Shown piece by piece: positions 1 through 64,000 of a DNA stretch of 64,000 nucleotides (its first letter is position 1; each line of letters opens with the position of its first letter). Made by a program: the position numbers and the translations under genes. The DNA is taken from assembly GCA_000388065.2 (NCBI GenBank), contig KB932201.1; one strand, written 5' to 3'. The notes under the pieces are model-generated. The model ran no database searches. It saw only the letters and a list, made by a program, of their open reading frames with translations, and had not been told where the DNA came from. Source of the DNA: Fonticula alba ATCC 38817 (taxonomy: Eukaryota > Protista > Nucleariida).

Positions 1-29
1 CGGATCCCAATGTTCGCGGGCCCCATCGC

Positions 30-486
30 GTGGCTCCCCTGCATGAGGCCGCCGAGCGGGGCCAATTTGCTGCCGTGGCCTTGCTTCTGGTCTTCGGGGC
101 AGATGTTCACGCCCGGACCGACCGCCAGCAAACGCCGCTGGATCTCCTGTCGCGAGATCGCATGTCCGCCGGGGACTTCCGTCGGACTAGCCGGCTGCTG
201 GAGGCCCAGGCCCGGCACTCACCGGCCGGGGCGGTGTCCACCCCCCCAGCTGGGCGTCTTGGGCCCGGACGGCTGAATAGCGCCGGATTCGCGCACATTT
301 CCCCCGACGCGGCCTCGGAGGTGTATTCCGTGGCACAGACCCTGTTAGATGGCAAGTTGCTCGGGCCCGAGGCGGTGACTCAGCCATCGAGAGCAGCCGA
401 TGTAACCAGCCCGGATATCGCGGGCGCCTCTGGGCCCGGCTCGCCGCGATCCTCGGTCCCAATGTCGCCAGTGGCGCCGAAGCCCA
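30..486 (+). CDS. Ankyrin-repeat-containing exon, 5'-partial (gene starts before the window); may belong to the same gene as the downstream RRM exon
   Basis: Translation APLHEAAERGQFAAVALLLVFGADVHARTDRQQTPLDL matches the ankyrin consensus (TPLH-AA-G...LL--GAD---D--G-TPL). A GTACGC donor at 487 is followed by a pyrimidine-rich intron-like tract. I could not find a phase-compatible join from that donor to the RRM exon. Confidence 0.7.
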
Positions 487-684
487 GTACGCACTGCTTG
501 CTGCCATCGCCCTTCCTGCTGCCATCGCCTCCCGAGCTTTCCCTGTGTGCACCTCCGCACATGTATCCCCCGCGCCCCCCCCCCCCCGCCTGCTGCTCGC
601 GGCTCCCTCCTTTGCATTCCCAGGCCTCTCACTGACATGCGATCCTCCTCTTCGGCACCTGGTGTTTGTCTGGCCCCGGGGCAG

Positions 685-2250
685 ATCGACACCATGCGCA
701 CGATGAAGCGCTTTTCCGTGACCCCCATGGGCCGCGCCACCAATGCCGCCTATGTCAACTTTGTCACCATCCAGAGTGCCATCCGGGCGGTCAACGACCA
801 GCTGACCATTGACGGGCTGGATGTGAAGGTGGTCTTCACAACGGCCCGAGCGGCGGCCGAAGCAACTGGCGGGCCACCCGCCGCGGCTTCGCGCTTCTCC
901 ACTCCGGCGCCAGCACCCGCGCCGGTGCCGACGCCGGTGCCGGCACCGGTGCCGACGCCAACGCCGGCGATCCCCCCCACGCCGGTGTCTGTGCCGGTGT
1001 CCGGGCCTCCTGCGGGGCCTCGATTGGCCGCCGTGCCGGCCTCCCAGGATGCCGGCAGTGACTCCGAGCCGGAGCCCGGGCAAATTTCCATGGACGAGGA
1101 CCCCTTCCCGGCCGGCGGCCCGGGGGCCGAGTCGTCTGCCGGCAAGACGCCCGCCTCGCAAGCGGCCGAGACTTCCTCCGGCTCGCAATCCCAGCCCCAG
1201 GGCGGCCCGGTTGGCGATGATCTCGACAAGGCACTTCCTCGAAGCAGCGGGTCTACGGCCGATGTCCCGATGGCGGCGACCTCTCAGCAGCCTGGTGCCT
1301 CGGTCGGGCCAGCGGCGCCGGCAGCNNNNNNNNNNNNNNNNNNNNNNNNNNNNNNTCGAAGCAGCGGGTCTACGGCCGATGTCCCGATGGCGGCGACCTC
1401 TCAGCAGCCTGGTGCCTCGGTCGGGCCAGCGGCGCCGGCAGCGGCGACCGCAGCGGCCATGGTCGCCGCGGCGGCCACCCCTGCCTCGCCTTATCCGCTG
1501 GATGTTGGCCGAGCGGCCTTCTTCCTGGCGCCGATCCCGGCCTCGGTCAGCATGTACCCCCTGCGCGAGTGCTTGCGAAACTTTGGCCCGGTGGAGGAGC
1601 TCTTCTACACGCAGGGCCACCACTTCGCCTATGTGGTATATGCACCGGAGGCCGAGCTCCTGAAGACCGAGCGGGCATTGGCTTCCCTGTCTCTTGGCGA
1701 GGAGCCCGTATATAGTGTGCGCCTGGGCAGCATATACGAGTTCCTCCCTCGGTCCGGGCATCGAAACACCCTGGTCATTGACCAGGTCCCGCTTGGGGTG
1801 ACGCGCGAAATGATCGTCGACACGCTGAAGCCCCTGGCCGCGGGGATCAGCCACCTGCTCCTGCACCATGCTCTGCCGCCCGGGCCGGGGGCCTGGCCGC
1901 GTGGGGCTCCTCGAGGGGAGTCTCGGTCTGGGGCGCCGCACCAGTTTGCCCTGCTGGCTTTCGTGTCCGATCGCGAGGCCAAGGCCGCAGCCGAGCTCCT
2001 CGCTCGACAGTATCAGGCCTGGTTTCCCCAAGGGGCGGCCGGGCCTGGGGCCGGGCCTGGCCCTGGTGCCAGCGGCGCCAGCGGGGCATTTGGCCCCGGC
2101 AGCCTGCTTCCCCTGTCAGCCGGATCGCGTATCTATCGGTTGACGCACCTGGGCGAGGAGAATGACACTCCGGGCGCGGTCAAGGCCCGAGTGCAGCGCC
2201 TCTTTGCCGATGTGCAGCCCAGCCGAAGCATCTTCATCAGTGGCCTTGCG
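685..2250 (+). CDS. Multi-RRM RNA-binding protein exon (3-4 RRM-like units); 3' end lost in the gap at 2425-2434
   Basis: RNP1-like AAYVNFVTIQSAIRAV; full RRM AFFLAPIP...LRECLRNFGPVEELFYTQGHHFAYVVY; RRM-like NTLVIDQVPLGVTREMIVDTL...FALLAF; start of another unit SRSIFISGLA, then a GTATGT donor at 2251. Contains the gap 1326-1355 with a duplicated flank. Confidence 0.7.
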
Positions 2251-2434
2251 GTATGTCTTGCTCTTGCCTTCTCCCTCATGCTTTTCGTCACCTCCTTCAG
2301 CCCCTGACACGCATATATGTACACACGCGCACACGCGCACACGCGCACACGCACACACACACACACGCACACACGCACACGCACACGCACACGCACACGC
2401 ACACGCACACGCACACGCACACACNNNNNNNNNN

Positions 2435-3307
2435 CGCCGGCCAGGATTTGCTTGCGCCGGGTCCGAGTTACTCGGCCCTGGAGCATGCCCTCCGGGAGGT
2501 AGATCCGTCCAGCCTCCCCGGGAGCCGGGCCCGAGGGGGTTGAGGCCGAGGTGGAGGCCTTGTCCACGGTCAGGGGATCGGCCACGGCCATGGCCGCTTG
2601 CACGGCGGCCGCGGCCGCCGCATACAGCCCGGAATCCAGGGCCACAGCCACCGGATCGACATCGGTCCCGAAGACCGACACGTAGCCGGAGTAATCGCGA
2701 TCGGATGGCGAGGCGCCCAGCGCCATTCCAAAGCCGGGCCCCAGGTCACCCTCGCCGGGGGCCGATGCCACGGACGAGCGCGAGGAGCTGGCACTGGGGC
2801 CGGGCTTGTTTGGCTCGGGATCGGCTTCCTCGTCGTCGGCCGCTTGGCAGGGAGCCAGGAGGGCGGCCGCCCTCTTCAAAGTCCCGGACATGCGCTCCAC
2901 GAGTGTCAAGTCCAGGGGAACGCTGTAGGTGATGTCCTCGAAGACCAGCACCGAGCCCGGGCGCGAGGTGGCAGCCGTGTCTGCCCGACGTGCGGGAGGC
3001 GCGAGAGGGGGATGGGTGAGATGCAAGCAGCGAGAGAGAGAGAGAGCGAAGTGAGAGCAGGAGGGAAAGGGGGGGGGGGCGCGCCAGCGGAGGAGCGATC
3101 TTGCGCACCGGAGGAGTCAAATAGCTCGTTGATGATCTGATCCGGCAGGCTGGCCGGATCCACATCATCCTCGAGGGCGGTCGGATCGGGTGTCTGGGCG
3201 GGCGACGGGCCCGGAGGATCCGGCAGAGTGTCAGACGCCGCGGAATCCGCAGCCTGGGGAGGCTGCCCCAGGCTGGCGGCGGGAGGCAAATCAATGTCGG
3301 TAGTCAT
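2435..3307 (-). CDS. Probable ABCG-type ABC transporter, N-terminal part only (exons 3307-3109 and 2980-<2435); truncated by the gap
   Basis: Phase-1 intron 3108-2981 (GTGCGC...GCAG). SVLVFEDITYSVP...RKQILAG resembles the ABCG pre-Walker-A strands (L-F-D/N-I-Y-V...K-IL-GVSG) with a low-complexity insert between them. Walker A itself is not visible. Confidence 0.5.
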
Positions 3308-5003
3308 TGCTTCGGCTGAGAAGCAGTTAGCCGGCTGGTCCCTGAGGGATGTCCGCGGTGGGGACGCGATCTGGCAGGCAGGGAGGGAGGGGGGGGGGGA
3401 GGCGGATGGGCAGGGCCAGGAGTGCGAGGGGCGCACGGGAACGGTGTGGTACCGGCATCCAGGAGCGGCACCCCTCGGCGTGCTGGCGGAAATAACGGCG
3501 CCGAGAAAGTGCAGGTCGGTGCGTGAGTTTGGAGGATGGGGAAGGGGGGGGGGGGCAAGGACAGACGGTGGGGAGGCGCAAAGAAAGGGCATCCACCCGC
3601 AGGCGGGTCCCCAGGTGGGGGAGGCATCCTGGCAGTGAGCCGCCCAAGATGCGAGGCAGGGCTCCCAGCACCCAGCAAGCAGGGCATGGATCCGCCCAGG
3701 CAGGGATCTCCCACCCTGCCGTCCTCGGATGCCTGTTGCCTGCCGCCAACAAAAGGGGGTAGACCATGCCGTCCCCAGGGCAGGGTCCGCGGCCAGGCTC
3801 ACGCGTCCGGCCGCCAAGGAGGGAGTGCCCACGCATCCGGCAATCAGCCCCCCGTTTCAAGATAGAAGGCCCTCGCCGGAGTTGGATCAGCCGGCGGGAA
3901 CATCACGCCGGCCTTTCCCGCCACCGGAGCGGCGGCACTCGGATAACGCTGCCCACGCATGATCCCGGTCCCGGGTCGCTCGTTTTTTTCTCATGCCTCC
4001 GCCTCTCGTGGCGGTAGACGGCCCGCGCGAACTTCCCCCCCTGGCTTTCGCGGCACGGTCGCCCGCGGGCCGGGGAAGGGAGCGCTTCCACCACCGCGGC
4101 ACATGCTCGGCGCTGCCTCGGGGCGCGGGGCGCGCGCGACCCGGGTCATGCTTGATAAGTCTTTCCTTGTCCTTCATTGTGTTCCTCGCCGTCTCTCCCC
4201 CCCTCTCTCTCTCTCTCTAGCCCTCGTCTCACGCTTTCCTGCGGGCTCCTGATTTCCCGTCCCCCTTTTGGTTGGTGCTCCTCGCATGGACTTTTGCGCG
4301 CCGGTCGCCACACGCACGCATGCACGCACGCACACCGAGTTTCACAGTTTGCCGACGCTTGGCGTGGGGTTTCCTCCGTTCGGCGCCACAGGGGGCATGT
4401 CCTCGTCCATACTCTCTCTCTCTCTCTCGCTCCATCTGAGGCTCAGTCTCTTTCTCAAGGGCCGGCGTGCCGGCCCGGCGTTGGCCCGGCCGCCGCCTCG
4501 GACACACCTTCCCGGCCTCCGGAATGCCTTCCTCCCCCCGTTTTCCCTCGCCACTTTCCCTTTCCCCACACGCGTTCCCGTTCTGCTCTTTTCCTCCTCC
4601 TCTGCCCCGTCTCTGTCTCGCGCTTTTCCCCGGAACTCGCTGTTCCCCATCCCTCCCCTGGCTCCGGCTCTCCCCCTGCCTTCCCCCCCCCCTCTCTCCC
4701 TCTTTCCACGGCGTCTCCTCCTTCCCCTCCGCCCCCCGTTCCTTGGTGAGCGTACGTCCTCCTCTTTTGACCCCTCTTCCCTCCATTGTCTAGACCTCTC
4801 CCTCCTCCCTCCTCCCTATTCCCTGCTTCCTACTCCCTATTCCCTGCTTCCTACTCCCTACTCCCTCCTCCCTCCTCCCTCCTCCCCACTTCCTACTCCC
4901 TCCTCCCTCCTCCCTCCCCCCGCTCCCTGTTCCCTGGTCCTTGGCCCTTTTCGGCGGTTTCCCTCACCCCTCCCCTGTTCTCAGTATCTACATCACCCGC
5001 CAC

Positions 5004-8000
5004 ATGATCCCCGGGGGAGGCTCCTCTTCCGCCGGTGGGGGCGGCAGCGATGGGCCCGGTAGCCCGGTGCCCGGGGGGTCTCCTGGCTCCGCCGCGGCCG
5101 CCGCACGCGGTCTTCACCACACCTCCGCCTCACCATCGACACTTCCAGCTTCGGCGGCACACCTGTTCCCCGGGTCACCGCCCGGGCCCCTACACCATTT
5201 GGCCGGTTTCGGGACACCTGGCGGGCCCGTTCCCGGGCATCTGCCCCCGGGGCTCGGCGCACCGCCCCCTCATCCGGCGACCCCCTTTGCCGGAGGCACG
5301 ATGCTGATGGGCGGCTCCGGCCCGGCCGGCGCCCCGGCCACAGTCACCTCTGGTAGTCCGCCCTCTGGCGCCGCGGGCGGCCCCACCCGGCATGTGTTCA
5401 TCACCAGCCTGCCGGACATGCCTCGAGTTGAGCTTCAAAAGTACCTCGAGCGTTATGGCAAGGTGCGGCTCCCCCCCCCNNNNNNNNNNNNNNNNNNNNN
5501 NNNNNNNNNNNNNNNNNNNNNNNNNNNNNNNNNNNNNNNNNNNNNNNNNNNNNNNNNNNNNNNNNNNNNNNNNNNNNNNNNNNNNNNNNNNNNNNNNNNN
5601 NNNNNNNNNNNNNNNNNNNNNNNNNNNNNNNNNNNNNNNNNNNNNNNNNNNNNNNNNNNNNNNNNNNNNNNNNNNNNNNNNNNNNNNNNNNNNNNNNNNN
5701 NNNNNNNNNNNNNNNNNNNNNNNNNNNNNNNNNNNNNNNNNNNNNNNNNNNNNNNNNNNNNNNNNNNNNNNNNNNNNNNNNNNNNNNNNNNNNNNNNNNN
5801 NNNNNNNNNNNNNNNNNNNNNNNNNNNNNNNNNNNNNNNNNNNNNNNNNNNNNNNNNNNNNNNNNNNNNNNNNNNNNNNNNNNNNNNNNNNNNNNNNNNN
5901 NNNNNNNNNNNNNNNNNNNNNNNNNNNNNNNNNNNNNNNNNNNNNNNNNNNNNNNNNNNNNNNNNNNNNNNNNNNNNNNNNNNNNNNNNNNNNNNNNNNN
6001 NNNNNNNNNNNNNNNNNNNNNNNNNNNNNNNNNNNNNNNNNNNNNNNNNNNNNNNNNNNNNNNNNNNNNNNNNNNNNNNNNNNNNNNNNNNNNNNNNNNN
6101 NNNNNNNNNNNNNNNNNNNNNNNNNNNNNNNNNNNNNNNNNNNNNNNNNNNNNNNNNNNNNNNNNNNNNNNNNNNNNNNNNNNNNNNNNTGCTGTCATTC
6201 CCTCCCTCAACCGCCCTCTGACCATCCCCTTTCCTTCGTGCCACCCTCCCTTCCTGGCCATTTCTGCATTCCCCCCCCCCCCCCTGCCATGGTAGTCGCG
6301 TTGGATTTGGCTCAAAGGGCGGCACGCCGACCTCTAATCTGTGGGTCGGCTCCGTCTATGAGACGGTCTCCTATGAGCTGCTCCGGTCGGTCTTCTCGCA
6401 ATATGGCCAAGTGTTGGATTCGAATATCCTACGCAGCTCCACATGTGCTTTTGTGCGCATGGGCAGCATTGCCGAGGCTACTCGGGCCATGGAGGCCCTG
6501 CGCGGACGTAGCCTGGACGGCAACCCAAGCCACATCATGCGCATCGAGTATGCGGATTCCAAGTCCAGCCGGTGCGCCCCCTCTCTCTTTTTCTCTCTCC
6601 CTCCCTCCCTCGCTCCCTCCCTCCCTCCTCACCGCCATGTGTACATCATGCATCTCCATGTGCTTCTGGTCTGCTTTCTTCTCCCCGGCTTCCCGCACTC
6701 AGGGAGGATGACGCCTTGGCTCGGGCGGCGACCGGCAGCTCGCCCGGCAGCCCTGGGCTGACAACCGGCCCTTCGCCACTCACCTCCTCGGCCTCCTCGT
6801 CATCCTTGCTGACGCCTACCGCCTCGCCGGCCCTGGGATCGGCCTTGGGTGGTCCGCCCGGCAGCGGCACAGCCGCCTCGGCTGCCCCGCTGCTCTCCGG
6901 CGGCGGGCAATCGCCCTTCTCGGGAGACGTTTCCCCCGGTGGCGGTAGTGGCGGCGTCCCTCCGGTGGTGTCGCTGGACTTGCGCTTCCACCCGGACAGC
7001 AGCCACGGCGGTGGGGACCCTTCCTCCTCACCTGGGCTGGCTGATGCGGATATCGACTCGGATGTCGGGCGCTTGGCACATGGCGGCCCGGGCATGGCGC
7101 CCCAAGCCCAGGGGGCCGGGGCACATCATTCGCTCCAGCCGGCCATCGGTCATGGATTGCACCACCACCATGGGCACGGGGGGGGGCCCCACTCGCTGGG
7201 GGGCCATCCGGGCGGCGGACCTCCCGGGGTTCCACCCCCGCCCCCACCCCACCCGCTCCAGCATTTGGCCCATCAGCAACCGGCTCCGGGCATGGTGCCC
7301 TTCCACCATCTGCCGCTGGCCGGGCGGTACCCGGCACCGGGCGCCGCCGGGCCGATCCCCATGGTTCCGACTCCGCCTGGTGGGCCGCCTTACGGGCGCC
7401 TCGGAGCACACCTGGGTGCCCCGATGGCCGGGCACCTGGCCATGTCCCGCATGTACCCGCACGGGGTCTTCCCACGAATGCCCCCGGCCGGAGTGGGCCT
7501 GCCGCCCGGGCTCGGGGGCCCATACTTCCCCCCTGCCGGGACCGCTGATCCCTCCGGGGTGGGTCTGCCCCCTGGGATGGGTGGTCCGGCGGCAGCGGCG
7601 GCAGCGGCAGCGGCAGCAGCGGCGGCAGCGGCGGCAGCGGCGGCGGCCGCCGCCGCAAGCAAGGGGCCCAGCACATTGGCTCCCTCGCCCAGCGGGGGGC
7701 TGGCCCCGGCTGGCGGGTCATCCTCACCCCCGCCGCCACTCGGTGCCCGGGGGCTGTCCTCCTCCTCGTCCTCTTCCTCCTCCTCGTCCTCCTCCTCGTC
7801 CTCGTCCTCCTCCTCCTCGACCACCACCGCCCCCGCCAGCGGCAGTGCCCCTTCGTCCGCCTCCACCGGCCGGGGGTTCTCCTCGCTGAGTGCCATCTCC
7901 TGGACCAGTGGCGATCGCTCACGCTCGGCCTCGCCCGACTCCGGGAGCGGCGGTAGCGGCACCTGGCAGCGCGATCGCGAGGACACCCTCTCCGATCGAT

Positions 8001-10624
8001 ATGGCCGGACCAGCCGCTACGAGCGTTATGTCCAGCGGTCGACCTCGCGCGAACGCTCCGCCAGTCCCCCCTCCTCGGCATCTTCTTCCTCGTCTGCGCT
8101 CTCCGTGCCTTCGACGGCCGGATCCGGCCCCGGGGCTACCACCTCTGGCCGGTATGTGCCCTCGCGTAGCCGGTACGAGCGAAGCCCCTCGCCTGAGCCT
8201 GCCGAGCAGGAGGATATGCTTTCGCCGGCGTGGGATCCGGTGTCGCCAGGCGGAAGCAGCAACCCCGGCCTCGAGGGCGGGGTAGATGCCTTGGCGTGGG
8301 CCGGTCCGGGGGCCGCCTTCCCCGGTGCGGGGGCTGGGCTGCCAGTTCCTGGGCCCTTTGTCCCCGGGCCCGGGGCCGGGCACCTGGGTATTCTCCCGGG
8401 CGATCCGGGGCTTGTTGGTGGCTTGCCCGGCTTCCATGTTGATGCTTATGGCCCGGCGGCAGCAGCGGCGGCAGCCGTGGCGGCGGCACAGCACGCGGCA
8501 GCGGTGCAGCACGCGGCGGCAGCGGCAGCGGCAGCGGCAGCGGCCGCAGCAGCCGGCGGATCCGACCACCACCATGCGCTGGCGCACTTGCATCCGCACG
8601 GCCTCCCCCCGGGCGGGCACCCTCATGGAATGCCTCCAGCACATCTGCTGTCACACTTGCATCCGCATGGCCTGCCCCCGGGGCACCATCATCCCATGTC
8701 TCCGGGGCACCTGCTGGCCGGGCATCCGCTGACGCACGGTCTGCCGCCTGGGCTGCCCTTGACCCATGGCCTGCCGCCTGGGCATTCGCTGGTCATGGGC
8801 GGCCCGGCCGGACCTGTGCCAATCAGCCGCGACCCTACGGAGCCAGGGCCCCGGCGGGAGGACGCGCGGTCGCGTGAGCGCGATCGCACTGACCGCGATC
8901 GCGACCGGGCTGACCGCGATCGTGGCGACCGCGGGGACCGTGGAGATCGCGACCGCGGGGACCGGGACCGCGGCGGGGATCGTGGCGATCGCGACCGAGA
9001 GCGCGACCGGGACCGAGATCGTGACTTGCGCGACCGGGACCGGGATCGGGACCGTGACCGTGACCGGGAGCGTGGTACCTCGCGTCACGACCGTGACCGC
9101 GGGGACCGGGACCGGGACCGGGATCGGGACCGGGATCGCCTCGATCGGGATCGCCTCGATCGGGACCGGGATCGCGCTGATCGGGACCGCTTCGACCGGG
9201 ACCGCTTCGACCGGGAGCGCGACCGCGGTGATCGTGGCGATCGCTATGACAGGGACCGCTTCGACCGGGACCGTGGCATTGCCACCACCGGGGGCAGGTA
9301 CGACCGGCATGAGCGCTTCGACCGGGACCGCGACCGCATGGACCGGCCGCTTGCCGTGGACGCCAAAGGCCCCGAGCGCGAGCCCCTGCGGAGTGTCCTC
9401 GCACCGAGCCTCACCGCCGGGGTCCTCCCTCTGTCCAGGACGGACCGTGACCGTGACCGCGAGCGCGAGCGCGAGCGCGAGCGCGAACGCGAACGCGAGC
9501 GCGAGCGAGACCGGGATCGGGATCGGGATCCGCGCGAGCAGCAGGATCGGGATACTCCGACTGAGTCGCTGCCGGGATTGCCCCCGGTCGGTGGGCTCCC
9601 TGCCTCGGTGGCGGCGCCCGTCCCGTCGGAAGCCAGCCTGGACCAACTGCCAGAAGGGCTGCCGGCCATCAAACGCGAGGCGCCGTCTCACATGGCCCCG
9701 GCTGGCAGCCCGCCGGAGACCGCCTCCACCGGGGGGGTGGTCACGTCTGTGGCCCCGGCCCCGGCCCCGGCCCCGGCCCCGGCGGTGGTTGTTCCCTCGA
9801 CCTTCTCCCTGTCCCTCTCGCTGTCCAAGGCGCCGGAGCCGGTGGCTGTGCCTCGGGCCCCGTTGGCGGCTCCTTCTCCGGCCGCCGGGCGCCGGCGCGG
9901 GCTCCTCTCTGGTGTCGATGTACAAATGGCCTCTTCACACTCGGTGCTTGGTCGGCCGCGACGCCGGTCGGCGACCGTCGCCACGGTCGATGCCCCTCCT
10001 CCCGATGCCATCCTCGAGGGCGTTCTCAGTCTGGCCTCCCTGGACTTGCCCATCCAGTGCCAGCTCCTGGCTGCCGGGGGCCTCTGCACCGATGATGTGC
10101 CGCTGGCCTCGGCCATCGAGCAGGATCTCGGTGGTGGTAGCGGTGGCTCGGCCGGGCGTCTGTGCATCCGCGAACGTTGCGACACCTCGGCCATCCATGA
10201 CAACTTCAAAAACATGCTTCTGCATGACCCGGCTGTGTCGGTGTGGCTGGTGTCCCCGGCCGCCGGGGACGATGGCCGTGCGCCGACCCTCTTCCAGCGA
10301 AATCTGGTCCGGTACCTGGCCAGCCGGTCGTCGCTCGGGGTGGCCCGGCGCGGGCTGGCCGGCTCGCCGTCGGCCGCTGCCGCCGCTTCCTCCTCCTCCT
10401 CCTCCTCCTCTGGCCGCCCAGACGGCGACCTCCTGGCCCTCGGGGCGGTGTATTACTTCCTGCCCCCGCTGCGAGAGGAGCTGGGGCTCTTTGAGCACTT
10501 TGCCCCGGATCACAGCCTCCTGAAGCCGTGGCTGGCGGCAGACACGCCACCGCCGGCTGGCTTCCTGCCCAACTGCCTGCTGATGGTGGTGCAGCCCGTA
10601 CGCGTGGAGCACTTCCGCGCTTGA
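5004..10624 (+). CDS. Spen/RBM15(Nito)/FPA-family protein: N-terminal RRMs, long low-complexity middle, C-terminal SPOC domain. Exons 5004-5462, [710-N gap], 6296-6571, 6703-10624
   Basis: RVGFGSKGGTPTSNLWVG...LRGRSLDGNPSHIMRIEYAD aligns with RBM15 RRM3 (IGYGKATPTTRLWVG...MRGFPLGGPDRRLRVDFAD). The C-terminal LEGVLSL..LPIQCQLL / RLCIRER / FQRNLVRYLASRSSLGV / YFLPP / CLLMVV matches SPOC (WQGML.L / LKITQR / LRNLVSYLKQKQAAGV / AFPP / YLVMII). The phase-2 intron 6572-6702 keeps the frame. Confidence 0.85.
5480..6189. other. Assembly gap (710 N) inside the Spen-like gene. Other gaps: 1326-1355, 2425-2434, 12660-12694, 13571-13580, 19180-19189, 40703-40712, 55784-55876, 62782-63086
   Basis: N runs. 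The rest of RRM1 and probably RRM2 of the Spen-like protein should lie in this gap. Confidence 0.98.
8872..9552 (+). repeat. Arg-Asp/Arg-Glu dipeptide coding repeats (GACCGC/GACCGG/GAGCGC) in the Spen-like gene
   Basis: About 200 aa of (RD)n, (RE)n and RGD/RFD units seen directly. Confidence 0.95.
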
Positions 10625-10631
10625 TGACCAA

Positions 10632-10672
<41 letters not shown>

Positions 10673-11299
10673 CCCCCCCCCCCCCCCTCATGCGCGCCAC
10701 TGACCCCCCCCCCCCCCCCTTCGCCTGCGAGCCGGAGAGTGGCTGCTGCCTGTCCTTGTTTTTCTTCCCCCTGCTCTCTCCCCTCCTCTCGGGGTCTTTT
10801 CTTTTTGCCATCCTTCCTCCATTTGTCACTCCGCGCCTGGCCGTGCATGCTCTCCGTCTCTCCTTCTCTCATCTCCCTGTATGTCCTTGTAATTATGTGC
10901 GCCCCTGCAAGCGCGCGCCTTCTCCCTACTACGGGCAAGAGCCCCGACTACGCTGCCCCCCGCTGTGTATGTTTGTGTGTATGTCTGCATCCTCCAATAC
11001 AGCCCCATTCCTTGTGTATCCCCCCCCCCCCCCTCGCGATGATCGCGCGTTCCCTCTCCCTCTCTTGCCCTTTCCCGACTCAGGTAGCACTGCGCCCGGA
11101 GAATGTTTCAAGATGGTGGCACTTTTGCCATCCCCTCTCAGGGGGCACAGTGGAGGAGGAGGAGGAGAAGGTTGGAGGAGGGACCCTCGCCTGAGAATAT
11201 CGACCCCACAGCCGAAAGCGACCCTCATGCTTATGTGTGCATGTCTGTGTCTGTGTGTTGTGTATAGGGGGGTGCTCGAGGACACCGGGAGTACACCGG

Positions 11300-12786
11300 T
11301 CAGTTGGGATGGTGCGCGCTCGGGGCGCCGTGTCCGGACTGCGGCGGCGGGGCCGTCCCAGGGGGAGGGAGCCCGGCCCCGGTGCCCTGGCGGCGCCACT
11401 CCTCCGGCCGCCCGGCTGGTTGGTGGTACATGCCGCCCAGCATATGTGGCGGGGGGGGCGCCGCGGCCGCGCCCGCCGCGAAGACCGGGTGGAAGTTGCT
11501 TCCATAGATGAGCCCGGCCGGGGGGGCCCCGGCAGCAGCTTGTGAGAACCCGGCAGCCGCCTGGTGCAGTGCGCGCGCCGGCATGTAGTGCGCGGCCGCG
11601 CCACCGCGCAGGGCCGCCACCGGGGCGCCAAGGGCCGGATGAACCATGCCAGGGGCCGCGTGCGTCGGGACGCCAGGTCGCACCCGGGGGGCTGTCGTGG
11701 GTTCCCGGCGCCGGGGGGCCACCACACCACCAACAGGTGCGGTACTCCCTATGGCCAGGAGGACCGGTGTCGTGATTGTCAGGGTAAGTGTGGGCAGCGG
11801 CGGCACCGGAGCGGCCAAACGAACGAGGGAGTCGCGTGGGGACAAGGGAAAAAGAATGGCAGAAGGGCCGGAAGGGGGACGCACCACCACGGCGGGCTCC
11901 ACGCCCGCTGCCACCGAGGCCGCTGCCACCGCCGAACCGATTCCGATTCTGCGCATCGCGACTCCGCGAGGCAGACCATCCCCCTCGGTTGATGTCGAAA
12001 TCCTGGCGCATTTCATCGCGGATCTGAGCCAAGTCAGGTCGGGTGGTGACCGGAAAGGCAGGGGAGGGAGAGGAAGAGAGGGAAAGGAAGCGGCGGCCCT
12101 TGGTGAGTGTGTGTGTGTGTGTGTGTGGCGAAAAGCGCAGGCACGGATGGAGGTCGTTTTTTTTGATTGCAAAAGAAGGCCCCGGGAAGGAGCGAGGCCA
12201 AAAAGGACCCGAGCGTCCTCGGGCGTACCTGGCCACCGCTCCGCCCGCGACCATACTGTCGCCCATCGAGGAAGCCGCGGTCCCAGTCAACACGAATGGT
12301 TCGATCGTCCATCTTGGTGCCGCTCAGACAGAGGATAGCCCGCTCGGCGTCATTTCGGTGGCGGAACCTGGGCACAACGAGGGAAAGAGGTGAGTTAGGT
12401 GCGTGGGCGCTGGGAACGCGCGCGCGCGCCCGCGGAAAGCACACGCACTCAATGAAGCAGAAGCCGCAGGGGGTCAGCTCATTCCGGTCAAGGCCCATGA
12501 TGATCCGGCGAATCTCGCCGGCCTGCGAGAAAAATTCATAGATCTGTTCCTCGGTGGTGAAGAAGGAGATATTCCCGACGTAGACGGTGGATGTCCGAGA
12601 GAGGGCCTTGATTTGATCCTCGGAAGACTCCTAGAGACATGACGCGGGGATGGGGGGGGNNNNNNNNNNNNNNNNNNNNNNNNNNNNNNNNNNNGGGGGG
12701 GGGGGGGGAGCACGACGAACCACCGACTGACGATCAACGTAGACCGTCTTCGTGGCCAGCTGCTTGACAATGATGGGCGAGGCCAT
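11300..12786 (-). CDS. NCBP2: Nuclear cap-binding protein subunit 2 (CBP20), ~323 aa. Exons 12786-12724, 12630-12449, 12367-12229, 12023-11885, 11748-11300
   Basis: [85 protein letters not shown]. All junctions are phase-consistent; the first donor is atypical and its intron contains a gap. Confidence 0.95.
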
Positions 12787-13650
12787 GATTGCGGCGAGGC
12801 ACAGAAGAGGGAGGGAGAGAGAGGGGGAGAAAGAGACGAGGAGGAGGGACGGGAAAGGAGGAGGCGGGATGGATAGGTCGAGGTGTTACACGGGCGAGGA
12901 TGGGGCGGGCGGCGAGGCCAGAAAGAGGAGGAGGAGGCTGCGCTGTGGCTCCGAAGCCCTGCCTTGCGCCGGGACGGGGGGGGCCGAGAAAAAAGAGACC
13001 GCCCTCTGGCTGATGCACACGGATGTGCCTTTGTGTTAGTCCCCCGGTGGCGTTGCTACTGCCACTGGTGCAGCGCCGTTCCGAACGACTCATCACGCGC
13101 ACCATGCCACATGACCCACGCTCCAGATCGGCCTGGGCTGCCCCTTTCAGAATGCCGCCATTTCCGTGTACAATGGCTCCAGCATCGCTGTTGCTCGGCA
13201 GTGATCGTAGGGCGGCCACAAGCGCTGGTACCCCCCCCCCCCCCTCTCTCTCTCTGTCTCTCTCACCTTGCCCTTCGACTCCGGGCAGGTCCACAGACAT
13301 CTTCACAGCATGGCGGTGGCCGGGCCGGTCCCGCCGGGCCTGCTTTTGAGGCTGTGTGCCTGGCGGTCGGTCCCGGGCCATGCGCCAGCATCTCCGTCCG
13401 TCTCCTTTCGCTCCGCCTCTCGTCCCCCCCTCCCCTCCTCCACCTCGCTCTGCTCTTGCTCTTTCTTTGCTCCGCCGCCCTCCTCCGCCCCTCGGCTCCT
13501 TCCGGTCCCTTCCCTCTTTCCCCTTCCTCTCTCTCTCCCCCCCCCTGCACGCACCGTCCGCCGTCTCCTCNNNNNNNNNNCCCCCCCCCCCCCCCTGCAC
13601 GCACCGTCCGCCGTCTCCTCGCGCGCTGGCCTCTTACCTGTCCCCCAAAG

Positions 13651-16313
<2,663 letters not shown>

Positions 16314-16770
16314 TGTTTTGGAGGGTCTTCTCCTTCCTGACAGGCCCCCCCCCCCCCCCCCCCTCCCACCCCCCTCCATCCCTCCCTCCGCATGGGTTTG
16401 GTTTTGATGTGTGATGTGCAATGTGCGCTTCTCCTCTTTTCCCTCCCTTCAAGGTGGCTTGGGGGCGGCCCGTCTCCCGCCTTTCCTCTTCCCTTGCCTT
16501 CGAGTGGGGGATGTGGGCAGGAAAGGCTTCTGTCTCTGTGTCTCCCCTCTCCTCCTCCTCCTCCTGCTCACCTCCTGATATAAAATGTCGTCTACCTTTT
16601 CGGTTTTTTTTTCACTTTCCAAAACGTATATTTACTGTTGCGCGCTCGCATCTTGGCACTGATGTACAGCCTCTCCCTCCATGGAGAAAGGGCCACACAT
16701 CGGTCTCCTGGCGCGAGTGTTGAAATGTGGCCGCGACAAAGCACAGGTCGCCTCTTCTTGTGTGTGTGTC

Positions 16771-16815
<45 letters not shown>

Positions 16816-17760
16816 TCAGAAGCCAGGAGGGAGGGTTTGCGGAGAAGGGGAGAGGGGATGGGAGCAGGCATCGTGAAAGAGCGATGGGGGGGGGGGAGGA
16901 GAGATGGGCGAGGTCTGACGGAAAGCGCGCTTGCCTTTTCCCTGCACAGATATCGCGGCACACACCGAGGGGAACTTCTGTTCATCCGCCCGGTGACCAA
17001 ATCCATACATTGTGAGGCATGCATATCTGCTCCAGCCAACTTCCATGCGCCAGTCTCCCCCTCCCCCCATCGGGCTGTTTTTCCGCCGACGCCGCCCCTT
17101 GACCAATGTACCACCCCCTCCCTTCCTCCGCCGCTTCTGTCTCCTTCAGTCACACTGCTTCACACACATACGCATACACGCACACATGCACAAGGGCGCC
17201 CCCCTGCAATGTCCAACGGCCACTCACATGTGCGACGTATTCGACTGCGAGCGCGATATTCACAAGCACACACAAGTGTGTGTGTGTGTGTGTGCGCGCG
17301 CGCGTGCACTAGGCACTCAGCACGGTGCTCAGCATGCGGGCGGCCTGAGACCAGTAGCCCGGGCGCTGGATCGGTGTGCTCATGTCAAAGGGATTGCGCG
17401 AGGGGCTGGTCGACATGTGACGCTGCGATGTGTGCAAGGGGGGGGGGGGGGATATCGCCGCGTGCGATGTGATTTGTCCGCGGGTGAGCATGCACACAAG
17501 CACGCGGGCGGAGCCCAACCGACAACCACACACGAAGGCACATTGGCACATACGCAAGTGGCAGAGGAGGGCCGATGCGTTCGAAGGGTCGGGGAGTGTG
17601 AGAGAGCGGCGCAACTGGCGACAAGAGCTGGTGAAAGGGGGTGCGAGGAGTGGAGAAAAGCACACACACACACACACACGAGTCCTACCCTAATGCCCTC
17701 TCCCTCCCTCTCCCTCTCCCTTTCTCTCTCTCTCTCTCTCTCTCTCTCGCTGCAACCAGC

Positions 17761-20700
17761 TTAGGCCGTCGCGCCTCTGCCCGCCTTTCGCTCCGTTGTC
17801 CCTTTGTCTCCCCGCTTCAGGCTCTCCACCAAGAGGAAGAAAAAATGGCCCAACACGCAGGCAGGCGGGCATACGCCCTCCCCCTCCTGCGCGGCCTCAC
17901 GTACCAGACGGTTTTGATCCTCGTCACAGACATACTCGCGAACGGTGTTCAGGATGGACCGACCGCCGACATCGAGAGCGAGGCCGGCATTCCGGGCAGC
18001 GGAGGACAGATTCCCCCGGCGCCCGGTGGTGTAGAGGGCCTCCTTGCCCGGGGGCAGGATGTACTGGACGTCCTCGCCCGAGGCCCGGCGGCGCAGGGCG
18101 GCCGGGATAATGTCCCCAGGCGACATGCTGAAGATGGTGGAGGTGGCCTCGGCCAGGCGATCGCGCGACCAGACGGCCGACTTGCCCGCCAGCCGGAGTG
18201 CCTGACCCGCCAGTCGGAGTGACTGGCCTGTCAGGCGTCCGGCCCGAGCAGGCAGGTTGGCCAGCCACAGGGTCATCCGGCGAGTGAGCGTGCTGTCGGC
18301 CAGGAAGGCGGCCAACGGGGCGGTCCACTCGCCGCGGCGAGCCCAGGCCCGCTGGACGTGGGCCCGGGCCAATGCCACGGTGGCGGGGATGCGGGCCCGA
18401 AGGCGGCCGGCCGCCGCGCGAACCTTGTCGCGAGCCATGGTCAGGGCGCGGTAGAGGCCGCGCTGCTGGAACTCCTGCTGGATCTGGCGCACAATGCCGC
18501 GCGTCAGTTGGGCATACTCCCGAACCCACGGCCGGAGCCATGCGCCAGCGGCGCGAACCGCGCGCGCCCCGGCCCCCAGGGCACCCTTGCCCAGGTGGTA
18601 GGCGTCGCCGAGGGCCTGGCCGAAGCGGCGGAAGAAGTCGGCCGCCGGCCGACCGGCCATCGCGCCAAGGCGCTTGCCGAGCTGGGCCCATGTTGCCGCG
18701 ATCCGAGCCTCAAGACGGGCTACGGCCCCGGGCAGGGCCCGGGCCGCCGTGGCCCACTGGTGCTGGACCGCGCGTGCGGCCCGGCCGGCCACCGTCAGCA
18801 TGGCATCGAAGGGGGGGACCTGGAGGCCGGCCACGGCGGCGCGAGCCTGCGCATACAGACGCTGGACGCCGCCCGGGGTACGGAGGGCCGTGGCCAGCAG
18901 CTGGGCCCGTTGCAGGGCCCCCTCGAAGCCGAGGCGGCTCAGCAGACGCCGGCCGCCGATCGTCAGCTCGCGTTGCTTTTGCAGGGCAGCCGCACGCAGG
19001 CGCTCCGCCCCGCGGCGGGCCTCCTTTTGCAGGAGGTCTGCCTGGCGGCGAGCCTGCTCCGCGGCCACGGTCGCGTCCTTCTGGAGCTGAGTCACCAAAG
19101 CCGAGCCGTCCTTCTGGAGCTGGGTCAGCTTGGCGGCGCCCTCCTTCTGCAGGGTGGTGGCCATGGCGGCGCCCTCCTTNNNNNNNNNNTGGGTCAGCTT
19201 GGCGGCGCCCTCCTTCTGCAGGGTGGTGGCCATGGCGGCGCCCTCCTTTTGCAGCTTGCTGGCCAGGGCCGAGCCGTCCTTCTGCAGCTGGGTCAGCTTG
19301 GCGGTGCCCTCCTTCTGCAGCTTGGTCAGGGTGGCTGAGCCATCCTTCACCAGCTTGTTGTAGGTGGCCGTGCCTTCCTTCTGCAGCTGGGCCAACTTGG
19401 CGGCGCCCTCCTTGCCGAGGGCCGTCAAAGCGGCAGGGCTGTTCTTCTTCAGGGAGTCCACCGCCGCGGCGCCCTCCTGGCGGAGGCGCTTTGCCGTGGC
19501 GGCACCCTCCTTCTGGAGCCGGGCCAGCTGGGCCGCACTGTCCTTGACCATCTGGTTGTACTTGGCCGTGCCGGTCTTTTGCAATTGGTTGACCATGGCC
19601 GTGCCGTCCTTACGCAGACGATTGACCGTGGCCGTGCCCTCCTTGCGAAGTTTCTTGTAGCTGGCGGCCCCCTCCTTCTGCAGCTTCTGATAGGTGGCCG
19701 AGCCATCCTTGACCAGTTGCTTGTACTTGGTGGTGCCGTCCTTCTGGAGTTTGTTGACCATGGCCGTGCCCTCCTTCTGCAGCTTGTTGACCGCAGCTGT
19801 GCCGTCCTTCTGCAGCTTGTTGGCGATGGCTGTGCCGTCCTTGACAATTTGGTTGTACTTGGCCGTGCCCTCCTTCTGCAGGTGGGTCAGGGCGGCTGAG
19901 CCGTCCTTCACCAACTTCTTGTAGGTGGCAGCGCCTTCCTTCTGGAGCTTGTCGGCGATCATCGAGCCATCCTGCACCAGCTGGTTGTACTTGGCCGTGC
20001 CGTCCTTTTGGAGCTTGGACACCACGGCCGCGCCGTCCTTCTGCAGCTTGGCAAGCTGGGCCGCGCTGTCCTTGACCATCTGGTTGTACTTGGCCGTGCC
20101 GGCCTTTTGCAGGCGGTCTGCCGTGGCGGCGCCCTCCTGGCGGAGCTTCTTCACCCGGCTGGCGCCCTCCTGCTGCAGCTTCTGGTAGGTGGCCGTGCCC
20201 TCCTTGACCAATTGGTTGACCGTGGCCGAGCCGTCCTTCACCAGCTGATTGTACTTGGCAGCGCCCTCCTTCTGGAGCTTGTCCACCAAGACCGAGCCGT
20301 CCTTCTGCAGTTGCTCAACCAGGGCCGCTCCCTCCTTTTGCAAGTGGGAAACCGCCTGGCCGGTCTGCGAGCGAAGGCGCTCGGCCGCGGCCGGGGCCCC
20401 GGCCAGGGTGCTGGCCACCGCGTCGGCGGCCCAGCGTGCCTGGCCGCGCACCTGCTCGGTCACCTGCCGGGCGCCCTTCTCGGCCGAGCGGATGGCCTGC
20501 TCGGCAGTGGCCGCCGTCCGGCGCTGGGCATCCACCAAGGCCGGGGTCTTGGCCAGCCGAGCGGCCGAGCTGCCCACGCCATGGAGCTTTTGCACGGCCG
20601 CATCGGCGGCCTCGGTGACCACATGGTGTGCCACGGTTTGCAGCGTATCGGACACGGTGGATCCTGCCCCCTGGGCGACCTGGCTCAGAAGCCGGTCCCC

Positions 20701-22382
20701 GCGCTCGATGGCCTCACCGACGGTGTGGACCATGCGCGTCAGGCCGATCGAGTTGCCCACATGCCGGGCGAGGTTCACCCCGATGCCGGTGGGCAGGCGC
20801 CATGCCCGGCGGTCCATTGGGCCGGGCTGAAGAAAGGCCAGCGGGATGTCGTTGCGCGAAAAGCCGTTGCGGATCTGCTCGACGGTCGGGCCCTTCATCA
20901 GGGCCTGGCCGCCGTCCATCGGGCGGACACTGCCGCCCCAGATGAGCTGAACACGCACCGGGGCATACACCGGGCCGAGTGTCAGGCCGAGCCGCAGGGC
21001 CGGTCCCCCCGAGCCAGAGGTCCATCCCCCCCCGCCCCCCCCCCCCAGTCATGCGCAGACGGAAGTCCGAATGTCCGGCAAGAGGAGGGCCACACCACAC
21101 CAGCGGAGCCGGCCAGCAAAGTAGAGCCCATGCATGGGGGGCCCGATTCCACATGCGTTGGGAAGCAGCGAGAGTGAGGCCATCGCACCAAGCAAGTGCG
21201 AGCCATTGTGCGCCAGTCACAATGACATCGACCACGGCACACCCATCCACACCCATGGACACACACACACACACACACACGATGGCGGTTCGAACGGTGG
21301 GCGACAATGATAGATCGGCGGTCAGATAACTCGGCCCACTCAACATAGCCCGCCGCCCATGGCGGCCGGCGGCAGGAGAGAAATGTGTCCCCTCGAAGGG
21401 GGTACGAGAGAGAAGTGAACCGCTGGCCACCCCTCCCCCCCCCCCCCCCGCTGTCCATCGCAATCGTGGGATGTGCCCAGGTAGAAACACGCACCCGCTT
21501 GAGAAAGTTGAGCGCGAGCTGCTGCGGCCCGGGGCTCGGGGCCACCGGGGTGCCGGCCAGCTGGCGGTCCTCGCGATCGGCCCGGCGGATGTCCCCGCGC
21601 AGCCGATCCGACATGTTGGACTGGCTGTAGTCCAGCACCCGGGCTGGACGCATCTGGTCGGGTCGAATCCGCGCGGCGGCTGGCCGTTCGGCCGGCGTGA
21701 CCAGGGTGCTCTTGCCGATGCCGGCCGGCCGTTGGACCTCCAGGTGGGGATCCACCCGGCAGGCACTCATCTCGCGGTCGTAATCGAAGAAGGTCGACGT
21801 GACGGGCTGGCGGCCGGCCAGCTGGTTGGCCAGCTCCTCGCTCGTGTACGTCGGGCCCCAGAGGATGCGCCGCCACCAGGTCAAGCTGGCCAGGGCGCCG
21901 GGCAGGGTGTCCGCATCGGCCCCATGGCGCCGGTGCATGGCCGCACACTCGGCATACGCCCCGGGGCCCTGGGGCACCGGGCATGTGTCGCTGTCATGCC
22001 AGTAGGCCGCCGGCTCGGGGCCGAACCAGGCCCGAACCGAGCGCCACTCCGGGTGGAAGGGCAGCTGCTGGCTGGCCCAGTGGAGCTTGGCATGCTGCTG
22101 GAGGTTGGCCCGGTGGGCGCGCTCGTGCGCCACCATGTGCCGGGCCACCATGGTCCCGACGTCGGTGGCAGGCGATGCGCCGGTCGGGCGGGTCACGCTA
22201 ATCTGCGACTGGACAACCGGCATCGCCGAAAGCGACGTCGTACCGCGCGCGCCGCTGGGCCGCCTCGCCGGCGGCGCCGAGGCGGCCCCCCTCTTCGGAA
22301 AGTCTCCGGCCAGGGGGATGGCCGCGTCCTTCATCCGGGCAAGGGCACGCTGTTGCCAGGCCCCGGCCGACGTCCCGGCCAT
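17761..22382 (-). CDS. Orphan protein, ~1350 aa, with a central array of 11-residue amphipathic repeats. Exons 22382-21495 and 20946-17761 (a small terminal intron is possible)
   Basis: Two long ORFs joined by a phase-0 GTGCGT...TTCAG intron (21494-20947). The repeats are strictly in frame and the flanks are Ala/Arg-rich and helical. No recognisable family. Confidence 0.75.
19070..20346 (-). repeat. 33-bp / 11-aa tandem coding repeat, consensus [KQR]L[QV]K[ED]G[ATS]Ax[YVLA][NT], 37 units (39 if the gap-flanking copy is real)
   Basis: Counted unit by unit: HLQKEGAALVE, QLQKDGSVLVD, KLQKEGAAKYN, QLVKDGSATVN ... QLQKDATVAAE. No indels outside the N-gap. Confidence 0.95.
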
Positions 22383-22889
22383 TCGCGCGCACAAGCACCC
22401 ATGCACGCGCAGGAGGCCGGAAGGATGGAGCGGCCCGATAGCCAGCACGGTCCCGGCCACCGGGTCCCAGCACATAGGGACAGGGGAGCCGAGCCGGCAG
22501 GGGAGGTCCCGTCCCCGTCGGGGAAGGGCGGCGGGGAAAGGCCCAATAGGCGAATTCACACTTCGGTGTCAGAGCCCAGCAACTCGATGCGGTGAAAAAA
22601 AAAAAAAAACAGGCGCCAAGATTGGCAAGTGACGATCTCTATTCATCCCCGGCCCGACATGCCCCCGCAGCCCGTGGCCCTGGCCGTGCGAGGCTCTCCC
22701 CCGGCGGGCCTTCCTCGCGCGCCGGGGCGGCACGAGGACGTGTCCCTCTCTTTCTCGCCCTCCGGTGTGTGACTTCTCGCTCTTGCTCTCTCTCGCTCTC
22801 CCGCTTCCCCGCCCGCCGCGATGGCAAAGATGGCCACGCGTGGCAGGGGGCACGCCGGGGAGAGGGCAATCTCCAACGGATGTCCAGCC

Positions 22890-24217
22890 TCAGTGGGGGG
22901 GTACACGTACGCGCTCCTCCGGGCGAAGGGTCCCGGGCGAGCCGAAATCCAACAGCTGGCCGAGCTCATTGTGCAGACGCTCGGTGGCTTGCAGCATGCG
23001 CTCCTCCGATTGGCGAATCGAGTCCGCCAACTGCTCCAGGTCGGACTTGGTGGCCTGGGCCGGGGAAGGGGGCACGGCGCCGTTGGAGGGAAGGTCGGCC
23101 TTGGAAGCTCCGTCACCGTTTGTCTTCTTCCCCGGGCGCGACGTCGTGCCCCTCTGCTCTTTTAAATGCGGCGCATACTTGATGATGGGGGGCGTGCCGC
23201 CGGCGGTGATGACCGTCTGCGGGCGTGTGGCCGCCGCGTCCTACATGAGAGGGGGTATTTGTGTCAGGACCAGGCTACTTGGCCGGGACTCGGGCGGTTG
23301 CCGAGCAGGCCGAGGGGGGGGTGGGGATGGCTCTGCCGGCAGGGCAGGCTGGGGCTGGGGAAAATGCATGGTCGTGCGGAAAGCAAAACACGCCACGCCG
23401 CCCCTCCAAGTGTCGGCTTGCTTCGTATTGGGAGAGCGGCCGGGCCGTTCACATGCCGGGGAAGGGAAGCCGCTGCTCCTTTTGACGCACCTCGATGTTT
23501 TCCATCTGCATCTCGTTCTCAACCTCCGAGAGCAGATAGGTGTTGCCTGGGGTATTCCACTTTACGACGGCGCGGTTGCCGTGTCCCGTAAGCTGTGCAT
23601 GTCACCGGCGCATCCAACCGAAGGCGGCGGCGGCGGCGGCGGCGGCGGCGGCAATGCCGACATCCATGGGTCCGAAGCACGGGCCGCGAGGCAGGGCGTG
23701 AGCGAGCGCCAAACAAGGGGACAAGGAGTCAACCCCGAAGTAGGAGCAGGAGGAGGCCGGCACATCCGAAGGATTCAATGGCCAACGAGGGGCCAGCTGC
23801 CGGGCCGGCACGAGGGGGCCCCCGGTGGGGAAATCAAGCGCGTACCTTGTTCCACAGCCACACGGGCCAGGACTGCATGCTGGAGGGGAGGTCCTCCTCC
23901 TCGGTGATCAGGAGGACATTGGGATTGGGCACCACGGCCGGCTGGCCGGGGGCGCCAGCCGCTCCGGGGACCGGGACCGGCTGGAACATGACCGTACCGT
24001 GGCGCTGTGCCACGGACTGGGCATGCACCACGGTGGCGCAGGCGATGGTGGCGGCCAGCAGGGTCACAAGGAGTTTGGCCGACCGCAGCACGCCCAGTCC
24101 CCCTCTGGAGGACTCGGCGGGAGCGGCGTCGGCCACAGCCACGGGCGGTGACACCGCCCCGGGCTGCAGGTCGTGCTGCTGCTGGCCGACATCCTTATTG
24201 ACTTGGGATGTCGACAT
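22890..24217 (-). CDS. Hypothetical protein, ~274 aa, with one hydrophobic segment and a C-terminal coiled coil. Exons 24217-23846, 23592-23491, 23240-22890
   Basis: Three phase-0 exons with GTACGC and GTGCGT donors join in frame. Hydrophobic LLVTLLAATIACATVVHA; heptad-like SDLEQLADSIRQSEERMLQATERLHNELGQLL. Confidence 0.6.
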
Positions 24218-25631
24218 TGTCTTGGACGACCAGGGGGAGGGGGGTCGGAGGGGCGGCGGTTAGTGGGGAGTTTTTGGCATGCGCTTGAGGGGCCGCGGCG
24301 CAAAGGGGAGCCAGCCACACGGCCAGGCCGGTCGGCACAGCGAGGCGCCGATGGCAAACAGGCCGCATTCGCAGCGGACCTGCCACCCGCCCAAGGTCAG
24401 CCGCGAGGCGGGGGGGGGGGGGGGGCGACGGGCAGCAAAAGCCGAAGCCATGCTGCTGCCGCTCAGGTGGGGCCTCCCGAGGACGATCGGCACAGCAGAC
24501 GGACGACGCAGGGAAGAAGCAAAATGGGCGACATCATGGACAGGGGGAGGCGAGGTACATATTCGGCTTTACGCAGTTCGTGTGCGTCTGGGCGTGGGTG
24601 AAAAAAGGACGTAGGTGCTCTGAAGGCAGGATGGGTGGTTTGGTTATGGTAATGGGATTTGTCTGCGCCCCGGGACCGGTGAACGCGCTTCGCAGGGGGT
24701 ATTTATTTGTCTATCCTCTTTCCCCGTTCCCCCCTCCGCCCTGGGACCCCCGCCCCGCCTCCTCCCCCGGCCACACCGGCCGACACGCAGACATGACGAC
24801 AACCCACCCTCCTGCTCATGGCCAGCACAGGGGTTTGGAGGACGCGATGCCACAGGGAGGCGGGAGGTCGGCAAGAGGCGAGAGGGTCACGCCCTCCCCT
24901 GTTCCGCGCTTGTCAGTCCGCATTTTCGCCGGCTCGCATCACCCCCGCCCCCAGCCCACGCCCGCCCCCCCCCCCTCACCACCTGGCACAGTTTCCCACG
25001 CGAATGCAGGCGGCCATGGTGACGAGAGGGGAGCCACCGCACCACACCGCACCACACCGGCCCGGGACGAGCCCCCCCACACGACAAATAATTGTGGAAG
25101 AGATGCAGCCTATTGATACACCAGAGAGCAAACTCAGTCCCCTCGCGGGAGGGGGGACGGGGGGGGGGGGGGGGGGGGGGGGAGGGGGGGGGCGGCCTTC
25201 CACGGCCATCGTGGCACGGCGCACGCCTTGACCACAATCCACGCGTGTCCCCACAATCAAACGGCTGCTCCTGGTGTTAACTTTAAGAGAGCGAATTAAG
25301 GCGAGCTGGCCATGCGCCTTCTCGCAGCACGCCGCAAGAAATACACTGAATCAGCCCCCTGAACAGGCGCAGGAGTCCGCGACCGGGTGCTCCGGTCAAC
25401 CATGGCGTGTGGGAGACCCTCCTGGCCTGGGACCGCGACCGACCAGGAAGTCAAGAGAGCTCCCGACGCTGGTTGACCCGGGGGGGGGGGGGGGAGCCGG
25501 GGACCTCTCGGGAAGGAAGTGCCCACCCCACGAAAACGCGGCTCGCAGGCCGGGGGGGGGCCCTTCTTCTATGTTGACACCGAGCAACGTAGCCCCCGCG
25601 AGACCCGGGGGCACGGATGGCTATCGGGGGA

Positions 25632-28600
25632 CTATTCTGCAGTCCGAGCGCGCTTGGATCCCGTGCATGGGGACGGCGGGTCACGTGCATCGTCGCATGA
25701 TGTCCGGACCACGGTCCTCGAAGGGGCCCGGGCCGCCCCCCGGCGTGTCCAGTGAACGCACTGCTCGGCCGTGAGGGACTCCAGGCTGGGCAGGGAGAGG
25801 AACGAGCCGCTGCCAGAGCCCAGGAGATCTGGCGCCGAGGGCAAGGGCGCCAAGGGGCTGCCAGGTGCCAGCCCCGGCGGAAGGCCATCTTCCGCCAGCG
25901 ACGCCGGGCTGTCTTGGAGATCGGGCTGTGTGCTTGCACCACAGCCTGGAGGGCTGGCTGTGGGACTGAAGGGGGGCAGGTCCAGCGGAATGGGAAGCAC
26001 CGGCAGGCAGGGGCCCTGGGCGAGGGTGGCGCCGGTGGGCGGCGCCGAAACCACCCGGCAGCCAGGGCTGTGGGACACATGTTGCAGGACCATCTCCATC
26101 AGACGGCTGTGGGCCAAAGTCCGGCCGCTGCCCACGAGCACGAGCTTGCGTTTGGCGCGGGTGATGGCCACATTCACTCGACGCCACTCCTTCAGGAGAT
26201 CGCCGAACTGGCATCGGTCGCAATGGACGCCGCCGGGGGCGTGGGGCCAAGACGGCCGGGAGGGGGGAGGGGGGGGGGGATGGGGGACCAGGAGCAGAGA
26301 GGGGAAGACGAGCGGAGATGCGGGTGGAAAGGGGGGTATGTCAGTGGAAAAAGGCACGGAAAGAAGAAGAGGAAGAAGGGCCGGAAAAAAGACGCACGGC
26401 GCCGGTGCTGTTCGACCGGGTGAAAGACACCACAACCACCTCCTTCTCGCGGCCCTGGTACTTGTCGACCGTGTTCACCTCGACAAGGGACAGCATGTCG
26501 GAGAAGCTGGCCTTCTTCTTGGTCGGGGGGCCACCGTCCACCAGGCAGGCCATTCCCGCAGCGGGCCCCGACGCGGCGCCCGCTTGCGACTGTGTTTGCG
26601 AGAGGATGGCCAGCTGGGTGCCATGGACGCCGGTAGCCGAGAGGGGAGCCGCCGAGGCAGACAGGCCACCCCCGACGGCCGGACGCATGCCTGCGCCAGC
26701 TGCCAGCGGCTGGCTGGAAAAGGTGGTCCCGGTATCGGGGTCCGTGTAGTCGGCCGAGTGCATGACCGTCTGAATGATCGACAGCTGGGCGCGGTAGGTG
26801 GCAATCACGCCGATGGAATTGGGGTCTAGCCCGGCACGCAGCAGGGCCAGGGCCACCTGGCAAAAAGCCACACAGGCAGAGCATGGCGCAAGCCCACGCG
26901 GTTAGTGTGAAAAGGAGCGCACGCAGGAAAGTCCACCACACGGACGGAGCCCATGCAAACGAACCTCACGGACCAGGAGAGCCTCCCCGAGGTTGGTGGT
27001 CAGACCGCCGGACCGGCCGGACGGGTGACCGGCGGAGGGGCAATCTGTCTGGCCATTGGCAGAACCATCTGCCGAGGGGAGGGAAGGAGGGGCACCATCA
27101 TCCGCCAGGGCCTTCAGCAAATCATCCACCACCGACATGGAGCTTGCCTGCGAGTGTTGCTCGAGCATGTTTTGATCCATCTCGGCCAGGCGATCCGTGT
27201 CCAGGAAGATCACCGAGTGGCTGAGCCCACGAGGGGCAGAGGGCCAACAGCATGGGAGTCAGACAGCACAAAGAGGGGGGAAGGAAGGGAAGGAGGGGGG
27301 ATCGGCACAAGGGCACGGGGGCCGAAAAAAAAACCGAGTGTCAGCGTACCCTGGCTCGAGGATGGCTGACAGCCAGCAGGCCTCGGGGCTCGAGCCGTCG
27401 CCGGCGCCGGCGCCGGGGCTCTCGGCGCAGCACCCGCAGCAGCCAACCAGACGGTTGAGTAGATCTGGGCCAAGCATGCTGCATAGGTCGGCGCCCTTGG
27501 CTTCGAGCCCCGGGGGCAACACCGCGCCCAAGGCGCTGAAAGGTTGCCCAGGAGTCGGGGTGGGAATGGCCCGAGCGTGGCGGCCCTCGGAGCCCGCCAG
27601 CAACTGCGAGGGATCCAAGTCACCGGGGAGCCGAGTAAAGTCCCCGGGCCAGCGGAGAGTCGTGGCCTCGACGCGGGCCGACCCGGCAAGCAGCCGGCCG
27701 CCATACACCAGTTGGTTGGACAGCTGGCGAATCGGGCCATTCATGCGGTATTGTCGACTGAGAGAGAGAATGGCACTGGGATGGGCCGATGCCAGTCGAC
27801 GGAAGAGACTCTGATCGAGACCATCCTCCTGGCCGGCGCCCGGGGCACCGCCGGCGGGCTGATTCTTGGCCAGGCTCGACTGGACGACTGGCGGAAGTTG
27901 ATAGAGGTCGCCGACCATGATGAAGCAGTCCGCTCGGTGCGCCGCCATCAGAGCCTGCGGCAGCTGCGCCTGCGATGCCTCGTCGATGATGCACAAGTCA
28001 AAGCGACCAACCTCATCCATGTGTTGACTGGACCCGGGTGTCAGTTATCCATGGGGCTGGAGCAGGGGATAGACACACATGGACACACGCGCAGACACGC
28101 AGACACACAGATATACAGACACACAGATGTGCAGACACACATTGACAGACACACAGACACACAGATATGCAGACACACATTGACAGACACGCAGACACAC
28201 AGATATGCAGACACGCATTGACAGACACACAGACACACAGATATACAGACACACAGACATACAGATATGCGAAAAGTGGAAAGAGGGCAGGACAACATAC
28301 TTTTTGCAGCTCAAGCACGTGGAGCCAACAACCCGAACCGATGCCAGGAATGCCTGGTATTCGGCCAGCGAGCCGAAGTTCTTCGCCTGGATGGTGTGCT
28401 GCAGCACCACCGGATCCACAGGTGACTGGTCCTCGATGTGGGGGGAGGCTGGGGCATCGCCGGAGCCCATGGTGCCGGAGGCATTGCTGGCGTGCATGCC
28501 AGTGGAGGTGAAGTCGGAGATGATGCGCATGATAGGGCAGGAGGGCTCCAAGTCCAGGAGCTTACGCAGGATGTTGTCAACGGCCGAGTGCGTGTGCGAG

Positions 28601-30177
28601 GCGACCAGAACTCGCGCATTCGGGAAGCGCCGCAGGTACAGGAGAATCAGCCAGCAGATGGTTGTCGTCTTGCCGGCGCCAGGCATGCCCAGCACGAGCA
28701 TGTAGTCTTGGACTGCAAGCGAAGGAAGTCCAAGGGACAGGCGTCGGGTGAGGAAAGATACGCCGCATGATGCAGGGGCAGCGGCAGCGGGGGGGGGGGG
28801 ATGCGAGGAAAAGCGGGCTTTCTTGTGTTCGGAGGAACGCACCGGCCAGGGCCTTGCGGAGCATCAGCTGTTGGTCGTCATTCACCAGCGCCGGGTCCTC
28901 GGCTTGGGGAAGATACTCGGCAATCTCGGTCAATGTGGGCACGGCCGAGAAGCGCGGGGCTGCGCGCGGGAAGATCCCCAGCAAAGGGGGCACCCACACC
29001 AAGGGCGTCCGGGCGCCAGATGGCGCATCCGCGGATGGCCAGGCAGCCAAGTGGCAGAGAGCGTCAGGCAGGGAGATCGGGGGAAAGCCCCCTCCAAGAG
29101 GCAGAGTCAAAAACAGGGGGGCCCCCGGCAAGAAGTAAAGCGGACCTTCCAAGTCGACCACCAGCTCGCGAAGGCGTTGAGCTCCGGAGAAGCCGAACAG
29201 ATCGAGCAGAGCCTGGCGCTGGGCGGTTTGACGGAAACTGGAGCTACTCCAGGCCTCCAGGCTACGATCCGCAGAGGGACGGCATGATGTGAGGGGCGGG
29301 CGGAAAGGAGAGAAAGGGCCAAAAGGCGCGGACATGTGAACGAGTGCGCGAGCAGGGGGGGCAACGCGCACATGTGCGCAAGGGCATGGATGCCGGGCAA
29401 AAGTGGACCAGAGGAACATACCGATACAACAGCGGCCGCTCGCGAAGGGTCGGTCCTCCGGGGGAAACCGGCTCGCAGATGTCCTCCAGGTCCGGTAGAT
29501 CTTCGGTCCCGGCAAAGCGCCGGCCCGAGGAACTCGACCCAGCCAGCAGCAGCGGCGGCGGCCGGAAGATGTGCTTGGTGGAGAGGTTGATTTCCAAGAC
29601 CGGGCGGAAGCCAAGCACTTGGCTCAGCCACTCGGCCAGAAGAAGCTCCCCCGCAAGGCCGGCCCCGGCCGGGCCATTTGGCACACCGGCCACCCGGGTG
29701 AAGGCCATGTCATTGGTGTCGGCAAGGCGCCGGCCCCGGTCAAGCCACGCACCCTCCAGATACATTGTGGCGAGGCCGATCGAGTCGCCGGCGCTCAAGG
29801 TGTAGCCCTTCCCCATGTACATGCGCTTGAAGATGTTGGACAGCCAGCTGGCGGTGGAGGAGGACAGAAAGATGGCCCGCGCCCGGCGCCGCAGCCGCCG
29901 GAGGGTCCCCCGCTCGTCCGGCCCGAGGGGCACCAAGTCCAGCGGCAGGCCGGAGGGGGCTCGCCCGCGGCGGACTCCCGGCCCGGCTCGGCCTCGGACG
30001 GCCATCGTTTGGAAGAACCCCAGGAAGTCGGGCCCGAGCTCGGCCGCCAGCCCGGCCACCAGCACTCGCGTCAACAGCGCCGCGCTGGCTGGCCACCGGG
30101 CGAGGGAGGCATTGGGGCCGGTGTCGGGCCTCGCCATGGGGCCTGGCCCGGAGGCCGAGACGGCGGCCGGGGTCGAT

Positions 30178-30215
<38 letters not shown>

Positions 30216-33200
30216 AAAGCCAGCCGGACAGTGAAGCCGGAAGCGGTAAAGCAGATCGCGCGGCGTCCTCCCGGAGTTGAGCGGCAATGTGGGATCCGAA
30301 TAGCGATGGAACTTCGGGGAACGCCCCGGGCCGGAGCCCATGCCCGGCGTGACCAGGCTGCCGAATTCCAAACCATCCAGCGAAAAGCCGAGCGCCGCGC
30401 GCCGATGTGCGGGAGTTTGCCAGAAGGAATCCTCCTCGGAGGCCGTGGCCTGGTCCCGGAGGGACTCCTCCACATCGACCAACTGCAGCCAGTGCCGAAG
30501 GAAGCGCCCATGCTCCTCGGTCACGGCGCTCGTCTCGGCCAGATAGTGCAACCCGACGAAGCGACTGTGGCTGCTCGGCACCGGCCGGGGGATTTGCCCC
30601 GGTCGAAGCGGAGCCTCCGGCTCGGGGAAGATGCCGAGGCCGCCGGAAGCCGGGGCGCTCGTGATGGCGGCATCGCGCGACAGGACCGCCGCTTGGATCC
30701 CATCCGTGGCAAGGTGCCGCCGACGCATGGCCTGCAGGAGAGCCTCATGCACCGGGCCCACGAGAAGCGACTCCGGCAAGGTGGCTCCAGGCGGCGCGCC
30801 TCCGGCAGATGTCTGCGTCCCGGTAAGGGACAGCGTTTGCGAGGTGCTTGTCCCGGCCAGCCGGTGCGCTGCCCGATTGTGATCGGGCACCAGTGTCCCG
30901 AGGAAGGCGCGTGCCGAGGGCACCTTCGGTGTGGGGGACCTGCCGGGGGTTTGGCCTGCGGAGTCGCCGGGACGTCCGTCGGCCAGGGACACCGCGGGGG
31001 TGCTCTTTTCCCGGAGCTCCTCATCCATTTCCACGAGGGCCGTGGTGATGGCCATCTGGTCGAAGGGGGCCCCGCCCTCGAGCATGCGCCCGGCCAGCAG
31101 GCACGCTTGCCGCAGGTCGCACCTCTCGCAAGTCCGGTGGAAGGAGGCCGACAGCGGCTCCGGAAAGCGAGGCCGGGAATCCTGCAAGAAGGAGACAAGC
31201 TCATTCCGCCTGATGAGCAGCTCCTTGATGGCCTCCCAGGTGGCCGTGAAAGGATGGTAGATGGACTCACTGTGAGGGGGCTGGGAGCTCTGGTCACCTG
31301 TCGAGGAGGCCTCCCCGGAGGGGATGCCACCCCAGGATCGATGGTGCACCACCTGCACATACAGCAGGCCCGAGACAACCGGCTGGTCATACCGCTCGGA
31401 TGCCAGTAGCGAATAGATGGCCAGCTGCGATTCGAAGTCGTTCAGGAAGTACTGCATGGAGGACATGGTCCCGCGAGTCTTCACCTCCAGCGGGGCCACT
31501 TGCACTCCGCCCCCATCAACCTGATACTCCACCATGGCATCGACGAATCCGCTCAAGCCGAGCAATGGGGACACCAGGCTTTCCTCGATGTTCAGCAGCC
31601 GGAGGATCAGGTTCTCAGACAGGGCCATGGAGTTGGCCTTGGCCTTGGCCTTGGCCGGGAACTTCTCATCCACAACCGGTCCAGCCAGGGCGCAATGCTT
31701 GTCCATCCATTGCCGAACGCCGAGTAGATATTGTCGCAGGAGGTTGGCCGCCACGTCGAGCGTGTAGCCGAGCGAGAAAATCTTGATGCGGTTGTCTTCG
31801 ATGATGTCTTTGATGAGCTGCTCCTCGAACGGAGCATCCCGCCTGCCGGACATCAAGATTTGCTGCACCATCAAATGAACCTGCGCAGTGCCCCCGCGGT
31901 GGGGAGGTGCGGAACAACATCCGGCACAGGTGGGGGAGAGAGAGAGAGAGAGTGCATAGTGGGCACGGGGGATTAGAAAGGCAGTAGGGAGACGCGGGTA
32001 GGGGGAGTGGCCGTCGGCGAGGAAGAGGGGAAAGGGGGCGACGAAGCGACAGAGAGAGGGAGAGAGAGAGAGAGAGAAAGAAAGAAAGAAGGAGGGAGGA
32101 AAGCGCTGAAGAACAGCCCGCGCCGCATACCATCGACCCTCGGAGGGAATCGGTACTTCCCGTGAATTTCGAGCCGAAATACTTCTTGAGCACCGTCTGG
32201 CGGCTGCAGTGTGCGCGTGCGAGATCTCCGCTGGGGAACAGGAAGTCGGGATTGACAATGAGAAGGCCGCCCTCATTGTCGACAACCAGCGGCAATGCCA
32301 AGGCCTCGCCCATGACATCGGAGGCCTGGCCGAGGAGCGCGCTCTCGAAGAGGTGATATGCTCGGGCCACCGACCGCGTGGGGAGGCTATCCTGGCTGAA
32401 GAACTGCCGCGGAATGATTTGCACCGAGAGCCCAACCTCCAGAGGCAGGGAGGCCCAGTCATCGCGAAGAAGCACCTCCAGATCCCGCTGGACCCCGGGG
32501 TGATAGACGGAAACAGCCTAGCCGGTGGGCGCGATGTGTTCGTATGTCCGGGCGGGCGGGCGGGCGGGCGGGCGTGCACATGTGTGCGTATGTGTGTGTG
32601 CACCCACGTTGGGGCGTGTGGCGGTGTGTGAGTGTGCGCAGTCTCCCCCACTGAAGGATGAGGGGCCGGAAGGGACGGATGGCAAACGGAGCACAGGACA
32701 AATGCAAGGGCGGGAAGAGGGAGCCATGCGCACCCGCTGCTTGGTGGACCAATCACCGGAGTACCTCGGATCGAGGATGTCAGTCACTGGCGACACATCT
32801 GTGATGGTCAGGCGCATGAATGAAGGCCCGGAGCTCAGGAGATTCCGGGCATTGCCCTCCCGCGAGTAGGGCGCCCGATCCTGGCCCTCATCGTGCGGAG
32901 CAAAGGTCACTGCCTCAGGACCACTGGCCGGGGCATTTGGAACGGGCCAAGTGCCAGACATCGCCTCGTCGACCGGGGCGCCCTGTGCTGAATCATCGGT
33001 CGACATGGGATTTGGCGCCATCTTGACGGGCGCGGCGTCACCTGGAGCCGGATCGCCGGCCAGAGGGTCGACCGGGGTCGAGCAGGCCGGCGGGGTGTCG
33101 GCCGGGGTCGAGTTGGCAAGCGGAGTGTCGAGCAAGTCCATGCCATACTCCATGGAGTCTAGATCCGAGAGATTTTCAAAATCCGACAGAGACACGAGCC

Positions 33201-33327
33201 CCGATACGCCGGGGTCCGAGAGGCTTCGCACGAGGTCTGTCTTTGCCAGGAGCGCCGGTGGGACTGGTGCGTAAGTGCCCGCCCCAGATCTCTCTTCGGG
33301 CATGCCCTGCTGAATGTACTCACCCAT
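25632..33327 (-). CDS. DNA2: DNA2 nuclease/helicase, ~2079 aa. Exons 33327-32734, 32517-32131, 31880-29422, 29261-28843, 28712-28301, 28027-27350, 27220-26965, 26856-26398, 26207-25632
   Basis: [21 protein letters not shown], nuclease GFVD...PLEVKT and QLAIY, Fe-[11 protein letters not shown] (CX2CX5C), Walker [64 protein letters not shown]. The exon sum is divisible by 3. Confidence 0.95.
28110..28270. repeat. Intronic minisatellite (~38-bp unit ACAGATATGCAGACACACATTGACAGACACACAGACAC, ~3-4 degenerate copies)
   Basis: Direct inspection of the DNA2 intron 28300-28028. Confidence 0.75.
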
Positions 33328-34004
33328 GGCGGTGCGGAGCCCAAGAGAGAGAGAGAGAGAGGAGGAGAGTTGGGAGGGCGTCCCGCAAAAGAGGCAAAGG
33401 GGAGGAGGGGAGGGAAGGGCGAATGAAAGGCGCGATGAGCTGAACAGCCGGGCAATGGGCGGGCGCGTGTGCCTCAAGAGAAAGAGCAACCCACGGCGCG
33501 AGGGTGTCAAGCGAAGCGAGGGCACACAATTGAAAGAGCATGGTCCATGCGCTGGCGCCCAGAGGGGGGGGGGGGGGGGGCGCCTGTGCCTTTGTTCAAC
33601 CCCACAGGGCAGCGGAGCCGCCTGCTTGTCGCCCGTTGTCCCTTGCCATGGAATTGGCGGATGCCGCGGCGTCCCACAAGGAAGACTCGCCGAGATCGGA
33701 CCAAGATCGGAGCACGATTGCTTAGGGCGTGTTCGTTGGCACTCCGCCGCGCGGGTGGCGCGCCGGGTCCCATGTCTATTCTCTCTCAAGTACAATGGGT
33801 GTGGAGCGCACGCGGAGCGGCTCCTGTTGGTGTTGGAGTTGTTGGGGGGGGGGATGGGGGGCTTCTTTTTTTTTTTTCGGGCGCCCGAGAGATCGACGCA
33901 AGCAGGAGAGGCGATCTCAATGGCCAGCGACCGGCAAGGGGGGGAGGGGGGGGGGGGCACACGCACGCACGCACGCACGTATGCACCCAATCGGCTGGCC
34001 GCGT

Positions 34005-34453
34005 TCAATTCAATGTCCCCCGGCAATTGGGCGAGCCGCAGAGACAGGGAACCCGCTCCTCGAGCTCGTCCTCCAGGGGGAACTGATAGTCGAAGGTGAT
34101 TTCCTGGCCCACAGCGATGGCGCGCTTGGCATGGAAGAAAATGCGCTCTGTGGCTCCGGGGCGCCCTCCCAACTGGACCATCTCCCCGAAAGAGCGCACC
34201 ACACCCGGGCTGTCGATGGAGAAGCCGGGGGTCGACGATTGGCTGGGGTGGCCGCCAGCGTCATCGGAATTACCGCCAGCCCCGCCGGCGGCGTGGCCCT
34301 GGGCATCAGCATAGCTCCCAACAAAAGGAGCCGCCGAGGTGGACGTGTCGAAGTGGACCTTGGCGAAGGCGTTGGGCTAGAAGGAGGGGGGCCCCACGTC
34401 GATGAACAAACAAAAAGGACATCAATGTCGCCACAAGAATGAGGGACATGGGG

Positions 34454-34487
<34 letters not shown>

Positions 34488-36693
34488 GAGGAGGAGGAAG
34501 AGGGAGGGACAGAGAAAAGAAGGGAGTGACCATGGCCAGGGGGTCAGATGCGCGAGATCAAACAAAACGCAACGGCGGGAAGGCAGCGAACGCACATCGC
34601 ACGAGTGGTTCAAAAATCGGGCCATGCCGCCGGACAAAGTGGCATCAATGATTCGATCATCGCCGGCCCGGAAGAGATACGAACTGCCGATGCCACGAGC
34701 AGTATAGGCCTTCTCGCGGCGCTCGGACACCTACCCCCGGGGTGTGGCAGGAAAAGGAAGGGAAGACATGGCCGCGGCTCGGCGTCAGGGATCGGCCTCT
34801 CGAGTAGCACAGAGACAGGGTGATGATCGGGAGGCAAGGGGGCAAAAAAAAAGGAAAAGGAAAGGGGACAAAATGGACAGACTTGGCCGATGCGCACCTT
34901 GGTTCCAATCAACTCACCGATGTACTCGAAGATCACACCGCCGGGCTCGATGTTCTCACACGCGAATACACCCCAGTCGTGGATGCGACTCCGAGCGAAG
35001 GCCACCCGGGGGAAACGCCGACGAGAGGGGTCCAGCGGATTGGCCAGCGGGACCGGCGCCAAACTGCCCAATGCCGGACCACCAGGGAGACTTCCGGCTG
35101 AAAGGGACCCGAGGCCACAGGCGACGAGCGTGCTATTGGATGCCGTGGATGCCAGCAGGCCAGGCGCCGACTGCAGATCCACCGGATCAGCGTAGCAAGC
35201 CTCCAGCGAGGCAAAGTACGCCGCGGCCAGGTGGGTCAGGGCACGCACACTGGTCGGCGGGGGGACCTCCTGCCCGGAGGCAGCCGAAGACCAGGGATCC
35301 GTGAAGCCGATGGCCAGCGCCAACGGCAGGCTCCCCTGGTACCCGACGCTCTGGACCGCTCGGCTGGCGGGCGTCAGCTGCGGCTCGGTGGGCGACCCGG
35401 TATTCAGCAGACCAGGGCTACTGAGCTCCGCGTACAGCTGAGCTGTCCCGGACAATGGCTGGCCCGGGCCCGAAGGCGAGGTCGTGCGCGACTCGACAAA
35501 GGTGACGTCACTCGGCGATTCGCAGGTGGCCGGGAGCCCAGGCAGGGGGGAGGCCGGGGCGGCGCCCGAGCGCGTGGGCGAGCCCCGGTGATTGCCATCC
35601 TGCAGGGAATTCGCACAGGACGCCTTGCGAGAAGGCGAGAACCGAGGATTGCCAACTGCCGGCAGCGAGGCCCCGGGGATCGGGGTACTTTGGGCATTTT
35701 TGCCGGCACGCTCCAAATTGCCGTCGCCGGTTGGGCCACTTGCCTGCCTGGTGGGCGTGGCAAAGGCCACATCATCGGGCTCATCGTCGGCCGCCGGCAC
35801 ATCCAACCCGAAGGAGCGCTGGCCCGCGGTCGGGTGGGGCGTACGACGAGCCAGAAAGGGATCCGCGCGAAGGAGCTCCAGCGCGATGGCCCCCTCTGGC
35901 CGGATAACCCCCTCCAGTCGGGGGAGGCGCATTGGGTCGAAGAGGCGCGAGGCATTTTCGCCGATGACATCGGCCGCCCCGACCGGCGATGGGATGGTGG
36001 CATACACCTCGGAAGAGGACTCCACCGAGGCAGTGACCAGGGACCTGGACCAGAGGCTGATTGGCCGGTTGGCATTGGCCAGCCACATGGGCGGGGGGTG
36101 GAGTGCGTGCGGGGATTGGCTCGGCACGGGCGGGAAGAACACCGACGGCGGGTTGAACCGATGCACCGCCCACGAGGTCCAGGACCAAACGCGCCGCAGG
36201 CGCACCTTGTCAATGACCGACACCGGCCGATAGGGCAAGCACCGAGCACATCCCGCGTCGTGGGCTGGGATTCGGTCAGTACACGGAGCGGGGCGTGCGA
36301 GAGGGGGTGTGGATGTCAGCACGCACGACGAGCAGGCATCTGCGAGGCCTCCAGAGCAGAGGAAGGCCTCCAAAAGGCCAGTGCTGCCGGGGTCAGGCGG
36401 TCTTTGGGAGCCAGCTCCGGGCCAATGAGACAGATCGGAAGAGCGTCGTGTTCTGCGAGGCCTCCAGAGCAGAGGAAGGCCTCCAAAAGGCCAGTGCTGC
36501 CGGGGTCAGGCGGTCTTTGGGAGCCAGCTCCGGGCCAATGAGACGCAGAAGCTCCTCCACAGCTTGGGCTGCCCCGGGGAATCGCTCCACCAGCAGCTGT
36601 GTTGATCCGTCGTCCTGAAAGGCGGAGGAAACGCCAACAGGTGTCGAATTGACACCCGCAATTTGGGGAAGTAGAGTCAGAGAAACGAGCATG

Positions 36694-36769
<76 letters not shown>

Positions 36770-39700
36770 AGAGGAAGAGGGAGAGGGAGAAGGAGGCAGG
36801 GAGACTACGCACACGGACATCCTTGCGGGGATTGAAACCACTCGTGGAGAGAAGCTGCGAGGGAACAGCCAATGTGTGGCCGTCTGTGGTGCTGAGACTG
36901 GTGATCGGACTGCCACCACAGCCGATCGCAGCACGAGGGAAGACAGATACATAGTGCGGGCCTCCATCGGCGGCATTGCCATGATCGCCAGAAGCCTGCG
37001 CCACGGTGCTCGAGGAAGAGGCCAAGGCCGAGGACGAGGAGGAGCCCGAAGTCGAGGAACAGGATGCCGCCATCGATGCCTGTGCAAAGACCCGCCGGAA
37101 GGAGGGGAGCGCTGCAGCATCAGCGGCTGCCGGCCAGCCAGATCCCGCCGCACCATGGACCAGAAGCGGGGTGGTGGAACGGAAAATTCCCTTGGGATCG
37201 GGATTCGGGGTGACGGTGATCTCGGCCCGAGTGCCCGGGTGAAAGTCAGACAGGTCTTCCACCTCAAGCTCGCCACCAGAAGGCATATCACAGATCGGGG
37301 CAGATGCCTCCGACGGGGGTGGCAGGGACATGGACCTCGCCGGCTTGACCAGCGCGCTAGCTGGCGGCCAGGTAGGGTCCAAGTCCGGTTGGGATGCAGG
37401 CGGTGAGCACCGGTCACCTTGGGGCCGGGGGGCGCCGTCGGACTCCGGGCGAGAAGATTGCCCTGGAGAGGGGACATCTCGCTGCTGGCCCCCGAAGGCC
37501 TGCAAGTCCTCATCCGTCGAGTCACCTGGCAAGTGTCGAGCTGAACGCTGGGACACGATGGATGCCCGGCGTCGGGGCGCAGTGCCAGAAGCAGAGGTCG
37601 AACGCGCCTTGCCACGCGAGCTCGCACGCCCGGGAGGGTTCACACCCGCATCTAGGGAGTCGGCGGAGCTGAGAGACGCCGGCCACGAGGAGGCAATCAG
37701 CGAGCTGGCTCGCTGGGCCGCCGCCCGACGGGAAGGCTGATTGACGAAGAGTGCTGCAACTGAAGCATCGTCCAATCCGAGACCAGCTAGGCTGGCCACG
37801 GTGCTGAAGCCCTTCTTTGAAGAAGAGGAAGCAGAGGAAGCAGAGGAGGAGGAAGAGGAGGAAGAGGAGGAAGAGGAAGACGAAGAGGAGGAGAAAGAAG
37901 AAGAGGAGGAGGAGGCAGTGGAGGTGGTGATGGAAGCAGGGGCTGAGGAAGGAGGGATTGAATCGCGGCGAGAATTCGCGGCGAGAGACGAGACCACACT
38001 CGTGCCTACAAGAGGGACATCGACAGGGTCATCCTCCGGCTTGAAGCGAGGAAGATCCTCATCTGTGGGAGCAGGAGGGGGAGGAGGGCGAGACTTCTTC
38101 GAGGCCGAGCTGAAGATCGAGTCCGGTGTATCGATGGCCGGGCGCTTTCGACCAGTCGGCCAGGGGGATTTGGCCCCTGGAGGCGGAGACACTGAAGGAG
38201 AGCGGCGCGAAATGACGGGCAAACAAGAGCGCGAGCGAGAGCGCGAGCGAGATCGCGAGCGAGAGCGCGAGCGAGAGCGCGAGGGGGAGCGCGAGGGGGA
38301 ACGCGAGGGGGAGCGCGAGGGGGAGCGCGAGGGGAAACGCGAGGGGGAGCGCGAGCTGATCGGTGATACTGACCGAAGCCGGCGGGCTTGCCCACCACCT
38401 CTTGTCGGGGTGTTTGAAGCTCGGCTCTGTTGGGATGATGGGGAACTGGCACGCCGGGGCGACCGGAACATTGTTCGCTGAGCTGGCCAAGGCTTGGATC
38501 GATGGGGCGAGCGGGACTCGGTGCGAGACAACGACCGGGATCCGATGTGAGAAGGTGACCGGGACCGAGCATCGAGTGGTGAGGGCGAACGGCCCCGCCG
38601 AGCTGAGCGAGACCGGGCCCCTGACACAGCTGGGGGCTGAACTGGCCAGGAACCAGCCGGCCGAACAATCGGACTTGGAGAGGGCGACCGCGAAGGCGAC
38701 CGCGAGAGTGACCGTGAGGGCGACCGCGCAAACATGCGCCTCTTGGGAGACTGCCGAGGCGAGCGTGAGCGCCGGGATACGGACCGAGATCGCGAGCGAC
38801 GATTGGACAGCCGGCCAGGAACAGTGAGGCGACGACCTGTGCGCAAGGAGGGGGACCAGTCTCGGGAGCGTGAACTCGACTGCAGCTCTGACCGTGACCG
38901 TGACCGTGACCGTGACCGTGACCGTGACCGTGACCGTGACCGTGACCGTGACCGTGACCGAAAACGAGGTCGAGATCGAGATCGAGGCCGATGCTGAGAT
39001 CGAGGCCGAGACCGAGACCGAGACCGAGACCGAGGCCGAGATCGAGATCGAGATCGAGATCCTGGGCGGTATCCCGGGCGAATCGAACGTCGGCGGGGCG
39101 TCGTAGATGCGAGTGCCTGCCGGGAGCCGCGCCGATCAGCCGGTGACAGCGACCGCGACCGCGACCGCGACCACGACCGCGAACGAGATCGCGACCACGA
39201 CCGCGAACGAGATCGTGACCACGACCGCGAACGAGATCGCGACCATGACCGTGAGCGAGATCGCGACCATGACCGTGAGCGAGATCGCGACCGCGACCAT
39301 GACCGCGAGCGAGATCGCCGGCTGATGGGTACCCGCCGGGGAAGGGGGGAGCCTGAGCGTGCGATACTGGCTGACCGACGCCAGTGGCGATCGATGCGCG
39401 ACTGGCGTTCAGAAACTCGGCCGCGGTGGCTCGACTCCCAAGATAGCGATTTGCGTCGGGCTGCCGAGGGCGGAGGGGACGAAGTCCTCCCAGGAAGCTG
39501 GGACAGGGAAGATCTCGGGGTCGCATCCCGGGCAATCGAGCTTGACAGCGATATCACAGACCCGGACGGGGCTTTGGCCGGTGGAACTGATGGTGTCGAT
39601 GGGGCCGGTGGCGCCGGTGTTGAGATGGCTGGTGGCGCAAGGGTGAAGTTTCGGAGGAACTTCGATGCCAACGGCGGGACAAGGCGCCGGGTGACATTGG

Positions 39701-39938
39701 CAAACACCAGCCGGGAGATCTCCTCGACGACCAGACTGGTGGCAACGGCGTGGGAGTCAGCCATCGGGCCCTCGGAGATCTCGCCGTGCCTTCTGGCGGG
39801 CTGCGTGTGTGTAGGGGGAGTCGGGACTGAAGGTGGGAGTGGCTGGTGGCGGCCCTGCGAAGGATGAGGGAGAGGCGGAGGCGGCTGCGCGGACGCCGTG
39901 GGCAGAGGCGGCAGACGACCCCCCTTGTGGGGAGACAT
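34005..39938 (-). CDS. SET1: Set1/SETD1-type H3K4 methyltransferase, ~1724 aa after removing the 113-bp artefact. Exons 39938-36813, 36614-36327, 36264-34898, 34730-34596, 34376-34005; 5' end uncertain (possible upstream exons to ~40330)
   Basis: Win-like [11 protein letters not shown]; [21 protein letters not shown]; IFEYIGELI; [13 protein letters not shown]...[19 protein letters not shown]; [10 protein letters not shown]; post-[18 protein letters not shown]. Confidence 0.9.
36339..36544. other. Assembly artefact: two identical 93-bp copies (36339-36431, 36452-36544) separated by 20 nt of Illumina adapter (36432-36451)
   Basis: 36432-36451 reads AGATCGGAAGAGCGTCGTGT, an exact match to the start of the TruSeq adapter. 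Removing the 113 nt restores the Set1 reading frame. Confidence 0.95.
36693..36769. repeat. (GTGC)n tetranucleotide microsatellite, ~19 units, in a Set1 intron
   Basis: Direct inspection. Confidence 0.95.
38228..39325 (-). repeat. RS-domain coding repeats in Set1: (SRSRSW)n, (RS)n, (SRSP)n
   Basis: Three blocks, at ~39325-39143, ~39060-38888 and ~38352-38228. Confidence 0.9.
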
Positions 39939-40003
39939 CAGGCGGCTTTCTCTCCGGCGAAGAGGAGGACTGGCAGCAGCGGCAGCAGTGGTGGTGGCGG
40001 CAG

Positions 40004-40034
<31 letters not shown>

Positions 40035-41501
40035 GGCGGCGCGACCGGGCAATGACAGAGGAGGGGAGGGAAGGGATGACGCAAGCCGGGAAGGAACGGG
40101 ACAGGCAAATGAACGGATGTGATGGGGTAAGCACACCAAGGTCGCCAGTACGCCGGCTGCACAGAGGAGAGGGAGAGAGAGAGAGGAGGGGGGGAGGGAA
40201 GGGCGAGGAGGCGTGTGGATGTCGATGCCGGAATAGTGGACTTTGTGGCCCTCCCCTTTGGGCCAGGGGCGATCTAACAGCGCAGGTGCGGTCCACGTCC
40301 TCGCTCTGTCTCCTCCTGAAGGAGGAGGGAGATGCGGGCACCGATGCCAAGGCCCTTGCCGTGGCGGCCCCACACTGCCAGCCCAGCGGATGGCGACGAG
40401 GCCGGACACCACCACCACGCTAACACACACACACACACACGCACGCGCGCGCACCGTTCATTTGTCCACTTCGGGACACGAACTGCCCGTCGTCCGGGCT
40501 GGGTGGCAAGTCCGCGCACCGTGTTCACGACTAGCCCCCAACGATTTGCCATGTTGAGACAGGGGCCGATGTGCCAGTGGCGTACCGTGATCATCGTGCA
40601 CATGGGCGCGTGTGATCATCGCCCCGGTCCTCGCCTCTGGCGTAAGGCCCCTCGCCCCCGGGCATGACCAGAGCCCCGGCTTCCGTGGCTCGGCCGCGAT
40701 GCNNNNNNNNNNGGGGGCGGAAAACCATCCACCCCGTTCGGGGGCCAGGGCCGACGAAGGGCCGGCCGGGCGGAACGGGGTTAGTCAACCGAAATTGCCG
40801 CTCCAGACGCCAAGACTCCAAGCGCGTTAACTCCAGCAGACCGATGATACAACCCGGGGGGCGGGACGGGGCGGGGCGGGGCGGGGGACGAAGGAGGGCG
40901 GATCGGCTGTATGAGCCCGCGAAATTGGCTTCCAGCTGCCTAACTTACCAGAGAATGTGCCCGATCTGGGTGTGGGCCCCCTGCGGGGCGGTTGTGGGCC
41001 ATCAGCGGCGCCTCTTTTGGGGGCAAGCAACTCTCCAAGGCGGCCCCGAGGGGGGTGCCTGGGGGGGGGGAAGGGAGCAAGGGCATGTGCATTTACAACA
41101 TATGCCACTAGAAAATACATATTTTATCCCAGGCCAAACATGGTGACAACTGTTGCCTTGTCAGTTCTTGGTGTCTGGGGTGTGGGGGGCGGCCGGCGAC
41201 CTCGATCCGGCCCCTGAGAGGCTGGGCGCGGCGCGGCCCGGCGCGGGGCAAACACGGCTCTTTGGTGGGTGGGGGCGCGGAGCGACGGTCCGAAACGCGG
41301 ACCCCATTTGACGATCCGACCTGGCTGCCGCCCGGTCGCGGCGACATCCATTCAGGCTCCTCTCCCCGATTTGCCCCTCATCCATTTTCCCCCTTTCCCC
41401 TGCTTCCCCCCCCCCCGCCTCCCCTTCTCTCCTTCTCCCTCTCCCCCACTTCCCTCCTCCATCCGTCCGCGTCTCGCCACTCCTTGCCTCACCTCGCCGC
41501 C

Positions 41502-42295
41502 ATGAGCTGGTCCGTTTCCCCTCCGGCTGTCTGTCGGGTTTTCTTCCCCCTCCCATGTCACCACTTCGGTTGCTGACCCGCTCCACACACGCACACACAC
41601 ACACACACAGGAAGGGATTCACCAAGGCCGTCAACCGTCTCCCGCAGCGCGTTCTGCAGAAGGCCGGCTACGCTGAGGGTGCGCACTTGCCCATCTTCCT
41701 GCCCTGCTTCCGTCTCTCCGCCTCTGTCAGACACATGTTCCCCACTCCTGTGCAACCACTCCCTCTACTGACCTCTCCCTACCACTCCTGTCGTTGACCC
41801 CCCTCCCCCCTTTCCGCACACACACACACACATAGAGACCCACGATCCTGACTTCGAGCAGATCGAAATCCTGTTCAAGGACTTCGAGTCGGCCGCCAAG
41901 AAGCTCCAGGAGGACACGAAGGCCTTCCAGAGGGCCGTTCAGGGCCTGCTTAACCACCAGGCCGCCATCGGCACCTCCTTCGAGCAGGTCTTTGCGCCGG
42001 TCTCCTCGCGCGTTGGTGCGGCGGCTGCCAGCTCGGCCGAGCAGTCTCCCCAGCTGGCCTCCACCTCGGTGAATGCCCAGTCCATCGCCTCCTATGTGGG
42101 CGTGTCGAAGGATTGGAATGAGCGCCAGCTCCAGATCATGGTACGCTCCGGTGCTTCTACCACGCCCACTTGTGGTCGGGTTTTTTCCCCACCCAACTGC
42201 ACCTCCCCCTCCGTCTATCAGGCCGCCTCAAAGTCCTTGCTCTCATCCCTCTGCTCCTCTCTCTCTGTCTCTTTCTCTCTCTCTCTCTGTCTCTT

Positions 42296-42357
<62 letters not shown>

Positions 42358-43662
42358 TGTCTCTCTCTCTCTGTCTCTCTCTCTCTCTGTCTCTCTCCCT
42401 CTCCATCGTCTGACTCACCCCCCCCTCTTCACACACCGCCCTTATCCTCCTTCCAACCCGGGCAACTGCCTGCCCCCCATCATCCGGTCGCCCGCAGCTC
42501 GACTCCCTTGAGGCGGTTGTCGTGAAGCCCTGCGAGGAGCTCATGGAGATTGTCAAGGCCGCTCGGTCGACCATCGACAAGCGCAATCGCAAGCATGTAG
42601 ACTATGACCGGTACTACACGGCCCTCAAGAAGGCCCAGGAGAAGGAGAACTCCAACCCCTCGGACATGCTGCGTGCCGAGCAGAACTACAACGAGGCAAA
42701 GGCCCAGTATGACTACTACAATGAGCTGTGCAAGAATGAGGTGCCGCTGCTGTATGACATGCGTGTGGCCTTCATGGATCCGGTCATCGAGATGCTTGTG
42801 CGCTTCCAGTTCGGCTTCTTCAACGACATCACCAACCTCATGTACCCGATGAGCAATGAGTTGGATCTCGGCGACCCGGCTCTGGAGGACACCTACAAGG
42901 ACAGCATGGCCCCGGTCCTCGAGAGCATGGTCGACATTCGGATCTTCAATGCCCGCATCATCGATCCGTCTCTGCCGGTGGCTGTCCCGCTGCCGGGCAC
43001 GCCGGGCGGCCCGCCGGGCCCGACCGGTGGGGCCGGATCGCCGCCCGGATCGCCGACCGGCGCGTCCTCCAAGGCCGATTCCTTCGGTCCGCCGCCGACC
43101 GGCGGGGCCTCGGGCTTTGGTGCCCCGCCGGCCGCCGGGGCCGCGGGGTTCAGCGCGCCGCCGGCGGCTCGCTCAAGTCCCGCCATCCCGTCTTCCATCC
43201 CGCCGTCGCTGCCGCGCTCCCCGACTGCCCGGGCTTCGGATGTCATCTGCTATGCGCATGCCGCTTACGACTATCAGTCTGACACCCCGGGGGATTTGTC
43301 CTTCACCTCGGGCCAGCGCATTGCCATCATCAAGCGGACACCCTCCCAGGAGGACTGGTGGACCGGTCGCCTGGACAACGGCCAGTCTGGCATTTTCCCT
43401 GGTGCGTTTCGGTTTGCCCTCTGCTCCTTGCCTTTTGTCATTGCTCCTGTATGCGCTCCTGCCGTTGGGCTATGGTGGCCGCCTCTTCCCTCCCCCGCCG
43501 GAAGAGTGCCCTTTCTGTTTCGCCTTGCTCCCCTCGCCCCCCTCCCCCCTTTTTTGCTAATGTTTCCTCATGGTTGCATTTCTTCCCCACCCTTCGATGT
43601 TGTCTGCCTCGCGTGGGGCCATGTCTGCGCATTTTCCAGCCAACTATGTGGTGCTCGAGTAA
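41502..43662 (+). CDS. RVS167: Rvs167/amphiphysin-type N-BAR + SH3 protein, 435 aa. Exons 41502-41509, 41611-41678, 41836-42140, 42498-43401, 43640-43662
   Basis: MSWKGFTKAVNRLPQ N-terminal amphipathic helix; KRNRKHVDYDRY; YDYYNELCKNEVPLL; G/P/A linker; SH3 AHAAYDYQSDTPGDLSF...QEDWWTGRL...GIFPANYV. Confidence 0.92.
42259..42400. repeat. (CT)n/(CTGT) compound microsatellite in Rvs167 intron 3
   Basis: Direct inspection. Similar CT, CA and poly-C tracts occupy many introns. Confidence 0.9.
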
Positions 43663-44622
43663 GTGCATTTTCCTGCGGCGGCGCTGTGTGCATCGGCGTG
43701 TGAATGCCGCGGCCATGTTGCTATGTGCATCTTCTCCTTCACGGCGCGCGACAAAAAGAGCGACAGCGGGCGAGGGGGGCATCGTCAGCAGCAGCAGCAG
43801 CAAGCGGAGCCCCCTCCCATCTTTCATCTCGCGCGCGCATGACCCCATACTGCATACGCACACACACTTGCACCTCCCCCCTGCCCCCGATATCCATGCG
43901 TCACGCCCGTATGCATGGACACATCTCTCTTTTTTTTTCACCGGGAAGCGTGCAGGTGGTGGGACACAGGGGGCCGACAGGCGCTGCCCCCTCGTCTCCC
44001 TCTCTGCTCCTCTCCCTCTCTATCCTCCAGAAGACGGCCCTCCACACACGGCCCAGGCAAAAATAAACCACGTCCACGTGTATGTTAGACATTCCTTTTT
44101 TTTTCGCCCCTCGGCTGCCCAGGCTAGCGTCCTTTCTTCATGCACACGGGCGGGGACGCACACCCGCCTTTGCATGTGGGCATGCACGAGCAAACGGGAG
44201 AAAAGGCATTGTGCCTGTCCCCCACTGCTTGCTCATGTCTTTCTCGCGGCCGCCTTCCCCTCTGGCAGGAGTCCTGCCATGGTTCGGGCCTCTGTCCCTC
44301 CGGTCTCCCCTCCTCCTCCCCTCCCGCGAGGGCGCACATGCTCCACCGGCTCACGATGATGTCTATTTTCTCGGAGGCCACGTCCCGGACGTCTCAGCCT
44401 AATGCCGACGGAGGATGTCGTGGGTGCACAGGGGGGCGGGGGGGGACGAAAGCCAGATGCCCGGCGGTTGTCCCCCTCGGTCGTTCGGCTGCCGCTTGGA
44501 CTCCTCGGGTGTGTGTTCTGCGGTTGTTCCGACTTTGCATGCTTCCTCGGAAAGGCACCGGGCCGCTGGATGGTGGCCGTGGGAGGGGGAAAAACAGAAA
44601 GGCCGACTGCCTGGCAAGTGTG

Positions 44623-47600
44623 TCAGGATCCTGCAGCCGGAGCAGCGTGGCAGCCGCCGCAGCAGGCCGCCTGCGACTGGGCGAGGACCATGTGCCTCAG
44701 AGCTCGATGGTCGGTCAGCACAGCAGTCCCGGCGGTGTGTGGCGGAGGCCGGAGGCCGCTGGCATCGGGCCCGGCGTCGTCACGGCCGAGGCCCAGCGAT
44801 GTGCATGCCAGGTCCACCAGCCGGGCTCGCGTGGCCAACAGGCAACTCACCGGTCGAGCGGGCCAGCAAAAGAGTGCCTCCCAGGCAGGGCCACCGCCAT
44901 CATCGCCGGTGCCACGACGGCGCATGCCGCCCCCGGGGGCCGCCGCTTGGTGCTGTTGTTTGTGAGCGGCGGCCGCTTCGGCCGAGGCCGCCGGTCCGAA
45001 GGTCCCGCCAATGGCCGGTGCCAAGGCCACGACGGCCGATGCCAGGGACTCTTGGCAGGCGTGGTGCAGGACCAGCAGCAGGCGCACCAGGGCCAGCGCT
45101 CGGCCCGGCTGGCCCCGAGCCAGAGCCACGCTCAGTTGGCCATCTGCCAGCAGGGCCAGCACAAAGGCCAGCCCTCCGGGGGAGGTGTCCTCCATGGCCG
45201 CCCAGGCTTTGCGCTGTGTCAGGGCATTCAACTTGTGCTCGAGGATGGGGATCGCCGCGTCGGCGGCCGGGCCGGGGGGTTTGGGCGGGCCTCCCGCCGG
45301 GGCCGGAGGCCACCGCCGTGCCGAGGCCCACATCTCCAGCAGCTGCGTGGCCTCCTCGACATTAGGGGCCTCGCCCGAGGCCAGGAGGCCGGCCAACTGC
45401 CGGGCAGCAAGGCCCTCCGGCTCGATGGCGTCAAGCGTCTCGTGCAGCCAGCCCGGCGTCGGGGTTTGGCCGGCCACGCCGGCGGCCCCTGTGCCCCAGC
45501 CGGCGGGGGCGACTTCATCCAGGCACATGGAGATGGGGATGGGCTGGATGCCGCGGATGCGCGCCGAGCTGATTTGACTGGCTGGAGCCCCGGCCGCATG
45601 CCAGCGCTCGTCCAGGTCGTCGTGCGAGAAGTCGAAGTACCTCGAGGATGGTGATGCCCGGGGCGTGCCTCCTCCGGCCGGCCGGCGGGGGGCATCATCC
45701 CCGCTGGGCAAGTGGCCCGGGTCCAAGGCGCCGGCCGCCATGGGGAGCTCGATGTCGGAGCTGCTGGAGGGCAATGCGCCGAGGTTGGGGGAGAATTGCT
45801 CCTCGGCGGCCAGGGTGCGCGCCGGCCCGGGGCCACGCTGCTGGCCATGCCCCACGGTCGATGGGCAGACATCCAGCCGAATGGCCCCAAGTAGCTGGCA
45901 CCCTGCCGGCAATTGGGCCGCCAGCGCCTCGAGAGTGGTCGGGGCGGTGGCGGGATCCGGGCCGGCCCCCGTGTCGGATGGGTCCCCGCCGCGCGGAGAC
46001 ATGTGCCCAGCGCGTGAGTTCCCCCGGGCCTGGCCATTCATGCTGCCCGGGCGACCGCTTGCGCCCCCGCGCAAGTGCGTCAGGGACAGGTACAGTGAAA
46101 TCGACCGATGCGACAGGGACTGATAGGCCGAGGGTTGGGGCAGGCGAACTGGGCGGTTGCCATTGAAGGCACGGGGGACCCCGGCTACGCGCGCGTGCGC
46201 GCGTGGCATCAGTTGAATGGCACCAGTGGGAGAGGGTGTCAGTGGAAGTGTGGGCTTGATCCCGAGCATGTGTGTTTGTGTGTGTGTGTGTGTGTGGTGG
46301 GGTATGTCGATGGAGCACGCTTGCACATGCGCGCATGCCTCGCGGCCCCGGCCCGCCTCCCCTCTGAAATGGTTTCCCCGAGTGGATGACCATCAAATGC
46401 CGCCCCCATGAGACCAGGCATCTCCCTTCTCTAGCCCCCTCCCCCCCCCCCACCCCCCCCGGCCCTAGCGGCCAGGCTCCTCGCACCGTCAGACTTCCCG
46501 GAGAAGAGAGCCTCGGTCGGGGTGTTCCAGCACCCGACCCGCAGTGGCCGGGCCAAGGGTGCGGCCATGCGCAAATGCAAGTCCGTCAGCTGGCGGAGGA
46601 TCCGCCGCGAGGAGGACTCCACCTCCACGCGGATGCGCCAGTGGGCCAGCTCATAGGGGAGGGCCCCCACCGGCCGGAGCCCCAGCAGGGGGGCGGGCCC
46701 TGGGGGGGAGCTGGCCGGCGTTGGCGGCCCCAGGACTTTGAGGATGCACGGCTGGGCCGGCGAGCAGGTGAAGAGGAGCAGGCCACTGGCGGCATCGCTG
46801 ACGGACATTCGAATCCCCGGGAGCAGGTCGATCGCCGGGGGGGCACGCCCTTCGGCCGCACCGCCCTTGGGCCCGTGCGCCGTGGAGGTGCCAGGGACAT
46901 CGGCCGTCGCTTGGATGGCCTCATACAGCAGCCCGCCAAGGCCCGGCAGGGAGATCTCCCGCCAGGGCTCGAGAGCCGGCGACCGGCAGGGATCCAGCAA
47001 GTAGGTCAGCGTCAGTCGCCAGATGTTGCCACCCGACGTTTGGAGCCTCCCTCCATGTGGCTGTTGCTGTTGCTGGTGGTGGTGGTGGTGGTGCTGCTGC
47101 TGCTGCTGTGGCGGTAGGGGGGCCATGTCGGGCGTGGACATGCCGCGTGGCGAGATATCATGCCGCGCGGTGGCCGGCAGCGCGGGCGAGTGTCCGGCCG
47201 TGCCGCCCGGCAGTGTGTCCAGGCCGGCTGGCAGGCGCGCCAGTTCCCATTCTGCCGGGTGACAAATCCAGGCCGCATGGTGGAGGCTTGCTCGAGGCAG
47301 GATGGCGTCCGCGCACTGGCACATTGCCAAGCGGGAAGAACGTGGCCAAGGGGCCGGGGGAGCATGTCAGCATGGGTGCTCGGGCGCCGGGGGGAAAAGC
47401 GGTGTCCACTCTCAGGCCGCCCGGGGGGGCGGGGGGGTGCCGCCGGTGGGAGAGCAAAAGTGGGCACCCCCATGCGATGGCGGGGCCCATGGCGAGAGGC
47501 CCAAGGGCGGGAGGAGCGAAGGGAAATGGCGAGCATGAGGGGAAGAGGAAGGCCCCCCCCCCCCTCCCCCCTCCCCCCCCGCCCCCCCCCGAAGCAAGTG

Positions 47601-49376
47601 ACCGAAAACGCACGCCAATCCCCCGGATGCGCAGGTGCCGGAAGCCCTGAGCCGGCAGCCGGCCGGCCGTCAGGCTGAATGCTGCCGACCCCATGTGGTG
47701 CCCATGGGTCGGTTGGTCCCACTCGGGGTGGGCTCCGCCGAAGCGGACCACCAATTCGATGTCCACCCCGGCTGTGATCAGGTAGCACGGGGGCAGGAGG
47801 CTGAGCCGGCCATGGGCGGGCGCCGGGCCGCCCTCCTCGTCCTGTGTGGCGGCTGGCGGCTGCGGCTGGTGCGGCTGCGAAGAGGAAGAGGCATCGGCGT
47901 CCGGGCCGCTCATGCCATTCATCGAGTGCTGCGTGGCGCGGGCAATGCATAGCTCCCACACGGAGCCGGCGGTCACGCGCATCGGAGCCACGTAGCGTAG
48001 CGGGGCCTCCGGGGCGACGGCCGGGCCGGTGGCGGCCAGCGGCGGCGACGTCGGCAAGTCGTCCAGACACACCAGGTGCCGGTGCAGCTGCGAGACCGTG
48101 TGGTCCGAGTCGTCGGCACAGCCGCCGGCCACGAGGAGGGTTGCTCGCTGCTGGCCGGCGCCCGAGCGGCCGGTGCCTGGGCCCCGGCCGCCGGCCGGGA
48201 GGAAGGCCTCCACCGGGGCCGTGGCCAGGGAGCTGGCACTGGGCAGCCGGCGGCCGCGAGCCATAAAGGGGATCCGCCCGCCGAGGCTGGCAGCATGGCC
48301 GACGGCGGCGGCGGCAGCCCCAGCCTCGCCGGTGGGTGAACCCCTGGCGGCCGGGGCCTCGCTTTGAGATGGATGCGACACGCGGATGTACACATGGGCC
48401 ACGGACACCCCGGCCGGCACTTGGAGGAATGTGCGCCAGGGCTTACGCGAGGTAACGCGTCGGGTGCCCAGACAGAAGCCATCACGCAGGATTTGCCCCT
48501 GGTCCGGCATGGCGGCGGCGGCGGCGGCGGCGGCTGCGGCGGCGGCGGCGGCGGCGGCTGCGGCAGATGCCGTGGCAGATGGCTGCCCCTGGCCGGCGGC
48601 CGGTGTCATGCTCGGCCCCCCGGCGGGCAGGGCGCCACCGGGTGGGCCAATGCCCTCCGGCGACACCGGGGCCGTGGCCTGGCCGCCAGCGGGTGAGGTG
48701 GCGGAGGCGGCGGCCGCCGCGGCCAGAGCGGCCGGCGGCGGCGGCAGCAGCGAGCGCGACCGGGCAATGCAAATCAGGAGCCGGCAAAGGGGCCCGTGCT
48801 GGATGCCCGGCCCTGGCCGCGTGCCCGGCAAAACCAGCACCTCGGCCGAGTGGAGGCCCGGTGCTGGTGTGTGTGTGTGTGTGTGCGTGCGAAGGGGCAT
48901 CCCCGGAGGTGAGCAACAGTGCGAAGCCACATCGAGGGCTGGGGAAGGGCGCGCGTAGGGATGCGACCCGGGCGCTTGCAGGTGTGCTCTTCCTCCGCCG
49001 CCTTCCGACCGGCCTTCTGCTCGGGGCCAGACAGCCGGGGATGCAAAAAAAAAAAACCCCGAAAAAACCGCCGCCGGGTAGACGCACCGAGGGGACTGGC
49101 ATCGACAACAATGTCAAACACGGCGTCCGTGGCTCCGGTCCCCGGGCCGGGGAGACGGATGCGCTCCGGCACGACCACCCATGCGGCCGACGATTGCGCC
49201 GCCAAGAAGGGCTCCTGCGGCTCGGCATGCCCGGCAAGGTCGGCCCCAGCGCCGGCCAGGCGGACGCGATGGCGCACCGGCCCCAGGAGGTCGGCACTGG
49301 TCGGCGGCAGGCGCAAAACCAAGGATCGTGCGTGGCGCAGGTCCGGCAGTGTCATGATCGCCTCGCGGGGCTGCGC

Positions 49377-49407
<31 letters not shown>

Positions 49408-52400
49408 TGTCCGTCAGCGGGCCGGCACGCGTCAGGGGAGGGGCGCGGTGGGAGGGGCCCGGCGAAGGCCGTCTCCCTGGGGCTTGGCCCAAAGGGCGGG
49501 GGCTTTTGCCGCGACAAAACCACGTACATGCCAGCCCAGCCGGACGAATTGAAGCAGCCATTCGGCCGCCCGGTCGACACGGATCAAGCCGCATCCCTGG
49601 GACAGACGCTAGGCGGGGGGAGATATTTCTCGTGTCAGTGACAGATCCTTCGGCCTGGCTGCTGCCACAGGGCGGCCATGCCCACGGGAGGGGGGGGGAG
49701 GGGCCGGGGAGGACCGGCGCGAGGGCCACAACGTCTTCCCGCATGTCGGGGCTGCCCCCACCACCGGACGGGTGGCCTCTTCCCCGGCCGGCCCCCTTGC
49801 TCCCTGTGCCACCGGCCAGGGCGGGCAGGGCAGCGCCTGGCGAGCAGTGCGGCCGGCGGCACCCCCCCCCCCCCCCGCCCCCCGCCCCCCGTCTTCCGGG
49901 CGCACGCACCTCAGCTCCTCGAACCGGCCGGGCGGTGTTTTCCAGAGCCCGGCGCAGGACCGCCGGCAGGACGCGCTCACGCGGGCAGCGCCGCCGCCCG
50001 TGCGCATCGCCACAGGTGCCCGGGGCCCGGGGCCGGCCGAACAGGCCATGGGTGTTGGCCGCCTCGCGGCCGGAGCACGCGCACCCGGGCTGCAGGTGGC
50101 GATCGGGCCCGGCGCCCGCGCCGCGGCCGGCCGACAGCTCGGGCGTCCCGCGCACGAAGCTGATCAGGCAGGCGGCCGCCCCGGCCACCAGCGGCGCGGC
50201 GATCGAGGTGCCGCTCTTCAGCAAGAAGCCGCCGGTGGTGCCGAGCGGGTCGCGCAGCAGCAGGCCCGCATTGGAGGCCCCGGGCCCAAGGAGCCCATAG
50301 CGCCCGGCCCCGACCAGGGCCATGCCCGGGGCCACCACGCCCGGGCCTTGGGCAAACTGCGGGCCGGCCGCCGGGCCGGTGGCCGTGAAGGGAAAGACCG
50401 CCCCGGGGGCCAGGCCATCGCGGCACTGCTGGGCAAAGTCCTCCTCCCAGCCCGGGCTCCCGGGCACGGTGGCCTGGCTGAGGTGCGCGCGCTCGAGCTC
50501 CAGCAGCCGGGCCATCGGGTCGTCCGGGTCCATGTCCGGCTCCGGGCCCGGCGAGGCGGCCAGCTTCGGGTAGATGCCCGGCCCGGGCCCGGGGCCGGCC
50601 GGCCGCGAGCACATGTTCAGCTCCGAGGTGACGGCCTCATGGGTGAGGGCTTGCATTTGGCTGCTGAGGTAGGCGCCCACCGGGAGGACGGTGGCCGCGC
50701 CGTAGGCCCCGCCCGGGGCCCCGCAGGACCCCATCAGCGGCCCGCGATTGCCGGCGCTGCACACCACCAGCACCCCGGCCCGGCGGGCCTCGGCAAAGGC
50801 GGCATACAGCCCGGCGGCCGGGGTGCCGGCGGCCGGGCCGGCCCCGGTCGCCCCGCAGTCCGGGCCCCACCGGACCTCCTCGCCGTAGGACATGTTGATG
50901 ATGTCGGCGCCGAGGGCCACCGCCAGGCGGACGGCGCGTGCCACGGCGCGCGAGCATTCCACCCCGTCCACCCAGACGCCGCTGCTGGCCGGCGGCTCAT
51001 CCTGCAGGCCGGTGTACGGGGCCGCCGGGCCGGGGGAAATCCGCAGGGACAGGAGCTGGGCCGCCGGGGCGGCGCCCCCGCGCGCCGGCGCATCCGGATG
51101 ATGCCCGGCCAGCAGGGCGGCCACATTGGTGCCATGCTCGCTGGACGCCGTCACCAGGCACACGGTGTCCGGCAGGTCCGACGCCAGGGCCCCGGCGGCG
51201 GTGTCCCCCCCCGGCCGGGCGGTGGGGCTGCTCGGGTGGGTGGCCATGGCCAGCAGGGCCGCCGGCCGCAGCGGCGACCGCGGATCCTCCGCCAGCCCCG
51301 GGGTCATGGGCGAGAGGGCCGCCTCGGCCCCCGGGGCCAGGCCATTCGGCTGGCTGGTGAAGTCGCCGAAGTCCACGGTGAAGTTGATGGCGCGGCCGAT
51401 GTCCCCCGAGCCGGCCGGGGCCAGCTGGGAAAAGCCATGCTCGTGGCCTGGCAAATGGCCGATGGTTAGTGTCGAGGCGGCGTGTGGCTTACGGGGTTGT
51501 TTTTCTTTTTCTTTTTTTTCCACTTTCCCCGCCCTGTGACAAGGCGGTCCCCTGACCGACCGGCAGACCCCGGCGAGGAGACCCCACAACCAGCCCGGCT
51601 GGCCCTTCCCCCCTCGGCGTGTCCCCTGCGCTCGGTCGCCACCCTGCCCGCCCTGCCCGGTGGGGGGCGCCATCCGTCGGCGCGGGCAGCGGCCCGCCCG
51701 GGCATGCCGCCTTCACGTACGGAAGCTGGCCAGCGGCATGCGCTGGAGCAGGCTGCCGGTGCATGTGGTGTCGACCACGGCACGCAGGAGCCCCGTGCGC
51801 GAGCACCGGAACACCACAACATCCATGATCGGGCCCGGGTCGGCGGGGGCCGTGGCTTCGACCAGCTGCTCCAGCGCATCCAGCTGGGTCAGGAGCTCGG
51901 CGGCGGTGGGTGTCCCGGGCGGCGGCACGGCGGCGGCCGCGGCGGCGGGGGCGGCGGCACCGCCGCCCCCGCCGGCCCCGGGGCCCAGCACCGGCGGGTC
52001 CAGGAGCCCGGCCCGGCGGGCGCTTTCCGAGGCGCCGCGATTGGCGAACAGGTGGTGCAGCTCCACGAGCTGCCGCGCGGCGTCTGCCAACTCCTCGGCA
52101 TCGATGCGCTGAGTCCGGCCCCGGGCACGGACCTGCGACCGGAGCCGGCAAAGGGCCGACAGCACGGTCGAAGCGAATTGCGTCCGGCGCCGGGCGCGGT
52201 CCTCCTTGGGCCGGTGAATGGGATGCCGGTCAGTGGAAATGCCTTTGCCATGGAAAGGGCGGCAGACAGGGGGGGAGGGGCCGAGGAGAAGGGCAGGGGT
52301 CCTGGCGGTCTCCGAGTGGGCTCTGGCCACTGGCTGCGGCTGCTTTGCGCGCGCGCGCGCGCGCGGGGAGAGGGGAGGAGGGCGGCAAGCCCGGCACGCC

Positions 52401-54921
52401 GGGGGGGGGGGGGGGACCCCCTTCCGAGGGATGGCCACGTACTTTGTCCTTGCGCACGGCCCAGCGGGGGAAGAGGGTCCATGCGCGGACCACTCCCAGG
52501 GCCACCGGGCTGCCCCGGGCCAGGCCCCAGCTGCTGGGCAGGCGAATCTGGCGGCCCGTCAGGCCTACGGTGACCAGGATCCCGGGCTCGGCCGGGCATG
52601 CGTCCAGCTCGACCACCGACGACAGGGGGACTTGGATGGTCGTGCGGGGAGAAGGCCCGGCAGGGGGTGGGGCCGGCGCGCCGGGGGCGAGGAGCGTCAG
52701 GGCATGTCGGCGACATGGATGGCACAATGGCGAGCAGGGGCTGCGCGGGGCAGCGGCCCGGGCCCGGCTACGGGGGGGGCGCTTGCCCGCAGGGGGCGCG
52801 GGAAATCGGGCCCCGGAGCAGGCCACCGGTCAACGTACCCTCCCCGGTGCGGCTGCAGTCGATGATGTCGATGATCTTCGGTGGACGGGGGTAGGCCGAG
52901 TTCCGCGGGACGGCGCAATACTGAAGCCCCGGAGCGCCGGGATCGATGCCGGTGTCGATGACGGCAATGACCGTCCCATCGCCATAGGCCGCCGGGGAGC
53001 GGTCCTGCAAGCGGAGCAGCTCCACCTCGGCCCGGGGCAGGAGAGCCGCCTCGTGGAGCAGCGGATGCTCCCCCGGGCAGGCGGCCGGCCGGGGGTAGGC
53101 CGGGCCGCCGGGGGTCCCGGAGACCGGGTCATATGGAGCCGGGACCGGGGGCGCCCGGCCGCCGGCCGTCGGCGACAAGATCGACGAGCCGGCGCTCGGG
53201 CTGATGGGGGTCGTGGCGGTGGCGGTGGCGGTGGCGGCGGCCGCGCCGGCCGCCCCGCGCTGGCTGACGTCCGCCCAGTTGAGCATATCCCGCAGGGGAT
53301 CATCGAAGGAGCCGGTGCGGGCGTCCCGCGGCCCGCCGAAGGTCGGGTAGCCGCTGGGTCCCACGGAGACCGTGGCCGCGCCGCGGCGAGCCGCCTCACT
53401 GCCGCCACCATCGCCGGCCAGCCGGTGCCCCGGGGCCAGGGATGTGTCCTGGTCGCCGGACAGCAGCCGCGTGCGGAATTCCCGCAGCCGGAGCTGCTGC
53501 CCGTCAGCATGGGGCCCCCCGGGCCCGGGGAGGGCGGCCGACGGGGGCGACACCTGGGCCAACAGCAGTTGGTCTGTGCTCCGCGACCCCTTGCGATTCC
53601 ACTGGCCGAGGCCGGGCCCGGGCCCGGCGCCATTGGCAGGGCCCGGCCGTGGGGCCGGGTGCGCCTGCGGCGCCTCCACCGCCCCGGCCAATGCCATGCC
53701 ATGCGGCCGGGTGTACGGGCCCGATGGCGGGTAGGGCCCGGCCTCAGGGTGCCCATACGAAGTGGGGTGGCTGCCCGGGTCCCCGGCAGGGCCGGGCTCC
53801 AGCTGCAGGGCATCCAACGGCGCGGAGGTCCTGCGTGCGAGGAACTTCTCGCGCAAATTTCGCCCCTCGGCCGGGGCGCTGCCCGGGGCGCCGATGGCCG
53901 GGTCGCCGGGGTGCGGGCCGCCGACCAGACGCCGGCCGGATGCGGCCGCCGCGGCGATCTCCTCGTCCAGGGCCACCGGCCGGACGAAGCTCATCTCATT
54001 CGGGTCCCGGAGGATGCTGTCGCGCTCGCGGCTGTATGTGCTCTCCGTCAGGGACCGGTACTTCCGGCCCGCATCAGCGCGGGGTTAGTGGCCCTGCCGG
54101 GCGACGAGCGATGCCCCACCACCTGGGCGTACCTCGGCGAAATGCACCGGCGGCTGGGGCATCGGGCCATTTGCCGCAGAGCCTGGCCCTGCGGGGTACC
54201 CCTGTCCCGGATGCATGGGCATGGCCAAGTGCGGCGGGGCGGCATGCTGCTGTGCGTAGGGGTACGGGTCGCCGCCTGCCGGGGGGAGGTGCCCGGGGGG
54301 GGGGTGGTGGTGATAGTGCCCCGTGGCGACTGGATGGTGGAGATTCGGCGGCGCAAATGCCTGGTGGAAGTGCGACTGCTGGGCCGGCTGCTGCGGGAAG
54401 GCCCGCTGCTCCTGCCCCATGTGGGGAACCTCTGTCAGGGGGTAATCCTGGGCATAGGGATGTTGCGGATGATACGGGTGCTGGGGCGTGGCCGGCTGCG
54501 AGGCCCAGGTCCCTGGCGGCGTCGGGGTCGGCGGCAGTGGCTCCACATCATGCGCCATGGCCATGGCCGCGCCGGGGCCCGCCGGAGCCGGGGATTGCAG
54601 CAACACGGGCCCAGACTCCGGGGCCGGGGTGGGTGGCTGTGTGCGGGCGCCTGCCTCGTCGGCCGGCGGCCTGGGCGACCGGTCGGTCGGCCCCGAGGCC
54701 GGGGACTCCCGGAAGCGCGGCGTGAGAGACCCGAAGAGCTTCTTCCGGGACTTGGGCGCTGTCTCGGCCCCGGTGGCGGCGGCCCCCACCGGACGCAGCC
54801 CCTCATGGGGAGAGCCGACATTCGAGCTGCTTTCGGCCGGCGTGGCGGGCGATTCGCCCCCGGGCCCGGCACCAAGAGCCGGGCTCCGACCCAAGCGGAG
54901 CCTATCTCTTAGACGCGACAT
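44623..54921 (-). CDS. TPP2: Tripeptidyl-peptidase II (subtilisin S8), ~2741 aa. Exons 54921-54133, 54060-52839, 52630-52443, 52204-51721, 51447-49910, 49608-49528, 49370-49088, 48863-47614, 47315-46487, 46184-44623; the extreme 3' end is less certain
   Basis: LLPRAE...VIAVIDTGIDPGAPGLQ...PKIIDIIDCS (catalytic Asp); GLTGRQIRLPSSW; DPGPIMD; EHGTNVAALLAG (His); INMSYGE; SAGNRGP (oxyanion Asn); GTSIAAP (Ser); LRRALENTA; QGCGLIRVDRA. All 9 introns are phase-consistent. Confidence 0.92.
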
Positions 54922-55643
54922 TCCGATCGGACTGACCGGCGAAAGGCCCTGGCACGACGCAGCGGGGGGAGGGGGCAGGGGGAGGGGGAGAGCAAGCCTT
55001 CCGGCCGGGCAAAGGGAGCACCTCCGTCGATGGAGCGACTCGACACGGCTATGCTACGGGCCCGAAGAAGGTGTCTCGCGGGCGAAGGAGCGCGGGTGGG
55101 GCGCGTAAGGCGAGAGCGAGAGCGAGAGAGAGAGAGAGAGAGAGAGGGCGAGGAAGAAACTGAAAAACCGTCTGGAGTGTGCCTCTTGATTGGCCGAGAT
55201 GCTGTGCACGCCGATAATACCGGCTCACCGGCCTTCCCCCGTCGGGAAGACGCGGTAGCCGTGGCATCTCCCCAGAGCACACGGGGCGGAGTGTGAAACA
55301 CTCTGTGCGTGCCATCACCATATGTCGCGCCCTCCCCCCCCCCCTCGGCCGACCTCTCCGTGGCTCGGTCTCGGCAAGGGGCGATCTGCTTGTGGGTTAT
55401 GTTTTGCATGGCTAGCCCATTAATTGTGGGCCTGCCTGGCTTCCCGGCCCGTCGGCCGGCGCCCGAGAGAGTGCCCGGCACGGCCAGGCGTGCATGCGCA
55501 AGCAACCTCGCCGCTCCCTCCGAGCCATGCAAATTCGCTCGGCGGGCGATTTGCCCCCGGGGGTGGCTCTTCTACCCAGGCTGCGTTACGCTTGTCCCTG
55601 GGGGCACAAAACGATCGTTCTCCAAAACCGTGCGTTGGCAGCG

Positions 55644-55666
55644 TGGCGCTAATTTGAATTCCCGCC
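55644..55666 (+). promoter_or_regulatory. CDE/CHR-like plus E2F-like composite element upstream of DDX11
   Basis: TGGCG-CTAA-TTTGAA-TTCCCGCC: a GC-rich CDE-like pentamer, a 4-nt spacer and CHR TTTGAA, followed by an E2F-like TTCCCGCC. Motif match only. Confidence 0.3.
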
Positions 55667-56018
55667 CGCCGGCATTTTGGATGAGCCGAGGGCCGCCCCG
55701 TGCCCCGGCCCAAGCGCTGTGGATCTTCCCCGGGGTCACCCAACCCCCTGCTTCGGATCCCGCCTTTTCCTTCGGGGGGGGGGNNNNNNNNNNNNNNNNN
55801 NNNNNNNNNNNNNNNNNNNNNNNNNNNNNNNNNNNNNNNNNNNNNNNNNNNNNNNNNNNNNNNNNNNNNNNNNNNNGGGGGGGGCAAGCGGCCAGGGCAG
55901 GAGGAGCAGCGCCGGCAGAAATCCCACATACGCGAATCTCCGCGAGGAAGGCCAGAGAAGTTCAAAGCAGATCCCCAGACCCCCCTCCTCCTCCCCTCTC
56001 TCTCTCTCACACACACAC

Positions 56019-59000
56019 ATGGACCTTTGTAGACGGGAAGGCACCGGCGCTCGGCCTGGCGGCCCGGCCAGGCAGGTCCCAAAACTCGAGGGCGCCCTCC
56101 ATCGGCTGGCCACGCCCGAGCGCTTTGCCTTTCCCTTCGCCGAGCCGTACCCCGGCCAGATGGCCCTCATGCGCGCGATCTATGCCACGGCTGAGGCCGG
56201 GGATGTCGGGCTGTTTGAGAGCCCAACCGGCACCGTACGATGACCCTCCGCGCCTTGGTGGCGGCCCTCGTCGGTCGTACTTGGTCAGGGGCGACGCGGG
56301 GGCCGGGGCACAATGGGCGCCGGGAACACCCTTCTCCCTCTGGCCTCTCCTTTCCACTCACTCGTTCTGTGTTCCTCTCTCTCTCGCGCGCGCGCGCGCG
56401 CGCGCGTGCGCGCGTGCGCGCGCCCTCTGCCGTTTCCTGGCTCCCCTTTGACGCGACGCACCATCCCCAGGGCAAGTCTCTGAGTTTGATTTGCGGCGCC
56501 GCAACGTGGCTTTTCGACCGGTTGGAGATGGCCGACCAATTGGCCGAGCAAGATCCCTCCAATGAGCGATCGGACTTGCGGGCACTGGCTGGTCCGTGTA
56601 TGTGCCCTTTTCCCCTGGCTCCGCCTATCTGCCCTCCCCTGTGGTGCTTCTTGTCGGCCATCCACAACGACCAGCCCATTGACCGCCATCCCTTACAGGC
56701 GGCTCGCCCGGGCCGGTCGGCGACACGCCCTCCTGGCTGAGCGGCCAACTGCGCCGGCGGCAGGCCGAGCGCATGCGCGAGCAGTGTGCCCAGCGCCGGC
56801 GCACGCGACACCAAGTCGCCCGCCGCGTGGCCGACAGCTGTCGGGCCCTGTCCCGCGAGGGCTCGCGAACATGTCCACCCGCTGACCGGCGTCCGGTCGA
56901 TCCTGCCTCCGCCACCGAGGCTGATCCCTTTCTCATCGAGGACCCCACTGAGGGCGAGCCTCCCGGCTCAACGGCCCCGGCCAGCCTTCGCGCGGAGCGG
57001 CTACTCTTTCCATCTGGCGGGCCTGGGTATGACGCCACTGGGAACGCCCATCCCCGCCCATCCCCCCCTCCCCCCCCCCCCCTTCGGACAGCTGGTGACT
57101 AATTCCCAATCTCCCCTCGTGCGGTCTGCTCGCGCCCTCCTCGTGCCTGTGGCCCTTCCCATGTGTTCCTCCGCCCTATCACTCCCGGGGCATTTTAGGG
57201 GCCTCTTCTCCGACTCGGAGACCGAGTCCGATGGGGAGGACGATGGGGGCGACTCGCGATCGGGCCTCGGCCACGCGGGCGACCCGCAAATCATCTATGC
57301 CTCGAGGACACACTCGCAAATCAGCCAATTTGTGGGCGAGATCGCACGGACATCCTTCGCTTCGGCCCTGCGCGTGGTCACCCTGGCCTCGCGCAAGAGC
57401 CTTTGCATCAACCCGGAGGTGAATGTCCCCGGCCGGGCAGCGGCCCAAGTGAATGACCACTGTGCGGACCTGCTTGGCGGCAAGGGGAAGTGCTCCTTCC
57501 ATGGGGACGCCACGCGCACGCAGCAGGTCGGCGATCTGCTCCAAGCGTCACGGTCGTGTGCCGGCACGGCCCGCAGCCTGGGCCAGCGTCTTGGCGCCTG
57601 TCCGTATTTCGGTGCTCGAGCGGCGGCGGCCTCTGCCCACATCGTGTGTGTCCCATACTCGGTCCTGCTGTCGGCTCCAACTCGCCGAGCAGCCGGGCTC
57701 CGGCTCCGTGGCCGTCTGGTGCTCATCGATGAGGCGCACAATGTGTGCGACGCCGTGGCCGCGGCGCACTCGGTCACCCTGAGCCTGGGCACCCTCGGCA
57801 CCTGTCTTGGCCAAGTGTCCCAATACCTGGCCCGGTATATGACACGGCTGGGCCCGGTGTCGGTGGTGCGCGTGCGCGAGCTTCACCACGTCGCACGCAT
57901 CCTCATCCGCCACCTGCAGGGAAGCGCCTCCGGCCCGGCTTCCCCGGGGGCCGCCGCACAAAGCGAGGCCATTCTCACCAGCCACGACCTCCTGCGCGTC
58001 ACCGGTCTCGACGCCTTGAACATCCCTCGGCTGCTGGATTTCCTTCGCCAGTCGCGCCTTCCACAGAAGGTACATCCCGCCTTGATGGCCGGCCCCCTTG
58101 CCCCTGCCAAACGTGGCTCATGCTGGCAAGTGCCCTTCCAGCGTGCCCCCTTGCCCTCGTCCCTCGCCTCTCACACGCATTTGCACACCCACACACACAT
58201 ACATGCCTTCATACATACATGCATCTCCGCATACGCGCATGCACGAATCGATGGCGGCTGCATGCATCCCCATCCACAGCTCCAAGGCTTCGTCGAAGCA
58301 ACTGATGGCCCGGAGGTGGCCATTACCGATCGCGGCCCCCCGAAGCAGCGCTCAGCCGCCGCCACATTTCAGGTGGTTTCTTTTTTGGAGTGTCTACTGC
58401 ACGCTGACGCTTCTGGCCGGATTGTCCTGTCTCGAGCACCAGCCGGTGCGCCTGTCGCGATGATGCGCTCCCTCCTCGGGCTGATGCTCTCTTCGGCGAA
58501 TCTGCCCTCGTTTTCCTTCCGCCCCCTCTCACACGGACACACAATTGTCCATATGTATCTCACTCTCCTCGTTCTGTCCTTTTCCGCCCCCTCGCCCTTT
58601 CCTCTGGCAATGGGCGCGGCCATGGCCACAGACGACAGCCGGACATCCTATCGGTATATCCTGCTTGATGTTGAGGCGAAATTCATGGAATTGGTGGCTG
58701 AGGCGCGCTCGGTCATCCTGGTCGGCGGCACTCTTCGACCTGTGCGCTTTTTTCCTGCTTCTCCCGGCTGCCCTCCTCTGCTCGCCGCCCCATCGCCTCA
58801 CCGAGGCCCGGATGCACTAATCCACCAATCGTCCCCATCTCCTGCCCCCTTTGCCTGGGGAAAAAAAAAGACCGACCTACTCCGGCAGCAGCTCCTCCGG
58901 TCACACCCGGCAGATCGCATCCGCGAGCTGGCATGTCCGCACGTTGTGGGACCGGAGGCGCTGCTGGCTCGATCACTTGGCTCGATTGCCCCCGGCTCAC

Positions 59001-60444
59001 CCCTGCGTCTGGTGGCCGATAGTTGGGCGGCCGACCGGGCGCCCACCACCCTGGCCGATGTTGGCCAGGTGGTTGCTGCCGTGGCCCGCGCCGCGCCAGA
59101 TGGCTTGGTTGTCTTTTTCCCCTCCTTCGCCGCGCTCTTCGCCACGACTGATGCCTGGCGGGCCTCGGCGGGCATTTTCCATCAGCTCCATGCCATCAAG
59201 GAGGTATGCCCTGGTGTCGGGTCCCCCCTTTTTTTTTTTTTTCGCCCCTCCTCCCCCTCCTGCGTAGCCCCACTCCCCGGATGTCCCCACTGACACCCGG
59301 CAACCGGGCACGCATGTGACACATAGATCTTCATCGAGCCACGCGACTCGGCCCAGCTGGATGGCACCTTGAAGGCATATGCGGCCTCGGTCGCTCGGCA
59401 CGGCTCAGGTGCAGCCACCCCTGTCGGGACACGCAACGGCGCCATGCTGCTCTGCGTGATGGGCGGCAAATTGAGCGAGGGCATCAACTTCGCCGACCAC
59501 TTAGGCCGGTTCGTGGCCACCTTCTGCGCTTCTTTTCTTTTTTTTTCTTGCCTGGCACCTATGCTCCATCACCAGGGCCACATTTTCCTTGCCGGGCCTC
59601 GGCCTCCCTTCCTAATCCCCTGCTAGAGCGGTCATTGTCCTGGGGCTACCCTACCCGAATAAGCACTCGGTTGAGCTGCGCGAGAAGATGGCTTTCCTCG
59701 ACTCCTTGAAGCGAGTGCGTCCTTGCATGTGTTGCTTTTCCGCTCCCCCCCCCCTCCCCTTCACCCCTTTGCTGGACTCTGTCCACAAGGCCCCGTGCCC
59801 TGACCTCCCAAGTCATGCTTTGTGTAGGGCCGGTTGTCGGAGCTTTTCTACGAGGATCTGTGCATGAGGTCGGTGGCCCAGTCGATTGGTCGGGTTCTGC
59901 GCCACCAAAACGACTATGCGGCCATTGTCCTGGTCGATGTGCGGTACAACTCCCCACGCGTACTGTCCCGGATCCCACAGTGGGTGGTGGAGCTGGGCCA
60001 ATTGCGGCACCTTGGTGGCGGGGCGTCGTCAGCCGAGACCCCCTCTGGGCCGGAGCCCCTCCGCGCTTTGACTGCAGCTATCACCGAGGTACGCGCGGAC
60101 ATCCCACCCCGAGGCCATTCCTCAGCCGCTCTCGCTTTGTCCCTTGTCCTTGTGCACACACACGCACAGGGAGAGAGAGAGAGAGAGACACGCACACACA
60201 CACACACACACACACACCTATCCTCCGCCCCTGACAACTCTGCCCGGTGCGCCTTCGTTTGATCACAAAACACCCTGGGAATATGTTTGGATTTGGGCGG
60301 AAATAATCCTCTGCTGGTGTGCATCTCGATCGGCCACAACCGGCTGACTGGGCACAGTTTTTCGACCGGAGAGAGCACACCGCGAAGCGAGACTTGGGTA
60401 GGCCCAACGACCAGGGCCAGCCCAAGCGACTTCGGCACGACTAG
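56019..60444 (+). CDS. DDX11: DDX11/Chl1 Fe-S DEAH helicase, ~920 aa; start uncertain (upstream gap). Exons 56019-56234, 56471-56591, 56699-57026, 57199-58069, 58280-58445, 58632-58741, 58871-59203, 59327-59508, 59627-59714, 59828-60088, 60358-60444
   Basis: FPFAEPYPGQ, FESPTGTGKSLSLIC, IIYASRTHSQISQFVGEI, four Fe-S Cys (LCIN, NDHC, KCSF, CPYF), LIDEAHN, VGGTLRP, VVFFPSF, MGGKLSEGINFADHLGR, GLPYPN, YEDLCMRSVAQSIGRVLRHQNDYAAIVLVDVRY. Confidence 0.93.
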
Positions 60445-60466
60445 AACAGCCAATGACACAGCCACA

Positions 60467-60496
60467 CAATGCAATGCAATGCAATGCAATGCAATG
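60467..60496. repeat. (CAATG)6 pentanucleotide repeat in the 82-bp spacer between the convergent DDX11 and PCYT2 stops
   Basis: Direct inspection. Confidence 0.9.
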
Positions 60497-60526
60497 GACT
60501 CTCGGTCACCCGACAGACATCGGTAT

Positions 60527-62471
60527 CTAGCTCTGGTTCTGGGCCGAGAGGAGCTGCTCCTCGACGGCGGCCTTCTGGTCCTTACGGCGATTGCGCTCCT
60601 CGTAGCTACGTGGCGGCAAGTCAATACACGGAAGGCATGGGCGCAGGAAGCATGGGAAAGAGGGATGGCAGAGATCTAGCCAGGAAAGACGCACACGCTG
60701 CGGCGGTTGATGATCCGGCGGATGACATCCTCCGAGGTGACAGCCGACAATTCGACATCAATGGCGTCCTTGCCAGCCGGCGCAAGCACACGCTGGAAGA
60801 TGCCACGCTCGCGAGCCGTCTGCGGAAAGGGGACAAACAGGGCGAGTGAGCAAGCGGGAAGCGGACCCCAGGAGGCAAGGAGGGAGCGGGGCGACACAAG
60901 GGGAGGACAGAGAGAAGGAGAAGAAGGAAACCAGACAAGGGACAGGCACGCACGGCATACGGATCGGAGCCATCAACATCGGGGATGGTGTCGGTCTGGC
61001 CATGGGCAACGACCGCCACACCGCCGACGTCCTTGAAGTGCTCGAGGACCACATCGTCCACACTGTATGGGGCCCCGATGATGACCTCATCAACGAAGCG
61101 GCAGCTCAGAACACCGAGCGTGCGCTCATACAGGTTCATGATGGGCATGTTGTTGCCCTTAATGCGATTGACAGTCTGCTCGCGGCCGGCACACCAGGCC
61201 AGGCAAGTGGAGGACGGACGCAGGGGAGGGGGGGCGAGGAGAAATGAGCACATGTCAGAGGGTGAGGGGAGGAGGAGGAGGAGGAGGAGGAGAAGGAGGA
61301 GGCAGTCAAGAGGCGGGCATACCTGGTCATCCTGCACCGCGACAACCAGGTAGTCACCGAGAGCACGCGCGCGCTCAAGGAAACGGATGTGCCCGACATG
61401 GAACAGGTCAAAGGCACCGGACACCAGGACAATGCGGGCACCAGGCGCGGGGCCGCCCTCCGGGAAAAGAGGCGAAATGGTCTTGGACTTGGGGCGGTAG
61501 TGGCTGACGCGCGTGGCAGGGATGCCGCAAGAGGCCTGCATGCACACAGAACAAACGCGGACGCGGACGCAGATGCCCGGGCAGTAGGGAGAGTCAGGAG
61601 GGAGAGCAGGGGGGAAAATGGAGAGGAAGGGACACGAAAGGGACCATGCACATCAAGGAGAGTCAGCAAAGGACCAGGCGCAAGGAGCGAGAGCCACAAT
61701 TGGCCAGCACATGACGTACAGCCGCAAAGTCCTGCAGCTGCGTGGCAGCCAGAGAGGACATGCCAAGGATGGACTCCTGGTCATCATCCACCGGCTTGGT
61801 GAAATGCTCCCGAGTGCAGAGAAGCATGCGGCCAACCAGGTCAGTGGTAGACACGCCCTCGGTGCGCTTGAACTCACTGGGCATGAGCGGGGGGGGGGGG
61901 AGGGGCCAAGTCAGTTAGCCCTGGGCCCGGCGCGCCAATCGGACACCGCCATGCGGACATGGGTGGGAAAGCAGCGGAGAAAGGCATGAGGCCCCCTGCG
62001 GCAGGGGGGCACTTACGCACATGTATTTGCCGGCCTCCTTGACGCGCCAGTAGGTGTCGCGTCCATCGGCGCTGCTGGTGATATCATCACCGTGGGCCAC
62101 CCAATCGGCGCCCTCGGCCTCAACGACCTCCAGCTCGGTGACATACGGCGACGCCTCGACCACGCGGTCGACCCACTTGCAGCCGCGCACCGCTTCATAG
62201 CGCTCGCGCTCCTGCATCACGGTCGGGCCCTTGTGGTGGGCGATGTCCTCGTCGGAGTGCACACCGACGATGAGCTGCGTGCCGAGAGCGCGCGCCTGGC
62301 GCATGGCATTCGCATGGCCGAAGTGCATCATGTCGAAGCATCCATCGACCCAGATGCTAGGGCGGCAGGGAAACAGGGGTAAGAGGGGGAACTAGGGTGA
62401 CAAGAGGACAGCCGTGGCACATACACAGAGCCCTTGGTGGGGGCGGTGGAGGCGGAGGCGGCCGCGGGCAT
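60527..62471 (-). CDS. PCYT2: Ethanolamine-phosphate cytidylyltransferase (ECT1), 392 aa. Exons 62471-62425, 62356-62021, 61876-61720, 61535-61323, 61175-60954, 60819-60695, 60605-60527
   Basis: Two cytidylyltransferase domains: [14 protein letters not shown]...VGVHSD...KGPTVM...HGDD...[16 protein letters not shown] and [11 protein letters not shown]...[32 protein letters not shown]; ends YEERNRRK. Confidence 0.95.
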
Positions 62472-63454
62472 GGTGGAAAGGAAGGAGTGAAGGGGGGGGG
62501 GGAGGACAAGAGCAAAGACGGGGCAAACGGAATGGGCGAGAGGGGGAGGTGGCGGAGTCCGTTGCATCCTCCCTTCTCCGGGCCTGTGCCCTGTGCCGCC
62601 GACGGAAATAAGGACCGCTGCGATCCCGGATGATGCCGGCTCGGGGGGTGGGGGGGGGGGAGGGGTGCTCCATGCATGCCAATACCGGTGCATCCAAGAT
62701 TTACACGCAATTGGGGCATGCACGCCAGCTGACCCCACACAAACACTGCCCAGCGGAGCTCTTGACTAACCGATTCCCCAGNNNNNNNNNNNNNNNNNNN
62801 NNNNNNNNNNNNNNNNNNNNNNNNNNNNNNNNNNNNNNNNNNNNNNNNNNNNNNNNNNNNNNNNNNNNNNNNNNNNNNNNNNNNNNNNNNNNNNNNNNNN
62901 NNNNNNNNNNNNNNNNNNNNNNNNNNNNNNNNNNNNNNNNNNNNNNNNNNNNNNNNNNNNNNNNNNNNNNNNNNNNNNNNNNNNNNNNNNNNNNNNNNNN
63001 NNNNNNNNNNNNNNNNNNNNNNNNNNNNNNNNNNNNNNNNNNNNNNNNNNNNNNNNNNNNNNNNNNNNNNNNNNNNNNNNNNNNNNCCCCCGACCACCCG
63101 GGAGGGAGAGAAAGCCACGGACGCCAGAGTACCAACCGCCCGGCACCCCGGTGTCACTTGCCCCGCCCCCCTCGCCCCCCTCGCTCCCGCTCGACGACCG
63201 GGCCCGGAGGGCTTCGCCCGCCCCGCTGGCCGACACATGCGTTGGGATATGCATTGTTGAGTGTGGGAAAATACCCGACCGGGATGGAGGCGTGCCGGAC
63301 TGGGCGCGGCGCATGCGCGCGCGCGCGCGCGCGCGGGCCAGGCTCGAGCACACCAGGCGCCTCCTCTGCCTCCCCCGGCTGCCTCCATTCATCATGGCCG
63401 GCAGGGGCGTCCTCCCGGGCCTGGCTTCTCCCGGCCGGGATCCGCGGCCGGAGA

Positions 63455-63811
63455 CTAGGTCAGGTTGGAGGGCGGATTCGACGGGGGAATCGGCGAGTTG
63501 AAACGCGAGAAAATAAAGGAAAGGAGCTGCTCCAGGGATACATCCTCGCCCGCGCCGGCCGGGGTGCTGCCGGAACCGGGCCCCGGCGCCGGCAACGGCT
63601 TCCGAACATACAGCGGCGAGGTAGTGACGTCCGAGGTGGCGAGCGGCCGAACGGCAATCCGCTGCGCGGCATCCGGGTCGGCATCCTACATGGTCGACCG
63701 GGCGCGAGAAGCCCAGCGAGGAGGGGAGAAGCAGGGTGAGAAAGGTCCCCGTTCAGGGGGGACGCATGGGAAGTGCGCGCTTGTGGGGGGGGGGGGCCGA
63801 AAGTCGAGGGG

Positions 63812-63842
<31 letters not shown>

Positions 63843-63958
63843 ACAAAGAAGAATGAAGGGGCATACCTGGCTGATGTGACGCATGCGATTCCGCCGCTCG
63901 ATACACTCACCGATCACCTTCTGGGTGGCCGAGCGCAAGAGCTCGAGAAGATCGCTCC
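63455..63958 (-). CDS. Last two exons (63958-63867, 63685-63455) of an unidentified gene that continues beyond the window
   Basis: Phase-0 GTATGC...GTAG intron 63866-63686. The frame reads SDLLELLRSATQKVIGECIERRNRMRHISQ-DADPDAAQRIAVRPL...SLEQLLSFIFSRFNSPIPPSNPPSNLT*. Confidence 0.55.
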
Positions 63959-64000
63959 CTGTGGACCAGGCGGAAAATGACAGCAAAGGGAGAGTGCAGG

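What the first reader, a model, noticed from the sequence alone, without database searches (positions are those of the whole stretch)
17761..22382. Orphan ~1350 aa protein with 37 perfectly phased 11-mer amphipathic repeats (synuclein/perilipin/LEA3-like 3-11 helix)
Seen: ~400 aa of exact 11-residue units with a K(E/D)G core, Leu at position 2 and a second apolar residue at positions 9-10, a Lys-rich polar face, and higher-order re-use (TAKYNQMVKDSAAQLA occurs twice). A non-repetitive N-terminal region precedes the array and ~400 aa of Ala/Arg/Trp amphipathic helices follow it. Established: 11/3 helices bind lipid surfaces in perilipins, exchangeable apolipoproteins and alpha-synuclein (xKTKEGVxxxx), and occur in group-3 LEA desiccation proteins. 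Inference: a lineage-specific lipid-droplet or membrane coat, or a desiccation protectant for spores or cysts. I recognise no family for it.
Basis: partly seen in the sequence, partly recalled or inferred. Interest (0 to 1): 0.8.

Follow-up and report, generated by a model that had tools for sequence, protein, structure and literature searches.

The report
Orphan giant 11-residue-repeat helix protein
A real but uncharacterised gene of the slime mould Fonticula alba (H696_00714) encodes about 1,377 residues built around 39 perfectly phased 11-residue repeats, predicted to form one very long, positively charged, weakly amphipathic helix like those that coat lipid droplets or storage granules; its function is untested.

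Summary
On the minus strand, 20343-19054 encodes 39 gap-free 11-residue units with consensus L-Q-K-(E/D)-G-(A/T/S)-A-x-(V/Y/L/A)-x-(K/Q). They sit inside Fonticula alba gene H696_00714.

The assembly gap (19180-19189) is probably 7 nt. That keeps both the reading frame and the 11-residue phase. The public 1,310-aa model hides the gap in a false 204-nt intron and so loses six units. The true length is about 1,377 aa.

GC3 of 0.85-0.90 in exons against about 0.65 in intron 1 supports exons 1-2 and that intron. The 3' end is unsettled. No RNA evidence could be obtained.

No relative was found. An exhaustive search with the first 530 residues and word-based searches with the array and the C-terminus returned only the protein itself. 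The only family hit above threshold is partial, to bacterial phasins (PF05597).

AlphaFold2 predicts the array as continuous helix. The 3/11 hydrophobic moment is 0.335, between perilipin-4 and ApoA-I, but 12-16% of column permutations reach that value.

The array carries about +1 charge per unit. There is no transmembrane segment or signal peptide.

Best reading (about 0.4): an independently evolved, conditionally folding surface-coating helix, analogous to perilipin-4 or phasins. Rivals are an LEA-like protectant, a hendecad coiled coil and a polyanion binder.

The scan noted this same stretch once more (s1-065844).

The parts
21495..22475 (-). Coding exon 1 (327 aa from the annotated ATG at 22475; an alternative ATG lies at 22382). 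Pro/Arg/Gly-rich with no recognisable domain. Contains an HERAH string at 22113-22127.
   Evidence: It matches P0001 exactly. GC3 is 0.89 against 0.62-0.72 upstream. There are no Pfam, NCBIfam or PDB relatives. Exhaustive phmmer found only the protein itself. AlphaFold2 pLDDT is below 50.
20947..21494 (-). Intron 1 (548 nt, GTGCGT...TTCAG), carrying poly-G and (GT)n runs.
   Evidence: The splice sites were read. GC is flat across the three phases (0.62/0.68/0.66). The join reproduces P0001. No RNA reads were available to confirm it.
20344..20946 (-). Start of exon 2: 201 non-repeat residues. The last ~150 (about 20790-20344) are a predicted helical, proline-poor lead-in to the array.
   Evidence: GC3 is 0.88. 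AlphaFold2 predicts helices at P0001 380-456 and 463-599.
19054..20343 (-). The array of 39 in-phase 11-residue units (35 left and 4 right of the gap). It is predicted to be continuous alpha-helix, about 429 aa, roughly 64 nm long at 0.15 nm per residue.
   Evidence: describe the repeats. GC3 is 0.90. AlphaFold2 gives helix with pLDDT up to 94 and 50-69 in the longer construct. The 3/11 moment is 0.335, mean hydrophobicity 0.095, net charge +0.94 per unit. GRAVY is -0.71 and pI 9.9.
19180..19189 (.). Assembly gap written as 10 N, most likely 7 nt in reality. It is in frame and in phase, and probably encodes the end of Q followed by L-Q.
   Evidence: Contigs of X1 and X5 lie across it with 3 letters left out. 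The 7 letters beside the two copies are GCTGCAA and GCTCCAG; either would give Q-L-Q. That last step is inference.
19121..19248 (.). Two identical 59-nt copies (19121-19179 and 19190-19248) flanking the gap, read as a recent tandem duplication of 66 nt (two units).
   Evidence: Identity was shown. The 59-mer unitig has depth 202 against 100 for the junction and 116-136 for the flanks.
19147..19350 (-). The 'intron' of the public gene model (204 nt, GTGAAG...CTGCAG). It is an annotation workaround over the gap. It removes about 67 residues (six units and one residue) and breaks the repeat phase.
   Evidence: Reconstruction of P0001 from the window is exact only with this skip. GC3 inside the skipped stretch is 0.94-1.0, which is coding-like.
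17905..19053 (-). C-terminal region, about 380 aa: Arg/Ala/Trp-rich, predicted helical segments. It is more hydrophobic than the array (mean hydrophobicity 0.35-0.45, moment up to 0.46), with pI about 12.
   Evidence: GC3 is 0.85. No family or relative was found.
17309..17904 (-). Uncertain 3' end. The public model has intron 2 at 17904-17423 (GTACGT...CAG) and a 37-codon last exon at 17422-17309. The alternative is read-through to the stop at 17761-17763.
   Evidence: One search gives the sequence and the model. GC3 is 0.84 in the last exon but also 0.77 in the read-through tail, so composition does not decide between them.

Best explanation
This is a genuine, lineage-restricted protein-coding gene of Fonticula alba (H696_00714).

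Its core is 39 perfectly phased 11-residue units. I read these as a conditionally folding 11/3 ('3-11') helix about 60 nm long. It has a narrow apolar stripe (Leu at position 1, Gly at 5, Val/Tyr/Leu at 9) and a Lys-rich opposite face, about +37 net charge over the array.

The most likely mode of action is surface adsorption. The long, weakly hydrophobic, cationic helix lies flat on an apolar or anionic interface: a lipid-droplet monolayer, a membrane or another storage-body surface. It binds through many weak contacts summed over its length. The more hydrophobic Arg/Trp-rich C-terminal helices help to anchor it.

That is how perilipin-4 works on lipid droplets and how phasins work on polyester granules. 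The protein appears to have reached this design independently.

Shown: the gene structure of exons 1-2, the repeat anatomy, the probable gap closure, the lack of relatives, the helix prediction and the physicochemical values.

Inferred: folding on contact, the target surface and the biological role.
For: - Perfect phase: 39 units with no indel, although units share only about 63% DNA identity. Third codon positions are the most diverged (0.55, against 0.72 at second positions), which points to selection on the protein pattern and on phase.
- A second strain carries one extra unit of exactly 33 nt.
- Coding signal: GC3 is 0.85-0.90 in exons against about 0.62-0.66 in introns.
- AlphaFold2 predicts continuous helix through the conserved Gly.
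- The 3/11 harmonic is the largest. The moment is 0.335, hydrophobic fraction 0.37, aromatic fraction 0.03, charged fraction 0.28. These lie between perilipin-4 (0.257/0.35/0.002/0.15) and ApoA-I (0.39/0.40/0.065/0.35) in Table 1 of PMC5889406.
- Like perilipin-4, the array is gap-free, Gly/Thr/Ala-rich and net positive.
- The only family above threshold is the phasin family PF05597: 43.9 bits overall, and 33.3 bits on one 110-aa piece, against a cut-off of 28.8. These granule coats are disordered until bound and bind through an amphipathic helix (PMC5658603).
- The nearest language-model neighbours, all weak, are perilipin-4-like, CsmB, LEA_4 and Phasin_2 clusters.
- There is no transmembrane segment or signal-like hydrophobic core.
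Against: - The amphipathic segregation is not statistically exceptional: 12-16% of column permutations reach the observed moment.
- The strongly apolar stripe is only two positions wide (about 65 degrees) with Gly in the middle. Ala7 is strictly conserved on the polar face.
- Lys sits opposite the apolar face rather than at the interface.
- Opposite-charge pairs at i,i+4 are frequent (30 against 3 same-charge pairs). This could stabilise a soluble helix or a coiled coil.
- There is no homology to perilipins, synucleins, LEA_4 or apolipoproteins.
- There are no expression, localisation or lipid-binding data at all. The two RNA runs tried contained no reads of this organism.
- Nothing is known here about lipid droplets in Fonticula.
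Confidence: 0.4

Rival explanations
1. LEA-3-like stress or desiccation protectant. The array is disordered when hydrated and folds into an amphipathic helix on drying, shielding membranes and proteins in Fonticula spores or cysts.
For: It has an 11-residue period with apolar positions 1, 2, 5 and 9. It is rich in Gly (8.6%), Lys, Thr and Ala, and is hydrophilic overall (GRAVY -0.71). LEA_4 clusters appear among the weak feature neighbours. Fonticula is an aggregative species that forms multicellular fruiting bodies; that these hold spores is my own knowledge.
Against: There is no LEA_4 (PF02987) match even at E<=1. A Leu in every unit and a GRAVY of only -0.71 make it less hydrophilic than typical hydrophilins (criterion recalled from memory). 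Roughly 950 aa of non-repeat flanks and a strongly basic, Trp-rich C-terminus are unlike LEA proteins.
Confidence: 0.2
2. Hendecad coiled-coil rod. Positions 9, 1 and 5 form an a/d/h core with 3-4-4 spacing, and the protein is a dimeric or trimeric cytoskeletal or tethering scaffold, similar in spirit to bacterial Scy/FilP.
For: The 3-4-4 spacing of V/Y/L, L and G and the narrow apolar stripe fit this. Salt-bridge-compatible pairs at i,i+4 and i,i+7 are frequent (30 each). There are weak hits to Scy (37.6 bits) and other coiled-coil models. AlphaFold2 predicts long uninterrupted helices.
Against: An invariant Gly at a core position and Thr/Ser/Asn/Gln-rich units are poor coiled-coil material. 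Scy scores 37.6 bits against a cut-off of 1040. A net charge of about +1 per unit would repel parallel partner helices.
Confidence: 0.2
3. Polyanion binder. The uniformly basic protein (pI 9.7-12 in every region, about +90 net) binds nucleic acid, polyphosphate or acidic polysaccharide rather than lipid.
For: The charge profile is. PhaF-type phasins combine an amphipathic helix with a histone-like DNA-binding tail (PMC5658603).
Against: No known nucleic-acid-binding domain was found. The regular apolar stripe is not needed for polyanion binding.
Confidence: 0.1
4. The array descends from a bacterial phasin acquired from prey and amplified. Homology with PF05597 would then be real.
For: The PF05597 score is above Pfam's gathering cut-off, even on a single 110-aa piece. 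Fonticula feeds on bacteria (own knowledge).
Against: Only 48-60 of 126 model positions are matched. TIGR01837 scores 46.4 bits against a cut-off of 94.7. Many unrelated models also score on these repeats. The gene has introns and native GC3. The array alone found no protein of 204-648 aa in the 5.8-billion-protein search; phasins as short as PhaI and PhaF lie below that length range, so they were not tested.
Confidence: 0.05

Closest known systems
Perilipin-4 (vertebrate PLIN4) giant amphipathic helix
   Same: A very long tandem array built on an 11-residue period with no insertions or deletions. Weak hydrophobicity, rich in Gly/Thr/Ala, and net positive. Non-repeat regions flank the array on both sides (PMC5889406).
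   Different: There is no sequence relationship and no Perilipin/PAT domain. The unit is 11 residues with no 33-mer super-repeat. The array is shorter, 429 aa against 968. It has a Leu in every unit and Tyr in about 30% of units, nearly twice the charged fraction (0.28 against 0.15), and about +2.8 net charge per 33 residues against +1.
Bacterial phasins, Pfam PF05597 / TIGR01837 (PHA-granule-associated proteins)
   Same: This is the only family scoring above a curated cut-off. It shares an LVK(D/E)G-type helical motif (motif recalled from memory). Phasins are coat proteins that are disordered until bound and bind through an amphipathic helix (PMC5658603).
   Different: Only part of the model is matched, and the NCBIfam cut-off is missed. 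This is a eukaryotic, intron-bearing gene of about 1,377 aa, against 15.4-26.3 kDa for PhaI and PhaF (PMC5658603). No PHA metabolism is expected in the host.
Alpha-synuclein 11-mer repeats (xKTKEGVxxxx)
   Same: A K-E-G core within an 11-residue period and a weakly hydrophobic, Gly-containing helix. Folding of the synuclein helix depends on contact with lipids (PMC5889406).
   Different: No Synuclein family match. It has 39 units, against 7 for synuclein as I recall it. The radial layout differs: here Gly is at the centre of the apolar face and Lys opposite it, whereas in synuclein the lysines flank the apolar face (plus memory for synuclein).
Group 3 LEA proteins (Pfam LEA_4)
   Same: Tandem 11-mers with apolar positions 1, 2, 5 and 9, hydrophilic and Lys/Ala/Thr-rich.
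   Different: No LEA_4 match. Leu-rich and less hydrophilic. Large non-repeat flanks.
Hendecad coiled coils (for example Scy/FilP of Streptomyces)
   Same: An 11-residue-based periodicity with 3-4-4 apolar spacing, and long uninterrupted predicted helices.
   Different: Gly occupies one core position. The score is far below the family cut-off (37.6 against 1040 bits).

Membership tests
Perilipin family (PF03036) | N-terminal PAT/Perilipin domain detectable by the Pfam model | tested here: not met
   No PF03036 match at E<=1 or E<=10 in any piece.
Perilipin family (PF03036) | 11-mer repeat region forming an amphipathic helix | tested here: met
   39 phased 11-mers, AlphaFold2 helix, 3/11 moment 0.335. 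The moment is not exceptional against permutations (p 0.12-0.16).
Perilipin family (PF03036) | Plin4-type conservation at the 33-mer level | tested here: not met
   Identity at lag 3 (0.46 aa) is no higher than at lags 1-2 (0.45). There is only a weak rise at lags 15-16.
Perilipin family (PF03036) | Localisation to lipid droplets | not testable with these tools
   Needs microscopy or droplet proteomics.
Phasin PF05597 / TIGR01837 | Score above the curated cut-off over the family model | tested here: inconclusive
   Pfam scores are 43.9 bits (array) and 33.3 bits (110-aa piece) against a cut-off of 28.8, but only model positions 24-87 of 126 are covered. TIGR01837 scores 46.4 bits against 94.7 and so fails.
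Phasin PF05597 / TIGR01837 | Association with polyhydroxyalkanoate granules | not testable with these tools
   Not expected in a eukaryotic amoeba; no data.
Synuclein (PF01387) | Family model match / KTKEGV repeats with interfacial lysines | tested here: not met
   No Pfam or PDB-sequence match. Lys3 lies about 160 degrees from the moment direction.
LEA group 3 (PF02987 LEA_4) | Family model match | tested here: not met
   No LEA_4 hit at E<=1. Only a weak feature neighbour at 0.67.
Exchangeable apolipoproteins (PF01442) | Family model match; proline-punctuated 11/22-mers | tested here: not met
   12 bits against a cut-off of 90. Proline makes up 0.3% of 374 array residues, a single Pro in unit 28.
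Hendecad coiled coil (Scy, NF041483) | Family model match; apolar a/d/(e)/h core | tested here: inconclusive
   37.6 bits against 1040, so not a member. The a/d positions are apolar but h is an invariant Gly.

The most novel reading that the evidence does not exclude
Fonticula alba evolved, from scratch and outside animals, its own giant perilipin-4-like coat. This would be a ~60-nm cationic 11/3 helix that covers lipid droplets or another storage or secretory body, perhaps during aggregation and sorocarp or spore formation. Giant-helix coating would then be a convergent solution shared by animals (PLIN4), bacteria (phasins) and a holomycotan slime mould.
Probability: 0.3. Interest if true: 0.65.

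Novelty: new variant of a known kind. Interest (0 to 1): 0.45.

Why it matters
Long, perfectly phased 11-residue arrays are the hallmark of proteins that fold on contact with lipid or polymer surfaces: perilipin-4, synucleins, apolipoproteins, LEA-3 proteins and phasins. A 39-unit example with no detectable relatives, in a deep-branching relative of fungi, would be an independent natural experiment. It bears on how helix length, charge and weak hydrophobicity set surface selectivity. It would also give a first handle on storage-body or spore biology in Fonticula.

On the practical side, the public gene model is wrong across the assembly gap. It loses six repeat units and the repeat phase, and that can be corrected.

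Tried and rejected
- RNA evidence. Two large RNA runs offered under 'organism B' (X20, X21) gave zero reads. That label is evidently not Fonticula, so this was no test. A second run search found only metatranscriptome contigs holding 0.07-0.17 of the words, and I had no call left to lay them.
- Metagenome scans. An exact-pattern scan of JGI metagenome contigs for the spliced exon 1/exon 2 junction found nothing. A scan for the gap junction with 7 free letters also found nothing.
- Fold searches. I did not run them. The N-terminal (1-400) and C-terminal models have pLDDT below 50, and a lone long helix gives trivial matches.
- PDB sequence searches of all three regions gave nothing below E=0.008, and the best hit (myomesin) is noise.
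- tblastn of an array piece against plasmids, meant to fetch natural phasins for alignment, gave only two weak unrelated hits.
- PF28068 is listed for the protein in the precomputed Pfam column. It is absent from the local Pfam copy and from the paper library, so I could not learn what it is.
- Neighbouring ORFs gave no functional context. Only a Dna2-like ORF was recognisable.
- Strain differences are too few to measure constraint: 5 synonymous against 6 non-synonymous changes.
- A near Walker-A string (GIGKST) fails the pattern. HERAH is a lone HExxH with no family support.


Full report
**What is there.** The minus strand of 17761-20970 is one open frame. Tandem Repeats Finder reports 33-nt periods and their multiples over 19076-20342. 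Cut in register, the translation gives 35 consecutive 11-residue units left of the gap and 4 right of it, with no insertion or deletion on either side.

Over the 37 complete units the columns read:
- Position 1: L34
- Position 2: Q22, V9
- Position 3: K33
- Position 4: E17, D17
- Position 5: G33
- Position 6: A14, T14, S8
- Position 7: A32
- Position 8: variable
- Position 9: V11, Y11, L8, A7
- Position 10: variable
- Position 11: K15, Q14

Units share on average only 63% of their DNA letters. Third codon positions are the most diverged (0.55, against 0.72 at second positions), and Leu1 uses four different codons. So this is an old array whose protein pattern and phase have been maintained, not a fresh amplification.

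**The gap (tested first, as asked).** The 59 nt on each side of 19180-19189 are identical. In Logan's contigs of the probable source sample (X1), a 67-letter unitig of depth 100 lies on 19150-19219 with no mismatch and 3 letters left out at 19180. A contig of an independent sample (X5) shows the same 3-letter omission. That means 7 letters stand where 10 N are written.

Since 59+7 = 66 nt = two units, both the reading frame and the 11-residue phase run through. With 10 N the frame is also open, but the phase would slip by one residue. The 59-mer unitig has depth 202, against 100 for the junction and 116-136 for the unique flanks. That fits exactly two copies, not a collapsed longer array.

Two caveats apply. 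The junction unitig has 30 letters on each side, one short of the tool's own 31-letter rule, which is inherent to k=31 unitigs. And I could not see the 7 letters. The 7 letters beside the two copies (GCTGCAA, GCTCCAG) would both encode Q-L-Q, but that step is inference. X5 also carries one extra 33-nt unit (joint 20024 to 19992), a whole-unit, in-phase copy-number difference.

**Gene and organism.** A search of 5.8 billion proteins returned one hit, 'hypothetical protein H696_00714 [Fonticula alba]', 1,310 aa (P0001). P0001 is reproduced exactly from the window as 22475-21495 + 20946-19351 + 19146-17905 + 17422-17312, followed by the stop at 17311-17309.
- GC3 is 0.85-0.90 in all exons and 0.62-0.66 in both introns. 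This supports the N-terminal exon as real coding sequence even though nothing resembles it.
- The annotated 'intron' 19350-19147 (204 nt) sits inside the array, spans the gap and has GC3 of 0.94-1.0. It is a workaround that deletes about 67 residues and breaks the phase.
- The corrected length is about 1,377 aa.
- The 3' end is not settled. The last exon (17422-17309) has GC3 of 0.84, but the read-through tail to 17761 has 0.77.

**Expression.** I have no expression evidence. The two RNA runs laid had no reads of this organism. Only metatranscriptome contigs hold 7-17% of the sampled words. No spliced junction was found in JGI metagenome contigs.

**Relatives.**
- Exhaustive phmmer of residues 1-530 against 1.84 billion representatives found only the protein itself.
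- Word-based searches with exon 2, with the C-terminal 406 residues, and with the array alone (candidates of 204-648 aa) found only the protein itself or nothing.
- Pfam, NCBIfam and PDB sequence searches found nothing for the N- and C-terminal regions.
- On the array, the only curated cut-off passed is Pfam Phasin PF05597: 43.9 bits overall and 33.3 bits on a single 110-aa piece, against a cut-off of 28.8. Only model positions about 24-87 of 126 are covered.
- The matching NCBIfam model TIGR01837 scores 46.4 bits against a cut-off of 94.7.
- Many unrelated models also score weakly on these repeats.
- Language-model neighbours are weak (0.74 or lower). They are thematically consistent: arthropod 'perilipin-4-like' clusters, CsmB chlorosome envelope, LEA_4 and Phasin_2.
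- A precomputed accession, PF28068, could not be resolved.

So the protein is an orphan by sequence, with a partial, probably convergent, resemblance to phasins.

**Physical reading.** AlphaFold2, run on the single sequence, predicts continuous helix from about residue 380 of P0001 through the array. pLDDT rises to 85-94 in the first units and is 50-69 in an 811-residue construct. Residues 1-400 and the C-terminal region stay below 50.

On an 11/3 wheel the hydrophobic moment is 0.335 (Fauchere-Pliska scale). That is the largest of the five harmonics and vanishes at 100 degrees or at the 7/2 angle. However, 12-16% of permutations of the eleven columns do as well.

The layout around the wheel is as follows:
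- Moment direction: 35 degrees.
- Apolar stripe: Leu1 (0 degrees), Gly5 (33 degrees) and V/Y/L9 (65 degrees).
- Lys3: 196 degrees.
- Ala7: 229 degrees.
- K/Q11: 262 degrees.
- E/D4: 295 degrees.

Other values:
- Mean hydrophobicity 0.095.
- GRAVY -0.71.
- pI 9.9.
- Net charge +0.94 per unit.
- Hydrophobic fraction 0.37, aromatic 0.03, charged 0.28.

Table 1 of PMC5889406 gives perilipin-4 as 0.257/0.35/0.002/0.15 and ApoA-I as 0.39/0.40/0.065/0.35. The array lies between them. No 19-residue window exceeds a Kyte-Doolittle mean of 1.17, so no transmembrane segment or signal peptide is apparent. Every region of the protein is basic.

**Interpretation.** Four features of the array match proteins that are unfolded in solution and fold on a surface, such as perilipin-4 and phasins (PMC5889406; PMC5658603):
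- unbroken phase;
- an invariant Gly in every unit;
- small or hydroxylated residues;
- low hydrophobicity with positive charge.

I therefore favour a surface-coating helix whose many weak contacts add up, with the more hydrophobic Arg/Trp-rich C-terminal helices (mean hydrophobicity 0.35-0.45, moment up to 0.46) as a possible anchor. My confidence is about 0.4, because nothing about binding, localisation or expression was testable.

The same 3-4-4 spacing is also a hendecad a/d/h core, and i,i+4 salt-bridge pairs are frequent. A coiled-coil rod is therefore a serious rival (0.2), weakened by Gly in the core and by the net positive charge. An LEA-like protectant (0.2) fits the period and composition. 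It does not fit the missing LEA_4 match, the Leu content or the large flanks. A polyanion binder (0.1) and true descent from a phasin (0.05) remain possible.

**Membership and novelty.** The protein is not a member of the perilipin, synuclein, LEA_4 or apolipoprotein families; the defining models were tested and not met. Phasin membership is inconclusive and probably convergent. It is best filed as a new, independently arisen variant of the known class of long 11-residue-repeat helices. The scan noted the same stretch once more in an overlapping window (s1-065844), not on other DNA.

Noticed in passing
window 19992-20024: In an independent DNA sample (X5, labelled as another organism) a contig 'goes back 33' here. 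That strain has one extra 11-residue unit, a whole-unit, in-phase copy-number polymorphism of the array.
   Followed up: partly
window 17300-22900 (runs X5-X17): Near-identical DNA of this Fonticula gene turns up at low depth in DNA runs labelled as a different, heavily studied organism, and in soil, sediment, compost, sludge and animal-gut metagenomes. This suggests Fonticula or close strains are widespread contaminants or commensals. RNA runs under that other label held no reads.
   Followed up: no
window 22113-22127 (-), P0001 residues 117-121: A lone HExxH string (HERAH) in a His-rich predicted helix of the orphan N-terminal region. No metalloprotease family matches, so it may be chance.
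   Followed up: partly
window 21250-21289, 21422-21459, 17650-17758: Both introns of the gene carry microsatellites: (GT)n, poly-G and (GA)n/(CT)n. The reads tool skipped these stretches as repeats.
   Followed up: no
window 18185-18225 (-): A 21-nt tandem duplication in the C-terminal region (encoding LTGQSLR / LAGQALR-like heptads). It is the only other repeat in the gene.
   Followed up: no
window 29262-32756 (-): A long ORF with a Dna2 / PD-(D/E)XK nuclease match (PF08696, E 1.4e-11). It was the only neighbouring ORF of the six scanned with a recognisable family.
   Followed up: no
window 1326-63086: Nine assembly gaps lie in this 64-kb window (1,213 N in all, including 5480-6189 and 62782-63086). 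Other gene models here may hide gaps in false introns, as H696_00714 does.
   Followed up: no
P0001 (precomputed Pfam column): Accession PF28068.1 is listed for this protein but is absent from the local Pfam copy and from the paper library. Its identity is unknown to me and worth a look-up.
   Followed up: partly
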